From: a virus
Strand: one strand, 5' to 3'
Virus record (IMG/VR): IMGVR_UViG_3300045988_129625
Span: 1-64,000 of that record
Length of the DNA: 64,000 nt
Both the position numbers and the translations under genes were made by a program. Positions 1 through 64,000 of this stretch are shown here, one piece after another. How positions within the stretch are numbered: position 1 is the stretch's first letter; the number at the start of each line of letters is the position of its first letter. Under the pieces are notes generated by a model. It was not told where the DNA came from. It did not search any database and saw nothing but the letters and a program-made list of their open reading frames with translations.

Positions 1-460
1 CAAAATTCAGCACTCTCTTCCAACAAAATTCAGCACTCTCTTCCAACAAAATTCAGCACTCTCTTCCAACAAAATTCAACAGATCAGCGTTTTAAAACAG
101 CATTCTGTAGGTTCTTCAAACAAGATTAAGGATTGCAGTGCTTTAAAACAGCATAATGTAGGTTCTTCCAACAAAATTCAACAGATCAGCGTTTTAAAAC
201 AGCATTCTGTAGGTTCTTCAAACAAGATTAAGGATTGCAGTGCTTTAAAACAGCATAATGTAGGTTCTTCCAACAAAATTCAACAGATCAGCGTTTTAAA
301 ACAGCATTCTGTAGGTTCTTCAAACAAGATTAAGGATTGCAGTGCTTTAAAACAGCATAATGTAGGATTTTCCAACAAAATTAAGACTTACAGCGTTTTT
401 AAAACAGTATTCTGTAGGTAAGAGTTAAGGACTGCATTATGTGAGTATTTTTTTCAATCG
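1..460. repeat. Tandem direct-repeat array: 3 x 23-bp unit (1-69, caaaattcagcactctcttccaa) followed by about 3.6 copies of a 102-bp unit (70-171, 172-273, 274-375, degenerate partial to ~440); each 102-bp unit is itself two diverged ~51-bp half-repeats; array runs off the window start
   Basis: Direct reading: exact 23-mer x3, then near-identical 102-mers at period 102; last copy carries substitutions (ggttcttcc->ggattttcc; caacagatcagc->aagacttacagc). Confidence 0.9.
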
Positions 461-489
461 GAATGTATAACAATTAAAACATAAACAAC

Positions 490-750
490 ATGAACGTATA
501 TGACTTTGCGCCTGACTTAGATTTGAGTAAGGAGGGAGAAGGTTCTATTTTTGGGGTAAGAGGAATAGAAGGTAGTGATGGTATAGTATATGCTAAGGTA
601 GTTAGCTGTGAAGAAGTTAAGGATTACAGTTGTGAGGGGTGTATTTTTAATGATTGTTATAAGAATGAATGTTTATTATCGCGTAGTAATAGTTGTATGG
701 ATGGAGATTGGATTTGTAGGTACGAACAGGCTGCCATAGAGGGGGAGTAG
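490..750 (+). CDS. hypothetical Cys-rich small protein (paralog of 2328..2576)
   Basis: ORF 86 aa; N-terminus MNVYDFAPDLDLSKEG vs MEVITFGPDMDLSSKEVG and shared C..CIFND..C pattern with ORF 2328..2576. Confidence 0.5.
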   Translation: MNVYDFAPDLDLSKEGEGSIFGVRGIEGSDGIVYAKVVSCEEVKDYSCEGCIFNDCYKNECLLSRSNSCMDGDWICRYEQAAIEGE

Positions 751-857
751 GCGGCGCCTTGGGCTAAGGCCTGCGGTTGTAGGTGGAACGTAGGTCGGAG
801 CAGAGCCGGAACAGTTTATTGTGGAACTAAAAAAAATAAAAAGGAGGAGATAGCGAT

Positions 858-938
858 ATGAAAAAGGCATTTAAGATATTTTCTATTATGTTTGTCATAG
901 AAATAGTGCTGATAGCTATTTTAGATGCTATGGCGTAA
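858..938 (+). CDS. 26-aa hydrophobic peptide MKKAFKIFSIMFVIEIVLIAILDAMA (single predicted TM helix)
   Basis: ATG at 858 preceded by strong SD-like AAAAGGAGGAGAT 6-8 nt upstream, rare in this genome; below the 60-aa ORF-track cutoff. Confidence 0.35.
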   Translation: MKKAFKIFSIMFVIEIVLIAILDAMA

Positions 939-980
939 GTGAGAAAAATTTCTTCATTAATTTTCTTATGCTTTAGACAG

Positions 981-1010
981 AATGCTCCCATCTGCGAAGA
1001 TCGGAGCATT
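981..1010 (+). terminator. stable hairpin, candidate intrinsic terminator/processing structure
   Basis: AATGCTCC(981-988)/GGAGCATT(1003-1010) perfect 8-bp stem, inner ATCT/AGAT with GCGA (GNRA) tetraloop, followed by TTGCTTTAT. Confidence 0.4.
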
Positions 1011-1017
1011 TGCTTTA

Positions 1018-1062
1018 TGGGATTCATGGTGCGGTAGGCTGGTTCGATTCCGGCGATCTCAC
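1018..1062 (+). ncRNA. tRNA-like minihelix (acceptor stem + T-arm, no D/anticodon arms)
   Basis: T-arm GCTGG-TTCGATT-CCGGC (1038-1054) with canonical GGTTCGATTC T-loop; 3' strand GATCTCA (1055-1061) pairs 7/7 (2 G-U) with TGGGATT (1018-1024); discriminator C1062; only 13 nt between 5' strand and T-arm. Confidence 0.3.
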
Positions 1063-1085
1063 ACAACATTAAAATAGGGAAGAAC

Positions 1086-1490
1086 ATGTTAAAAGAAGAA
1101 TTTGAAGAACTGATTAAAAGGGAGGTAAACGAAAATCAGTATAAAAACATAGAAACGGCATACGAGGCTTTGCCGGAGTATATGGATAAGATGTATTTAG
1201 CAAGTGCTATTTCAAATGATATTGGGAAAGCTATTAATGTCTTATCGTTTTTAGGATCGTATATAAGCGAGTTAATGGGTTCAATAATAATCGAAAGGCA
1301 AAAGGTGGAATCATGTGCCTATGATTTAATAAATAAATCGCATGAGGAGGATGACTTGAAAGCAAGAGAGATTGCCGTGCGATTAATAGGAGAGAGGGAA
1401 ACAGTGGCATACACAGTAAAAGAAGGGCTGCCATTGTGGGAACAAGATAAAAAGTTTATAATAGAATTGATGAAGGAGGAAAGAAAATGA
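1086..1490 (+). CDS. hypothetical protein (134 aa)
   Basis: ORF in co-directional packed array; stop overlaps next start (ATGA). Confidence 0.55.
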   Translation: MLKEEFEELIKREVNENQYKNIETAYEALPEYMDKMYLASAISNDIGKAINVLSFLGSYISELMGSIIIERQKVESCAYDLINKSHEEDDLKAREIAVRLIGERETVAYTVKEGLPLWEQDKKFIIELMKEERK

Positions 1491-1828
1491 AAGATGGTAT
1501 TACATTACATCCAGAACACGGATTGAATCCGTCTATAGAAGTCTGCATGATATGTGGCGAAGAGATGGGGATTGCTTTATTAGGGAATAACATCAAAGGG
1601 CAGGCGCCGCATCATATATGCACGGGAGAAATATGTGACAATTGCAAAAAGATAATAGATGACGGAGGTTGTTTTATTATCGAAGTCGAGGATGGATCAG
1701 ATCAAAAGAATCCGTATCGTACAGGGAGATATTGCGCGATAAAGAAAGAAGCAGCAAAGAAAATACTTGGACAGGAACATAGTGTTGTGTACATGGAAAA
1801 GTCTGCATACAGTCAAATAATACCATAA
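1487..1828 (+). CDS. hypothetical Zn-ribbon-like protein (CMICGEE..., CDNCKK)
   Basis: ORF 113 aa with two CxxC pairs; ATGA overlap with upstream ORF. Confidence 0.55.
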   Translation: MKDGITLHPEHGLNPSIEVCMICGEEMGIALLGNNIKGQAPHHICTGEICDNCKKIIDDGGCFIIEVEDGSDQKNPYRTGRYCAIKKEAAKKILGQEHSVVYMEKSAYSQIIP

Positions 1829-1842
1829 AAATAAAGAAAGAT

Positions 1843-2154
1843 ATGTTTACAAAAGAAGAGCGATTATTCATATGGAAAAAGGTATATGAGATGATTGATA
1901 GGCAAGAGGATGGGGAATACATATGTGTTGCATTGAGAAATGTAGTATTAATGTTTTTCAAAACACATAATTTTTATGAGTTGAGTTCAAATAAACTGGT
2001 GAGGATATATTTCCCGGAATTGGAAGAGAAGATAGGTATGGCCACAGAACCAGAGGAAACAAGAACGTTTTATGGGTGGTTTGGTTGTATTAGTCCAGAA
2101 ACGAAGGAGATAAGGCTGAATATTGTAAAAGATATTATAAAAAAATTAGAATAG
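1843..2154 (+). CDS. hypothetical protein (103 aa)
   Basis: ORF in array. Confidence 0.5.
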   Translation: MFTKEERLFIWKKVYEMIDRQEDGEYICVALRNVVLMFFKTHNFYELSSNKLVRIYFPELEEKIGMATEPEETRTFYGWFGCISPETKEIRLNIVKDIIKKLE

Positions 2155-2213
2155 TATTTTTGTTAATCTATTTTATTCATCAAATTAAGTTTTGGGTTTT
2201 GGCATGTCGGTTC

Positions 2214-2307
2214 GTGAGGATAGGCATGTCTATTTCTGTATCATAGAGGGATGGCGCGGCGTGCCGGTATGTATGTGTCGGTCCTGGTTCGATTCTGGGT
2301 ATCTCAC
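2214..2307 (+). ncRNA. tRNA-like element, non-canonical (~94 nt)
   Basis: T-arm CCTGG-TTCGATT-CTGGG (2283-2299) and 3' acceptor strand TATCTCA+C closely matching element at 1038-1062 (shared GGTTCGATTCyGGyrATCTCACAmAACA and upstream ATGGyGCGG); TGAG(G)ATA at 2214-2221 can pair with the 3' strand with one bulge; internal GGCGC/GTGCC mini-hairpin; no canonical cloverleaf or anticodon loop found by eye. Confidence 0.25.
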
Positions 2308-2327
2308 AAACAATAAAGCATAATCAT

Positions 2328-2576
2328 ATGGAAGTAATAACATTTGGTCCAGACATGGATTTGTCTTCTAAAGAAGTAGGAGACGTATTTAGATTAAAAT
2401 TGCATGGCATAGAGTGTGACGTCAAAGTAGTTGGTGACGACGAAGACCCTCCTATGTTCTGCAAAGATTGTATATTTTTTAACGACTCTGAACGGTGTTC
2501 ACTCTCAGAATCGCAAGACTGGTGCCTAAAAAAGCAAGTTGTTTACTGTAAAATAAGACATGATGGGGAAATTTAA
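2328..2576 (+). CDS. hypothetical Cys-rich small protein (paralog of 490..750)
   Basis: ORF 82 aa; paralogy noted above. Confidence 0.5.
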   Translation: MEVITFGPDMDLSSKEVGDVFRLKLHGIECDVKVVGDDEDPPMFCKDCIFFNDSERCSLSESQDWCLKKQVVYCKIRHDGEI

Positions 2577-2751
2577 TACGAAAGACGCCAATTTCTTGTG
2601 GTGTCAAATTGGTAGGATTGATGGGGTGATAGAAACTCTGAACCGCACCGGAGGAGAGATGCCGGAGATTATAGCCGGAGTGCTAAAAAGAATAAGAGAT
2701 GATATAGATAAGTTTGTAGACAATAAAACGAAAGATTATGAGAATATATAG
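2560..2751 (+). CDS. hypothetical protein (63 aa)
   Basis: ORF in array. Confidence 0.4.
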   Translation: MMGKFNTKDANFLWCQIGRIDGVIETLNRTGGEMPEIIAGVLKRIRDDIDKFVDNKTKDYENI

Positions 2752-2971
2752 GAATGATATTATAAAGGCGTCAGCGATAAGCACAGGCAACGACAGAGGT
2801 TTGTTGTTGTGTTCAATAACAGATTCAGGCTTTACGTCTATAGCGAGCGTGATATCGGCCGTTAAAGACAAGTTACCAAACAAAGATCACAAGAAGATGG
2901 TTTTTGAAATTTTGAATGATACGAAAAAAGAGTACGGAAGATATAATAATTGCGGAACAAAAGTATTGTAA
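2738..2971 (+). CDS. hypothetical protein (77 aa)
   Basis: ORF in array. Confidence 0.4.
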   Translation: MRIYRNDIIKASAISTGNDRGLLLCSITDSGFTSIASVISAVKDKLPNKDHKKMVFEILNDTKKEYGRYNNCGTKVL

Positions 2972-3024
2972 TAAAGAGCAGAAAACAATATGTTTATGTA
3001 ATGTTAGTTTTTTCATTTTTATTG

Positions 3025-3070
3025 AAAGGAGCGCCGGCCTGTGAAGGTATGTGCTCCTTTGTATTTGTAT
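3025..3070 (+). terminator. intrinsic terminator candidate
   Basis: AAAGGAGC(3025-3032)/GCTCCTTT(3053-3060) perfect 8-bp stem with GC-rich 20-nt loop, then GTATTTGTAT. Confidence 0.45.
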
Positions 3071-3091
3071 AATACATAAAACAATAATAAT

Positions 3092-3346
3092 ATGACAGAT
3101 AATAACATAGATGTGAATATCGTACCTGTAAGGAATGGTGCGAAACGTGTTGTGGTATCATATTACCATTATTCACGCAAGGACAAAAATCACATGAGTT
3201 CCCAAACGGATTACGTGTGGGAAACAAAGAATGAAGAAATGTTTAAATACTTTGAGGCCAGGAGGACAAAAGTATTTTATAGTCAGATTCGTGCCATGTG
3301 TAGATTCTATGGTAAGAAAAATGTACGTAAATACAAAAAGCTATGA
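3092..3346 (+). CDS. hypothetical protein (84 aa)
   Basis: ORF in array. Confidence 0.4.
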   Translation: MTDNNIDVNIVPVRNGAKRVVVSYYHYSRKDKNHMSSQTDYVWETKNEEMFKYFEARRTKVFYSQIRAMCRFYGKKNVRKYKKL

Positions 3347-3673
3347 TGGGTGATTATACACCATTTTACATCAAAGATGAAAAATGATATACATTTGTAC
3401 GAAGCATCATACCGGGTATCACCAATACCCTCTACCGGTTGCTCAAAAGTGAGATCGCCGGATTCTTTTACTAAAAACGTTTTTGATTTTACCCATCTTA
3501 CGTTTTCAAGATGGAACCTTATATCAAAGACCTCTTTTGCCCAACCGTCTTGTCCGAAACGAGGGACTATGTGATTCGATTGAGTGAAACAAAGTTAGAA
3601 AAGAAAAATATGAAATTAAATAACATCCGTATGTTTTATAACATACGTTTAGTGTAAAATATATAATCACCCT

Positions 3674-4483
3674 ATGATATTAAAAACGACAACCAACGAA
3701 TTTTGTTTCATTAACGTAAGTTTCTATGAAACAGTAGCAGACCCGCGTCATTTCTTTTCACAGGAATATGATGAGATGCCGGAATATGAAGAAGAATCAG
3801 ATTTTGATTTTGATTCTTATTGCAATAAGTTTATTCCTTTTGTACAGGAATGGGCGAATAAGGTGGGCGAACGCCTTTATGAATATGGTGTGAATAACAT
3901 AAAGGTAATATCGGTCGGACATCCAAAAGATCGCAATTATGGTACTGATTGGATGGATGTAAGGGTAGAGTTTTGTGATGAATGGAGGCAAAAGATGTTA
4001 TCTAACATTGGTAAGATTGCCAATGATGATAAATGCAAGAAGTATGCGGAGGCTAATTACCGGTCGGTATCAGGATACATCTTTTTAGGGCCTGAAGATT
4101 TAAAGGAATTTGAAAAGGAAATAATAGAAAGAAAGTCAGATTCGGGATATGATGTAACAATATTGTTAAATATGTATCTAACTTTGGCTTTTGTAAAAGA
4201 ATTTGGATTTAAAGCCGGAGAAGCATGGAGTGAAATAACAGAATATGCTTACGGATGTTTGTCGTATTCTGATTTTGCAACAACAGAAATGCTTATACCG
4301 GAAGGTTCGGAGCATTTATTCAAAGACATTTACACGGCAAAGGCCGACGAATTATATCATCATGTCCTGGATAAATTCGGATGGGCGTGGCGTGATCCGA
4401 AATATAAGTCAGAAACAGAATTATGCGCAATGTTAAAATGGGCAAAAGAAAAAGGCTTGGCCATTGAAGAGTTAAGTATTTAA
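3674..4483 (+). CDS. hypothetical protein (269 aa)
   Basis: Long ORF; upstream hairpin CGTATGTT/AACATACG at 3625-3648. Confidence 0.6.
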   Translation: MILKTTTNEFCFINVSFYETVADPRHFFSQEYDEMPEYEEESDFDFDSYCNKFIPFVQEWANKVGERLYEYGVNNIKVISVGHPKDRNYGTDWMDVRVEFCDEWRQKMLSNIGKIANDDKCKKYAEANYRSVSGYIFLGPEDLKEFEKEIIERKSDSGYDVTILLNMYLTLAFVKEFGFKAGEAWSEITEYAYGCLSYSDFATTEMLIPEGSEHLFKDIYTAKADELYHHVLDKFGWAWRDPKYKSETELCAMLKWAKEKGLAIEELSI

Positions 4484-4510
4484 TTGTTAAACATAAGGCA
4501 GTAGTGGTGC

Positions 4511-4795
4511 GTGAGTATAGGTGCTGCCGTTAAAATATTTTATAAGATGAAAAAAGAAGAGATTCAAACTATTTTATACACAATCAAAGAAGGAGACAGT
4601 ATTAAGATCAAAGTACAAGACAAAAGTGAAGAGATAAGACTGCGGGATCATGTAAGAAGAGTACAGAAATACGGATACAGATTTTGTTTGTCTCATTTAC
4701 ATGATGGAATTTTCTATCTGGAGAAGTTAAAAGAAGGGGATAAGGATAAATACTATAGAGTAATAAACAGAGGAAATGGAAAGACCGGAGTATAA
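4511..4795 (+). CDS. hypothetical protein (94 aa)
   Basis: ORF in array. Confidence 0.4.
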   Translation: MSIGAAVKIFYKMKKEEIQTILYTIKEGDSIKIKVQDKSEEIRLRDHVRRVQKYGYRFCLSHLHDGIFYLEKLKEGDKDKYYRVINRGNGKTGV

Positions 4796-5019
4796 CAAGC
4801 TACGTAAAATGGCTAAGACTACTCCAGGTCTGATAGTGGACGAGGCGCAAAACATGATGCGTGTATCGCTATACGATAATGGGGAACTTAAGAAGGTGGT
4901 AGTAGTAATGAAATGCGATTCTTTTTTACAGTCAAAAAGTAACATAGAAAAGATAATGTTATTATCATCTTCTATAGAAGATAGAAAAAACAAGAAAAAA
5001 AATAAAACAAAATCAGAAA

Positions 5020-5403
5020 ATGAACAGAATAACAAAAATAAGAGAAGAAATAGGAGGAAAACAGGTTGATTTGACCTTTTACGGGCGCTTTTGCAGCCTT
5101 ATCGAAGGTGATAGGAAGATAATACTAAGGGCGATAAAAAGCGGTCATAAAAAAGGCGTAATCGGAGCCATTCAGCCTGGGAGACATGATAGAATTTGGA
5201 CCACATGGTCTATTGCTTTTGATGATTTGAAGGTAGGGGATACGGTAGAGTTCAGTACATCTGGAAAATACAATCCCGGATTTCATGCTACGGAAAAGTA
5301 TGTAGGGTGTGTAGAATGGATAAGGGGATCGGAATGTGCGATAAAAACCGGCAATGGAATAGCAGTAGTATTAATTAAACATGTAGAAAGGGTGGTAAAA
5401 TAA
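5020..5403 (+). CDS. hypothetical protein (127 aa)
   Basis: ORF in array. Confidence 0.5.
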   Translation: MNRITKIREEIGGKQVDLTFYGRFCSLIEGDRKIILRAIKSGHKKGVIGAIQPGRHDRIWTTWSIAFDDLKVGDTVEFSTSGKYNPGFHATEKYVGCVEWIRGSECAIKTGNGIAVVLIKHVERVVK

Positions 5404-5684
5404 TGGATTTAAGGATGTTTATAGACCTATTTCAGGAGATTGAGGTAGAGAACTTGTTTAAAGCGTTAGATTTATGTATGGAATATGTAAGATTAGATTT
5501 ACATGTGTTTAATGTAGGAGCTTATGTAACGTGTTCATACAGTAATGATCTTGAATCTCTTTCACAGGCAGAAGGTTGTAATGTGAATATGATAATAGAG
5601 GTACCCCACTTATTCGAAGCATTCATGGAATATGCTTCACCGGAAATGAAGTTGTATTATGAAAAACTAACAGAGATAGTATAA
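5403..5684 (+). CDS. hypothetical protein (93 aa)
   Basis: ORF in array, start abuts upstream stop. Confidence 0.5.
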   Translation: MDLRMFIDLFQEIEVENLFKALDLCMEYVRLDLHVFNVGAYVTCSYSNDLESLSQAEGCNVNMIIEVPHLFEAFMEYASPEMKLYYEKLTEIV

Positions 5685-5685
5685 T

Positions 5686-6159
5686 ATGAAAGAAGAAGTA
5701 GAACGGATAAAGAAGTTGGTAGGCATAGATCATAACAGATGGGAGCAACCTTGTACATGTGATAAATGCAAGAACATGTGTAAGGTTCCTTGTATTGGTA
5801 CGCCAAAAGACATAGAGGCTATCATAGATGCCGGATACGCTGACAGGTTAAAAGGAACAATGTGGATGGTAGGGTATCTTGCAGTGAAAGAAAAACCAAT
5901 AACGATGATCCAGCCAACAGAGAAAGATGGGTGGTGCGCATTCCGCCGGCCGGACGGTCTATGCGAGCTGCATGACCGTGGACTAAAGCCGACTGAAGGA
6001 GTTCTGGCTTCTTGTAAGGTGGTTAAAGAAGACAATGTTCCAACATACGAAACATCCGTACTTAGAGCAGTAGCTCATGAGTGGGTTAAAGTGGAGAACT
6101 TTGGAGATGTAATGAGGGTCGTTTTTAAATTTTTGCATGAAAATGAACGTAGAAAATGA
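5686..6159 (+). CDS. hypothetical Cys-rich protein (157 aa)
   Basis: ORF; CTCDKCKNMCKVPC motif. Confidence 0.55.
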   Translation: MKEEVERIKKLVGIDHNRWEQPCTCDKCKNMCKVPCIGTPKDIEAIIDAGYADRLKGTMWMVGYLAVKEKPITMIQPTEKDGWCAFRRPDGLCELHDRGLKPTEGVLASCKVVKEDNVPTYETSVLRAVAHEWVKVENFGDVMRVVFKFLHENERRK

Positions 6160-6547
6160 ATTAGATAAAGTAGTTAAGATCCTAAAAGAAAAAGGATTTG
6201 TAGTATATAGAAAGGGTGGAAAAGAGCCAGGTGTGTTTTACGCTAAAGAAGGTGACAGTCGAATAGGGTTCGTTTATCCTAATAACGGATATATATATGA
6301 CAGAATAAAAATGTGGTCTTTTTCAAGAATGTACAAACCACATAAGAAAACCGGATCTTCGTGCTTAATGTGTGTCAGCGACGAATTTACGATAGAGAAT
6401 GCGATTAAGAACATAGAGGATAGACTGTGGGTAAATTACATAAAAGACGGTAGCAGAAAACGACCAGAAGAATATAAAAATATAAGAGAATTTGTTGGTA
6501 GCTTCACTAAATTCTACAGCTCTGTAGAATTAGTTGAAGTTAAGTAG
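6137..6547 (+). CDS. hypothetical protein (136 aa)
   Basis: ORF in array. Confidence 0.55.
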   Translation: MKMNVENELDKVVKILKEKGFVVYRKGGKEPGVFYAKEGDSRIGFVYPNNGYIYDRIKMWSFSRMYKPHKKTGSSCLMCVSDEFTIENAIKNIEDRLWVNYIKDGSRKRPEEYKNIREFVGSFTKFYSSVELVEVK

Positions 6548-6625
6548 TTTTCCATGTAAGTTAGTTGCCGGCACTGGTCTGTGAAGATAGGTGTCGTTTT
6601 TTTTATTCAAGGAAGGAGGACAAAG

Positions 6626-7147
6626 ATGGAGAAAATAAGAATAGAAGTAGACAAAGTGATATTATACTATATGGATCGGGTAGACCCTGACGGGAACCTA
6701 TACCGGTTCTATGTATATAAAGATATGGCATCTGAAATAGAATACTTTTGTACGGAAGAGGCAGGTAATATGACTATACCAATCGGAGAAGGAAAGTATA
6801 TTGAAATCGTGCCAAGGGAAATAGTGAAAATACCAGTAAGGGGATACAGAAGGCTTGCTGGAATATGGAATTGTGAAACATGTAACGGAAAGGGATGGTA
6901 TAGGCTTTTTAATTATTTCAAATACAAGCCGACCCTATGTTATTTTAAAAAAGCGGGACATGATGAAAATGGGAACACAAGATACGAAATATCATTATTT
7001 AATGCCACTATGAATGTGACAAGGTGTTTTAATCTGTGGAGAATGAAGCCAGGAAAGCATGCTATGATAACAAACGAGTGTGGCGCCTTGGATATTATAA
7101 AAGAAAAATTTGACAACATAAATATAGTGGAATATGGATCTAAATAA
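6626..7147 (+). CDS. hypothetical protein (start trimmed from 6581 to ATG 6626)
   Basis: In-frame ATG at 6626 preceded by AAGGAAGGAGGA SD-like run; ORF-track start at 6581 lies inside hairpin-rich sequence. Confidence 0.55.
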   Translation: MEKIRIEVDKVILYYMDRVDPDGNLYRFYVYKDMASEIEYFCTEEAGNMTIPIGEGKYIEIVPREIVKIPVRGYRRLAGIWNCETCNGKGWYRLFNYFKYKPTLCYFKKAGHDENGNTRYEISLFNATMNVTRCFNLWRMKPGKHAMITNECGALDIIKEKFDNINIVEYGSK

Positions 7148-7493
7148 ATTGTATAAAGAAATAGAAGAAGCAGAGGTCAGTCTGAATGCAAAAAGATTAA
7201 AGTACATCAAAGAAGCATTAGCAGAAAACAATGGAATTATAAAGCTAAAGTTTAAAGAGTTTAAAGAAACTAATGATGCGTTTGACTTTGATGATCAGTT
7301 TCCGGTGATAATAGAAATTAATGGGATTCCTATGTTTTTAACGGAGGTGTATGTCAAAAAAAACGATTTTCGTATAGTTCTGCTGGATTATGATGATATG
7401 ACTTTAGGTGATTATGATAATACAGGGGAAAATGAACAGGTTGCTTATTTTATTAACTATTGTTTAAATCAAGACAAAGATGGGAAAGAGTAG
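7134..7493 (+). CDS. hypothetical acidic protein (119 aa)
   Basis: ORF in array. Confidence 0.5.
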   Translation: MDLNKLYKEIEEAEVSLNAKRLKYIKEALAENNGIIKLKFKEFKETNDAFDFDDQFPVIIEINGIPMFLTEVYVKKNDFRIVLLDYDDMTLGDYDNTGENEQVAYFINYCLNQDKDGKE

Positions 7494-7668
7494 AAAAGAT
7501 TATGAGAAGTTTCTTAACTCAATATCTCCAGATAGAGACGATGAGACATGGATCATTGGAGGAAAGAACAGGTATTGCGGTAGAGAGAATTATGGCACTA
7601 TGATCAAAAGGTATGATCCTATTGGTTTTAATGTAGGGTACAGAGAGTGGGCAGAACAGCCAGAGTAA
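7480..7668 (+). CDS. hypothetical protein (62 aa)
   Basis: ORF in array. Confidence 0.4.
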   Translation: MGKSRKDYEKFLNSISPDRDDETWIIGGKNRYCGRENYGTMIKRYDPIGFNVGYREWAEQPE

Positions 7669-7830
7669 GGTGGCGCCTGCCCTGCCATGAGATCGGCCTG
7701 GCTGTCTGTGGCCAGGACCGTATATTAGTCAGATAGTGACGGACGCCACAGGAGACAGGTGGGTAAAGTGCGAAGAGCTCCGGTTCGGGGGGGGGGAGAC
7801 GCGGCCTGCATCACATGGCGTAAGGCTACA
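7669..7830 (+). other. GC-rich (~60% GC) structured intergenic island with G10 homopolymer (7797-7806); candidate small RNA or mobile-element relic
   Basis: Compositional outlier between stop at 7668 and ATG at 7869; hairpin GGCCTGGC..GCCAGGaCC; long-range GTGGCG(7669-7674)/CGCCAC pairing; ten consecutive G. Confidence 0.3.
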
Positions 7831-7868
7831 GTAGATGAAATTATTGAACATTTTAAAAGAAGATAATT

Positions 7869-8282
7869 ATGGGATATATATGTACAAGATGTGGTGGAAC
7901 AAAGGTTGCTTGTGAAGCCATAGTAAATCCGAATACCAGAGAAATAATAGATTATTTTGATGGATCTTTCGTGCATGCTATTTGCAGGGATTGTGAAAAC
8001 GAGGTAATAATATCTAACGTTGAAGAAGTCAAACATGAAATTGATTTAAGATTTCATGAATTTTTAGAAAGAACAGGTAAGGAGCCTGAATATGTAGAAT
8101 GTCAGATTGTGCGGAAAGAGACAGGAAATGAACAAAGAAAGACAATAAAACTATCATTGAGCATCAACGATGATGATAATGATGATGTTTTTTGTTATTG
8201 CAATGGGATAGAATCGTTTAAGCAACTTGCTGAATACGGGATGGGAGAATTTATCGTAACAGGTTGTTGGAATTTCTTTTAA
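7869..8282 (+). CDS. hypothetical Zn-ribbon protein (137 aa)
   Basis: CTRCGG...CRDCEN motifs. Confidence 0.55.
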   Translation: MGYICTRCGGTKVACEAIVNPNTREIIDYFDGSFVHAICRDCENEVIISNVEEVKHEIDLRFHEFLERTGKEPEYVECQIVRKETGNEQRKTIKLSLSINDDDNDDVFCYCNGIESFKQLAEYGMGEFIVTGCWNFF

Positions 8283-8319
8283 GAAACATATGTAGTTATC
8301 ATTTTTAATAACATATCTT

Positions 8320-8712
8320 ATGAAAACACAAGAAGAATATGCCCGTGAAATTGACGAAATCGTTCGCCGGGATGTAGAGAGCTGCCAGAGTGACTGGTTT
8401 ATAATCGACAAGGAGATATTTATGCAGCCAGAGAATAAGAACAAGGCATTTATTTTGGGAACAAGAAAGACCGGGTGCGATATGATCGTACTTGGCGGTA
8501 CTAATTGCAGTGGATCCAATATGGATTGGCTTTTCGGTTGCCTTGGCAATGAAAACTTCTATGTATGTCAGCCGCTATCTTTCTATAAATCACAACAAGA
8601 AATCCAGAAAGTAAATCCGCTTTATGCTTTCAAGGTGGCCACTGCTTATTTTAGAGAACAAGGGAAGGTTCCGGTATTTGAAGATAGTAACTGTAGATTA
8701 ATAAAACTATGA
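8320..8712 (+). CDS. hypothetical protein (130 aa)
   Basis: ORF in array. Confidence 0.55.
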   Translation: MKTQEEYAREIDEIVRRDVESCQSDWFIIDKEIFMQPENKNKAFILGTRKTGCDMIVLGGTNCSGSNMDWLFGCLGNENFYVCQPLSFYKSQQEIQKVNPLYAFKVATAYFREQGKVPVFEDSNCRLIKL

Positions 8713-8945
8713 GCATAAAAGTAATAAGATACAGGTTGCCCTCTTATTGGGCTTGCCCGTTAATCAATGATGATTACACTGGATTAACGGATGAAGAATG
8801 TGAGGAAATCCAACGCTTCTTGGAAGCAGCAGAAGGTTATCCGGTAGATGTAGATTTGGAAACACAAGGGTTTTACCGTTGTAATGACGCAGGAACACTT
8901 CCCGGAGAGTGTGCAGATTTTATTTTTCATAAGTGTAATGATTAA
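8709..8945 (+). CDS. hypothetical protein (78 aa)
   Basis: ATGA overlap with upstream ORF. Confidence 0.5.
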   Translation: MSIKVIRYRLPSYWACPLINDDYTGLTDEECEEIQRFLEAAEGYPVDVDLETQGFYRCNDAGTLPGECADFIFHKCND

Positions 8946-8956
8946 ACTAAAATAAT

Positions 8957-9853
8957 ATGGAAACTACAAACAAACTGTTTTATTCAGGTACAAAATTCTT
9001 TACAGAAAATGAAGAAGATTATAGAATAACAGTTAGAATCTCTTTGGATGATGACTGCAAAAATAACATATGCGACTGGAGCATAACAGCCGACGTTGAC
9101 TGGAAAAACAAGCATGGAAAATATGAGGATTACTTAGGAGGCTGCTGCCATGATGAAGTTGCAAAACATTTTCCGGAATTGGCAAAATTCATATCGTTGC
9201 ATCTTTGTAACCATTATGGTGCTCCTATGTATCCGGTGGAAAATGGCACGTATCACATAAAGAATAGCGATAAGTCTGTGGCTATTGAATATTTACGTAT
9301 ATCAGACAAGGAATATTCCAAATTATCTGAAGCGGTGGACGATAAGATGTATTTCAAGTATCTGCTTTTCAATCTGGGGATTGTGGATAGATGGAAACGT
9401 GAATCAGACGAGCTTCTTGTTGAACTTGAAGACCTGTGTGGCAAGAAATGGGTAAATCCATATACACCGGAAAAGGAAAGGTTTACTTTGACATTAACGG
9501 ACGAGGAACGTTTGTTTATTGAAGAGCGCATTAAAGCCGGGTATTATTCCGCAGAAAATATCGAAAAACGCAGAGAAGAGGCTCATAAGGAAAAGATGTT
9601 GAAAAAGCGTGCTGAAATTTGTGAGCGATACAACAAGGAAATCAGACAAATAGAAGCAGAAAAGAAGATAAAGCTCTGTGTGTTTGATTATGGGTTGCCT
9701 GCTGACAATGTTATATACTACCCTCACTCAAACACTTTATCCTTCAACTGGAACAATTGTAAAAACAAAATTACACAAAAGGAGTTTGATGATTTTGTAA
9801 ACAACGTAGACCGCTCTCAGTTGCCGGAAGGCATCAAGTTTGAACTTAAATAA
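8957..9853 (+). CDS. hypothetical protein (298 aa)
   Basis: Long ORF. Confidence 0.6.
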   Translation: METTNKLFYSGTKFFTENEEDYRITVRISLDDDCKNNICDWSITADVDWKNKHGKYEDYLGGCCHDEVAKHFPELAKFISLHLCNHYGAPMYPVENGTYHIKNSDKSVAIEYLRISDKEYSKLSEAVDDKMYFKYLLFNLGIVDRWKRESDELLVELEDLCGKKWVNPYTPEKERFTLTLTDEERLFIEERIKAGYYSAENIEKRREEAHKEKMLKKRAEICERYNKEIRQIEAEKKIKLCVFDYGLPADNVIYYPHSNTLSFNWNNCKNKITQKEFDDFVNNVDRSQLPEGIKFELK

Positions 9854-9861
9854 TACAGGAT

Positions 9862-10152
9862 ATGGAAAGGTTGGATTTTGAAACATTACTTCGTGTTGTA
9901 ATATGGGATTACAACCGTTGTTTTAAGGATGAGTCGTTGGACAAGGATTTGTTCATGGAAAAATACGGGAAAGTTATGGGAGAACATTATTACAACAAGT
10001 TTGTCCATGAATTTGACGGAAATATTCTGAAGATGGTTGGTTACTTCAGAGGTTCCGAAAAAGAGGGGCAAATCTTCTGCGATATGATAACCGAACGTAT
10101 TGAAAAATATGAACAAAGAGGATTATACAGTAGAGGTAAGTTAAACAATTAA
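9862..10152 (+). CDS. hypothetical protein (96 aa)
   Basis: ORF in array. Confidence 0.5.
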   Translation: MERLDFETLLRVVIWDYNRCFKDESLDKDLFMEKYGKVMGEHYYNKFVHEFDGNILKMVGYFRGSEKEGQIFCDMITERIEKYEQRGLYSRGKLNN

Positions 10153-10164
10153 AAGGATATTTAT

Positions 10165-11220
10165 ATGAACAATTCAATGGTCGCTCACTTATGGGCAAAC
10201 GAAAAGCAAGAATCAGCAAATGGAAGTAACTTCTATTTTGAAGGTGAAAGTATTTATTCCTATGGAAGACGTTTTGAGGTCGGAAGAATCGTGCGAAACA
10301 AGCGTGGAGAAAAGGCGTATTTGATTAATGACATATATCGTTCCTCTTCCACAAGCAAACATCAATGTTGTGTTCGTAACGCAATACCAACTGGCTCAAA
10401 GGTATTCAGTGTTGGATATAATATGTCAAATACTGGTAATATGGCATTTGTCACCAGTGGGTTGGAATCCATTAAAGATGCTATTGAAAAATACAAAAAA
10501 GCAAGAACCGAATTGTCCTATCGAGATATTTGGGGAGCGTTTAAAAATCTGATGGATTATATTGAGTTCTTTGATATGGGAACTCCCCAACGTCTTCTTA
10601 AAAAGAGTGCAAACGAATGGCTTAGAACTAACCATGAATTATCATATAAATCAGATAAGATTAAACGTGAGCATGTCCGTGAATTGAAACACATTTTCCA
10701 GATATTGTTGAATCATCAAGCACTGGAAGTCCTTGGAACCGTTAATGTGATTGTAGATGAAGTTTGCGGGGAAGGTACATGGATTAAGTATTCAGAAAGA
10801 TCTGAAAGATGGAGAAAGGGTGAGGAAGAAAGAATAAAATTAGAGAGATTAAGAAAGGAAGAAGAAGCCCGTTACAAGGATTTTGATGAAAAACTGGAAG
10901 AGTGGAAGTCAGGAGAAATAAATTTCTTGAATACACCTTTCTATATTCCTGGTGAAAAACCTAACGCCTGGATCCGTATAAAAGGAAATATTATTGAGAC
11001 AAGTAAACAGATAAAGATTGGAATAGCAGAAGCCAGAAAACTGTGGCGGGCTGTGTCGGCAATGCACCGGGGCGCCGAGTTTCGGCACGGTCTGGTGGAG
11101 GACATCACCGGTCACCAGTGGAGTCTAAATCGGTACGAAAACGATTTGCTAACCGCTGGATGTCATAGGATAGCATATAACGAAATGGAGAGAACAGCAA
11201 AACAACTGGGATGGGTTTAA
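10165..11220 (+). CDS. hypothetical protein (351 aa) with Lys/Glu-rich coiled-coil segment and GC-rich patch near C-terminus
   Basis: Long ORF. Confidence 0.6.
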   Translation: MNNSMVAHLWANEKQESANGSNFYFEGESIYSYGRRFEVGRIVRNKRGEKAYLINDIYRSSSTSKHQCCVRNAIPTGSKVFSVGYNMSNTGNMAFVTSGLESIKDAIEKYKKARTELSYRDIWGAFKNLMDYIEFFDMGTPQRLLKKSANEWLRTNHELSYKSDKIKREHVRELKHIFQILLNHQALEVLGTVNVIVDEVCGEGTWIKYSERSERWRKGEEERIKLERLRKEEEARYKDFDEKLEEWKSGEINFLNTPFYIPGEKPNAWIRIKGNIIETSKQIKIGIAEARKLWRAVSAMHRGAEFRHGLVEDITGHQWSLNRYENDLLTAGCHRIAYNEMERTAKQLGWV

Positions 11221-11260
11221 GTAACCCATCTTATTTTATAACAATTAAAAACGAAAAGAT

Positions 11261-11998
11261 ATGGAAAATCCAATTATTGTTCCGTTTGATTTAAATACGG
11301 CGAGAAAAATCAAAAGCGGAGAAATAGAAGGTTCGGTATTAATTAATGATATTGAAATAGAATTTGTATATGAGTCGAAAAACTGTGCAAGTCCTTATAA
11401 TTTGCTTTTTGTAAAAAAAGATGGATATGGGATAAGCGCTATATATGCTAACACAGAAGGTTGTACTTTTGCTGACGCCACTCTGGAATTGAGGGTAGAG
11501 GCTGGAGCGTATTTTAAGAAAGGAGATGTATTAACAAGCACTAAAGGATGTCAATTTATATATGATGGACTTATTACCAAAGGGGTAATGGGAAGTATAT
11601 GTGGAATGGTAACATCTGGAGATATTGAGTTTGATTGCAAATTATGGACTGATGTGTATGATGGATATAAAAAACGGCATGTAAGAAAGGCTATAGAAGA
11701 AGAGAAGAAATTTTTAGCAGAAAAGATTATAAAAGTCGAAGACAGTAGAAAAATAGATATAATAAAACGATATTTAAGTGAATATGAGTATCTATTAGAT
11801 GAGATGCCGAAACACAATCTCAAACCATTTGAACGAGTGTTGGTGAGAAGAACCAACCAAGAGAGGTGGAAATTGCATCTATTTTCCAGAAAATCAGAAG
11901 TAGACGACAAATATGAATGTTTAGGAGGCGTAACATTTAGTCAGTGTATCCCATACAAAGGGAACGAGCATCTTTTAGGAACTAATAAAAACAAATAA
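11261..11998 (+). CDS. hypothetical two-domain protein (245 aa); parent of downstream split paralog
   Basis: N-domain PFDLNTARKIKSGEIEG; C-domain KPFERVLVRR..ECLGGVTFSQCIPYKGNEHLLGT. Confidence 0.6.
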   Translation: MENPIIVPFDLNTARKIKSGEIEGSVLINDIEIEFVYESKNCASPYNLLFVKKDGYGISAIYANTEGCTFADATLELRVEAGAYFKKGDVLTSTKGCQFIYDGLITKGVMGSICGMVTSGDIEFDCKLWTDVYDGYKKRHVRKAIEEEKKFLAEKIIKVEDSRKIDIIKRYLSEYEYLLDEMPKHNLKPFERVLVRRTNQERWKLHLFSRKSEVDDKYECLGGVTFSQCIPYKGNEHLLGTNKNK

Positions 11999-12002
11999 GA
12001 TT

Positions 12003-12401
12003 ATGGAACAGAAAACAGTAACAATTCCGTTTGATTTAGAAACGGCGAAAAGAATAAACATAGGGGGAATAGTAGGTCGGATTGTGACAGAGAAAGGACG
12101 AAATAGAGCAGAAATAGTATATGAAGACAATTCGTCAAGTTGTCCGTTATTGGTTGTGATTCATTCGATTTCTGTATCGGCAGATTGGTTTTCTGCTACA
12201 GGAAAAGCACTTAGCAGCGAAAATCGCCTCCTTCTTGAAGTTCCGGAATATATTACATTTAAAGATGGAGAGGTGTTAAGCAACGAAGATGGAAGTTTTA
12301 TTTTTATTTTAAATATACATGGGAAATATTTAACATCTTTTTATGTGAGTCTTGCAGCGGGAGTAGGTCTTAATATATCGGATAATTTTTTCTGCATGTA
12401 A
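12003..12401 (+). CDS. hypothetical protein, paralog of N-terminal domain of 11261..11998
   Basis: IPFDLETAKRINIGGIVGRIV aligns to N-terminus of upstream gene. Confidence 0.5.
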   Translation: MEQKTVTIPFDLETAKRINIGGIVGRIVTEKGRNRAEIVYEDNSSSCPLLVVIHSISVSADWFSATGKALSSENRLLLEVPEYITFKDGEVLSNEDGSFIFILNIHGKYLTSFYVSLAAGVGLNISDNFFCM

Positions 12402-12450
12402 TAACGAAATAGAACGCTATAGACTTGCAACAGATTCGGAAAAACAGAGG

Positions 12451-12741
12451 ATGATTAAAGCGTTAAAGAAAAGCAAAAATCCTAAAGCAAAAGAATATCT
12501 AAAACGCTTCTTCGGAATTGAAGAAGAGCCGAAATATGATTTTAAGCCGTTTGACAAAGTGCTGGTAAGAGACGAGGACGATAAAGAATGGCATATCAGC
12601 TTGTTCGCAAGGGAAATTGTGGACGATTCTGATGGATTGTCTTATAAGTATGAATGTTCCAATGGAACATTATGGGACTGTTGCATTCCTTTTGAGGGCA
12701 ATGAATGTCTTTTAGAAACTGCTGAAAATCCAGAAAAATGA
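12451..12741 (+). CDS. hypothetical protein, paralog of C-terminal domain of 11261..11998 (reading frame is open from 12367, overlapping the previous ORF in another frame)
   Basis: KPFDKVLVRDEDDKEWHISLF..YECSNGTLWDCCIPFEGNECLLET aligns to C-domain of 11261..11998. Confidence 0.5.
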   Translation: MIKALKKSKNPKAKEYLKRFFGIEEEPKYDFKPFDKVLVRDEDDKEWHISLFAREIVDDSDGLSYKYECSNGTLWDCCIPFEGNECLLETAENPEK

Positions 12742-13184
12742 AAACGGTAAAGTTATCTGATTTTTCTCCTTATGACAGAAACAAAGGAGGAATACAAGAA
12801 TTGCATCATAAAATTGAGTCCAAAACACTTCAGTATTGGGGTGAAGATAGTGGTATTCTGATCGGCATCACTCCGATATATAAGAGACGTTTGTGGAGCG
12901 AAGAAGTGAAAGTTGTAAATGATAAAATGACAAATATGAAAACAAGAACATACGAAGGGGTGCAGCACGGAGACTGGGTAAGATGTGTCTTATGTGGAGC
13001 ACAAATGCTTCTTCCATGTGGAGCTGACAAATGCCCGGAATGTAGCAGTAAAGATACTTTAATGTGGGTAGATGAGAATAGGCAAGAAATGGACGCTAAA
13101 CATCTGGATTGTCTTGTTCCAATACGCAAATTGGAGTTACAAGAATATCTGTCCCCAGAAATTTTGAAAATGGAACATATATGA
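12738..13184 (+). CDS. hypothetical Zn-ribbon protein (148 aa)
   Basis: CVLCGAQ..CPECSSKD. Confidence 0.55.
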   Translation: MKTVKLSDFSPYDRNKGGIQELHHKIESKTLQYWGEDSGILIGITPIYKRRLWSEEVKVVNDKMTNMKTRTYEGVQHGDWVRCVLCGAQMLLPCGADKCPECSSKDTLMWVDENRQEMDAKHLDCLVPIRKLELQEYLSPEILKMEHI

Positions 13185-13480
13185 AAATAGAATACATACA
13201 AAAATGTAAATGCGGCGCAGTCACTATCAGCTTTGATAATGGTGCTTCGAATAGCATGTTTTGGGAAACATTTGAAAAATTGGATTTGGATGCTGGTGAT
13301 GCCACATGGCTTCACCAGTCCTGCTGCTGCAACCACTGCGTCAACCATTGGGGAATAGACTTATGCGAGTGTGGGTCCGGCGCAAGAGTTGGTGAATGTG
13401 AATGTGGATCCCAAAAGGCACATGATACATTAGGGATTAAATATGATTCGTTTGGAGCAATATTAAAAAACTTTGGATAA
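13181..13480 (+). CDS. hypothetical Cys-rich protein (start trimmed to ATG 13181, ATGA overlap)
   Basis: MKIEYIQKCKCG..CCCNHC..CECGSG..CECGS. Confidence 0.5.
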   Translation: MKIEYIQKCKCGAVTISFDNGASNSMFWETFEKLDLDAGDATWLHQSCCCNHCVNHWGIDLCECGSGARVGECECGSQKAHDTLGIKYDSFGAILKNFG

Positions 13481-13956
13481 TGGATATAGTAAGCAAATAC
13501 ACCGCCTTGTTAGGACAACAGAAACTAAAAGAATCATTTGTGAAAGATTTGGAGCTTGTATTATCAAGAAAAGATCCTAATATAGAAAAAGGGAAACTTA
13601 ATTTCATTCGTTATTCAGAAATGAAAAATTGGAGTGTAAGAGAGTTGTTTGGTGAAGACTTGGAACAAGCTGATAGGGCTTTAATAAACAAGGTGTATCA
13701 TATGCTATTTGATATAGGTTCGGATTTTGAATCGGTTATAAGAATGCTATATAGCTTTCGTAACGGACCTAAATCGGGGATAAAAGTGGCGGATCCAGAG
13801 GATAATTACGAATGGACTAACAAGGACGGAAATGAAAAATATTCTACTAAAAATCTCCCAAAAGCACATTTTAGATGGGATTGGGGAAGATATACCTTAT
13901 CAAAAGAATCCGTTGATAAAATAACGGAGTTTGTAGACGCCATATTAAAATCATAG
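13480..13956 (+). CDS. hypothetical protein (158 aa)
   Basis: ORF in array. Confidence 0.55.
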   Translation: MDIVSKYTALLGQQKLKESFVKDLELVLSRKDPNIEKGKLNFIRYSEMKNWSVRELFGEDLEQADRALINKVYHMLFDIGSDFESVIRMLYSFRNGPKSGIKVADPEDNYEWTNKDGNEKYSTKNLPKAHFRWDWGRYTLSKESVDKITEFVDAILKS

Positions 13957-13963
13957 AGAAATT

Positions 13964-14218
13964 ATGAACGAAGTAATTTTAAGCAACATGTTAGGATGTC
14001 AGACATATTGTATATCAGACAGTCCTTCGAATAGATACTGTTTTATTGGGCCTATTGAATGTAACGGGAAGTTAATAGAAGAGTTTAGGAAGGGAATAAT
14101 AGTAAAATTGAAATATGTGGAAAAACGAGTCCTGGATACATTTACGGACAACGGAATCGACCTGAGCAATTACACTCACTGTATTATTGTGAAGCGGAAT
14201 TTTTATCTCGCTTGGTAA
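13964..14218 (+). CDS. hypothetical protein (84 aa)
   Basis: ORF in array. Confidence 0.45.
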   Translation: MNEVILSNMLGCQTYCISDSPSNRYCFIGPIECNGKLIEEFRKGIIVKLKYVEKRVLDTFTDNGIDLSNYTHCIIVKRNFYLAW

Positions 14219-14236
14219 CAGTAAAATGCAAACGAT

Positions 14237-14899
14237 ATGAACAATTTTGTAATAGATACTCCAGATAATTTCTGGCAAATAAGATGGCTTGACAAGTATA
14301 TGGAGGGCCACAAAGGGTTCATAGCTGGTGGATGTTTTAAGAATATCCTTTCCGGAGAAAAGGTAAAAGATATTGATATTTTCTTTGAAAGCGAAAGCGA
14401 TTTTCAGGAAGCTGTTGATTTGTTCAATGATGAAAAACATCAGAAAGAAGGATGGAAATTTAAGTATAGGAATGAGAAGGTATGCGCATTCCAGAAAGAG
14501 GGAGAAAAGGTATGGGTAGAGTTCATAGAGTCAGAGTTCGGAAAGCCAGAAGAGATTCTCAGGAGCTTCGACTTTACTGTGGCAAAAATGGCCTACTATA
14601 AGGAGCCTAAATACGAAGAAAAGGAAGATGATTATTTTCCATTCTCATCTGCAAGTATAGTAGCATACGAGTACAAACTACTCTATCATGAGAAATTCTT
14701 CGAACATCTTCATATGAAGAGGCTGGTTATTGACGAAAATATCCCTTTTCCAGTAAGTACATGGGAAAGGTCATATAAGTATAAGGGGTATGGTTACAAT
14801 ATGTGTAGGGAGACAAAGAAAAAACTTCTACGGGCTCTTAAAGGTGTAAATGTAGAGGAGGAAGATGTATCTTTGTACACTACTGGAGGATGGGATTAA
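14237..14899 (+). CDS. Pol-beta superfamily nucleotidyltransferase with CCA-adding/poly(A)-polymerase-like head motif
   Basis: IAGGCFKNILSGEKVKDIDIFF matches GGxVRDxLLGxxxxDxDxx (G-[GS], 11 residues, D-x-D) of class II tRNA nucleotidyltransferases; the same spacing also fits the OAS/CD-NTase GS..D.D pattern. Confidence 0.55.
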   Translation: MNNFVIDTPDNFWQIRWLDKYMEGHKGFIAGGCFKNILSGEKVKDIDIFFESESDFQEAVDLFNDEKHQKEGWKFKYRNEKVCAFQKEGEKVWVEFIESEFGKPEEILRSFDFTVAKMAYYKEPKYEEKEDDYFPFSSASIVAYEYKLLYHEKFFEHLHMKRLVIDENIPFPVSTWERSYKYKGYGYNMCRETKKKLLRALKGVNVEEEDVSLYTTGGWD

Positions 14900-15357
14900 C
14901 TTATAAAACAAAATTGCTTATGAAAACATTAGAACAACTTAAACAATTAACATCAAAATGTTTAGACGGTAGAGATTTTAATAGACTGGCTAAATTTGTT
15001 CCATATAGCATGATAAAGGATTTCGGTATGGAGCCGAATGAAGAATATGACAACGAGGAAAAGTGGAACAGTACTGTAGTTGAATTTACCAGAGAAAATG
15101 TCCTGAAACAGCTTGAAGAAGACGTGAGATTCGGTTTTGAAAAGGCATTAAATCAGAGAGGAATATCAGCCAGTTTGATGTTTGAATGTGTGATGATGTG
15201 GAACTACATCCTGGAAGAAGGTCTTGAAAGCTGGGGTGAGGATGATTATGCATTTTATGGACTCCCTCTATTTAAAGCTACGGCTGTAAAATATGGATGG
15301 GACAATCCGATAGGGGAAGACAGCGGGAGAGAAAGAAAATATGATTCACAGTATTAA
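14890..15357 (+). CDS. hypothetical protein (155 aa), possibly functionally linked to the upstream NTase
   Basis: Overlapping start with 14237..14899. Confidence 0.5.
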   Translation: MGLTYKTKLLMKTLEQLKQLTSKCLDGRDFNRLAKFVPYSMIKDFGMEPNEEYDNEEKWNSTVVEFTRENVLKQLEEDVRFGFEKALNQRGISASLMFECVMMWNYILEEGLESWGEDDYAFYGLPLFKATAVKYGWDNPIGEDSGRERKYDSQY

Positions 15358-15539
15358 ATGGGCATATCATGAGCACAAGTAAAGAATACAAGGCAGTAAG
15401 GAACTGTATATTAAATGAACTTCACCTTACCAAAGAAGATATAATAAAAAACATAGAACCATTATTGGAAAAACTCGTAAAACAGTGTATGCTTAATACA
15501 TACGGAGGAAACAATTAGATAGAACATTGGATCAGATGT

Positions 15540-16205
15540 ATGGTAGCAGATGAGCTTAAACAAAGGGATTATGGTTTTGTAGAAAGAATAAGCAAGGAAA
15601 TCATAAAAGATCATGTGTTGAATGAGTTGAACATAATTGTAAGTCCCAAAAATGAAAGATGCGTATGTGAAAATAGAGTACCATCAAGAAAAGATGGTTT
15701 GTATCTAATCTACGGAAATGGACACGCTGAGCCGTTTACCGGCGATAACTCCAAAGATTGTGTACAATACATCGGGTTGAAGCACAGATACATGTCATTT
15801 GCAATCTCACTGACGGAGCATGATATCGTACAATTGCTTGACGATGATAGCCGTGAAGAATCCGGAAGTGGGACATATTACGAACGTGAATGTGATGCGC
15901 TGTTTGACATTGACGGACGCGGCAATACGGAACGCCTTGTAGCCAGAAATCCAAAATTGAGAAATCTGCTGGAAGATGGCGAGTATATACCATCTCTTGG
16001 TCAATTAAATTTAATGGCCCATTATATGGACGAACTAAACAAAGCATTCGCTTATGTTTCGGCATCTCCCCTCTCCTCGACGTGGTATTGGTCCAGCACT
16101 GAGAGCAGCCAGGCCGTCGCGTGGTACGTGGTCTTCTCCAGTGGCCTCACGGGCACCGGCAACAAGCACATCGGAGACATGGTTCGGACGGTAATTGATT
16201 TTTAA
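15540..16205 (+). CDS. hypothetical protein (221 aa) with A-depleted GC-rich C-terminal patch
   Basis: Last ~45 codons dominated by NNC codons (TCC AGC GCC GTC TAC TTC GGC ACC AAC CAC ATC GAC), protein ..STWYWSSTESSQAVAWYVVFSSGLTGTG.. Confidence 0.55.
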   Translation: MVADELKQRDYGFVERISKEIIKDHVLNELNIIVSPKNERCVCENRVPSRKDGLYLIYGNGHAEPFTGDNSKDCVQYIGLKHRYMSFAISLTEHDIVQLLDDDSREESGSGTYYERECDALFDIDGRGNTERLVARNPKLRNLLEDGEYIPSLGQLNLMAHYMDELNKAFAYVSASPLSSTWYWSSTESSQAVAWYVVFSSGLTGTGNKHIGDMVRTVIDF

Positions 16206-16216
16206 AAAGGATTACA

Positions 16217-17023
16217 ATGATAACATCAGTAAAAATAAAAGACAATACGAAAACTCCATTTAAATATGTTTCGGACATAGAAACATTTGAAAATGGCAGA
16301 GAATTTATTTTCAAGCCAGGAGTGAATGTAATTATAGGTAAAAACGGTAGTGGAAAATCGACCTTACTTAATATCATATCAATGTATATGTTGTGTGAGA
16401 AGTATATGTGCTCTGAAATGCCGGCTGAGGCGCTGGATTTTCCACCTATATTTGATGATGATGACAAGGTTCTTGATGGGATTGACATATCATCCGATTA
16501 TGCAGGGAAAGTATTCCGTTTATTACCGTCGGCGGAGATGAATCGAGATAGTGTATTGAAAAACATCAGCAATTTAGATTTGTATGTGAATAATATTCGA
16601 AGATCTTATGGAGAGAAAATGGTGTTATCATTGGAATCACTTTTCAATTTAATGTTCGGTCAAAAGGATTATGTGTTTCCAATACGAGATCTTGTAGAAT
16701 ACAAGAAAAAATCAAATACGTTTTGGATTAAAAGAATTGATAATCTGTTGAAGTATTATAAAAGAAACCACATAACATTAACAAAAAACGATTTTGAATA
16801 TACGGTTCTCATGGATGAGCCAGACAGAAATCTTGACATTGATAACATAATACAAATTTACAATGTATTATCATTCCATAAACCACAAACACAAATTATA
16901 GCCATAGTACACAATCCGGCATTGATTTACAAGTTAAGCAAATTAGATTGTGTGAATTTCATAGAGATGACAGAAGGATATCTAAAGGATGTTGTCAATT
17001 TCATAAGTGAAACAAATAAATGA
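16217..17023 (+). CDS. compact ABC-type P-loop ATPase (AAA_15/21-like)
   Basis: Walker A GKNGSGKST, signature-like SYGEK, Walker B TVLMDEPDRNLD, H-loop IVHNP. Confidence 0.7.
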   Translation: MITSVKIKDNTKTPFKYVSDIETFENGREFIFKPGVNVIIGKNGSGKSTLLNIISMYMLCEKYMCSEMPAEALDFPPIFDDDDKVLDGIDISSDYAGKVFRLLPSAEMNRDSVLKNISNLDLYVNNIRRSYGEKMVLSLESLFNLMFGQKDYVFPIRDLVEYKKKSNTFWIKRIDNLLKYYKRNHITLTKNDFEYTVLMDEPDRNLDIDNIIQIYNVLSFHKPQTQIIAIVHNPALIYKLSKLDCVNFIEMTEGYLKDVVNFISETNK

Positions 17024-17029
17024 AAGAGG

Positions 17030-17383
17030 ATGAGAAAAGAACTGAAAATAATAGGATCAAGAGATCGGCACGTATTTACAGCGACATTCATTCGTTTTGG
17101 ATTCAGGGATGGGTATAAAGGACCTGTAAAGACAATACTTTTACAAGACGTGTTACTCGATGGTAAAATAGTAACAGATCATTTGTGGTTTGATTTGACA
17201 AAAGGATTCGAAAGCGCCGATTTATTACCAGGCGATGTGGTTGAGTTTTGTGCAAGGGTTAGTATTTACGAGAAAGGATATAAAGGATATAGGAATGACG
17301 TATTCGATAGGCCGATAGAAAAGGATTATCGATTGTCAAGACCAACAAAGATTAAAAAGATTGGGAAGAAATCAATAGATTGA
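17030..17383 (+). CDS. hypothetical protein (117 aa)
   Basis: Immediately follows the ATPase. Confidence 0.5.
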   Translation: MRKELKIIGSRDRHVFTATFIRFGFRDGYKGPVKTILLQDVLLDGKIVTDHLWFDLTKGFESADLLPGDVVEFCARVSIYEKGYKGYRNDVFDRPIEKDYRLSRPTKIKKIGKKSID

Positions 17384-17483
17384 CATACTACCGCGAACTT
17401 TAGGTGTGGGAGTATGTCGAAGAGATGACAGAAGGGCATCTTAGTAAAACTTGTATATTTGTGTCTAATTAATTAAAGGTGAG

Positions 17484-17798
17484 ATGAACTGGAAGAAATT
17501 CAAAGAGGAAAAACCTTCAGAGGGAGAAGAAGTGTTGGCTTATCACCCAAGTTGGATAGATGAAGATTTCAACCCAAGAGGTATAAGAATAGGGTTTTGG
17601 AATGGAGGAGACGATTTTAAATCGGCTCATTGGTGGGATTATCAAGATTGTTATATCACAATCTCTCATTGTGATTGTGATGATAATTCTCTTTTCAGTG
17701 ATAGAATAAAAAACAGCATAGAGCCAGAGTTATGGATATCACTTGATGTTATTACAAATTACTTACCTAACATAAAACAAAATCACTTATCACAATGA
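17484..17798 (+). CDS. hypothetical protein (104 aa)
   Basis: ORF in array. Confidence 0.5.
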   Translation: MNWKKFKEEKPSEGEEVLAYHPSWIDEDFNPRGIRIGFWNGGDDFKSAHWWDYQDCYITISHCDCDDNSLFSDRIKNSIEPELWISLDVITNYLPNIKQNHLSQ

Positions 17799-18178
17799 GC
17801 TATTTTATATTAATGGGAAGAAGAATCCCCAAGCAAGCCATAACAGGCTTCAAATTTCAAAATGAAACAGATAACATTCGTCCTTTCTTGTCAATCAGGA
17901 TAAGGGGAAAGGACGAAATTATACCTTTCAAAGATAAAAAGGAGATACAGTCTGTAAAAGCGCATCTGTGTTCTATCTTCTCCGGATTTGTAAAAATAGG
18001 CGACTGGTATCTCAAGATGTCGGAAGTTAAGGAATATAAGCCGGTGACTGCCGAAGACATGAACCCCTACATCTTATTCAAAACATCTAAGTTCGGAAAC
18101 ATAAAAGTTCGTTTCCCGAAAGATGAAGATATGGATGCCGAATTATTGGTGTTAGATCAACTTTTTGATGTAGAATGA
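17795..18178 (+). CDS. hypothetical protein (127 aa)
   Basis: ATGA overlap. Confidence 0.5.
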   Translation: MSYFILMGRRIPKQAITGFKFQNETDNIRPFLSIRIRGKDEIIPFKDKKEIQSVKAHLCSIFSGFVKIGDWYLKMSEVKEYKPVTAEDMNPYILFKTSKFGNIKVRFPKDEDMDAELLVLDQLFDVE

Positions 18179-18202
18179 ATTATTAATCATCTTTTAAAAA
18201 TC

Positions 18203-18454
18203 ATGACCTGGAAAGAATTAAAAGACAAAATATCCCTTATGACAGAAGAAGAGCAACAGCAAGAAGTTGCAGTTTGGGGAGAAAATATGAATCTAATGAA
18301 AGATTGTTCCTTGGAGAAAACAGACGAGGATTTGTACTATAATACTGAATGGGATTATACTTGTGAAGAGAGTGAATTGGAACCGGAAGACAAGAATGAC
18401 CCTGATGTACATAAGGTATATGAAGCAGGAATGCATTATATTTATTCAAATTGA
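18203..18454 (+). CDS. hypothetical acidic protein (83 aa)
   Basis: ORF in array. Confidence 0.45.
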   Translation: MTWKELKDKISLMTEEEQQQEVAVWGENMNLMKDCSLEKTDEDLYYNTEWDYTCEESELEPEDKNDPDVHKVYEAGMHYIYSN

Positions 18455-18472
18455 TTTAAAAAAGATCTGATT

Positions 18473-18766
18473 ATGGCAGCATTAACAACACTAAATATAA
18501 CGGAAAAGAACGCTAATAACAGTTTGTCTGTAACTGTTAAAGTGAATGTCACCAAAGAAGGAGTGTTTACCACTACCTTGTCAAAAGAAGATGTGGACAA
18601 GATTCATTCTTATGGGATCAAATTACCTACAAACAGATTAGGCAACGAAGGATATTTCAATAGTATAGCACTTTCTGATTTGGAAAGTCAAATCAGGGAA
18701 GTTCTGAAGAGATGTTTGAGTTATAAAATAGTAGAAGAAGTGCCTGTTATAATGCATTTAAAATAG
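18473..18766 (+). CDS. hypothetical protein (97 aa)
   Basis: ORF in array. Confidence 0.45.
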   Translation: MAALTTLNITEKNANNSLSVTVKVNVTKEGVFTTTLSKEDVDKIHSYGIKLPTNRLGNEGYFNSIALSDLESQIREVLKRCLSYKIVEEVPVIMHLK

Positions 18767-18900
18767 AATCAAGGTTTCTGACAGGATCGTATGAACAGTT
18801 TTGGATCATAAAAGAAAGTGTTTGCCCGGCTATTAAAGGGGAAGCGGGGTATAGCAAAGAAGAGTTTGATAAGGTAAACAAGGAAAACCAAGATCCAGAA

Positions 18901-19170
18901 TTGGAAAGTATAAATTCCTTCAATAACACTTTGAAAAATGCCAATGAAATTAAAGACAGGGTGTTGAAATACGTGTACAACATAAAACAAGAGCGTTCAT
19001 ATAACAATGACCTGGTTGGCATCTTTGAAAGGTATAAAGATATAGCAGACGGTGATATGGAGGTAGCTATGAATTTTATTAAGGAGGCCTATCCATTCAA
19101 TGAAGAAACAGAATCGTTTATCAGGAAAAAGTTTGACATGCCTATACCGGACGAATCAAAAGAGCAGTAA
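18901..19170 (+). CDS. hypothetical protein (89 aa)
   Basis: ORF in array. Confidence 0.4.
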   Translation: MESINSFNNTLKNANEIKDRVLKYVYNIKQERSYNNDLVGIFERYKDIADGDMEVAMNFIKEAYPFNEETESFIRKKFDMPIPDESKEQ

Positions 19171-19572
19171 TTAAGCCAAATTAAATCATTTTGAATCTTT
19201 TTTATTATCAAAAGACATATCTTTGCCCAAAAAAAACAAACATAATGGAAGAAAAAGAGATAAAAGAAGCAATAATCGAGAATAATGCATAACCCATACA
19301 AATCATAAACAATTTGTATTGTATTATGCATAATAGCCAAAAGCTATTCCGATTATTAGCCTAAGTGTTGAAACAAACACTACGTTATTTAAGAATAGAT
19401 AGTTACCTACGGATGTTTGCCCAAGTTCGTAGCTCTAAGGTAAGTGATTAAACAGTTCTGGTATTCAGGAACAGTGTTGCTTACAAAAAAAACCTTAAAT
19501 AACATTGGCGATGGGTACTAACAGAGTTTCACTCTGACTTATGTTGAATAAACATTAAAAACGTTTGTAGAT
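19171..19572 (+). ncRNA. candidate IscB omega RNA / IS200-605 left-end region
   Basis: 400-bp non-coding stretch immediately 5' of iscB; nested hairpin ATGCATAA-ATACAAAT-[cataaaca]-ATTTGTAT-TTATGCAT (19285-19331); TTACCT..AGGTAA/CTACG..CGTAG structure near 19390-19440; CAGAGT-ttc-ACTCTG and ATGTT..AACAT stems just before the ATG. Confidence 0.5.
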
Positions 19573-20799
19573 ATGGTGTACGTACAAGACATAAATGGTA
19601 AACCTATGATGCCTACAACAAGGCATGGTAAGGTTAGGAGACTGCTTAAAGACAAAAAGGCAATCGTTGTAAACCTATGTCCGTTTACCATCAAATTAAT
19701 GTACGTAACATCTGATTACAAACAAGAAATTGTGTTAGGCGTTGATGCTGGTACTAAACATGTTGGTCTATCGGCTACAACGAAAAGCAAAGAACTTTAC
19801 AGCAGTGAAGTTATTCTTAGAAATGATATCGTAGATCTTTTGTCTACCAGAAGGGAGCTACGAAGATCAAGACGAAATAGATTGAGATATAGAAAACCTC
19901 GTTTTGATAATAGAATAAAAAGTAGGCGTCCGGGATGAGTAGCACCTTCGGTGAAATACAAAGTAGACGCCCATATTCGTGTTATTGACAATGTATGTTC
20001 TATATTACCAATATCTCGTATTGTTATCGAAGTAGCTCAATTTGATACTCAAAAGATTAACAATCCTAATATATCAGGTAAAGAATATCAGGAGGGTGAT
20101 CAACTTGGATTTTGGAACGTTAGGGAATATGTTTTAGCAAGAGATGGACATAAATGCCAGCATTGTAAGGGAAAGTCAAAAGACCCAGTATTGAATGTTC
20201 ATCATATTGAATCACGAAAGACAGGTGGAGATTCCCCATCTAATCTTATTACCTTATGTGAAACTTGTCATAAAGAATACCATAAAGGTAATATAGATTT
20301 AAAGATCAAACGGGGATCGTCGCTTCGCGACGCAGCCGTAATGGGAATAATGAAATGGAGATTGTATGAAGAACTAAGGTCTAAATACAACAGAGTTTCT
20401 ATGACTTTCGGTTATGTTACAAAATACAATAGGATTAAACATGGTATTGAAAAATCTCATGTTTTCGATGCATTTGTTATTTCTAAAAACTTTGATGCTA
20501 TAAGGTTAGGATATTATTATAAAGTAAGATTAGTAAGAAGACATAATCGTCAGATCCATAAACAAAAGATTCCAAAAGGAGGGATAAAAAGACCAAATCA
20601 ATCTCCTTTTGAAGTTTTTGGTTTCCGATTGTTTGATAGGGTTATGTTTGAAAACAGTTATTATTTTATATTCGCAAGGCGTAAAACCGGTAGTTTTAAT
20701 ATTCGAGATATTGATGGTAAAAACCAAAGAGATATTACATACAAGAAATTGAAATTATCAAGGTGTAAACGCTTTATGGTACAAAAGGAAATGGATTGA
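19573..20799 (+). CDS. iscB: IscB RNA-guided nuclease (PLMP-RuvC-I-bridge helix-RuvC-II-HNH-RuvC-III) interrupted by one in-frame TGA at 19936-19938
   Basis: PLMP-like N-term (KPMMPTTRHGKVRRLLK), RuvC-I LGVDAGTKHVGLS, Arg-rich bridge helix RRELRRSRRNRLRYRKPRFDNR, RuvC-II IVIEVAQFD, HNH CQHCKGK..NVHHIESRK..LCETCH, RuvC-III SHVFDAF; ORFs 19573-19938 and 19951-20799 are in the same frame, separated only by TGA + 12 nt. Confidence 0.85.
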
Positions 20800-20822
20800 T
20801 TAATTTGAATAAAAATATAGAC

Positions 20823-21293
20823 ATGAATCGTTGGTTTGAAATTACGGTAAAAGCCGAGATTGATAATATCGAGAACGGCAAAAAAAAGAAAGTAACTGAA
20901 AAGTATTTAGTGGATGCCTTGTCTTACACAGAGGCAGAATCAAGATCGTTGGAGATCTTCAAGGATTTGTACAATTCTTTCGAGGTTGTAAAAATTAATC
21001 CTATTAAAGTGTCGGAAATCTTCTTCAACGGAGAAGCTGAGTACTGGTATAAGTGTAAGGTGAATTACATTACACTGGATGAAAAGAAAGGTAAAGAAAA
21101 GAAAACTCCATGCTATATGTATATCCAGGCCGGCAATCCTAAGGATGCCGAAGCTGTGTTGACTAAAGGTATGCAGGGTACGTTAGGAGACTGGAATTGC
21201 GAGTCTATTGTGGAAACGAAAATCATTGAAGTGTTTAAATACGATCTTCAGAAGGGAGCTGAAAAATTAGGCGAGAAGAAGAGTGAAGAGTAA
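20823..21293 (+). CDS. hypothetical protein (start trimmed from TTG 20796 to ATG 20823)
   Basis: First ATG in frame; begins 23 nt after iscB stop. Confidence 0.5.
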   Translation: MNRWFEITVKAEIDNIENGKKKKVTEKYLVDALSYTEAESRSLEIFKDLYNSFEVVKINPIKVSEIFFNGEAEYWYKCKVNYITLDEKKGKEKKTPCYMYIQAGNPKDAEAVLTKGMQGTLGDWNCESIVETKIIEVFKYDLQKGAEKLGEKKSEE

Positions 21294-21522
21294 GGCTGAT
21301 GTAGTTTCCAACATAGCGCTTGTTGTGGCGATAATATCATTGCTTTCAGCAGGCGCTTTCCTTCTGATAGTGATTAAGACAGACGAGGTATCTAAATTAT
21401 TAATGAACGTACCTTATCTACTGGCTTCAGCGGGATTATTCTTTTCAATAATATCATTATTATTCGAATGGAAAGCAAGGAAAAGAAGCTATACGTCTGC
21501 GAAAAATGCGGACGAAAAGTGA
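21283..21522 (+). CDS. small membrane protein (two hydrophobic helices)
   Basis: IALVVAIISLLSAGAFLLIVI and LLASAGLFFSIISLLF segments. Confidence 0.5.
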   Translation: MKSKADVVSNIALVVAIISLLSAGAFLLIVIKTDEVSKLLMNVPYLLASAGLFFSIISLLFEWKARKRSYTSAKNADEK

Positions 21523-21995
21523 TGATAAGAAGTCATGGCTTATGCCAGGCTTGCAGGAGTAAAGAGTTGACTCCGAAGAAAAAAGACAGAATTACATCCA
21601 TTAAAAACAGCAGCAAGAAGAAAAAGTTAGAGAACACGGATTTATCCGTGTTTTTTCGTCTTATGCTGGAAGAGTTAAATAATAGTCGGATGTCTATGAC
21701 CGGTAAGGCTATTCATTTTCCTACAGTATGTAACGTCTGTCACATACTTCCGAAAAGGATATATAAGTCGGTTGCTACTTGCAGGGATAATATAGTTTTC
21801 CTTCATGAATCGGAGCATACGGTATTCGACATGTATCTTGACCGGATGGAATTTGATAAACTTGAAACAGAATTTCCTTTTGTGTGGAAGTATGCGGTAA
21901 AGAAGGTACTGGATATGGAAAGCAGAGGAATGATCAAGGAAAGAGGTAGGTTGATTATTGAAATAATTGATAGATATGATAGAAGAAAAGATTAA
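21468..21995 (+). CDS. hypothetical Zn-ribbon protein (175 aa)
   Basis: CEKCGRK..CQACRS. Confidence 0.5.
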   Translation: MESKEKKLYVCEKCGRKVMIRSHGLCQACRSKELTPKKKDRITSIKNSSKKKKLENTDLSVFFRLMLEELNNSRMSMTGKAIHFPTVCNVCHILPKRIYKSVATCRDNIVFLHESEHTVFDMYLDRMEFDKLETEFPFVWKYAVKKVLDMESRGMIKERGRLIIEIIDRYDRRKD

Positions 21996-23295
21996 AATAT
22001 TAATAGATTTAGGGTTTGTACCTATGGTGGAAGGAGAAGGAAATACGTTGTTTAGAATGAACGATGTTGTGATGTCAGTATCAGATCCTAATCAAACACC
22101 GGAGCAATTAAAAAAGGAAGCTATGTCTTTAATAAAGAACAGAGACATAGCAGAAAGAGGCAGACAGGTTCCAGTAGTTAAAGAGCCGGCGCCTGAGCCA
22201 GAGCCGGTCCAGAAGGAGGAACCGGAAGCTCAGGCGGAGGAAGCCGCTCCTAACCCTGGAGAAGAAGATTCGAATCCGTTTACAGAAAATCAGGAAACAT
22301 TAGAGCCGTTTTATATCTGTGATGAGTTAAAGAAGATTGAGACCCCCAAATTCGTAAGATTGACATTAGACGATAATCGTTTTTATGTAAGAAAGATGGA
22401 TGATGGGACGGCTAAGATATATGCTTCGGTAACAACTTTAATCAAAGATGGGTATGTAGATGATAAGACAGCACTTCAGGAATGGAAGCAAGAGATAAAG
22501 ATGCTTGGTCGCAATCCAGAAGAGGTAGCGCAGTATGAAGCCGATAAGGGAACGATCATGCACTACTTATACGGATTGTACCTAACAGGTAGAGATATGG
22601 TCTTAAATCGAAGCTTTGTGGTTAAGACAGTGCAAGAAGGCAAGCTGAAGATATCTAAGAAAAATCTTGATCGGTTCTTTAATAGCATAGATGATCTTGA
22701 CGATATGATTGTCAGGGTCATGAAGTTTGCCAAATTCTGTTCTGATTACAAGGTGAAACCGATGATGATAGAAAGAATCCTTTCTTTAGAGGATTACCTT
22801 GTAGCAACACCTATTGATGCGATGGTTAAAATGACATTCAAATACAAAGAAGAAGGTTATTTTGGAGCCGTGTATCAAAGGGCTACCGGACAGTTCAAAA
22901 AAGGTGATCCGAAGAAGGAAGTAAGAGAAGTGGAAAAAGAAGAAGTGGTCATTCTTGACTTTAAATCGGGAGGAATATGGGAATCATATGCATTCCAATT
23001 GGAAGCTGAAAGAAGAATGGTTAAAGCATGGTATGGCATTGATGCACGTATTATGAACTTTTCTCCAAAAAGCACGAGCAGTAAAGGATATACGCTGAAA
23101 GAATGGACAGAAGACAGTGTAGCACTTGAAAAGGCGGACTGTGTGTTCCAACAAGGTATGTTGAATCACCTTAGAAAAGATAAGAAATTCAAAGTGAGAA
23201 AAGGAGTGTTGAATATCAATAAACCATACAATGAAGAGGATCATACGGTTGTATATGATATTGCAGAGGAAATATCTAAAAGGTTCATGATATAA
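21967..23295 (+). CDS. PD-(D/E)xK-family nuclease domain protein (442 aa)
   Basis: ..VVILDFKSGG..YAFQLEAERRMV resembles RecB/Cas4 D-x-K + QhxxY motifs; acidic low-complexity linker PAPEPEPVQKEEPEAQAEEAAPNPGEED. Confidence 0.45.
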   Translation: MIDMIEEKIKILIDLGFVPMVEGEGNTLFRMNDVVMSVSDPNQTPEQLKKEAMSLIKNRDIAERGRQVPVVKEPAPEPEPVQKEEPEAQAEEAAPNPGEEDSNPFTENQETLEPFYICDELKKIETPKFVRLTLDDNRFYVRKMDDGTAKIYASVTTLIKDGYVDDKTALQEWKQEIKMLGRNPEEVAQYEADKGTIMHYLYGLYLTGRDMVLNRSFVVKTVQEGKLKISKKNLDRFFNSIDDLDDMIVRVMKFAKFCSDYKVKPMMIERILSLEDYLVATPIDAMVKMTFKYKEEGYFGAVYQRATGQFKKGDPKKEVREVEKEEVVILDFKSGGIWESYAFQLEAERRMVKAWYGIDARIMNFSPKSTSSKGYTLKEWTEDSVALEKADCVFQQGMLNHLRKDKKFKVRKGVLNINKPYNEEDHTVVYDIAEEISKRFMI

Positions 23296-23317
23296 AAAGC
23301 AATGAGAGGAGCTAAGG

Positions 23318-24331
23318 ATGCTTGATTTTAGAAAATACGAAAACGTACCTCGGTTTCAACTTGACCGCAGGCCTGGCAGGAGCCGACTGAAGCTAACCTG
23401 CCCGGCTTGCGGGAAAAGCCGGTGCCTTACCCCTTATATTGATGTGGCGACCGGTCAGGTTGTTGGAAACGAGTTCGGAAGATGCGATCATGAACGGACT
23501 TGCGGTTACGATAAACGACCTACCGGCAAGGATGTAGGTGATAAAGATCTTTGGATTTCAGGAAATAAATGCATAAGAGCTTATCGTCCTCCTGTAAACC
23601 CTGATGTTATAAATTACATACCTTTTAGCGAGTTTGAGAGGACTGTGGTTCCAGATGATAGAAATACTGTATTTAGGTTTTTATCGTCTCTATGGGGAAA
23701 AGAAAGGGTATCTGACGTGTTTAGAAGGTATCATGTTGGAACAATGGACTTATGGGGATGGAAAGGGTGTTGTATATTCTGGCAGATAGATAAGGACTTT
23801 GTATGTAGAACCGGCAAGATTATGGATTTTTACATAAAGACCGACAGCCAGGGGAATGAGATTGATGTAAAAAGAGTGAAGGAAAAAGATGGTGACAATG
23901 AGCGACCTCATGTCATGTTTTATCACTCGTTGCATGCAAGAGACTTCTTGTTTAGACAATGCCTGTTTGGAGAACATCTTCTAAGCCAGTATCCGGATAA
24001 GGTGGTTAATTTGGTGGAATCAGAAAAGACGGCTATTATATGCGCTATGAATAAACCGGATAAGTTATTTGTAGCTACCGGTGGGTTGCAGAATCTAAGG
24101 CCGGAAGTGATAGATGTTTTAAAAGATAGAAAGACTGTAGCTTTTCCGGACAAAGGACAAGCATTTGAGACATGGAGTAAAAAGATAGATGGGATGATGA
24201 TGAAGTCAAGGATAAAAGTATCGGACTATCTTCAAAATGTTGAAAATGTAGGAGACGGAGATGATGTGGCAGATTTGATAATCAATAACAAGGTAAAAGA
24301 AAAATATCATGAGCCTGGATGTTTATATTAA
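23318..24331 (+). CDS. putative DNA primase (Zn-binding N-terminus + TOPRIM-like region)
   Basis: LTCPACGKSRC..GRCDHERTCGY; later ESEKTAIICAM..ATGG..VAFPDKGQAF acidic TOPRIM-like motifs. Confidence 0.45.
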   Translation: MLDFRKYENVPRFQLDRRPGRSRLKLTCPACGKSRCLTPYIDVATGQVVGNEFGRCDHERTCGYDKRPTGKDVGDKDLWISGNKCIRAYRPPVNPDVINYIPFSEFERTVVPDDRNTVFRFLSSLWGKERVSDVFRRYHVGTMDLWGWKGCCIFWQIDKDFVCRTGKIMDFYIKTDSQGNEIDVKRVKEKDGDNERPHVMFYHSLHARDFLFRQCLFGEHLLSQYPDKVVNLVESEKTAIICAMNKPDKLFVATGGLQNLRPEVIDVLKDRKTVAFPDKGQAFETWSKKIDGMMMKSRIKVSDYLQNVENVGDGDDVADLIINNKVKEKYHEPGCLY

Positions 24332-24659
24332 GAACAAGAAGAAAGAAGATCGTGAATGGGTTGCAAACATTACCCACAACATGAACAAGATGGCACAAAG
24401 AATATTCGTATCAGAAAATAAAGAAACGCTGTACGATTATGTTTGGAGACCAGAAGAATTGGGTAGGGAAATAGATACCGATGAGATGAAGAATGTACTT
24501 ACAAAAGGTATATGTATTATGATCTCTAAGAGAAAAAGTCTTTTGAAATACGAGCCGGAAAACGGATGGGGGTCTTATGATTCATTTCTTAAGTTTCTTA
24601 TCGAATATAAAGAGGCGTGTGAAGATCATCCGGGTTATATAATTGAAGCAAGTAGATAA
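24309..24659 (+). CDS. hypothetical protein (116 aa)
   Basis: ORF in array. Confidence 0.5.
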   Translation: MSLDVYIKNKKKEDREWVANITHNMNKMAQRIFVSENKETLYDYVWRPEELGREIDTDEMKNVLTKGICIMISKRKSLLKYEPENGWGSYDSFLKFLIEYKEACEDHPGYIIEASR

Positions 24660-24918
24660 TATGGAAAATTACAAAAACACTTTAAACGAGGTAGTGGTGA
24701 TTGAATCGTCGCCAGAAACGTATTTTGTTTACGCTATTCGTAATGCTATTCGTATCTCTAAATGTGCGTATCCGACAGCCAAGAAAGTAATTTTCAAAAG
24801 AGAGGACGTAGAGGTAGAGATCTCAGAAATGGAAACTGAAAGCAGTTTGTATGAAAAGTTTAAAGAAAAACAAAAGAATAGGGTATGGAACTTAATGAGC
24901 GCCAACAACGGGTTTTAA
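24643..24918 (+). CDS. hypothetical protein (91 aa)
   Basis: ORF in array. Confidence 0.45.
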   Translation: MKQVDNMENYKNTLNEVVVIESSPETYFVYAIRNAIRISKCAYPTAKKVIFKREDVEVEISEMETESSLYEKFKEKQKNRVWNLMSANNGF

Positions 24919-25451
24919 GAGGCGAAATTTGTCCTTATTGCGGAAGGGAAACCGAGCTGGTCAATGCCGATAAAATATATAGCAGAAAAGGCTTAGGTAT
25001 GGTTATGATGTGCAAACCATGCAATGCTTATGTCGGTGTTCATGAATCAGGGCCGAATAAGGGAAAAGCTAAAGGCCGGCTTGCGGGGCCATCACTGAGG
25101 TCTCTTAAGATAAGAGTCCATGCCGAACTTGATAGACTATGGTCTACGCCGGAGGAACGGGAAAGGACGTATAAAGATTTATCTGAATTTCTCGCTATAC
25201 CAGAAGAATACACACATATAGGTATGTTTGGCGAGAAGACGATGGGAAAAGTCTTTCAGTTCTGTCATGCAAACAAAGAACGATCAGGTTCGAGAATAGA
25301 ATGGCATAAGCCTGGAGATAAGTGCCCTAATAAAAACAATCAAATAGTGTCAGGAAGTAGCGCATGTAGAGGATGTCCTGAGTATCTTCATGATGAGAAA
25401 GACGGGTATGTCTGGTGTGATCCTGATATGAGCTACGGCAGGTTGAAATAG
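24885..25451 (+). CDS. hypothetical Zn-finger protein (188 aa)
   Basis: CPYCGRE..CKPCNAY..CRGCPEY. Confidence 0.55.
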   Translation: MELNERQQRVLRGEICPYCGRETELVNADKIYSRKGLGMVMMCKPCNAYVGVHESGPNKGKAKGRLAGPSLRSLKIRVHAELDRLWSTPEERERTYKDLSEFLAIPEEYTHIGMFGEKTMGKVFQFCHANKERSGSRIEWHKPGDKCPNKNNQIVSGSSACRGCPEYLHDEKDGYVWCDPDMSYGRLK

Positions 25452-25503
25452 GGCGCGAATTGCCTATCTTTGTGCTATTATTAATCAAAAAAAATATAAG
25501 CAC

Positions 25504-25782
25504 ATGGGTAGATCGACAGAGTACTACAGGACTCATCCCGAAGCCAGGAAGAAAAAGGCTAAAAAGGACAAGGAGATAAATGCCAGACCGGAACAGAAAG
25601 CCAAACGCCGAGAGCTTGGTCGTAAAAACTACGAAACGGACAAGAAGAAGGGTAAGGGCTGGAGAAAAGGAAAGGATTGTTCTCATACCAAGAACGGTCT
25701 TAGGTATAAATCAGTAAAAGCTAATAGGGGATCCAAATCGGATACGAAAGGTGACAAAAATGCAAGAGGATCTGAAAAATAA
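25504..25782 (+). CDS. highly basic Lys/Arg-rich small protein (92 aa), candidate nucleic-acid-binding protein
   Basis: About 40% K+R; overlaps the helicase start by 32 nt. Confidence 0.45.
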   Translation: MGRSTEYYRTHPEARKKKAKKDKEINARPEQKAKRRELGRKNYETDKKKGKGWRKGKDCSHTKNGLRYKSVKANRGSKSDTKGDKNARGSEK

Positions 25783-34537: not shown

Positions 34538-35948
34538 ACTTAGACCTTACCAAAAAGAGGCAGTAGATGCCGGGCTTAAGTTTCTTACAGGAAGATCTAA
34601 GAAGCCTGGCATAATCGTAGCTCCATGCGGATGTGGAAAGAGCCTTCTGATATCCAAGATAGCACATGAAATAAATAGACCGACATTAGTATTACAGCCC
34701 TCAAAAGAGATTCTGGAGCAGAATTATGCAAAGGCCGTATCATTCGGTTCTAAACCTACTATATATTCTGCTTCATGTGGTATAAAGGAACTGTCGGCTA
34801 TGACTTATGCTACACTTAAAAGCATAAAGAAAGACGTAGCAAGGTTGAAAGATATAGGGATAGACACCTTATTGGTGGACGAATGCCACTCGGGGTATTC
34901 CCCGGAGGAAGGTTCTGAATTTATGGGGTTTATGAACGGGTTTCCAGAGGCGAAGGTGCTGGGCTTCACCGCCACTCCCTGCCGCCTCCGAACCTACAGT
35001 TCCATGCTGGAAGGGAACTATAGCAAGCTCAATATGCTGACGAAAGACGAGCATAACTTCTTCAAGAAAATAGTTCATGTGACTCAAATACAAGAACTAA
35101 CTTCTCAAGGGTTTTGGTGTCCACTTAAGTACGAACGATGGTCGTTTGATGAATCGGCTCTGATGTTAAACAGTACCGGAGCCGAATACACCAACGAATC
35201 TATTAAAGAAAGTATTGTACGAAACGGCTTAAACAACTCTATCTACAAGCGCCTTCTTCAACTTATGAACGAACGTAAAGCCATTTTGGTCTGTATGGAT
35301 TCTATCGAATCATGTAATAGAATATCAGAGTTTATGAATGCCAGGATGGGAGCCATAACTGGTGTCGTAACATCGCTAACAACCAAAAAGAAAAGAGAGC
35401 AAATCATATCAGATTTCAAAGAAGGCAAGTTGAAGGTGGTTTTTAATTATTCAACGCTTGCTACCGGATTTGATTTTCCCGAACTTGATTGTGTGATGTT
35501 TGGGCGCCCAACATTCTCATATTCAACATATTACCAGGTGCTCGGCAGGTGCGTTCGTATTCATCCTGACAAGAAAGAGGCACTGATAGTTGATTGCTGC
35601 GACAACATGAGGCGTTTCGGCCGGATAGAAGATTTAACGATCGAACAATTTCCTTCTAAGGGCTGGTGTATGTTTGCCGGTAATCAGCTTCTATCCAATA
35701 TAAGGATGGGGGATATTATTACCAAAGACGAGATCCTTCGTCGGGCAGCTTCTCTTAAATCTGTGAATGGAGATGGTAGGAGAGAAGACGATCTTGACAG
35801 CATAATAATGTGGTTTGGAAAATATGAAGGAATTAGATTCAAGGACATACCAGTGTCGTATTTTAGGTTCTTGGCTGAGAATATGGCAGTAAAACCAGGA
35901 GACAGGAAAGAAAAGATTATCGAATATTATAATAGAATAAAAGCATGA
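34527..35948 (+). CDS. SF2 DEAD/DEAH-box helicase (type III restriction Res-like)
   Basis: Motif I APCGCGKS, II LLVDECH, III GFTATP, VI YYQVLGRCVRI. Confidence 0.75.
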   Translation: MGFELRPYQKEAVDAGLKFLTGRSKKPGIIVAPCGCGKSLLISKIAHEINRPTLVLQPSKEILEQNYAKAVSFGSKPTIYSASCGIKELSAMTYATLKSIKKDVARLKDIGIDTLLVDECHSGYSPEEGSEFMGFMNGFPEAKVLGFTATPCRLRTYSSMLEGNYSKLNMLTKDEHNFFKKIVHVTQIQELTSQGFWCPLKYERWSFDESALMLNSTGAEYTNESIKESIVRNGLNNSIYKRLLQLMNERKAILVCMDSIESCNRISEFMNARMGAITGVVTSLTTKKKREQIISDFKEGKLKVVFNYSTLATGFDFPELDCVMFGRPTFSYSTYYQVLGRCVRIHPDKKEALIVDCCDNMRRFGRIEDLTIEQFPSKGWCMFAGNQLLSNIRMGDIITKDEILRRAASLKSVNGDGRREDDLDSIIMWFGKYEGIRFKDIPVSYFRFLAENMAVKPGDRKEKIIEYYNRIKA

Positions 35949-36307
35949 ACAGCAAAAGACGTAAGAAAATAGAGGATATTATTTCCAATTTGGAAAAGCA
36001 TAAAACAGATCTTGAGTTTATCAAATCAAAGCTGTCAGAGGTTAGGCATAATCTGGATTCAGCCAAGGATGATGTTGATATGATTTTAGACGAAGAGACG
36101 GAAGCAAGAGATAATATGCCGGAGTCGTTACAAGATACAGAAAGATATTATCAATCAGATGAGGCTGTAGCTAATATGGAGGCGGTTGTTGATGATATAG
36201 AAAGTATTGTAGGGGATTTAGAGAATGCGGTTTCAACCATTGATGATAAAATCAATGACATAGAAACTGGTATTATAGGGAATTTAGAGGCAGCCATAGG
36301 CGCATAA
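35945..36307 (+). CDS. hypothetical acidic coiled-coil protein (120 aa)
   Basis: ORF. Confidence 0.5.
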   Translation: MNSKRRKKIEDIISNLEKHKTDLEFIKSKLSEVRHNLDSAKDDVDMILDEETEARDNMPESLQDTERYYQSDEAVANMEAVVDDIESIVGDLENAVSTIDDKINDIETGIIGNLEAAIGA

Positions 36308-36355
36308 CGTAAAAATATAATCATAAAATTTAACACAATATATTTGTATAGATAT

Positions 36356-36390
36356 AATACGATACATATTCTTGTATCGTATTATTTTTT
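36356..36390 (+). terminator. intrinsic terminator
   Basis: AATACGATAC-atattctt-GTATCGTATT perfect 10-bp stem followed by ATTTTTT. Confidence 0.6.
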
Positions 36391-36404
36391 ATGTGTTATA
36401 TTTT

Positions 36405-37139
36405 ATGAAAACAAATGTTACAATGGTATCAAAAGACCGAGAATTATTTGGCGTAATAATTAAGCAGGACACTAAAACTTCGTTTATGTCCTTAACAGAC
36501 CTTCAGGAAGCCTATACGAAGAAGAGGGTTGAGATGGGGTGGAATGAAAAGAGAATAGAGAATATCCTATCTAATAAGGAGAGTGCGGAACGTGTTTACT
36601 ATATCCTTGAAAAACAAGGATATAAGATAGAATCAGGATTTCCTGGTTTTATACAATCTGTTGAAAAAGAGTCACTTATAAAAGTGATGAAAAAAATGGG
36701 AGCTTATAAGACAATGGGTAGAGGAGAGAATAGGAGAACTATGTGTAATCCATATATATGGGTGCTTGTAGCTATGGAACTAAACCCTATGTTGTATGCT
36801 GAGGTTGTTACGTGGTTAACAGATAAGCTTATCTTAAACCGAATAGAGGCAGGTGATAAATACAATGTCTTGTCAAGAGCTATATCAAGATTTCCGGATG
36901 CCGATTACTCCAAGATGGCTAAAGGCTTAAATTGGATTGTATTTAATGAGCATGAAAGCATGATAAGAAATAGGGCTACACAGGAGCAGTTGAAAGAACT
37001 TGAAACCCTACAGTCTAATCTTGCATTCTGCATAGAGATGGGAACCATCTCTTCTTTCTCTAATTTAATGAACATGATGAGATCTATATATGTAAAGAAA
37101 TGGGGAGAAGAGGCTGTAACTTCTAAAAACGTAAAATAA
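36405..37139 (+). CDS. KilA-N domain-like protein (start trimmed from TTG 36372, which lies inside the terminator)
   Basis: MKTNVTMVSKDRELFGVIIKQDTKTSFMSLTDLQEAY... Confidence 0.4.
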   Translation: MKTNVTMVSKDRELFGVIIKQDTKTSFMSLTDLQEAYTKKRVEMGWNEKRIENILSNKESAERVYYILEKQGYKIESGFPGFIQSVEKESLIKVMKKMGAYKTMGRGENRRTMCNPYIWVLVAMELNPMLYAEVVTWLTDKLILNRIEAGDKYNVLSRAISRFPDADYSKMAKGLNWIVFNEHESMIRNRATQEQLKELETLQSNLAFCIEMGTISSFSNLMNMMRSIYVKKWGEEAVTSKNVK

Positions 37140-37140
37140 T

Positions 37141-37428
37141 ATGGGAGTAAAAGAAATAAGAGAACTACTTAGACTCTACAATCTCGAACATAGTGTCGTC
37201 CAGAACAAAAACTCTGGGCGGTATTCTATTATTCTCCATAACAACATCATAGGAACGAACGTAGATGGAGAGAAGGTAGTTGTGTTCAGAACCATTCCGG
37301 ATGGAAGCAATACGTTCTCTATGGAGCGAAATAGATTCTATGAGGGGTTTGTAGAGGCTTTTGATGACGATAAGGCGATTGAAGCCGTAAGACAGTATTT
37401 TGAGAAAAACAGAAATGATAGGGTATAA
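37141..37428 (+). CDS. hypothetical protein (95 aa)
   Basis: ORF. Confidence 0.5.
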   Translation: MGVKEIRELLRLYNLEHSVVQNKNSGRYSIILHNNIIGTNVDGEKVVVFRTIPDGSNTFSMERNRFYEGFVEAFDDDKAIEAVRQYFEKNRNDRV

Positions 37429-37480
37429 GACGAAGATGGATTATATTACTATCGAAATGAGGTAAAACAACGATAAAGCA

Positions 37481-38038
37481 ATGGAGAAGATGGATGATAA
37501 TACTAAAAATATCCTTTATCCAAAAGGATCTATTTTTCGCATATTAAAAGATGATATAATCAGTGCCGAATTAGAAATAGCCAGAGGAGCTATAGTGGAG
37601 GCAGTATCAGACATAGAGGTAGATGATGAATATGCGGAGGTTTGTTGCAATGGGGAGACGTTCGTCATAGAAACGGATATTATGGATATTATTCTTACCA
37701 AAGACCCCATAGAAAACAAATCGGTGAAAAATGACATCATTGATGATAAACTACGATGGGATTTGCTTCCAATGGAAGAGATTGAGGACATTGTAAAAGT
37801 CTATCATGCCGGAGCCAAAAAGTACGATCCTAATACTTGGCAGAATCTTGACAACGGCTTTGAACGGTATCGAGCTGCAATGTTTCGACACCTGATGGAA
37901 TACATGAGAGGAGAAAAAGTGGATTCCGATACAGGATGTTTTCATCTTGCACAATGTGCATGGAATTGTATAGCTATGCTGTGGTATGATAAGCACGGGA
38001 AAGGATTAATACCATTAAATAAGGAGGAAAAGAAATGA
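37481..38038 (+). CDS. dATP/dGTP pyrophosphohydrolase-family (dGTP_diPhyd_N-like) protein
   Basis: GAKKYDPNTWQN..RYRAAMFRHLMEYMRGEKVDSDTGCFHLAQCAWNCIAMLWY matches KYG.NW...R..AAL.RHL..W..GE.D..SGL.HLAHAAWN..ALL. Confidence 0.55.
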   Translation: MEKMDDNTKNILYPKGSIFRILKDDIISAELEIARGAIVEAVSDIEVDDEYAEVCCNGETFVIETDIMDIILTKDPIENKSVKNDIIDDKLRWDLLPMEEIEDIVKVYHAGAKKYDPNTWQNLDNGFERYRAAMFRHLMEYMRGEKVDSDTGCFHLAQCAWNCIAMLWYDKHGKGLIPLNKEEKK

Positions 38039-38346
38039 CAATAGAACAACTAAATTATTTATTAAGAAAAGAGCTTTATGCTATAAAAAACCATAAAGAC
38101 AATATTGATAGAATCAAAAAAGAATATTTTGATTCCAATTATGGGTTAAAAGAAGGAGATAAGATCCGTATTTTACACGAAGCAGGAGATGAAATGATAG
38201 GCTTCTTGAAAAAAGTTGAAGTATGTGAAGACGGAGATCTGTACTTGACAATCCAAAAACAAAACGAAAAAGGCGACAGAGGCAGAGGAACATGGAATAT
38301 GTATCTATCATCAAAATCAATTAAAATAGAAAAATTATTAAATTAA
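38035..38346 (+). CDS. hypothetical protein (103 aa)
   Basis: ATGA overlap. Confidence 0.5.
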   Translation: MTIEQLNYLLRKELYAIKNHKDNIDRIKKEYFDSNYGLKEGDKIRILHEAGDEMIGFLKKVEVCEDGDLYLTIQKQNEKGDRGRGTWNMYLSSKSIKIEKLLN

Positions 38347-38353
38347 TAACGAT

Positions 38354-38896
38354 ATGATTAGAGCAAGATTTTACATTAAAAAATCCGACTGCGGTAATGA
38401 CTACCGTCCAGTCAAATGGCCTATAAAATATCCATATTGGTGTAGTGCAGAATCCAGTAATTCATTTGTATTGGTGGCGTATGCTGAAGATGAAGACAGC
38501 ATAAAAGAACTGTGGCCGGAGGCGTATGATATTAATGTCTTAGAGAAAGATACCGAAATTAGATTCACATTAAGATTTCCTAAGCCTAAATGGTATGAAT
38601 TGCAAGAAGAGAGATCAGAAGAGTATGGTAAATTATATGGTAAATTCGTATGGGTTACAGACATGTGTCTAAAAGATGGGAAAATAAGAAAGGTAAAAGC
38701 CAGAATAGAAGATTGTGGTGGTCTTTTATTAGCCGACACCCCTGGTCGTTACACCCCTTATCAGATAGGGGATTGTGCTTTTGAAAGCAAGGAAGAGGCT
38801 TTAAAACATGCAGAGGAACAGAGAACGAATTTAATTAAGTCTCTTAGGTTACAAATACATGAACTTGAAAATCTAAAATTCGAATGCGATGATTAA
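38354..38896 (+). CDS. hypothetical protein (180 aa)
   Basis: ORF. Confidence 0.55.
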   Translation: MIRARFYIKKSDCGNDYRPVKWPIKYPYWCSAESSNSFVLVAYAEDEDSIKELWPEAYDINVLEKDTEIRFTLRFPKPKWYELQEERSEEYGKLYGKFVWVTDMCLKDGKIRKVKARIEDCGGLLLADTPGRYTPYQIGDCAFESKEEALKHAEEQRTNLIKSLRLQIHELENLKFECDD

Positions 38897-39602
38897 CTAT
38901 GCAGCAAAAGCCAGAAAAGCTTATTTGATAAACAATTTCGATAAGATTCTTAACAGTCTCAACACGCTTCATTCAACGGTTGAGACCATGACGCTGTTCG
39001 TAAACGACCAGGCTTATAATTACATTCTTAAGCTAAAGGAAGTGATTAAGGGTGGTCCTATGTATAAGCACAATATCAAGCGTCTTTTAAATGATATGGA
39101 CAAAGAGATAAAGAGGTACAATGCTTCTATCTACTACATAAATAAAGAGCGTAGTGAGGTTATAGCTGATATAACACAAGCGATGGAGGATTGCCTCATG
39201 CCATACATAGACGACCTGGCCGGCGCTATAAGGGCAGCCGTGTGGTCGAAGGGCGTGTCCGAGGAGCGGACGGAAGCGGCGGTACTGTCCCTAATCGTAT
39301 CCTCCTTGGCTACGACATCAGGCAGACTTATTTCAGGTGGATATCAGATCATGAAAGAAATGGGTGGAGGCTGGGGTGGTAATCCATTTACGTTTATGAG
39401 CATTGATAAGATAAGACACTTATCTACATCATTATCTGATGCTATTACCGGTGGAGAAATAGCTCTTGAAGAAAAAGAAGCCAATGACATAACTAAGGCA
39501 ATGGATGTTTTTATTGAGAAAATGTCTGATTCGGATATTGTTGATAAGGTGATCAGCATACTTGAAGAGGCTGAATCTAAAAACAAGGAGGAAGTATCAT
39601 GA
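38889..39602 (+). CDS. hypothetical protein (237 aa)
   Basis: ORF; contains GC-rich patch 39190-39310. Confidence 0.55.
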   Translation: MINYAAKARKAYLINNFDKILNSLNTLHSTVETMTLFVNDQAYNYILKLKEVIKGGPMYKHNIKRLLNDMDKEIKRYNASIYYINKERSEVIADITQAMEDCLMPYIDDLAGAIRAAVWSKGVSEERTEAAVLSLIVSSLATTSGRLISGGYQIMKEMGGGWGGNPFTFMSIDKIRHLSTSLSDAITGGEIALEEKEANDITKAMDVFIEKMSDSDIVDKVISILEEAESKNKEEVS

Positions 39603-40081
39603 ATTTAAAACTCGTATGTCCTAAGTGTGGTGCCAAGCACAATCCCAACTCTGCACATTCAATGAATGCCTCGGATTTCATAGAAGGGGACATTAGGACC
39701 ATTATGGAAGAACGTGGGTGGTGCTTTCAGTGCGCCTGCTGGCAGAATATATACAACGTACACAAAGACAATCCAGGATGGGTTAGAATCGATGGCGTAA
39801 GCTGGATTATCAAACCTATGGCAGCGATCGTACCAGGTGGATGGAATGCTCTTGGATGCGGAGGGAGAAAGATGTATATTAACATCGAGGGAAAGGGTAT
39901 TGTTGTATCTAATAATACCTGGTGTCAGGGCTATGTTCCAAAAGTCTTTAAGGAACTGATGCCTGATAATGCCACTTGGGCTACGAAGGAGGAATTTGAC
40001 AAAGCTCCTGTAGTAGGATACGTTATAGAAGGTGTTGGTTTAGTTTTCACAGATAGGATAGGTCATGAAGTTAATGCTTAG
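39599..40081 (+). CDS. hypothetical Zn-ribbon protein (160 aa)
   Basis: CPKCGAK..CFQCAC. Confidence 0.55.
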   Translation: MNLKLVCPKCGAKHNPNSAHSMNASDFIEGDIRTIMEERGWCFQCACWQNIYNVHKDNPGWVRIDGVSWIIKPMAAIVPGGWNALGCGGRKMYINIEGKGIVVSNNTWCQGYVPKVFKELMPDNATWATKEEFDKAPVVGYVIEGVGLVFTDRIGHEVNA

Positions 40082-40125
40082 AAATTTATTTCATGTTCTG
40101 CTTATACAAGAAAAGATGGTGACTG

Positions 40126-40170
40126 CAACAATCCCCAACCATACAATAGGCGTACGGTTGGGGATTGTTG
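40126..40170. terminator. bidirectional terminator at the convergent module junction
   Basis: CAACAATCCCCAACC(40126-40140)/GGTTGGGGATTGTTG(40156-40170) perfect 15-bp inverted repeat, 15-nt loop, between + gene end 40081 and - gene end 40171. Confidence 0.7.
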
Positions 40171-40953
40171 TCATATCGTAAAATTAAGTGTTTTTTCTAA
40201 TATCAGATATTCAGTATGAACTTTACTTCCGCCATCATCTACCAAGTCCAAATTAATATAAGCTGTATATGATACATGATGATCACCAGGAGCAGGACGT
40301 TTCATTTCTGGTAAGAACATAGAATTTAAACCTTGGCCAGACCATGATTCTGGATATGGCAAAGGTGTAAAGTCGGCATCTGTACATCTTACAACCCAAG
40401 TAAGATTAGGATCTGCCCTAACTATTCTATCATGAGGTCCATCAATTACAAGATCTGGCATCTCATATTGGTAACTATCATAATTAAGGACAATAGGATC
40501 ACCAAAGTTTACACCGTATATAGCAGCAGGTGGAGTAAAGCTTGTTATTAAAAAAGTTCTATTAACCCTATTGGTTGTTCTTAGTGTAAACTCATCAGAT
40601 GCTATCACACTTACTCTAAATCCATAATAAGGAGAGGTTGTTAAAGCAATAGCAAGAACCACTGAATCCTGTTCAAGCAATTCCTCTGTCGTATCAACCT
40701 GACTATCGATCTCTTGCCTATCTTCCATTGGAACACCGCCTTGGACACTTATGGAATCCAGCCGTTCTTTTTTAGACAGAAAGATAAATTGCCCACCCTG
40801 TGGAATGGTGCCTACTTTCTTTCCTTCTACGATTACCCCCATCCCTATTTGAAATCTTCGTCTCATGATTTTTGTTTGCAAGATAGCAATAATTGACAAC
40901 ATAAAAGAAACCGGTTCTCTATCATCTCTGACTGAGAACCGGTAAGAAAACAA
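40171..40953 (-). CDS. hypothetical protein (260 aa), possibly structural
   Basis: ORF, first gene of the minus-strand module. Confidence 0.6.
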   Translation of the reverse strand: MFSYRFSVRDDREPVSFMLSIIAILQTKIMRRRFQIGMGVIVEGKKVGTIPQGGQFIFLSKKERLDSISVQGGVPMEDRQEIDSQVDTTEELLEQDSVVLAIALTTSPYYGFRVSVIASDEFTLRTTNRVNRTFLITSFTPPAAIYGVNFGDPIVLNYDSYQYEMPDLVIDGPHDRIVRADPNLTWVVRCTDADFTPLPYPESWSGQGLNSMFLPEMKRPAPGDHHVSYTAYINLDLVDDGGSKVHTEYLILEKTLNFTI

Positions 40954-41079
40954 TTTCAGAAAAAATTAAACCTACATAATCTTTCAAGTAAGAACAAAAA
41001 ACGTACAATCTACTCTTTGACGATGCTAATATAACATATTGGAATCATACAAAAACAATGCAAGTCCGATATTCTTCGT

Positions 41080-44000
41080 CTATTTGTAACTAACGTCATC
41101 GTCTCCTTCCGAATCAGGAGTAGCGCCGATGAAGAACATCATTGACTTGTTGTTTGTCTGCTGCCACCAATTATAGGCGCGCGCTACGTCTTCCGGCGTC
41201 TTGATATTATACCATTGTTTGATAAACGTCTGTTTGGCGAGTTGCCTAAATAACTTAAACTCTCCTTTGTATGTGCCGGATGTTACTTTATCAAGTGAGT
41301 AATTCCTAAGATCAGTAAGATCCTTCAACTTCCGCCCCATGACAAACGGGTCGTTAATGATATCTACAACGTTAAGCTCCATAATAAACGGCATCTGTGA
41401 AGCTATTTCGTTTATGGTTCTGAATCCGACATAGGATCCAAATTGAGTAAGCCAACTTTCTTCGTTTTCATCATCATCACGCCATCCGGCAAGAAGCATG
41501 GATACGGCTTGCATGATAAGGAACGTGCCGGCATAGACACTGAGACGTTTTATATTGGTTTTCTCTACCTCATTCATATTGTCTTTATTTTCGTTCCAGG
41601 CATCTATGATGTTTTTCATACCAGACTCGGAAGCTAAGCTAAATGTTTTGGCTATCATATTCTTTAACGTAATTGACAGTCCTTCCTCTTCTTGCATTGT
41701 CTGGAAATTGAAGCCACGTCTTTTCCACAGACGTTGAGCCGCCAGCACCAACCATCCTCGGTGGGCGGTCATGAACCTGGCTATCCAGTTGCGCGATGCG
41801 GCAGTTCGGTTTTCTTCATTCAAAGATCCGTTACATATCTGCGACAAGCTACGAACTTGATTTCTGGTTATAGCCATCTGGGTTTCAACTTCCTCAACAG
41901 TAACACCCGATCCTGGCTTTACAACCACCTTCCCATCCACGACGTCTACCATACTCCATAAAGTACGATCTTTTAATGCATTCCATTCTCTTTTTATGGT
42001 ACTCTGTTCTTTATTACGTTCTTTTTCCATCTTGAAATCTTGGAACGTGTAGAACCGGCCTTTGTAATAACGAACATTGTCCATAGTAGCAATCATAACC
42101 TGCGGATCAAGAGGGTAGTTCAGGATTTCCATAAAAGCATACATAGGCGAACGCATTAAGGTCCTGGCCGCTCTATTGTATCCGGCACCATACATACGAT
42201 TTCGGATATTGAATATCCCCATTCTCTCACCTATGACATATAATTTGCTTTTCCTATCTATGTCTCCGGTTTCTGCTATACAAGATGGCGCAAGACGTGA
42301 AAACTCAGCCGATGCGTATTTAAGGGAGTCTTTGCTTATATACTGTCCTACGGCAGATTCCATGATGAGGTTGATATGACCTGTCAGGGCGCCGGTAGCT
42401 GCCACAAACGGAGACAGTGCCAAGTTCATAACCGACATAAATCTTTCAACAGCCATCATAATTCTTGTAAGGTCTACCGTATATCCTCCGATGTTCACCG
42501 TAAGTTTTTTGGTGTTCATCCTAATGCCATAATAATGATCGTTGAAGAAGTCCCTGAACATCTGATATGCTTGGGTTGCTTCAGCCTTCTTACCGCCTTC
42601 AAATTGTTTATTCAGTAACATCTGCTCCAGTCCTTGGGCAAGCTCTATAGACTTCTGCTTTTCGTTATATAACGATGACTGCATCATAAGCATCGAATAA
42701 GAGTAGCCAAAATCGTGAGATACATCATCTTGGTTCTCCAACTCATATATGTAGTATTTAGGTATAGACCTAAGTCTGTCTTCCGGATCATATACTTCCC
42801 CTTGCCTGGTCTTACCATATAGAGAATCGTCTACTCTGTCCAGGCACAGATCTGATACAAAATTACGAACCGTATTTTTGAAGTTAATACCCAATCCTTC
42901 CATACGTTCTATGTCTTGTTTTGATATCTGTGGAATAGCATACAAATTGGGACTCTGCTCTTTGTATAGATCAAGGGATTGTCTTTTTATTTCCTTGAGT
43001 TTTTGAATCATATTCCACTGCTCTACGTTTTTAGTAGCAACTTCATTACCGTCAGCATCATACTTGATACCAAAGTCATTGAAATACGATTCATCACGAT
43101 ACAGGCTTTTCTTAGGCATGCGATGACCATACCCATGATCTTTTACATAATCAGGATTACGGCCGCTATTTTCGGCTTCAGATTCAGCCACCCATGCCCT
43201 TGCAGGATCGAAAGACAGGTACGATATGTCCATGCCATAATCTTGGGTGGATGTACCGTTTTGTACGTCCTTAACCATCTGCGCCACATCTATCTCACCT
43301 CGACCTATTTTGTCGATCATGGCCGCATATCCGGTAGGCGCCATGCGTTTATAGTACGAAAAGACCTGGCTCCTGGCAAATTCATTAACAATAGCATTGG
43401 TCTCTTCTATGCCCTCTTCTCTTGTATTATTTAAAAACAAGCTGGCCATCTTAGCATTAACAGCATTCCTGAAATCTCTACCGTCTAATTCTTTGCTTAT
43501 ACCAAGCTTTTCTGACAGGTAGTTGGTTTCAGATACGGTAAACAGATATCGGTTATCAGCAGCCTTAAACAGCTTATCCCTTAAAGCCTGAATCCTTTTT
43601 GCTTTCTTCGCCGTAGTATGACGTTGTACGAACTTCCATTCCACTTCCTTGGAGTCAGCAAGAGCATTTAAATAAGACTGATTTACTTCGTTTTCGGCCT
43701 TACTGCTTTTAGTAAGGTACTTATCAATATCTTCAAGACCCACCATCTTAGCATAATCTATTAAGATAGCGTAATCAGCTTCAATAGCTTCAGATGCGGC
43801 CCTAAAAGCATCTCTTTCAGATGAGGTAAATGTCGCTTCGTTAATTTCTCCGATATCAGCCACATCTCGGTTGTTTCCGATTATTTCCTTGATAATGGCC
43901 TTATTTTTTTCTATATCTTTCACAATCGAATCCACGTCAGTCGCATCTCTATCACTTGTCGTAGAACTAATGATATCATGCGCCATTTTAAGATACGAAG

Positions 44001-47000
44001 CCTTGTTATTTGATTCGGTACGCGCCGACTGTTCCGATTCTACTTCATTCCAAAACCGATCATTGAACGACAGGTGACCTCCCAACATAAGTGTCTTCAG
44101 CGCAGCTTCTCCTCCCGACTCGCTCTGAATCGTTCTTAATTTTTGCAAAAACGATTCTGATACGGCATTGGTAACATTATTTGATTCCTTTCTCCAAACT
44201 TCATTTATAGCTTGTATTTCTTTAGCCATCTTAAGTTGGTCGCCGGTTTTTTCCACTCTCCTGGTTCCTACATATATGTATTCTGAAGCTGCTTCCTTAC
44301 GTTGTTTACGAAGCAGTCCTTCTTCTTCGTAATTGCTGCTTTTAAAATAGGCAACCTCATCAAAATTACCACCGCTATCAATAAAAGGCTGCCTCAATAT
44401 CCGTTTTTGCCTGGATAGAGCATTAAGGTATTCTTTGGTTGTTTGAGAAACCGGATGCCCTAATTCTTCTTTAGCCTTTTTGTATATGGATTCCATTCTT
44501 GTGGCATAACTTTCGCTAAATTCCAGTTCCGAATTTTCAGCATCCCACTTTTCCATCTGTTCTGTATAAATCTTTTCCTGCTCGATGGTAAAAATATCGG
44601 TATTAACTCTATCAGACGATGGTTTGAATTTAGCGTTTTCAGTAACCGTATTTCCATCCTTGTCAACTACTTCTCTTTTAAATACGTAATTACGGTTATT
44701 GTCAACCACATCACCAATTTCTTCTTCTGATATCTCTATGTTCATGGCAGTCGCAAACGCTCGCATCTGCGCCAGCTTCTTATTACGATCGTATTTAGCC
44801 ATATCAAGAGCACTACGAAGGTAATTAGAAGTTTTGCCGTCTACTTTCTGAAGCAGTTTTTCAAATTCAGATTTGTTAAAACCATGCTTTTTAGCATATG
44901 CCAGGAAGTCGGATATGGCGGGCTGGGCATTCACCATCGCATTGTAATTGTCTTTGGCAATCATAGCTCCAAGAGCGTTATTGAACGGACTGGAAGAATG
45001 CTCTAATATACCAAACCACCTACTTATCCAAGAAACATCGTGTTGAACCTTGTCGAAAAATTCTTTTACTCTCTTTACCTTATCTGCCGGCACATGAAGT
45101 TCGTTCATTAACTTATCAAGCAACGTACTTTCATCAAGGTCTTGTACTGATTTAATATCAGATTGAATACCATTAATGTCGGCAATGACGGTATTGATCC
45201 TATTTGTATAATCCTGCTTTTCACGTTCATCAAATTCGGTACTTCTGTTACGGATATATCCTCGAAGATCGTTCATGATCGGAAGAACCTGATTGTTGAT
45301 AATATCTACGTTCTTTCGATCATTGGTATTGAAGTGAAGCTTACCGTCTTTGGTATCACCATGAAGGATGGTGTTTACCACATTGCTTAAGTATCTGACC
45401 TGGGCTTCGGCTGTGGAGATCATGCTGTTCATGGCAGCCGCCATCTCATTCTTGTCTATTTCGGTCTCTACTTTATTTATCTTATCTTCTATGGTCTTAA
45501 GCTGCGCAAGGGTCATAGACGTAGTTACAGCCCTATCAGAGCTTATCTGACGTAAGTCTCTTAAGGTTTTTCTTAATGCCAGGATCTTAGACTCAAGAAA
45601 CTTGTTCTTGTTCATAGAAGAAAGGGAGTATAATGTAAAGTCATTATCCTTTAACAGAGAGGTGTCAAATCCTTTATCTATGTCAGTAATGGCAAGATCA
45701 CGAATGTTTTTAATAACGTTATTCAAATCTTGTCTTTGGGTTGATAAAGCTGATTTAAGCCAGCTTACGATTCCAGATAGAAACTGCCGGACGCGCCCCA
45801 GGAAGGAGGTGGGCTCTACCGGCGCCTGCGCTGTGCCGGTCTGCATCTCCCTGGCGAGGATCTTTCCAAGAATTTCTCTCCTAACGGCATTATCAAGCTC
45901 AGCTCCTTCATATACCTTACCGTATGTATTATAATACTGACCTGCATACTGGTTCCACTCTTCCGTACCTTCTACATCTTGCAGAACAGCCTCAACAGCA
46001 TTCTGATCTCTGTATGCCTCTACAAGGAAGTGGGCTGTTTCTTCTACTAAATCGGATAAAGTAGCATCTTCACCAACTGCTATTACGTTATTGGCAATAT
46101 CCGCCAATGCCTTAGCAGAAGGTTCATGCCCGTATTTGGTTTGGTACTTCTCTATATAGTCGGTCATACCTATGACACTAACGCCAAGAGTTTTCAGTAT
46201 CTCGACAATAGAATTTCGTTGGTCACGTTCCTGCCTGCTATAATCTGATACGATCTTAGCTTTAGTATCAGCATAAAGATCGTTGTCTTCTAATATGAAT
46301 GAAACTACAAGCGCATCAAAATGATCGTACTTGGCGTCCAATTCATTGTATCTTCCTGACTTAAGATCGTTCTTTATCTGCTCTTTGCTAACCCTTTCCG
46401 TTCCTCCGGTGGCGAGTCTCATCGTTACCTTACTGTTATCCAACGAGCTTATGGTTATCATACCTTGATCGTTCATGGAAACATCGGAACCAAAATGATT
46501 ACGGAGCTCAGTGTAGGATAAGGCTGAATTGAAAAGTCTAATTTGTCCTGTATGACCTTCTCCTGTAAGATAATAGCTTCTTGTTTCAGGATCGAATATC
46601 TTAGATCCGGACAAAAGACCTTTCTTTATAAGGTAGTTAATTATACCACCTTTTGTTGATAAAGAAGTGGAAGCAGAAGCGGTCATGACCGGTATAAAAG
46701 ATTTTGGATTATTAAGAACATACTTTCCAGCTTTGTAAGTAATGTCTGCCACGCCATCCACGGTAGATTCTTGAACAGTGCCTGATAAGAATCCTATTCT
46801 AATATCATTCCCGCCAGAGCGAAGAGCTTCTCCGTAATCTTCAAATAATTGACTACGATCGTTCATGAAAAACAAACGAGGCTCTCCGGTCTGATACGTT
46901 ACACCCACAGGATTAGAATCTGTTTCTGGTAACTCCTCTGGGCTAAATATCTTAAGACCGTCTTTTATAACCATATAATTAACACCCTTATCCTGTACCA

Positions 47001-47502
47001 TAGATACGGGAGTGAAGTCCGAAGATATAGCATCTTGTAGATACTGCCCGGCGTCTATTCCTGGTTCTTCCGGTACGGAAATACTTGATGGGACCATAGC
47101 ATCCACCAACATAATATTATCACCCAGATCTTGGCTGTAGAATCCAAAGCCCGATTCTCGGATTTCATAAGGTGCATCTGATTTTGATACAAGAACAGGG
47201 TTACTCATCTTAGAAGCCTTATCCAGCACCCTTTCTCTATAGGCTTCTGGGATAAGATCGATGTTGGATTTTACCTTATTATAAGCCTGTTTGTTGATAG
47301 GCACTCTCTTTCTCCAGTCGCCAAAAGCCTTTAAGAACTTATTAGAAAATACGGTTTTAAAAACAGTAGTAGCCCGTTCCCTATTCTCCATAAGGGGAAC
47401 AGATGCTATTTTATCAAACAACATAGACCTGTCCCCTGATCTGGTAGAGACAGAAACAACTTTCTTTTTATTATCTCTTTTAATAATACACGCTGATGTC
47501 AT
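41080..47502 (-). CDS. giant protein (2140 aa), putative virion/ejected protein; speculative RNAP-like
   Basis: Uninterrupted 6.4-kb ORF; the segment ..IKYDADGNEVATKN.. weakly resembles the DxDGD metal-binding motif of multisubunit RNAP beta-prime (speculative). Confidence 0.6.
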   Translation of the reverse strand: MTSACIIKRDNKKKVVSVSTRSGDRSMLFDKIASVPLMENRERATTVFKTVFSNKFLKAFGDWRKRVPINKQAYNKVKSNIDLIPEAYRERVLDKASKMSNPVLVSKSDAPYEIRESGFGFYSQDLGDNIMLVDAMVPSSISVPEEPGIDAGQYLQDAISSDFTPVSMVQDKGVNYMVIKDGLKIFSPEELPETDSNPVGVTYQTGEPRLFFMNDRSQLFEDYGEALRSGGNDIRIGFLSGTVQESTVDGVADITYKAGKYVLNNPKSFIPVMTASASTSLSTKGGIINYLIKKGLLSGSKIFDPETRSYYLTGEGHTGQIRLFNSALSYTELRNHFGSDVSMNDQGMITISSLDNSKVTMRLATGGTERVSKEQIKNDLKSGRYNELDAKYDHFDALVVSFILEDNDLYADTKAKIVSDYSRQERDQRNSIVEILKTLGVSVIGMTDYIEKYQTKYGHEPSAKALADIANNVIAVGEDATLSDLVEETAHFLVEAYRDQNAVEAVLQDVEGTEEWNQYAGQYYNTYGKVYEGAELDNAVRREILGKILAREMQTGTAQAPVEPTSFLGRVRQFLSGIVSWLKSALSTQRQDLNNVIKNIRDLAITDIDKGFDTSLLKDNDFTLYSLSSMNKNKFLESKILALRKTLRDLRQISSDRAVTTSMTLAQLKTIEDKINKVETEIDKNEMAAAMNSMISTAEAQVRYLSNVVNTILHGDTKDGKLHFNTNDRKNVDIINNQVLPIMNDLRGYIRNRSTEFDEREKQDYTNRINTVIADINGIQSDIKSVQDLDESTLLDKLMNELHVPADKVKRVKEFFDKVQHDVSWISRWFGILEHSSSPFNNALGAMIAKDNYNAMVNAQPAISDFLAYAKKHGFNKSEFEKLLQKVDGKTSNYLRSALDMAKYDRNKKLAQMRAFATAMNIEISEEEIGDVVDNNRNYVFKREVVDKDGNTVTENAKFKPSSDRVNTDIFTIEQEKIYTEQMEKWDAENSELEFSESYATRMESIYKKAKEELGHPVSQTTKEYLNALSRQKRILRQPFIDSGGNFDEVAYFKSSNYEEEGLLRKQRKEAASEYIYVGTRRVEKTGDQLKMAKEIQAINEVWRKESNNVTNAVSESFLQKLRTIQSESGGEAALKTLMLGGHLSFNDRFWNEVESEQSARTESNNKASYLKMAHDIISSTTSDRDATDVDSIVKDIEKNKAIIKEIIGNNRDVADIGEINEATFTSSERDAFRAASEAIEADYAILIDYAKMVGLEDIDKYLTKSSKAENEVNQSYLNALADSKEVEWKFVQRHTTAKKAKRIQALRDKLFKAADNRYLFTVSETNYLSEKLGISKELDGRDFRNAVNAKMASLFLNNTREEGIEETNAIVNEFARSQVFSYYKRMAPTGYAAMIDKIGRGEIDVAQMVKDVQNGTSTQDYGMDISYLSFDPARAWVAESEAENSGRNPDYVKDHGYGHRMPKKSLYRDESYFNDFGIKYDADGNEVATKNVEQWNMIQKLKEIKRQSLDLYKEQSPNLYAIPQISKQDIERMEGLGINFKNTVRNFVSDLCLDRVDDSLYGKTRQGEVYDPEDRLRSIPKYYIYELENQDDVSHDFGYSYSMLMMQSSLYNEKQKSIELAQGLEQMLLNKQFEGGKKAEATQAYQMFRDFFNDHYYGIRMNTKKLTVNIGGYTVDLTRIMMAVERFMSVMNLALSPFVAATGALTGHINLIMESAVGQYISKDSLKYASAEFSRLAPSCIAETGDIDRKSKLYVIGERMGIFNIRNRMYGAGYNRAARTLMRSPMYAFMEILNYPLDPQVMIATMDNVRYYKGRFYTFQDFKMEKERNKEQSTIKREWNALKDRTLWSMVDVVDGKVVVKPGSGVTVEEVETQMAITRNQVRSLSQICNGSLNEENRTAASRNWIARFMTAHRGWLVLAAQRLWKRRGFNFQTMQEEEGLSITLKNMIAKTFSLASESGMKNIIDAWNENKDNMNEVEKTNIKRLSVYAGTFLIMQAVSMLLAGWRDDDENEESWLTQFGSYVGFRTINEIASQMPFIMELNVVDIINDPFVMGRKLKDLTDLRNYSLDKVTSGTYKGEFKLFRQLAKQTFIKQWYNIKTPEDVARAYNWWQQTNNKSMMFFIGATPDSEGDDDVSYK

Positions 47503-47562
47503 AGTAAAACATTTTTGTTATGAGACAAAGGTAGTTAAAAATCAAGCATATCATAAAAAATA

Positions 47563-47592
47563 AAGCCATCTAACTTCTCAGTCTGATGGCTT
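47563..47592 (-). terminator. hairpin terminator for the upstream minus-strand gene
   Basis: AAGCCATC(47563-47570)/GATGGCTT(47585-47592) perfect 8-bp stem; A-run on + side = U-run on the minus transcript. Confidence 0.45.
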
Positions 47593-47644
47593 AAAAATAA
47601 TATGAGAAAAAATTATAATCTGACGAAAAATCGTCAAGTTTAGC

Positions 47645-47968
47645 TTATATGTAATGAATGTACCCATCTCGGTGTATAAACCTTCCCGATTCAAAGCGCT
47701 CAATATCTTCAGGGCAAATAGAGCCTGAATCTTCTCTCCTGGCTTCAAACCAAAGCCCCGGCTTACGAAGTCGGCAAGTTATGATATAGTTGAAGCAATT
47801 GTGCGTAAAATGGAAAACAGATCCTACAGGGAAATACCTATCAGCTTGAAATACGATTCTTTTTCGTTTAGTATCAAACGTGATATCTCCTACTATCTTA
47901 GCCACGTAATAGCTTCTGCCATTTAACGTTTCATCTGTTTGTGGTATCCAATAATAACCTCTTGCCAT
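47645..47968 (-). CDS. hypothetical protein (107 aa)
   Basis: ORF. Confidence 0.5.
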   Translation of the reverse strand: MARGYYWIPQTDETLNGRSYYVAKIVGDITFDTKRKRIVFQADRYFPVGSVFHFTHNCFNYIITCRLRKPGLWFEARREDSGSICPEDIERFESGRFIHRDGYIHYI

Positions 47969-48016
47969 GCCACAAATATATAAAAAAATCGGACAAGATA
48001 CATGTCCTACTTTATA

Positions 48017-48187
48017 TTACTTTGATTCGTTTTCAAACCGCTTTATAAGAGAAGCAATATCATCACCACAAATAAACATCATTCGACGTTCTTCTTTTGG
48101 TTTATGAGACACTGGGATGGTTTTGTTTATCTTAATCTGATTCGCCAGACCTCTGCCTAAACGAATATCAACTTTTTTACCTTTCAT
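48017..48187 (-). CDS. hypothetical small basic protein (56 aa; MKGKKVDIRLGRGLANQIKINK...)
   Basis: ORF below the track cutoff, fills the gap between neighbouring minus-strand genes. Confidence 0.35.
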   Translation of the reverse strand: MKGKKVDIRLGRGLANQIKINKTIPVSHKPKEERRMMFICGDDIASLIKRFENESK

Positions 48188-48494
48188 GAATTATTTGTTT
48201 AAACAGACCAATTCCATCTATTATAATATGACCGCTTTGCATACGACCATTATTAGGATTATGTAGAAAATTGAAACCACTTTCTTTTTCCTGTCTTTCA
48301 AAAGAACTGATATCCTTTCCTCTACGGGCTCTTTCAAAAGCTTTCTTGAACAACTTACCCCTGAAGGTCTTGACGAGGATCTTGGTAGCGTTATTGCCGG
48401 CTCTTACCATTGCTTTCCTTGCCTGGTCCTCCGAGACAAAACTGCTTCGGAAAATATACGATGCTGCTGCTTGTATGTCCTGCTTGGTAATCAT
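48177..48494 (-). CDS. hypothetical protein (105 aa)
   Basis: ORF. Confidence 0.5.
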   Translation of the reverse strand: MITKQDIQAAASYIFRSSFVSEDQARKAMVRAGNNATKILVKTFRGKLFKKAFERARRGKDISSFERQEKESGFNFLHNPNNGRMQSGHIIIDGIGLFKQIIHER

Positions 48495-48841
48495 ATGATA
48501 AACATTTCTTTCAGAATACTGATCTTTATTCCGTATATCAGTTTTATTTCATCTTTATCATATACGTCAAAAAAGGATTCACTTAAGTCCCTTGAATCTG
48601 CGCTCAATTGAATTATGCAATTACCAGTATAAACCTTAAGCTTGTAATTATCGGAATATATATCATGCATGGTTTCAAATGTCTCAATCAAATTTTCAAC
48701 AAGGGCTCTGTTAAATGAAAAAGGTTCTTTACCATTACCTTTAAATGTGATATGATCTAAATTTATGTTGTCAAATTCATACTCTAACTGATTGCCGTCC
48801 ATCATATCATAAAATATTGACTTTCTGATTATAAATCCCAT
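48491..48841 (-). CDS. hypothetical protein (116 aa)
   Basis: Overlapping stop/start. Confidence 0.5.
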   Translation of the reverse strand: MGFIIRKSIFYDMMDGNQLEYEFDNINLDHITFKGNGKEPFSFNRALVENLIETFETMHDIYSDNYKLKVYTGNCIIQLSADSRDLSESFFDVYDKDEIKLIYGIKISILKEMFII

Positions 48842-48858
48842 ATTGTTTTATTTTTTAG

Positions 48859-49164
48859 TTAATACAAATCTTCTGAATACAACTGTTCTCTAATGGCATT
48901 CCTATCTACCACCATCTCCTGATTATTGTTTCTAACAAGTTCAGACGCTTCCTCTCTTGTTAAAAACCGATTCTTGCTTGTCAAAAATCCTTGAACACTG
49001 CGGTTTTTATGGGCTATACCGTATGCCGCAAGTTGCGATATTATGGAACAATGCCTCAATCCACAAAATACGGTTCCAGATGGTATATTTACTGGACCGT
49101 GAGGCTTGTTCTTGTGATCTTGAACCCATATAGCTGCACATACAACAATTTCCTTATCACACAT
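48859..49164 (-). CDS. hypothetical protein (101 aa)
   Basis: ORF. Confidence 0.5.
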   Translation of the reverse strand: MCDKEIVVCAAIWVQDHKNKPHGPVNIPSGTVFCGLRHCSIISQLAAYGIAHKNRSVQGFLTSKNRFLTREEASELVRNNNQEMVVDRNAIREQLYSEDLY

Positions 49165-49167
49165 AAA

Positions 49168-49443
49168 TCAATAATTTAAAATACCGTTTTTACCAATATG
49201 CTTCTTTTCTTCTTCAGTAGGCCATTCTTTCTTGAACTTACCGTGCCACGTTCCAGGAACTACCACCACTTCGCCTCCCTTGCTATATTCAATAGCGGCA
49301 CATTCAGAACAAAGAGGCTTGCCTTCATATCCCTTTAGCGACTTATCGTAAATACGATTCTTACAAGGTCTTATAAGAGCCCAGTAATATGATGTGGCTG
49401 TATTATCTATACAGCCACATTTTGAACATACAAACAAACTCAT
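49168..49443 (-). CDS. hypothetical Zn-ribbon protein (91 aa)
   Basis: CSKCGC..CSECAA. Confidence 0.5.
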   Translation of the reverse strand: MSLFVCSKCGCIDNTATSYYWALIRPCKNRIYDKSLKGYEGKPLCSECAAIEYSKGGEVVVVPGTWHGKFKKEWPTEEEKKHIGKNGILNY

Positions 49444-50303
49444 CCCGCAATCTCCCAGTCATTAGACATAATATCATGTTCGGTTGGATTCCAATTTGAT
49501 GCTACTTTTTGACCTGTATCTACCATCAATATATTTACGTCAAACATACAGATATACTTTTTACCCCAATCGATTCTTTTTATCTTACGACCTAATTTAA
49601 GCCGTTCTAAAGCCTGTTCGAATGTCATGCCACGACGAGGCAGTTTGAGATACTTTTTAAGTCTGTCGGCAGCTTCATTTGGTGTATGGCCATCGTATTC
49701 GAAAGCGGTTTCTCTTTCAGGAACATCAAACAAATCCCAGTATTTGCTTTCATAGTGATTAGATACCTGACCGGTAGGTAGGATCGCCATCACAATAAAC
49801 CAATCATCAGAACCGAAGCATTTTTCTCCGTCGCTGTGTCTCCTTGATTTGCAAACTTCAACCTGTCCGCTTCTGGCTAATAGATTAAAGAAGGCAGCGT
49901 TATACAACATGCGATACCGATACAATTCATTGAAAGTATGGTATCCATCAGAAACTTCTCCCACGTCTACAGGCTTCTTGTTTTGAATACTACCCAAAAT
50001 CTTCTCTACATAGAGCTGTATTTTATACAGACCCATTTCGGTGTGGCCGTATTTGTTCAAGATATTATTGACATCGTATTGTATATTAAAATCTTTTTCA
50101 AATTCTACTTCAGGATGATTAGGATAGAAGTAGTCCACTGATGCTTCTAACACTGACTTTACGTGTTCTATTATCCTCGCAACATCATCATGTTTAAAAA
50201 AATGCTTAAAACTTTCAATGAATTTAATATCTTCGTTGATTGCTGATTCGAACTCTTCTTTTGTCATCACTCTAATTACATCTTTAAAATCTTTTAATTC
50301 CAT
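49440..50303 (-). CDS. hypothetical protein (287 aa)
   Basis: ORF. Confidence 0.55.
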   Translation of the reverse strand: MELKDFKDVIRVMTKEEFESAINEDIKFIESFKHFFKHDDVARIIEHVKSVLEASVDYFYPNHPEVEFEKDFNIQYDVNNILNKYGHTEMGLYKIQLYVEKILGSIQNKKPVDVGEVSDGYHTFNELYRYRMLYNAAFFNLLARSGQVEVCKSRRHSDGEKCFGSDDWFIVMAILPTGQVSNHYESKYWDLFDVPERETAFEYDGHTPNEAADRLKKYLKLPRRGMTFEQALERLKLGRKIKRIDWGKKYICMFDVNILMVDTGQKVASNWNPTEHDIMSNDWEIAG

Positions 50304-50326
50304 GATTTGTTTTAAATTAATTGTTA

Positions 50327-50962
50327 CTATACTTTCTTTATCCTACAATACAAACCCCACAAAAACTCAGCGGAGAAACTATCCCATACATTATTCTTCT
50401 GCCAAAGTTCTACTTTGTTAACAAACCAAGACCATGTGGGACCCCCATATGGAGAATCAGATGATGATCCCAATCCGATTTTCTCCATTTCATTCGCCAC
50501 ATCAGAATAAGGGTCTAAAATTACTCCCCTAATCATGTTAATGATATCATCCTTGTCTAATGTAAATTGAAACCGCTCCTTGTTAGTAAGCGAATCTTGA
50601 TTCAATTTACCAGTCGCAAGCCATTCTCCATCATGATACAATTCGGCAAGTTTCTTTACCTTATTTTTAAGAAAAGAATACTCTTGTGTGACTTCTATAA
50701 AATCAGCTTCGTTAGCTTTACCCTCTATGAAGATAACGGTTTTGCTTCCAGGTCTATGATCGTCTAAGCTTGCCGGGATTCCCAATATCGTCCATCCTTT
50801 AAACTCAGCTATCTTAAAACGCATGACATCAAACACCTTATAGAAATCATCACAATCTACAGATTCTATTACCTTAATATCCTCTTCTGTGAATTTACCT
50901 CGTATTGGAATAACGTGATGACCGGGGCAGCCATCGGTTCCGAAATATGCGATTCTAACCAC
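50327..50962 (-). CDS. hypothetical protein (211 aa)
   Basis: ORF. Confidence 0.55.
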   Translation of the reverse strand: MVRIAYFGTDGCPGHHVIPIRGKFTEEDIKVIESVDCDDFYKVFDVMRFKIAEFKGWTILGIPASLDDHRPGSKTVIFIEGKANEADFIEVTQEYSFLKNKVKKLAELYHDGEWLATGKLNQDSLTNKERFQFTLDKDDIINMIRGVILDPYSDVANEMEKIGLGSSSDSPYGGPTWSWFVNKVELWQKNNVWDSFSAEFLWGLYCRIKKV

Positions 50963-50982
50963 GATATTTACAATATTTTAAT

Positions 50983-51198
50983 TTATTTTACTAAAACATT
51001 CATATAACACGGCACATCTACTACATCTCTTCTACGAAGTCCCTTATCAAAATAGGAAACCATATAAGTATTTTTACCTTCGTGATCAGGTCTGGGATCA
51101 AAACATTCAAAAACGAATCTTGTTATACCTTCCAAATGACCAAGCATGAAAACAAATTCGCCACTGTATCTTTTATTAGCCAATTCTTCTACAGTCAT
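50983..51198 (-). CDS. hypothetical protein (71 aa)
   Basis: ORF. Confidence 0.45.
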   Translation of the reverse strand: MTVEELANKRYSGEFVFMLGHLEGITRFVFECFDPRPDHEGKNTYMVSYFDKGLRRRDVVDVPCYMNVLVK

Positions 51199-51422
51199 AA
51201 TCTGTCCCCTCCTAATCCCGAATTGATGCTAACGTACTTAACACGGACATCATTTCCACGTCCAAGCTGACCCCAGCCGGGCGATGGCGTTCCCTTAGCC
51301 GGAGCAGGGACAGCCCTAAGCCGAGGCCAGTCCTGATTTTGCCTCATGGCTTCAGCCTCTTTGTAATACCGGTTACACAGTTCTTGATCTTCGTAACCAA
51401 CGTAATCTTCCTTATTTTCCAT
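51195..51422 (-). CDS. hypothetical protein (75 aa)
   Basis: ORF. Confidence 0.45.
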   Translation of the reverse strand: MENKEDYVGYEDQELCNRYYKEAEAMRQNQDWPRLRAVPAPAKGTPSPGWGQLGRGNDVRVKYVSINSGLGGDRL

Positions 51423-51502
51423 ATAGAATACTTTTTCAACAAAAGTACGACATTCATAAATTAATTAGATTTAAAATAAAACAATATGAATTAAAATAAA
51501 AA

Positions 51503-51527
51503 CCCGATACGTTAAAATCGCATCGGG
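51503..51527 (-). terminator. hairpin terminator (minus strand)
   Basis: CCCGATaCG-ttaaaat-CGcATCGGG with A-run on the plus 5' side. Confidence 0.4.
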
Positions 51528-51548
51528 CCTGGTATTGAAAAAATAGGT

Positions 51549-51731
51549 TCAGATCTTGGGTAAAGATTCGAGCCAATTTTTAACATCTTTATATTTAGGG
51601 TCTTTATCTATTCTATCTTTCAGTTCATGTAATGCCGTGTCCATAACCGTATTCGGTACGCCAATCAACTCTCCTATTAAATACAATGGGGTTTTATTCG
51701 ATTTAGATTCGTGTGCTATATTCATATCCAA
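51549..51731 (-). CDS. hypothetical small protein (60 aa)
   Basis: ORF. Confidence 0.4.
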   Translation of the reverse strand: MDMNIAHESKSNKTPLYLIGELIGVPNTVMDTALHELKDRIDKDPKYKDVKNWLESLPKI

Positions 51732-51888
51732 AAAAAAGTTATGTGAAACAAACCGGCCACGGGTATTCTATTGCCCGCCGACCGGTATAACATTTTTATT
51801 CTTTTTTTCCAAACGGGAAAAACGGGAATGCGGGAATCATATTTTTTACTATGGCTCCCGCACCACCGGAAGGACCTGGATCTGGATC

Positions 51889-52656
51889 TCAGGTCAGATC
51901 CTTCCAGTTTATTTTTTCGCCGAGGTAATCTTGCACGGCAAGCCATCTTAATAGTTCCCATTTTCCAAGACCGTTTCTAAACATAAACTTAGCTTCTTCA
52001 AGAAATGATCGAAGATTCTTTTCGGCGATGATGATTCCATTCTGTTCTAACTTTTTAGCAATATCACGAATCAACCACATATTATTATGGTCTACCTTCC
52101 TAAAAGACTCGGCAAATTCCACATCAGGCTTATGCTCTTCTATTGTTTTCAAGGCTTGTTGCTTCTCTGCCTCTGCCTGCGACTTTTCAGCTATAGCTCT
52201 CTGAGCGGCTTCATACTGATCAGCCCAGGCCCTTGCTGCATCTGCTGGATTAGAAAAATCAGGAACCAAAATACCCTTTCCGCCTAAACTTGTTTTGTAT
52301 TCTCCTGTTTTACGAATAGAAGGAAGAACCTCAGATGTTATCCATCGTTTAAATCTCTTAGCAGATTCTAATTTCGAAGATAATATAAGAGAATATAAAC
52401 CAGATTCATTAATGATTCTTATATTATCTATGTATCTGGTTTTCAATAGGGATTGATTCACGCCCCATTGATTATCAGATACTTGCAAAAGTGTAGAATC
52501 ATCATCATCCACATGTCTTTTTACCGCATCTTTAGCATTTATATATCCAAGAGATTTTGCCACGTCTGACGCCACAAACCATACATCACCTTTTGGATCT
52601 ACAATAATTCTAAGCTCTCCAAAATCTGAACTTTCAAAAACAGAAACTTTATCCAT
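51889..52656 (-). CDS. Bro-N domain antirepressor-like protein (Bro-N + KilA-C/ANT-like C-terminus)
   Basis: MDKVSVFESSDFGELRIIVDPKGDVWFVASDVAKSLGYINAKDAVKRHVDDDD matches the Bro-N consensus. Confidence 0.75.
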   Translation of the reverse strand: MDKVSVFESSDFGELRIIVDPKGDVWFVASDVAKSLGYINAKDAVKRHVDDDDSTLLQVSDNQWGVNQSLLKTRYIDNIRIINESGLYSLILSSKLESAKRFKRWITSEVLPSIRKTGEYKTSLGGKGILVPDFSNPADAARAWADQYEAAQRAIAEKSQAEAEKQQALKTIEEHKPDVEFAESFRKVDHNNMWLIRDIAKKLEQNGIIIAEKNLRSFLEEAKFMFRNGLGKWELLRWLAVQDYLGEKINWKDLT

Positions 52657-52689
52657 AATAAAAAAAATAGGCCCAAAAGAGAATGTCAG

Positions 52690-54260
52690 ATCCCACTATG
52701 ACAAACCCTAATGAGCCAAAAATATCTTTCAACATTAAACAACCAGAGGTGGGATCTCGTTGTTCATTGTTTCTGAAACAAAGATAGGAACAGAATCTTA
52801 AATAGCAAATATTTTAATACTTTTTAAAACGATCAGGGCCCGCATCACTGCGAACCCTGATCTACATTAATCTAAACTAATACCATGAAAAACTTAAATC
52901 TAAAAACTAAAGAACACACAAATGTAGGTGATTATATATCACCTTACGCCAGAAGCGTAAAGTGATACACATTTATACGGAAATCCGTACTGGGTTCCAC
53001 CAAAACCCTCTACCTTCTGGTAACATCGTTACATCAAAGGATTCTTTTTCTGATTTTCTAATGATGTTAAAAGCACCATTAATGTCAGCATTGATGATCT
53101 TACCAAACGAGGTTTTAAACAATCCCCGTTTGGTTCTTCTTCCTTTGTAAGATTCATGTTTGCAAATCCGTTCATTATCCAAAAAGCTACATTTTGAAGT
53201 ATAAGATTCTTCAACAATCTTAACATTAATACCTTCTAATGTTGCTTTATAAGATATCATTGAGATAAACATATTAAAAGGAATAGATACAAAGTTCTGA
53301 TTATTTCGTTTTCCAATATTGATCTCTTGTTTCCAGCATTTGTTATGACCGATTATGATCGTGTTAATACCATTGGAAACTACGTGATTAACCAATATCC
53401 TACTTGCCTTATGAAGATAATCTTTGATCTTATTATTCCTTTTGTTAGTTAATAACCTGATTTGTTTTGAAGTATGTTTATTATCTTTTAATTTAGATTT
53501 TAAATATGAAAGTCTTTTGTTATAATACTGGTTGATAGACTTCAGTGGTCTACCATTGATGATAAAACAAGAACCGTTATTAGAAACACAAGATGCTAAA
53601 TTATCTAATCCTATGTCGATACCAAGATAAGATCCATTATATGACATAAGATCCTTTTCCTTCTTATTGTAAACTATTTCAAGAATAATGTACCCATTCT
53701 TAGGAATGAATCTAAGTTGTTGGATATTTTGTTTATTGGTTCTTGTTGTAAAGGAAAACTGTTTTGGTAACTTAACAATGCCTTGTTTTATCCATTTTTG
53801 AGAAAAAGCATTTGTTGCAAAAACAGCAGGAAACAAACCATCCTTGTTGAGATACTTTGGCATTCTTACTTCCTCATAATACTCACCTCTATTCTTTTTA
53901 TTTAAAAGATTGAAGAACGATTTAAAGTTTCTATCAACCATCATCAACACTTGTTGAGCAACCGGTACTGGTAAAGCACGATAGTCGACATCGTTTTCTG
54001 TTTTTAGTTTCTTTTCAAGAGAATAGTAGTTTAGGTATTTGTATTTTACAGTATTATCATCTTTATATTGAAAATAATGTTGCCTAACAACATACAATCC
54101 TTTGTTGTATAAGTTTTTACACTTATGCAACAGGTCATAAAGTTCATTGTAATAGACAGAACTTGGCTTGATCGTATGTTGTTCAACTAATCTCATGGCA
54201 CAAATGTATGAAAATGTATGCTTTTCACAAAGAATCTGTATCCTATTCTTTTGTGTGATT
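52690..54260 (-). mobile_element. IS605-family TnpB-only element or its relic; ends approximate
   Basis: About 300 bp non-coding 3' of tnpB with three perfect hairpins (GATCAGGG..CCCTGATC, GGTGAT-tatata-ATCACC, CTTACGC-cagaa-GCGTAAG) and ~450 bp non-coding on the 5' side. Confidence 0.35.
52973..54196 (-). CDS. tnpB: divergent TnpB-like protein lacking the canonical RuvC-II Glu and the CxxC zinc finger
   Basis: RuvC-I YLGIDIGLDNLA; the YIFIEDLNIEGMK position of the other TnpB reads TIIIGHNKCWKQE; YTSKCSFLDNERICKHE replaces CxxC..CxxC; RuvC-III INADINGAFNIIRK retained. Confidence 0.8.
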   Translation of the reverse strand: MRLVEQHTIKPSSVYYNELYDLLHKCKNLYNKGLYVVRQHYFQYKDDNTVKYKYLNYYSLEKKLKTENDVDYRALPVPVAQQVLMMVDRNFKSFFNLLNKKNRGEYYEEVRMPKYLNKDGLFPAVFATNAFSQKWIKQGIVKLPKQFSFTTRTNKQNIQQLRFIPKNGYIILEIVYNKKEKDLMSYNGSYLGIDIGLDNLASCVSNNGSCFIINGRPLKSINQYYNKRLSYLKSKLKDNKHTSKQIRLLTNKRNNKIKDYLHKASRILVNHVVSNGINTIIIGHNKCWKQEINIGKRNNQNFVSIPFNMFISMISYKATLEGINVKIVEESYTSKCSFLDNERICKHESYKGRRTKRGLFKTSFGKIINADINGAFNIIRKSEKESFDVTMLPEGRGFWWNPVRISV

Positions 54261-54643
54261 CAAGACATGGGATATAGTTCTGATACTTAATCCGGTTTGA
54301 TTTTGTATCAGATTATAAATATAAGATTTTGAAACTACAGTTCTTAATTGACCTAAATCATTCATAATGTTTTTATACATAAGATGAATGCTGTTGTTAC
54401 GTTTGATGGTACTGATTCTCATTTCCTACTGTTATTAGTTACGTTCGGTTCTTACTTTTTCTTTATTTCCATAATCCCTTCCTGAAACTAATATTGCAAA
54501 CTTAATAAAAATAATTCATAAACAATGAAAATCTAACTTTTCTTGTATGTTGTTGATATACGTGCATATGCAAGAAAAGTGAGACTTTCACAAGCCCCAC
54601 TTCCCAAATTGTAATTATAAAAAACTATATATGTGTACAAAAA

Positions 54644-56899
54644 TTATTTGCATTCTAATTTGTTAAGATCATCCAATTCAGACTTGCTTACGATCATATC
54701 TTGCGTCAAGCCAGATCTGTTTTGGTATGGAGCGTAATCGGTTTCTACCGTCTTAGCCTTCTGAGTAGAATCGTATTTCACCTCCGATTCGGTTCCTGTC
54801 AGATTTTGGTAGATAGAGCCGGAACTACTTTCGCCGACTTTAGTGAACACTATGTTTCCTATTCTGATAAAATTATCATACAAACCTTCTACGATAACAT
54901 TATCATCCTGATTAGTTATGTTATGACCCCGAACCTCATTTAAGAGATTAGGATGTTTTGTAAAAAGATCGTGATAGAAATCAGAACCGGCATATAACAT
55001 ATCATAATAATCCAAATAGAACAGATCTGTAAAAGAAGGATCGGTGCTGCTCATGCTATACTCAAATAACTGCTCACGATCATTACCTGCCAAAGATAGT
55101 TCAATTTGTTTTAACGTATCCGGATCTGAAACGGTAAGACCCAGCAAATGATCCGGTTTGAAATCAAGATACTTGTATGCCCCTTCATACACTTCCGTAT
55201 TATGAAGCTTATTTTCAAGATAAGATTGGTATAAATCGAATAAGAGTAAAGGATTCTCTTTGTCCTGCTTTCTGTTTATGTATCGGCTAAACTCCCGTTC
55301 TTCATTAACATACGGACTTTCAGGAATAACAAGATGACCGAACGCCAATCTGGTAGCATTCATCTCTTCCGTATTCTGAGAATCGGTATAAGACAGAGTG
55401 TATTTTTTAATAGAATCAGCAAGGACCTTACTATCTACGTTTTCCACGCGGCGCTTATCTAAAACACCATCCTTAAAACAATATTCAGGATAGATACCAG
55501 GTGGGAAATAAGTTAGACTCCGCTTGGCAAGCTCGGCAGCTATATCGTACAAATCACCTAAATTATCTCTTTCTACCTTATGATATAGGTTTCCACCAAG
55601 ATAAAGCAGAGAATGATTTTCAAATGCCGATACCGGATCTATGTCAGATTCCATATAAACGATATTCATATTATCCATATACTCTGGCAGAAACATAACA
55701 CGGCTATCCCTGCTATCTCCAAGAACATCATCAATAGCAGAAGCTAAGGTAGGAGCATAAGTGTCATCGTTGTGCCTTGCTACATAAATATCGAGATCCA
55801 ACATCAAGCTATCAATTTTATTCAGCGATTCTTCTGTTCCGTCGTATGCTTTAGACGCCCCTACGATATCTATACCAAGACCCACACAAGCCTCTTCTAC
55901 GTCCCATATCATACTTCTAAGGTCTTCTTCTGTATCAGCATTAACCCTATTTAGAAAGGCTGATATACGAGCCCGTAATGACTCAGCATTAATAGGGCTA
56001 TAATAAGCATAATCTTGCAACTTTGACAATGACCGTCTCTTCCCTTCTACGATATTATTATCTTCTAAAGCCACAACCGGAACGATGTTCATATTCGAAA
56101 ATTCGTTGAACATCGACAAGACAAAACTCTTATCCGACTGATATCTTTCAACTAACTCCGGATATGAATCAGATAAAGATTCGAAAGCAGCATCAAACTC
56201 TGAAGCAACACTAATACCTCCTACTGTATTTTTTATAACCTCGTAAACTTCAGCCGGATTGTATGATGCTCTCTTTCCTAATTTATTGAAGACGCCATTT
56301 TTATACACAACAGGACCGTATGGTTTTTCTACGGTTGTGAAGTAAGACTCTTTCCCGAGATCGTGTTCGTTATTAGAATAGTCTAATAATAGCCTCATAA
56401 AAGAGCTGACCTCATTAAGTACAGAAGGATTATCTAATATCCTACTTATTTCCGTCTCATTATACAAACCGGATCTCCTTAGATTTTCTTCATTTAGGAT
56501 AAGATTGCCATCCACATAAAAAGAGCTTCTAACTCTATTAATAAGAGATCGTATGCTATATATGGAATTGGATATCATAACATCTCTTACGTCCTTAACA
56601 TCCTGAGCCGTTAAAGGATCGGAAAAATAAGCCTGACGCTTCATATACGACAGCACGTCTTCTAAAAGAGGTTCGCCATTGAGATCGGTATTAAACATCT
56701 CCCCTGGAGCCGGGTTATTCCAATGACCATAATACGACAAAAAATCAGAGGTGTAAGCCTTAGCCCATACCTGAAGAGCTCGCTCACTATTTCCTAATAA
56801 TTTTAAGGCACTTTCGTAAAGAACGGAAGGCTCACCGTTAGGAGCCTCAACCCGTTCTATTTTATTTTCCTTTTTTTCTATCTGACATTTGACGCCCAT
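54644..56899 (-). CDS. large hypothetical protein (751 aa), probably virion-associated
   Basis: Uninterrupted ORF in the late module. Confidence 0.6.
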   Translation of the reverse strand: MGVKCQIEKKENKIERVEAPNGEPSVLYESALKLLGNSERALQVWAKAYTSDFLSYYGHWNNPAPGEMFNTDLNGEPLLEDVLSYMKRQAYFSDPLTAQDVKDVRDVMISNSIYSIRSLINRVRSSFYVDGNLILNEENLRRSGLYNETEISRILDNPSVLNEVSSFMRLLLDYSNNEHDLGKESYFTTVEKPYGPVVYKNGVFNKLGKRASYNPAEVYEVIKNTVGGISVASEFDAAFESLSDSYPELVERYQSDKSFVLSMFNEFSNMNIVPVVALEDNNIVEGKRRSLSKLQDYAYYSPINAESLRARISAFLNRVNADTEEDLRSMIWDVEEACVGLGIDIVGASKAYDGTEESLNKIDSLMLDLDIYVARHNDDTYAPTLASAIDDVLGDSRDSRVMFLPEYMDNMNIVYMESDIDPVSAFENHSLLYLGGNLYHKVERDNLGDLYDIAAELAKRSLTYFPPGIYPEYCFKDGVLDKRRVENVDSKVLADSIKKYTLSYTDSQNTEEMNATRLAFGHLVIPESPYVNEEREFSRYINRKQDKENPLLLFDLYQSYLENKLHNTEVYEGAYKYLDFKPDHLLGLTVSDPDTLKQIELSLAGNDREQLFEYSMSSTDPSFTDLFYLDYYDMLYAGSDFYHDLFTKHPNLLNEVRGHNITNQDDNVIVEGLYDNFIRIGNIVFTKVGESSSGSIYQNLTGTESEVKYDSTQKAKTVETDYAPYQNRSGLTQDMIVSKSELDDLNKLECK

Positions 56900-56925
56900 A
56901 GTGATTAACTTTTTTGCAAAGTTAA

Positions 56926-57465
56926 TTATAAAATCGACTTATACAATGACGGATCCCAAACTCCTTCTATATAAATCTCTGGAAAACTCAAACCGCCATC
57001 ACGAAGAGTAGTAACTTCCAAACTGGGAATATTAAAAACAGTGCAAACATCACCAAACTCACGGCTCAACTTAATAGCATTTCCGCTGTTATTAGCTTCA
57101 TAATAACAATAACAATAATTTTCATTAATGTTTGGATCATATTCGTACCAATATGTTAGATCCTGTATATGATCTTCTATATTACCAATTTTATTTTCAC
57201 CTAATATAAAAATACCATTATTGCTATGATTATAAACCATAGATTCATAACCACCATGATTCCAATCACTATTAAACATTATGTAACTAACATCAGAATC
57301 ATGATCTTTTAACACAGGTCCTATATGTATATGAATTTTATTAAACTGACATACATAAGATCTTTTTCCTCCAAGCCTTTTTATATCCTCATTAGATAAC
57401 TTATTATAACATCCTCCCACGAAATTATCCGCAGCATTAAAAAATCTCCTTCTCATACTCAACAC
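56926..57465 (-). CDS. hypothetical protein (179 aa)
   Basis: Start overlaps upstream gene end by 7 nt. Confidence 0.55.
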   Translation of the reverse strand: MLSMRRRFFNAADNFVGGCYNKLSNEDIKRLGGKRSYVCQFNKIHIHIGPVLKDHDSDVSYIMFNSDWNHGGYESMVYNHSNNGIFILGENKIGNIEDHIQDLTYWYEYDPNINENYCYCYYEANNSGNAIKLSREFGDVCTVFNIPSLEVTTLRDGGLSFPEIYIEGVWDPSLYKSIL

Positions 57466-60400
57466 TCCTTATTTAACTCATTTATCGAATCCGAATTATC
57501 AGAACCTTCTACAAGATTCTTATTCCTATCTATCTCTTCCTGGCTCATATTACTAATCATATTTTGTATTTTCCTACCAGATTGAGATAAAGAACGGATG
57601 AATGCACTGGAACTTATCTTAACTCCAAGATCCGGTTTTGCCCTAAACGCTTCACCGGTACTGATATTATACAAATCATACACACCTGAGTTCATATAGA
57701 ATTTATATATCCAGTTTCCACCAGCTTTTTTGTACCCTAATTTGGTTAGCTCGACTACACTCATACCAAATTTAATTCCATTACGACCCATTATCTTCTC
57801 CGGTATAGGTTCTACCTTAGCCGGAACAGATGAATATGCTTCGTCACCTCCGTACAGAAAATAAGGGGTTGTCACCCTTGATATGTAAGTAAGCGGTTCT
57901 TCGGATATACGAGGTTCGTCTTTTTCTATTTCTCCTTTTGTATATCCAGGTAATTCGACATTTCCTTTAACTTCGACATTTGTTCTGGATTGTCCTTTGC
58001 CTTCTCCATCTCCCTTTTTATCGCCATCTTCCTCAGTGCGTACTGCACCGCCTCCTGTACTTCCTTCTTTTCCATCATTTAAAATATTATCTGATTCTGA
58101 CTCTATAGACTCCACAACGGTATCATACCCTGGTATGCCGCTAAGGAAATCTGCTACGTTATTCAAAAACTCTATTTTTTCCTCGTTTGTCATATTAAGA
58201 CTTTCCACGGGCTCCCATATAGCAGGCAAGTTATTTGATTTTATTGCAGTAGAAACATCTTCTACAGTTTGATTATCCACCGTAGGCAAAACTTTAGAAA
58301 CCAGACTATTAATATCAGATTCCATTTTTTCTACTTCCTCTTTTGTGCCATATTCTTTTAGGGTATCCATGCCATTGACTCTAAGAGAATAATTCAAAGC
58401 CTTACTCGGAACAAAATTAATATATTTCAAAAAGTTTTTCAACTCTGATATAATTTGTTCGTCAGATCTTGGCCCAACATAATCAACCACCACCTGATCT
58501 GTTTGAGAACGAAGCCAAGAAACGTATTCATCTAAGGTCTTACCACCTTTCTTAGAAGGAGTGGATATTTTATCACCTACTGTTCCTTTAGGTTCTAATC
58601 CCATTTCCTCCTTAAGACTTTTAGGATTACCTCTCTCACGAAGAAACCTCAAGTCACCTCCTACAATCTTCCTTGCTATAAAATCAAAAATATTAGCATA
58701 AAGCGGCAATCCCTCTTTTTCTGTATGAGATTCTATTTCACTCAACATAATAGAGAAGTTTTTCCTGGAGGTACGCTTCTTGCCAGGTAAAGACTGCGTA
58801 GCTTGTGCCGCAGGAGCCGGCTGGGCTAATGGCGCTGGCTGAGTCTCCCGGACAGCCCCTTCCTCTGGCATTTCCTCTTCATAAACATCCACGTCTTCCT
58901 TAGAAGTAACGGTCTTACCCTCATCAGAGAAAGGAAGATCATCCTCTATAAGTGATTTAGGTCTTGAAGATGATTTACCAAACTGGATCCTGATCTTAGG
59001 AGCGACAAACATCTCACCTTCGAAATCTATTCCAGATTCTACTTCAGACGTCACAATGTCTTTCACATTCCTGCTTTCATCTTCTACCCACTTAACAACA
59101 TCAGGAACCGTAGATAATTTCTCTATAGCCTCACGAGCTTTTCTAAGCCCTGAAATAGGATTCAAATACGATACTTGATACGAAGCCGGATCAAGGCCTA
59201 ACTTGGTTAGATACGCATTAAGATCTTGTATATCATCTTGACCCATCTGTAGCAATTCAGAATCACCAGATTCAAGCAGCATATCTATAAAAGACATCCA
59301 TTTCTGCCCTTCCTCTGATTCTACAGAACGTAGGCTAACTGGGAAAAGATAATTAAGACCGTTTTTACCTTTGATGACAACTACCGGAACTCTTACATTT
59401 TTGTAATTATTCCCCTTGTCATTTAATATAGAATAAGCAAATGGGAAGCCTGTGTATTTAGATCCGTTCTTAAGCACGACTTTGCCATTTAATACATATC
59501 CGACATCAGATACTTTTTCAGCACCTTTTTCGGTAATAGGGAGATTTTCTACCTGGCCATATCCTTGACCGTTTACCTTCATGTTAAACACCGGTCTTCC
59601 GGGGAGGGTCTGGGCAACAACATGCGTTCCGACGCCGATGGTGGCCGACCGACCAGCATCTTTCTTCCACTTGTTAAAAGCCGTTCTTCTTATTTTACTT
59701 ATACCGTCTATGCCCCCTGTGTCAGCTTTTACAACAGAAACGAATCTGTTCCCACTCATGACCTTGATAACCATATTGGACACCAGTTTATTCTCAGCAG
59801 ATTCTATTCTTTTTTTATCGCCGGACTGAACAGCATCATTGTATTCGGTAAAAAGAGACTGATTATAGGTATCATTTACATCTATTTCGAGATTAACCTT
59901 ATCTCCTTTTTTCAAAGAAGATAATGCTTCCTGATCTATTTTATCTACTTCATTCTCTCCGAATCCGACACCCGTTCTGTACGGAACCAACTCATCTGAA
60001 TCAAGACGCTTATAAACCAAAGAATATGAATTACCCACGTCCTGAATAGACACGTCTGTGTAGCGATTAAGAACACGAGCCGATTCTTTGTCTATAGACC
60101 ATCTCGCATGATAAGGCAGTTCAATTATAGTAGCCGTTTCCCCACCTATGTTAAGAGAATACCTTTTAGTGCCATTAGCGTTCGTTTCAGAGCTTATTTG
60201 AATAGGAACCAATGATTTTATGGAAGATATAAATTTATCGGCTCTAAGACCCGCAATTTCATACCTTTCATTGCCATCATTAGAGATTCTTCTTACCATC
60301 AACGTCTCTGGATTCTGGGCGCTATCTATATTGGCTCCCGGTGTATTATCGGATTCATCTAACTCATTTACAAGAGAATCTATATTAGCATCATCCTCCC

Positions 60401-63400
60401 CAAAATTACTTAACGTAGATTCGGAAATACGACCTTTATCAATAATCCTGTTTTGTTCGATATAAGGAAGGAGATCTGTGATGTTTCCAACTTGACCAAG
60501 ATCTTCTATAGTAAATACCGAATCAGCAAGCTTATCTTCGTCAACTTCCTCCCCTTTATCTCGTCTGTTCATTATATCAACATACGAAGAAATAGCATCA
60601 TCAAGTTCCTTCCTTTGATCTGGTTCCAAATTAGATTTAGCCATATCAATAATAGCTTTATTATCCTCATACACAGGTCTAGGACTTGTAAGCCTGTCAG
60701 CCTTTTCAGATAATGATTTTATGAGATTAACGGGACTGTCACCCAAAGACGATACATAATCATCAAAATCTTGTTTGTATTTATCATACACATCTTTTTC
60801 TCTCGCAGTAAGAAGGTCGGCATTACCTGTATATAGTTTATCAATTATAGACTGCCTTACGACCGGAACCATAATAGGATTATCCATAGCAGCCTCATAA
60901 TCTTCATCCGATACAGACTCCGTAAGCGGTGACTCTTTTATATCGTCTTCTGCTTCCTTCATCCTATCTTCCCTTACTTTATCAAGAGCATGCATAAAAG
61001 CCTTGATAGTCCAAGCTTCGTCTTCCGAAATCTTACCTTCTGACACAGCTTGATCTACTACCTCATCAGTGTCATATTCACCAACTTTATTAGGCTCTGC
61101 AAAATCAGGAACCTTATCATCCCCCTTATAAGGAGTAGACCATAGAGAAGACAGCGCTTTTGAAAACCCCCTGTTTTCCTCAGCTAAGAATCTTTTATCA
61201 AGCATCTTAGACAAGAAGTTATTCATATTCCTATAGTCCATCAAACTTCTTCGGTATTCATTTACCAAGGATCTCATGGCTTTGTCTTTGGCTGTAAACT
61301 TCTTTTCCTGTCTTGATTTTACATTGAAATAATCATCAAAAGCTACAAGCGTATCATAGGCCTCTATTACATCTTGTGAACTTATAGGAGAAAGAGGTGA
61401 TGATAAAACAGATTCGGTTCTACTTGCCAACTCTTCTATCGAAAACTCTTTTCCTATTAACGTTGATAACTCAGACAACGAATTGTTGTAATTGGTTCTA
61501 AGACTTTCCAATTCTTTGGTTTTTCGTTGTATAGATTCAGCTTGTGGATCTTTTCCATCTACGTTACGAGGACGAGTAGCAAGATCTTCTATTTCGGATT
61601 CAAGTTCTTCTATCCTTGACCGTATGCCACGGATAGCCATCGCCCGCTCCCTTGCCCTGTCCGACAGCCGGGAGAACGTACTTAGTGCATATGCCACGCG
61701 AGGCTGACCCGAAAGCGTTTCTATGACAGAAGCTATGTCTTTCATTCTTGATTCCGATTGAAGACCAAGAAAAGCATTACGAGCCACGTATTTTCTAAAC
61801 TCAATCTTAGAATCATCACCTATAAGATCTTCGGCAAAACTCTGGGCAGATCTGAAATCCGAAAGACGATTATTATAATTATCAATAATAGAATCCTTGT
61901 ATTTCTTTGCCTCTTCCAAAGACATTCCGTTGGCTTCGGCTATTTCCGAAATAGGCATCATATCAACCATCTGCCTGAAATTTTCAGCCGAATCCTCTAA
62001 GGTTCCCATTTGGTTGTCAATCGACATCTTTTCAAACATTGCATCATCAAGCTCCTTGCCGGTCATAGACTGAGCATCGGAACGAACTTGAGGCCCTAAA
62101 CTCATTGACTTTTTCAACGTATTCAAAGCCGCCGTATTAAGATTAGAAGATGCTTTGTTATATTCATTTACTTGCCTTTCCAGCAATATCTGATTATTAC
62201 TATACTCTTTCACTCCAAAGAAGCCTTCCCTCATACCAAACAAAGAACCGATAATAGCACCGATTCCTATTTCAGTCCATCCTTCTTTAGACGTATATTG
62301 TTTTTTAAATCCTTCAGAAATAGCATCAAGAACATCAACGGCCCCGTTCATAGCAACATTGTCATATCTTGACTTAACATATTCCTCAGCCGTATTCTGG
62401 ACAGCACCTTGAGATCCTTCTTCCCATAATCCTTCAGATACCGGTCTTTTCATGATATTGAAAACATTGCCTGCTATCTTCTGTCCTATATTGGGATTGG
62501 TTATTTTAATAGCCATCTCTCCCGGCTTCGCAACTTCCGTCCCTAATCCAAATAAATGCTTGTTGAGCTTCTTTTCCAACCCAGGTATAGCCTTGCCTCC
62601 TAACCCTATATACTTACCGAAAAGAAGCCAGTTAGATAATCCTACGATACCCATATTGGCGGCAAATATAGCACTGCCTACATCAGCATTAGAATTACGA
62701 AAAACAGCCATTTCCTCTGCATTGGGATCACGACCATAAATCTTACGATAATAATCCTTAAAATCAGACTCAGATTGCTTCATAAAAGAATTTGCTTCAA
62801 CCGATGACTCGAATCCAGCACTGGTAGCCAACAACGTCATGGTCTTAGCCGCCTCCCCTACATTTCTTCCGGTGGCAACTCCTTTTCTCACATAGTCGTT
62901 AAACACGCTTTTAAGGCTTCCTATTCCCCTATTGGCAGCTTGCCTTACTGCCAACTTAGCTCCGATTCTTCCACCTAATTTAGCACCTATATTGCCCAAT
63001 GATCCAACTCCAAGTCCTCCGGTCATGTAAGCTGATATCATGGCCCCTACGGTAAAAGACATACCATTACCGAGGACGTCATTCCACAAGAAATTACCGG
63101 TATCCTTAAAAAGCTTCTGACCAAAATTATAATCTTCTACCTCTTTCTTGTAATAATGGGGAAGAAGCATGTCTATTTGCTGGTCAAGATCACCTACAAA
63201 CTTATCCATGTTAGTGTTTAACGCAGCTTTGTAACTTCCCTCAGATGCCATATTGATAAGTTTGTCAGGCAATGACACAACTCCTTGTGCACCGTATAAT
63301 GCAGACTTTAAAGCGAATTTACCTACACCATTCCAAAACTTGCTCCATCCGCTCTGTCTTCTGGCATAATAATCCTCATTGTTTATACCTGGAATATAAT

Positions 63401-63791
63401 TGGGATATTTTGTACGCCATACCCCATCATTACCCATCTGATGACTTTCACGGATACTTACCTTTGGTCCATAAGGATTAAGAGGCGGCGGCGCAGGTGT
63501 AGCCCCCCTGTAGCTGTTACGAGCCAGTGCCTCCGAGTAGCTGTTGCTTATCTCCTTGGCTATATACGGTTCTTCGTATTCGGCAGCAGCTATCCTTGAT
63601 GCGTAATCCGGAAATTTAGGTTGGGCATACACACCTTCACCAGGCATATAATTAGGAACCAGAGGCGTTGTCGTCTCTGGTAATGTAGCCGGAGTGTAAT
63701 TCTCTTCTTCGGCTAATTTCCTTTGCCTTGCCACATCTTCGTAAGTGGTTTTAGCAGCAGGATTATATCTATCTATGTTATTATCAGCCAT
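57459..63791 (-). CDS. giant protein (2110 aa) with Gly-zipper membrane-like segments; putative ejected/tape-measure-like protein
   Basis: Segments FTVGAMISAYMTGGLGVGSLGNIGAKLGGRIGAKLA and GIGAIIGSLFG; Pro-rich N-terminus; long acidic coiled regions. Confidence 0.6.
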   Translation of the reverse strand: MADNNIDRYNPAAKTTYEDVARQRKLAEEENYTPATLPETTTPLVPNYMPGEGVYAQPKFPDYASRIAAAEYEEPYIAKEISNSYSEALARNSYRGATPAPPPLNPYGPKVSIRESHQMGNDGVWRTKYPNYIPGINNEDYYARRQSGWSKFWNGVGKFALKSALYGAQGVVSLPDKLINMASEGSYKAALNTNMDKFVGDLDQQIDMLLPHYYKKEVEDYNFGQKLFKDTGNFLWNDVLGNGMSFTVGAMISAYMTGGLGVGSLGNIGAKLGGRIGAKLAVRQAANRGIGSLKSVFNDYVRKGVATGRNVGEAAKTMTLLATSAGFESSVEANSFMKQSESDFKDYYRKIYGRDPNAEEMAVFRNSNADVGSAIFAANMGIVGLSNWLLFGKYIGLGGKAIPGLEKKLNKHLFGLGTEVAKPGEMAIKITNPNIGQKIAGNVFNIMKRPVSEGLWEEGSQGAVQNTAEEYVKSRYDNVAMNGAVDVLDAISEGFKKQYTSKEGWTEIGIGAIIGSLFGMREGFFGVKEYSNNQILLERQVNEYNKASSNLNTAALNTLKKSMSLGPQVRSDAQSMTGKELDDAMFEKMSIDNQMGTLEDSAENFRQMVDMMPISEIAEANGMSLEEAKKYKDSIIDNYNNRLSDFRSAQSFAEDLIGDDSKIEFRKYVARNAFLGLQSESRMKDIASVIETLSGQPRVAYALSTFSRLSDRARERAMAIRGIRSRIEELESEIEDLATRPRNVDGKDPQAESIQRKTKELESLRTNYNNSLSELSTLIGKEFSIEELASRTESVLSSPLSPISSQDVIEAYDTLVAFDDYFNVKSRQEKKFTAKDKAMRSLVNEYRRSLMDYRNMNNFLSKMLDKRFLAEENRGFSKALSSLWSTPYKGDDKVPDFAEPNKVGEYDTDEVVDQAVSEGKISEDEAWTIKAFMHALDKVREDRMKEAEDDIKESPLTESVSDEDYEAAMDNPIMVPVVRQSIIDKLYTGNADLLTAREKDVYDKYKQDFDDYVSSLGDSPVNLIKSLSEKADRLTSPRPVYEDNKAIIDMAKSNLEPDQRKELDDAISSYVDIMNRRDKGEEVDEDKLADSVFTIEDLGQVGNITDLLPYIEQNRIIDKGRISESTLSNFGEDDANIDSLVNELDESDNTPGANIDSAQNPETLMVRRISNDGNERYEIAGLRADKFISSIKSLVPIQISSETNANGTKRYSLNIGGETATIIELPYHARWSIDKESARVLNRYTDVSIQDVGNSYSLVYKRLDSDELVPYRTGVGFGENEVDKIDQEALSSLKKGDKVNLEIDVNDTYNQSLFTEYNDAVQSGDKKRIESAENKLVSNMVIKVMSGNRFVSVVKADTGGIDGISKIRRTAFNKWKKDAGRSATIGVGTHVVAQTLPGRPVFNMKVNGQGYGQVENLPITEKGAEKVSDVGYVLNGKVVLKNGSKYTGFPFAYSILNDKGNNYKNVRVPVVVIKGKNGLNYLFPVSLRSVESEEGQKWMSFIDMLLESGDSELLQMGQDDIQDLNAYLTKLGLDPASYQVSYLNPISGLRKAREAIEKLSTVPDVVKWVEDESRNVKDIVTSEVESGIDFEGEMFVAPKIRIQFGKSSSRPKSLIEDDLPFSDEGKTVTSKEDVDVYEEEMPEEGAVRETQPAPLAQPAPAAQATQSLPGKKRTSRKNFSIMLSEIESHTEKEGLPLYANIFDFIARKIVGGDLRFLRERGNPKSLKEEMGLEPKGTVGDKISTPSKKGGKTLDEYVSWLRSQTDQVVVDYVGPRSDEQIISELKNFLKYINFVPSKALNYSLRVNGMDTLKEYGTKEEVEKMESDINSLVSKVLPTVDNQTVEDVSTAIKSNNLPAIWEPVESLNMTNEEKIEFLNNVADFLSGIPGYDTVVESIESESDNILNDGKEGSTGGGAVRTEEDGDKKGDGEGKGQSRTNVEVKGNVELPGYTKGEIEKDEPRISEEPLTYISRVTTPYFLYGGDEAYSSVPAKVEPIPEKIMGRNGIKFGMSVVELTKLGYKKAGGNWIYKFYMNSGVYDLYNISTGEAFRAKPDLGVKISSSAFIRSLSQSGRKIQNMISNMSQEEIDRNKNLVEGSDNSDSINELNKEC

Positions 63792-63993
63792 AATTTTTTT
63801 GCAAAAAATCGTTCAACTTACTAAACTTGTCATTCATGTTGGGCATGATATTTATTCCTCTCATATACGGATCCCTCATCTGATCAAGACGCTCTTGAAC
63901 AGCCTCCTTCACGTATTTTACAAAGAAGTACTGAGGACACTTCTGGTGAATGTTATTCCAGTAATCCGCATACTCATCATTACCAGGATCCAA
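63784..63993 (-). CDS. hypothetical protein (69 aa)
   Basis: ORF; stop overlaps the giant gene start. Confidence 0.45.
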   Translation of the reverse strand: MDPGNDEYADYWNNIHQKCPQYFFVKYVKEAVQERLDQMRDPYMRGINIMPNMNDKFSKLNDFLQKNYG

Positions 63994-64000
63994 AGGAACA

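Follow-up and report, generated by a model that had tools for sequence, protein, structure and literature searches.

A phage TnpB with a putative relocated RuvC-II glutamate and no zinc finger, carried by a small and probably IS1595-mobilised element

The window analysed here, a stretch of 64,000 nucleotides (positions 1 to 64,000 of the IMG/VR virus record IMGVR_UViG_3300045988_129625), belongs to a gut crAss-like phage and includes a 407-aa open reading frame at 52973..54196 on the minus strand. As stated in the original prediction, made from the sequence alone, this is a tnpB gene: its product matches Pfam OrfB_IS605 (2.8e-22) and Cas12f1-like_TNB (1.2e-12), and NCBIfam guided_TnpB over residues 9-381 (1.5e-55). 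We annotate it as an RNA-guided endonuclease of the alternative-glutamate (Ealt/TnpB2/RuvC-II-rearranged) class, without a zinc finger. A single-sequence phmmer search of the PDB with the protein gave no match; a profile search did. The AlphaFold2 model (pLDDT 87.2) has one low-confidence loop, residues 293-299, and its top Foldseek matches are Cas12f, ISDra2 TnpB and ApmFanzor2, with E down to 1e-16. The WED-REC-RuvC(-TNB) architecture of TnpB is found both in the sequence and in the predicted fold. The protein is full length, RuvC-III and the C-terminal strand being intact with no C-terminal truncation. The gene is under purifying selection, as judged from its low median dN/dS (0.085 against 76 intact relatives), and premature stops occur in 4 of 80 related copies. 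Its neighbours are Bro-N/KilAC and a small HTH-like ORF.

To locate the catalytic residues, we used HMMER to align a 35-homologue profile with AsCas12f (8j1j_A). Conservation was counted in 98 close and 32 distant genome homologues (130 in total), the distant ones being drawn from Cyanobacteria, Bacteroidota, Firmicutes and archaea. D194 is aligned with D225 of AsCas12f, G283 with E324 and D371 with D401, while H284 is aligned with the Asp following the catalytic Glu. We take AsCas12f E324 (in IQMEDL; the 8j1j_A chain numbering is offset by +10) to be the canonical RuvC-II Glu. With the 35-homologue profile, no Glu of this TnpB falls in that column. Since G283 and H284 occupy the Glu and Asp columns, the original reading that E-D becomes G-H in RuvC-II is correct, and RuvC-I (IDIGLD) and RuvC-III (NADINGAFNI) are indeed kept, as it also held.

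Four positions are invariant in 98/98 close and 32/32 distant homologues: D194 (codon 53615..53617, minus strand, like all codons given here), the RuvC-I catalytic Asp; G283 (53348..53350), the Gly in the canonical RuvC-II Glu column; E330 (53207..53209), the proposed relocated RuvC-II Glu; and D371 (53084..53086), the RuvC-III catalytic Asp of NADIN. RuvC-I reads D-[IL]-G in all homologues and D-I-G here. In the model, D194 is near the end of strand 190-195, beta-4 (279-283) ends at G283, and E330 comes directly after beta-5 (324-328). E330 belongs to EESYTSK; it follows G283 by 47 residues and precedes YTS by two and C336 by six, and its neighbour E329 (53210-53212) is conserved at about 93%. 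E291 (53324..53326), the Glu of WKQE, borders the low-confidence loop and is variable, its column reading E65/D25/N8 in the close homologues and E20/D5/N5/S1/G1 in the distant ones.

Similar arrangements have been described. Loss of the canonical Glu, to Gly or Pro, is compensated by a conserved Glu about 45 aa downstream; this alternative position is catalytic in Fanzor2, cleavage by ApmFanzor being abolished by E467A, and supports cleavage in the rearranged TvTnpB, which cuts DNA TAM-specifically (PMC10530073). In an IS607 lineage Ealt sits just upstream of the zinc-finger position (PMC10711439). In the RIIr clades Glu is changed to Gly and an alternative Glu lies on beta-5 as in RuvX; NADxN is the mark of the derived TnpB clade, and there are branches that have lost the zinc finger (PMC10691335). 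To judge from the alignments, E330 is this published alternative-glutamate position (PMC10530073, PMC10711439, PMC10691335), and the D-E-D triad is complete in a rearranged form. The RuvC-II Glu would have moved from beta-4 (Gly283) to the end of beta-5 (Glu330), giving an active site D194-E330-D371, and E330 may lie near the rest of the catalytic site, as the strand topology of the model suggests. Since a single catalytic residue appears to have moved, and this within a class already described, the enzyme is most likely a working nuclease and not a "dead" one.

The second peculiarity is the zinc finger, which the original prediction described as lost, with only C..C.H left. This was borne out: the position of the CxxC...CxxC motif here reads C336-S-F-L-D..., with the second pair missing, and no CxxC pair occurs in this TnpB or in any of the 130 homologues. 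This TnpB does have C336, C345 and H347, but all three positions vary within the family (C78/S10/A9/T1, C38/K23/D17/S9/... and H59/K23/..., respectively, in the close homologues), so that they do not form a substitute metal site. Replacement of the zinc finger by a short metal-free hairpin appears to be a fixed family trait. The profile alignment proposed with the original prediction found no Glu in the RuvC-II column together with an intact zinc site. The peculiarity of the protein is therefore real, but it is a described family trait.

The gene is the sole cargo of a mobile element, 1,347 bp in its full-length form, which is common in epsilon crAss-like gut phages. The terminal inverted repeats (TIRs) are 24-28 bp long, the left end of full-length copies is 78 nt and begins GGTGATTATATAC, and among 42 junction pairs 8-bp target duplications (TSDs) are perfect at 11 and have one mismatch at 3 more. 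The element is found at 31-41 or more distinct sites among the 80 closest loci, and copies bounded by TIRs and TSDs carry tnpB, with 87-97% identity, at dozens of unrelated sites. In many copies the left flank comes from one site and the right flank from another, which points to frequent rearrangement at the element. The same TIR (GGTGATTATATACNACTTTACAC) also bounds two larger elements (L182, 3,510 bp, and L194, 2,830 bp) encoding a 307-aa protein that matches NF033547 (7e-57) and PF12762 (3e-42) and is an IS1595-family transposase. These transposase-bearing elements are present on the same phage contigs, with three perfect 8-bp duplications, and the IS1595 family is known to make 8-bp TSDs (PMC10045372). 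As its TIRs are identical to those of co-resident IS1595 transposons and its TSDs are of 8 bp, the tnpB element would move in trans via the IS1595 DDE transposase. We infer from the TIRs and TSDs found that it is a non-autonomous IS1595-family derivative and a substrate of that transposase. A tblastn search for the IS1595 transposase in the 64-kb window was negative. No paper linking IS1595 and TnpB in this way was found in the literature searched.

The element has no IS605-type Y1 TnpA, carrying TIRs and 8-bp TSDs instead, and no serine-recombinase TnpA of the kind found in IS607 elements, which use a dinucleotide crossover and leave no TSD. An IS607 serine recombinase lies directly upstream of tnpB in 27 of 80 distant genomic relatives (NF033518, 2.5e-53); the protein lineage is therefore IS607-associated, but this element is not an IS607 element. 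Ends of the IS605/IS607 style, with a short left end and a TAM at the left flank, were considered and rejected, since full-length copies show TIRs and TSDs. A TIR search around the distant relatives suggested TIR-bounded solo copies at two loci (L100 and L083), with no TSD established. A homologue labelled Parabacteroides goldsteinii comes from a contig of 4 kb that carries two tnpB genes and is uninformative on host. An 88-nt remnant of a related element is present at 3349-3436 of the window.

The window copy of the element extends from about 52927 to 54208. Its only remaining TIR is that of the right end (52927..52950), which reads GGTGATTATATATCACCTTACGCC on the plus strand and matches the family TIR GGTGATTATATACNACTTTACACC. 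Next to it is the right copy of a 10-nt direct repeat (D1, 52917..52926; CACAAATGTA on the plus strand, TACATTTGTG in element orientation), whose 8 element-proximal nucleotides correspond in size to the target-site duplication of the family. The left copy (54199..54208) is part of a 14-nt stretch (54199-54212) in which the phage target and the interior of the full-length left end are identical, and unambiguous left-end sequence is limited to 54197-54200 (TGCC before the ATG). Against the majority empty allele, the two flanks of the window copy overlap by 10 nt. The left TIR (about 66 nt) is missing here and in two further copies, L003 and L005, and with the loss of this inverted repeat the window copy can no longer transpose. 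With phage csAssE-Sib as the empty site, the junctions read as a flanking repeat of 7 nt and a left end shortened by 63 bp, a reconstruction that was discarded: csAssE-Sib is without one 10-nt unit (TACATTTTCA) that is present in at least 116 other contigs. The left junction may result from a normal insertion followed by repeat-mediated deletion or from a one-ended event resolved by microhomology.

The original prediction described the element as flanked by about 300 and 450 bp of hairpin-rich non-coding DNA. These flanks proved to be mostly phage DNA: outside tnpB, the insertion accounts for just 46 nt on the stop-codon side (52927-52972) and 4-14 nt on the start-codon side, and the 447-nt side holds a 59-aa ORF (54243-54422). 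The insertion is present at this locus in 3 of about 120 related phage contigs, among the matches listed, and the adjacency to Bro is incidental. In comparisons of the window with L003 and L005, which share the same site and the same left-TIR-less copy, the element is 96.4% identical with a tnpB dS of 0.13, and the adjacent phage ORF has a dS of 1.10-1.15. The dN/dS between the three copies with the truncated left end is 0.11-0.13. The window copy is far more recent than the flanking DNA, consistent with homing.

A predicted omega RNA (reRNA) scaffold lies at 52927..53068 on the minus strand and includes the last ~95 nt of the ORF and the 46-nt right end. The 274-nt 3' region folds with z = -6.0; the scaffold itself has four predicted hairpins, at about 53013-53040, 52992-53008, 52975-52990 and 52933-52971. 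Synonymous codon entropy falls from 0.52 to 0.23 bits in codons 377-407 (31 codons, p = 6e-4). In an alignment of 91% mean identity, from which the structure itself was taken, 98.2% of cells are paired and six pairs are changed on both sides, a result reached in 0 of 500 shuffles and in no slid control. The terminal hairpin overlaps the TIR, a sequence constrained anyway as a transposase site. No omega RNA family of Rfam matches, and the weak sub-threshold hits lie outside the element. The structured, synonymously constrained 3' end is thus a putative omega RNA, an assignment made, together with that of the guide, on the basis of the structure, the synonymous constraint and the analogy with TnpB/Fanzor reRNAs (PMC10711439).

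The predicted guide is the 20-nt stretch of phage DNA next to the right end (52907..52926, minus strand; 5'-TACATTTGTGTGTTCTTTAG-3'), which is unique in the window. The 19-mer comprising guide positions 2-20 occurs exactly in at least 118 instances on related phage contigs; among the matches listed, 116 are the same locus in its unoccupied form and 2 are occupied. The guide has no other match in the window and, in the phage contigs read, matches the homologous locus only. The original suggestion that it might be directed at phage promoters is not supported, since its matches are confined to its own flank and the homologous empty site. TWAT is present at 22 of 38 independent left flanks of TnpB elements compared to 6 of 50 IS1595-type ends (p = 6.5e-6; background 1.9%) and does not occur at the equivalent position of the right flank; the window site reads TCA|T, one position off the TWA|T consensus. 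Lying immediately before the guide-matching flank, TWA|T is a candidate TAM as judged from the insertion sites, a pattern that an asymmetric transposase preference could also produce.

These observations are probably best explained by an ordinary member of the already described Ealt class riding a small IS1595-type element, with a role in homing. The TnpB would belong to an IS607-associated lineage with two fixed traits, a RuvC-II Glu that has moved and a zinc finger that has been lost. Its omega RNA scaffold would be provided by the same strand, with the adjoining 20 nt of phage DNA as guide, and the IS1595 DDE transposase would move the element in trans. TnpB would then cut unoccupied copies of its own site, recognised by the TAM and guide match, and recombination would copy the element in. 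Homing or retention is an established TnpB role, and the window copy would spread by homing or by recombination between co-infecting phages. Against this explanation, the occupancy of only 3 of about 120 contigs at the locus, among the matches listed, is weak for an efficient drive, and mosaic recombination of the flanks could account for the difference in age between element and flanks without a nuclease.

A more far-reaching proposal, which we hold only tentatively, is that a zinc-finger-less Ealt TnpB with IS1595 ends in place of the IS607 recombinase constitutes an RNA-guided gene drive that operates between crAss-like phages in co-infection. New sites would be seeded by the IS1595 transposase, and only TWA|T-adjacent insertions in the right orientation would be propagated by homing. 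Such selective propagation would leave the directional motif seen at 22/38 sites and would allow the left-TIR-less copy to spread between phages with a flanking dS of about 1.1.

The window copy might also be a stranded passenger, a dead-end relic whose TnpB is useless and whose apparent youth reflects phage mosaic recombination. The missing left TIR, the low occupancy of the locus, the premature stops in 4/80 related copies and the 88-nt remnant of a related element all speak for this, but we judge it unlikely: the ORF is intact, dN/dS remains at 0.11-0.13 even between the three truncated-end copies, the omega RNA region and right end are intact, and sister phages keep the guide target without a single change.

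It is quite improbable that TnpB, as an active nuclease or a binder, acts mainly outside classical homing, either by biasing IS1595 transposition to TAM-adjacent sites or as a phage-versus-phage weapon degrading competitors without insertion. The TWA|T enrichment is directional and specific to TnpB-bearing elements, many copies have flanks from different sites, and phage nuclease genes are known at genetic-exchange boundaries (PMC10448857). However, the guide derives from the old flank and therefore cannot pre-select a new site, and the enrichment is equally explained by TAM-adjacent insertions surviving via homing.

The original prediction offered, as one of two scenarios, a nuclease-dead, TldR-like repressor in which cleavage is lost and the guide represses a phage or host promoter, for example in a Bro/antirepressor circuit. 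The canonical RuvC-II Glu and the zinc finger are absent, the gene lies beside Bro-N/KilAC and the small HTH-like ORF, this copy is without one transposon end, and phage-borne TldRs exist. Yet D194, E330 and D371 are invariant at the positions of a rearranged site that has been validated experimentally, the protein is full length with its RuvC-III and C-terminus intact, the same gene is 87-97% identical in TIR/TSD copies at dozens of sites, it is Bro-adjacent in 3 of about 120 related contigs (among the matches listed), and within the window the guide has no second match. The defining features of TldRs are acidic residues lost without compensation, a C-terminus that is often truncated, absence of transposon ends and a conserved link to a target gene (10.1101/2023.11.30.569447), none of which applies to this TnpB, and we regard this scenario as very improbable. 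The other scenario, a relocated Glu, is retained as far as relocation is concerned, but that E291 of WKQE is the relocated residue is hardly credible: it lies 8 residues after G283 in the strongly conserved motif G-x-N-K-x-W-K-Q, but its position is E, D, N, S or G in homologues that keep everything else, and a catalytic carboxylate cannot be supplied by Asn, Ser or Gly; in the model E291 flanks the single disordered loop, and published rearranged sites have their Glu about 45 residues downstream, on beta-5.

The missing RuvC-II Glu and zinc finger are not, in this case, marks of a domesticated dead TnpB. Both losses are fixed traits of a very large family distributed across bacteria, archaea and phages, and "inactive" calls made from the canonical column alone would mis-file thousands of such tnpB genes. 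The Ealt active site is already known and what is new is modest detail. A natural, compact, zinc-free Ealt nuclease of 407 aa with a predicted RNA scaffold of ~140 nt and a candidate TWA(T) TAM is a possible editor, an interest on which the reported lack of collateral activity of rearranged sites also bears. The element would be a clear example, from a prokaryotic virus, in which a DDE (IS1595) transposon has captured an IS607-lineage TnpB, in parallel to the eukaryotic Fanzor2*. The directional motif at persisting insertions, together with an immobile copy younger than its flanks, provides a signature that could make phage TnpB homing testable.

TnpBs with a rearranged RuvC-II have been described as TnpB2 (Jiang et al. 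2023, PMC10530073; e.g. TvTnpB), Ealt (Yoon et al. 2023, PMC10711439) and RIIr (Altae-Tran et al. 2023, PMC10691335). Like these, the protein described here has a Gly in place of the Glu and an alternative Glu ~45-47 residues on, at the end of beta-5 and before YTS; it shares their NADxN RuvC-III, their size (~400 aa), their mobility and, in its wider family, the association with an IS607 serine recombinase. It differs from them in being carried by a TIR/TSD element rather than by IS605 or IS607. The published Ealt pattern, ExxxxxxCxxC...CxxC, requires a C4 zinc finger, which is reported to be retained by the major RIIr clades as well; none is present here. Pro-Fanzors combine DPG with Ealt and have cyanobacterial hosts, whereas RuvC-I here is D-I-G and the host is a crAss-like phage. 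TldRs (Wiegand et al., 10.1101/2023.11.30.569447) resemble this protein as phage TnpB homologues and in what this copy is missing, namely the canonical Glu, the zinc finger and one end; here, in contrast, the rearranged triad is kept in an untruncated protein, the family is mobile and has no conserved partner gene, and the guide, in the window and the phage contigs read, matches its own insertion site only.

Eukaryotes and giant viruses have TnpB homologues of IS607 origin, Fanzor2 and Fanzor2*, some of which have been captured by cut-and-paste TIR/TSD transposons (PMC10711439). The alternative-glutamate site is shared with Fanzor2 (ApmFz2, PDB 9b0l; Foldseek E = 3e-12, TM 0.63). As in Fanzor2*, an IS607-lineage nuclease is found on a DDE TIR/TSD transposon with the TIR as part of the guide-RNA 3' scaffold, here a predicted one (PMC10711439). 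Unlike Fanzor2, the present protein is found in a phage of gut bacteria, has neither DPG nor a zinc finger, and is carried by an IS1595-type transposon (8-bp TSD). As in the DDE-associated or solo TnpBs with inverted repeats (Altae-Tran et al. 2023), the 3' end of tnpB is less than 250 bp from the transposon end; the partner identified here is an IS1595-family transposase in phage genomes. In ISDra2 TnpB (PDB 8exa, 8h1j) the RuvC-II Glu lies on beta-4 and a C4 zinc finger is present, while its element is moved by a Y1 TnpA and has hairpin ends without TSD, features not found here. With this and other IS605 TnpBs, the protein and its element nevertheless share the fold, the domain order, a presumed function in homing and, by prediction, an omega RNA overlapping the 3' end of the ORF with a guide taken from the flank.

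The gene at 52973-54196 on the minus strand is a genuine open reading frame (ORF) of 407 aa. Its product is a TnpB, which matches the Pfam profiles OrfB_IS605 (2.8e-22) and Cas12f1-like_TNB (1.2e-12) and, over residues 9-381, NCBIfam guided_TnpB (1.5e-55); the other TnpB of the window, the canonical one at 32808-33983, has its match in IS200_TnpB (8.8e-63). From 40 kb to 64 kb the window is about 94% identical to csAssE-Sib (OR575929.1), an epsilon crAss-like phage (Epsilonunovirus) of the human gut whose two TnpB genes show a mutual identity of only 18% (PMC11054128). The protein family is large (at least 7,983 matches), with close relatives encoded on at least 583 viral contigs, and selection on the gene gives a median dN/dS of 0.085 against 76 intact relatives. 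Four of the 80 closest copies, at loci L006, L029, L032 and L059 of related phage contigs, each carry one in-frame stop in tnpB, so that some copies of the element are decaying. A predicted protein of 507 aa, P0038, is 94% identical to two-thirds of the window TnpB and additionally includes the HNH-type endonuclease Pfam domains PF01844, PF14279 and PF14239; it is either a TnpB-HNH fusion or reflects the insertion of an HNH gene in tnpB.

The RuvC columns were assigned with a 35-homologue profile, which was run against the PDB and aligned to AsCas12f (8j1j_A). D194 in RuvC-I pairs with AsCas12f D225 and D371 in RuvC-III with D401. The profile segment 'liiGkn' is matched to 'IQMEDL' and G283 therefore occupies the column of the RuvC-II catalytic Glu, which we take to be E324 in native numbering, with an offset of +10 in the 8j1j_A chain. 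The first CxxC of AsCas12f pairs with C336-S-F-L and the second CxxC pair has no counterpart in this alignment. Since position 336 can be C, S, A or T and both C345 and H347 are freely variable in 98 full-length close homologues, the leftover Cys and His residues are not a degenerate zinc site. The absence of both the canonical RuvC-II Glu and the zinc finger, as claimed in the original prediction, is thus confirmed, and because a Glu in the RuvC-II column together with an intact zinc site was not found, the peculiarity of this protein stands.

The proposal that the RuvC-II Glu has been relocated was correct in kind, but not in the residue suggested, E291 of the WKQE motif. This position is occupied by E (65), D (25) or N (8) in the close homologues and by E (20), D (5), N (5), S (1) or G (1) in 32 distant genomic homologues; as it is conserved in neither group, E291 is rejected as the catalytic Glu. 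D194, G283, E330 and D371 are invariant in 130/130 sequences (98 close and 32 distant homologues), from Cyanobacteria, Bacteroidota, Firmicutes, Saccharibacteria and archaea. E330 is 47 positions C-terminal to G283; the YTS motif begins two residues later, and the first vestigial Cys comes six residues after E330. In an AlphaFold2 model (pLDDT 87.2), whose Foldseek neighbours are Cas12f, ISDra2 TnpB and ApmFanzor2, G283 is located at the end of beta-4 (279-283), beta-5 (324-328) leads directly into E329-E330 and the RuvC-III helix begins at 370, a topology which would bring the three carboxylates (D194, E330 and D371) close together. Judged from conservation and alignment, E330 is the putative relocated Glu and the arrangement is that of the published RuvC-II rearrangement. 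Altae-Tran et al. described a Glu to Gly change with a compensating Glu on beta-5 as in RuvX, NADxN in a derived clade, loss of the zinc finger in some branches and enrichment of some rearranged branches in viruses (PMC10691335), and Yoon et al. located 'Ealt' in an IS607 lineage, immediately before the zinc-finger motif (PMC10711439). Where the canonical Glu is lost to Gly or Pro, a conserved Glu about 45 residues further on compensates; TvTnpB, with a rearranged site, carries out TAM-specific DNA cleavage without collateral activity, and the E467A mutation abolishes cleavage by ApmFanzor (PMC10530073).

The gene is carried by a mobile element. The flanks of the 80 best of the at least 583 relatives (87-97% identical) form about 31 upstream and 41 downstream groups. 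Full-length copies measure 1,347 bp, with a 78-nt left end which begins with GGTGATTATATACAACTTTACACC and a 46-nt right end which terminates in GGTGTAAAGTGGTATATAATCACC. The ends are terminal inverted repeats (TIRs) of 24-28 bp, and 8-bp target duplications are perfect at 11 of 42 junction pairs and have a single mismatch at 3 of the 42. This anatomy differs from that of IS605 or IS607 elements, and neither assignment was retained. An inverted-repeat scan identified longer elements with the same repeat at loci L182 (3,510 bp) and L194 (2,830 bp), both encoding a 307-aa IS1595-family transposase (NF033547, 7e-57; PF12762, 3e-42). At least 237 viral loci encode this transposase, and several of them share a contig with the TnpB element; the 64-kb window contains no IS1595 transposase. 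The transposase-bearing elements likewise show perfect 8-bp duplications, which are known for the IS1595 family (PMC10045372). Given the common TIRs and the 8-bp duplications, the most suitable reading of the TnpB element is a non-autonomous element of IS1595 type that carries TnpB as its sole cargo and is moved in trans. The protein lineage is nevertheless IS607-associated, with an IS607 serine recombinase gene (NF033518, 2.5e-53) directly upstream in 27 of 80 distant genomic relatives.

The two IS1595-family transposons, found in crAss-like phage contigs (L182, 1973-5482; L194, 9431-12260), have, besides the transposase (in L182 at 4290-5213), variable cargo: a weak OMP beta-barrel-like ORF, a DUF5640-like lipoprotein-like ORF and an unknown ORF. 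A 272-bp miniature of the TnpB element (L198, 1853-2124) has both inverted repeats, about 100 nt from the omega-RNA region and some 70 nt from the start of the ORF, the remainder being deleted; it is MITE-like and could still supply a guide RNA. Many copies have one flank in common and the other different (L017/L021/L030/L043; L022/L023/L027; L004/L010/L012). The left flank GCCAATTTTTAACATCTTTA is paired with four different right flanks in copies without target duplications. Recombination among element copies, or deletions or inversions next to them, is suggested as a source of phage genome rearrangement. Within the window, an 88-nt remnant (3349-3436), 73% identical to the right end and last 40 nt or so of the tnpB ORF and in the same orientation, lies in a 330-nt inter-ORF gap with no attached tnpB ORF; it resembles either a second insertion that has decayed or an isolated fragment of the right end and omega RNA.

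The empty-site reference for the window copy was the majority allele of related phages, not csAssE-Sib. It reads ...GAAAAGCATACATTTTCA|TACATTTGTGTGTTCTTTAG in 116 of 118 of the listed matches to the 19-nt guide target. Compared with this allele, the window has an additional 1,272 nt and a 10-nt direct repeat, TACATTTGTG (plus strand CACAAATGTA, 52917-52926 and 54199-54208). The right end (52927-52972) is intact and the left inverted repeat is missing, the left junction lying within 14 nt (TTCATACATTTGTG) that are identical in the phage target and in the interior of a normal left end. The copy may be the product of a normal insertion and a later repeat-mediated deletion, or of an aberrant one-ended event. 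Among the matches listed, only the window and loci L003 and L005 are occupied at this site. The insertion is intergenic, between the stop of a 59-aa HTH-like ORF (54243) and a Bro-N/KilAC gene (51889-52656), and its adjacency to Bro is incidental.

The target locus is itself polymorphic for a 10-nt tandem unit (L002 ~14396-14402 versus L168 ~5020-5056), with one unit in csAssE-Sib and two in most phages (CATACATTTT CATACATTTG). The sequence TACATTTG fits what we take to be the Bacteroidota -7 promoter consensus, TAnnTTTG. In all copies it is found again immediately before the tnpB start codon, and both sites may therefore be promoters. The 59-aa ORF (54243-54422, minus strand) has a weak Trp_repressor match (E = 0.09); it ends at TAG in the window, a codon that reads CAG in most sister phages, where the ORF is 7 codons longer, and csAssE-Sib is annotated here with a 74-aa 'lactose operon repressor'. 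In phage intergenic DNA, shortly downstream of the predicted guide and before the Bro gene, 52823-52895 (minus strand) weakly matches the Bacteroidetes sRNA family FopS in Rfam (33.6 bits against a gathering score of 56, E = 0.01), overlapped by a weaker GibS match; this sub-threshold match may be due to chance.

Folding of the final 274 nt of the element scores z = -6.0. In 70 unique coding sequences, the entropy of synonymous codons decreases in codons 377-407, from 0.52 to 0.23 bits (p = 6e-4), pointing to a second constraint that acts on the final ~95 nt of the ORF. The final ~115 nt include four hairpins, with pairing kept in 98.2% of cells. In six pairs both partners have changed; most of these pairs belong to the 15-bp terminal hairpin, which overlaps the inverted repeat; this level was reached by 0/500 shuffles and no slid control, in an alignment of close sequences (91% mean identity) from which the structure itself was derived. 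By analogy with TnpB and Fanzor reRNAs, the predicted omega RNA scaffold lies at about 52927-53068 and the predicted guide at 52926-52907, both on the minus strand. The interval 52657-52972, proposed in the original prediction for the omega RNA search, holds only 46 nt of the element and the guide, the rest being phage intergenic DNA also present in csAssE-Sib.

Two indirect signs suggest that the nuclease system is in use, the first being a directional motif. At sites with validated duplications, the three preceding bases are T (13/15), A/T (14/15) and A (14/15) and the first duplicated base is always T (15/15), with no mirror motif beyond the opposite end at these 15 sites. TWAT occurs in 22 of 38 independent left flanks of the TnpB element, compared with 6 of 50 where the IS1595-type ends lack TnpB (Fisher p = 6.5e-6; background 1.9%). 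It is placed as required of a TAM, 5' of the guide-matching sequence in the unoccupied site, whereas the occupied site reads ...CACC at this position. The window site reads TCA|T. TWA|T is a TAM-like signature, although an asymmetric transposase preference is also possible. In reconstructed empty sites, T is found at +13 from the duplication start in the guide-matching flank at 13 of 15 validated sites, which may be chance in AT-rich DNA.

The second sign is an age gap. One left-TIR-less copy is common to the window, L003 and L005, where it occupies a single site; the element is 96.4% identical, with a tnpB dS of 0.13, compared to 1.10-1.15 for the adjacent phage ORF; downstream homology stops after about 90 nt. 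As this copy is unable to transpose, the gap suggests that it has moved from one diverged phage background to another, which homing or recombination would permit; a mosaic of flanks is also possible.

TldRs are characterised by loss of acidic residues without compensation, by C-terminal truncation in many cases, by the absence of transposon ends and by a guide that matches a TAM-flanked promoter belonging to a conserved partner or target gene (10.1101/2023.11.30.569447). None of these four features applies here, and the nuclease-dead, TldR-like reading is not supported: the triad is intact, the protein full length and constrained (dN/dS 0.085), and the gene mobile, with family copies having transposon ends. 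The predicted guide matches only its own flank within the window and only the homologous locus in the phage contigs examined.

This TnpB belongs, as an ordinary member, to a very large family whose active-site rearrangement has already been described. Its modest novelty lies in the combination of a missing zinc finger, IS1595-type ends, crAss-like phage hosts and a TAM-like insertion signature. DDE-associated and solo TnpBs have been described in general terms by Altae-Tran et al. (PMC10691335), and the capture of TnpB by an IS1595-type element finds a parallel in Fanzor2* of eukaryotes.
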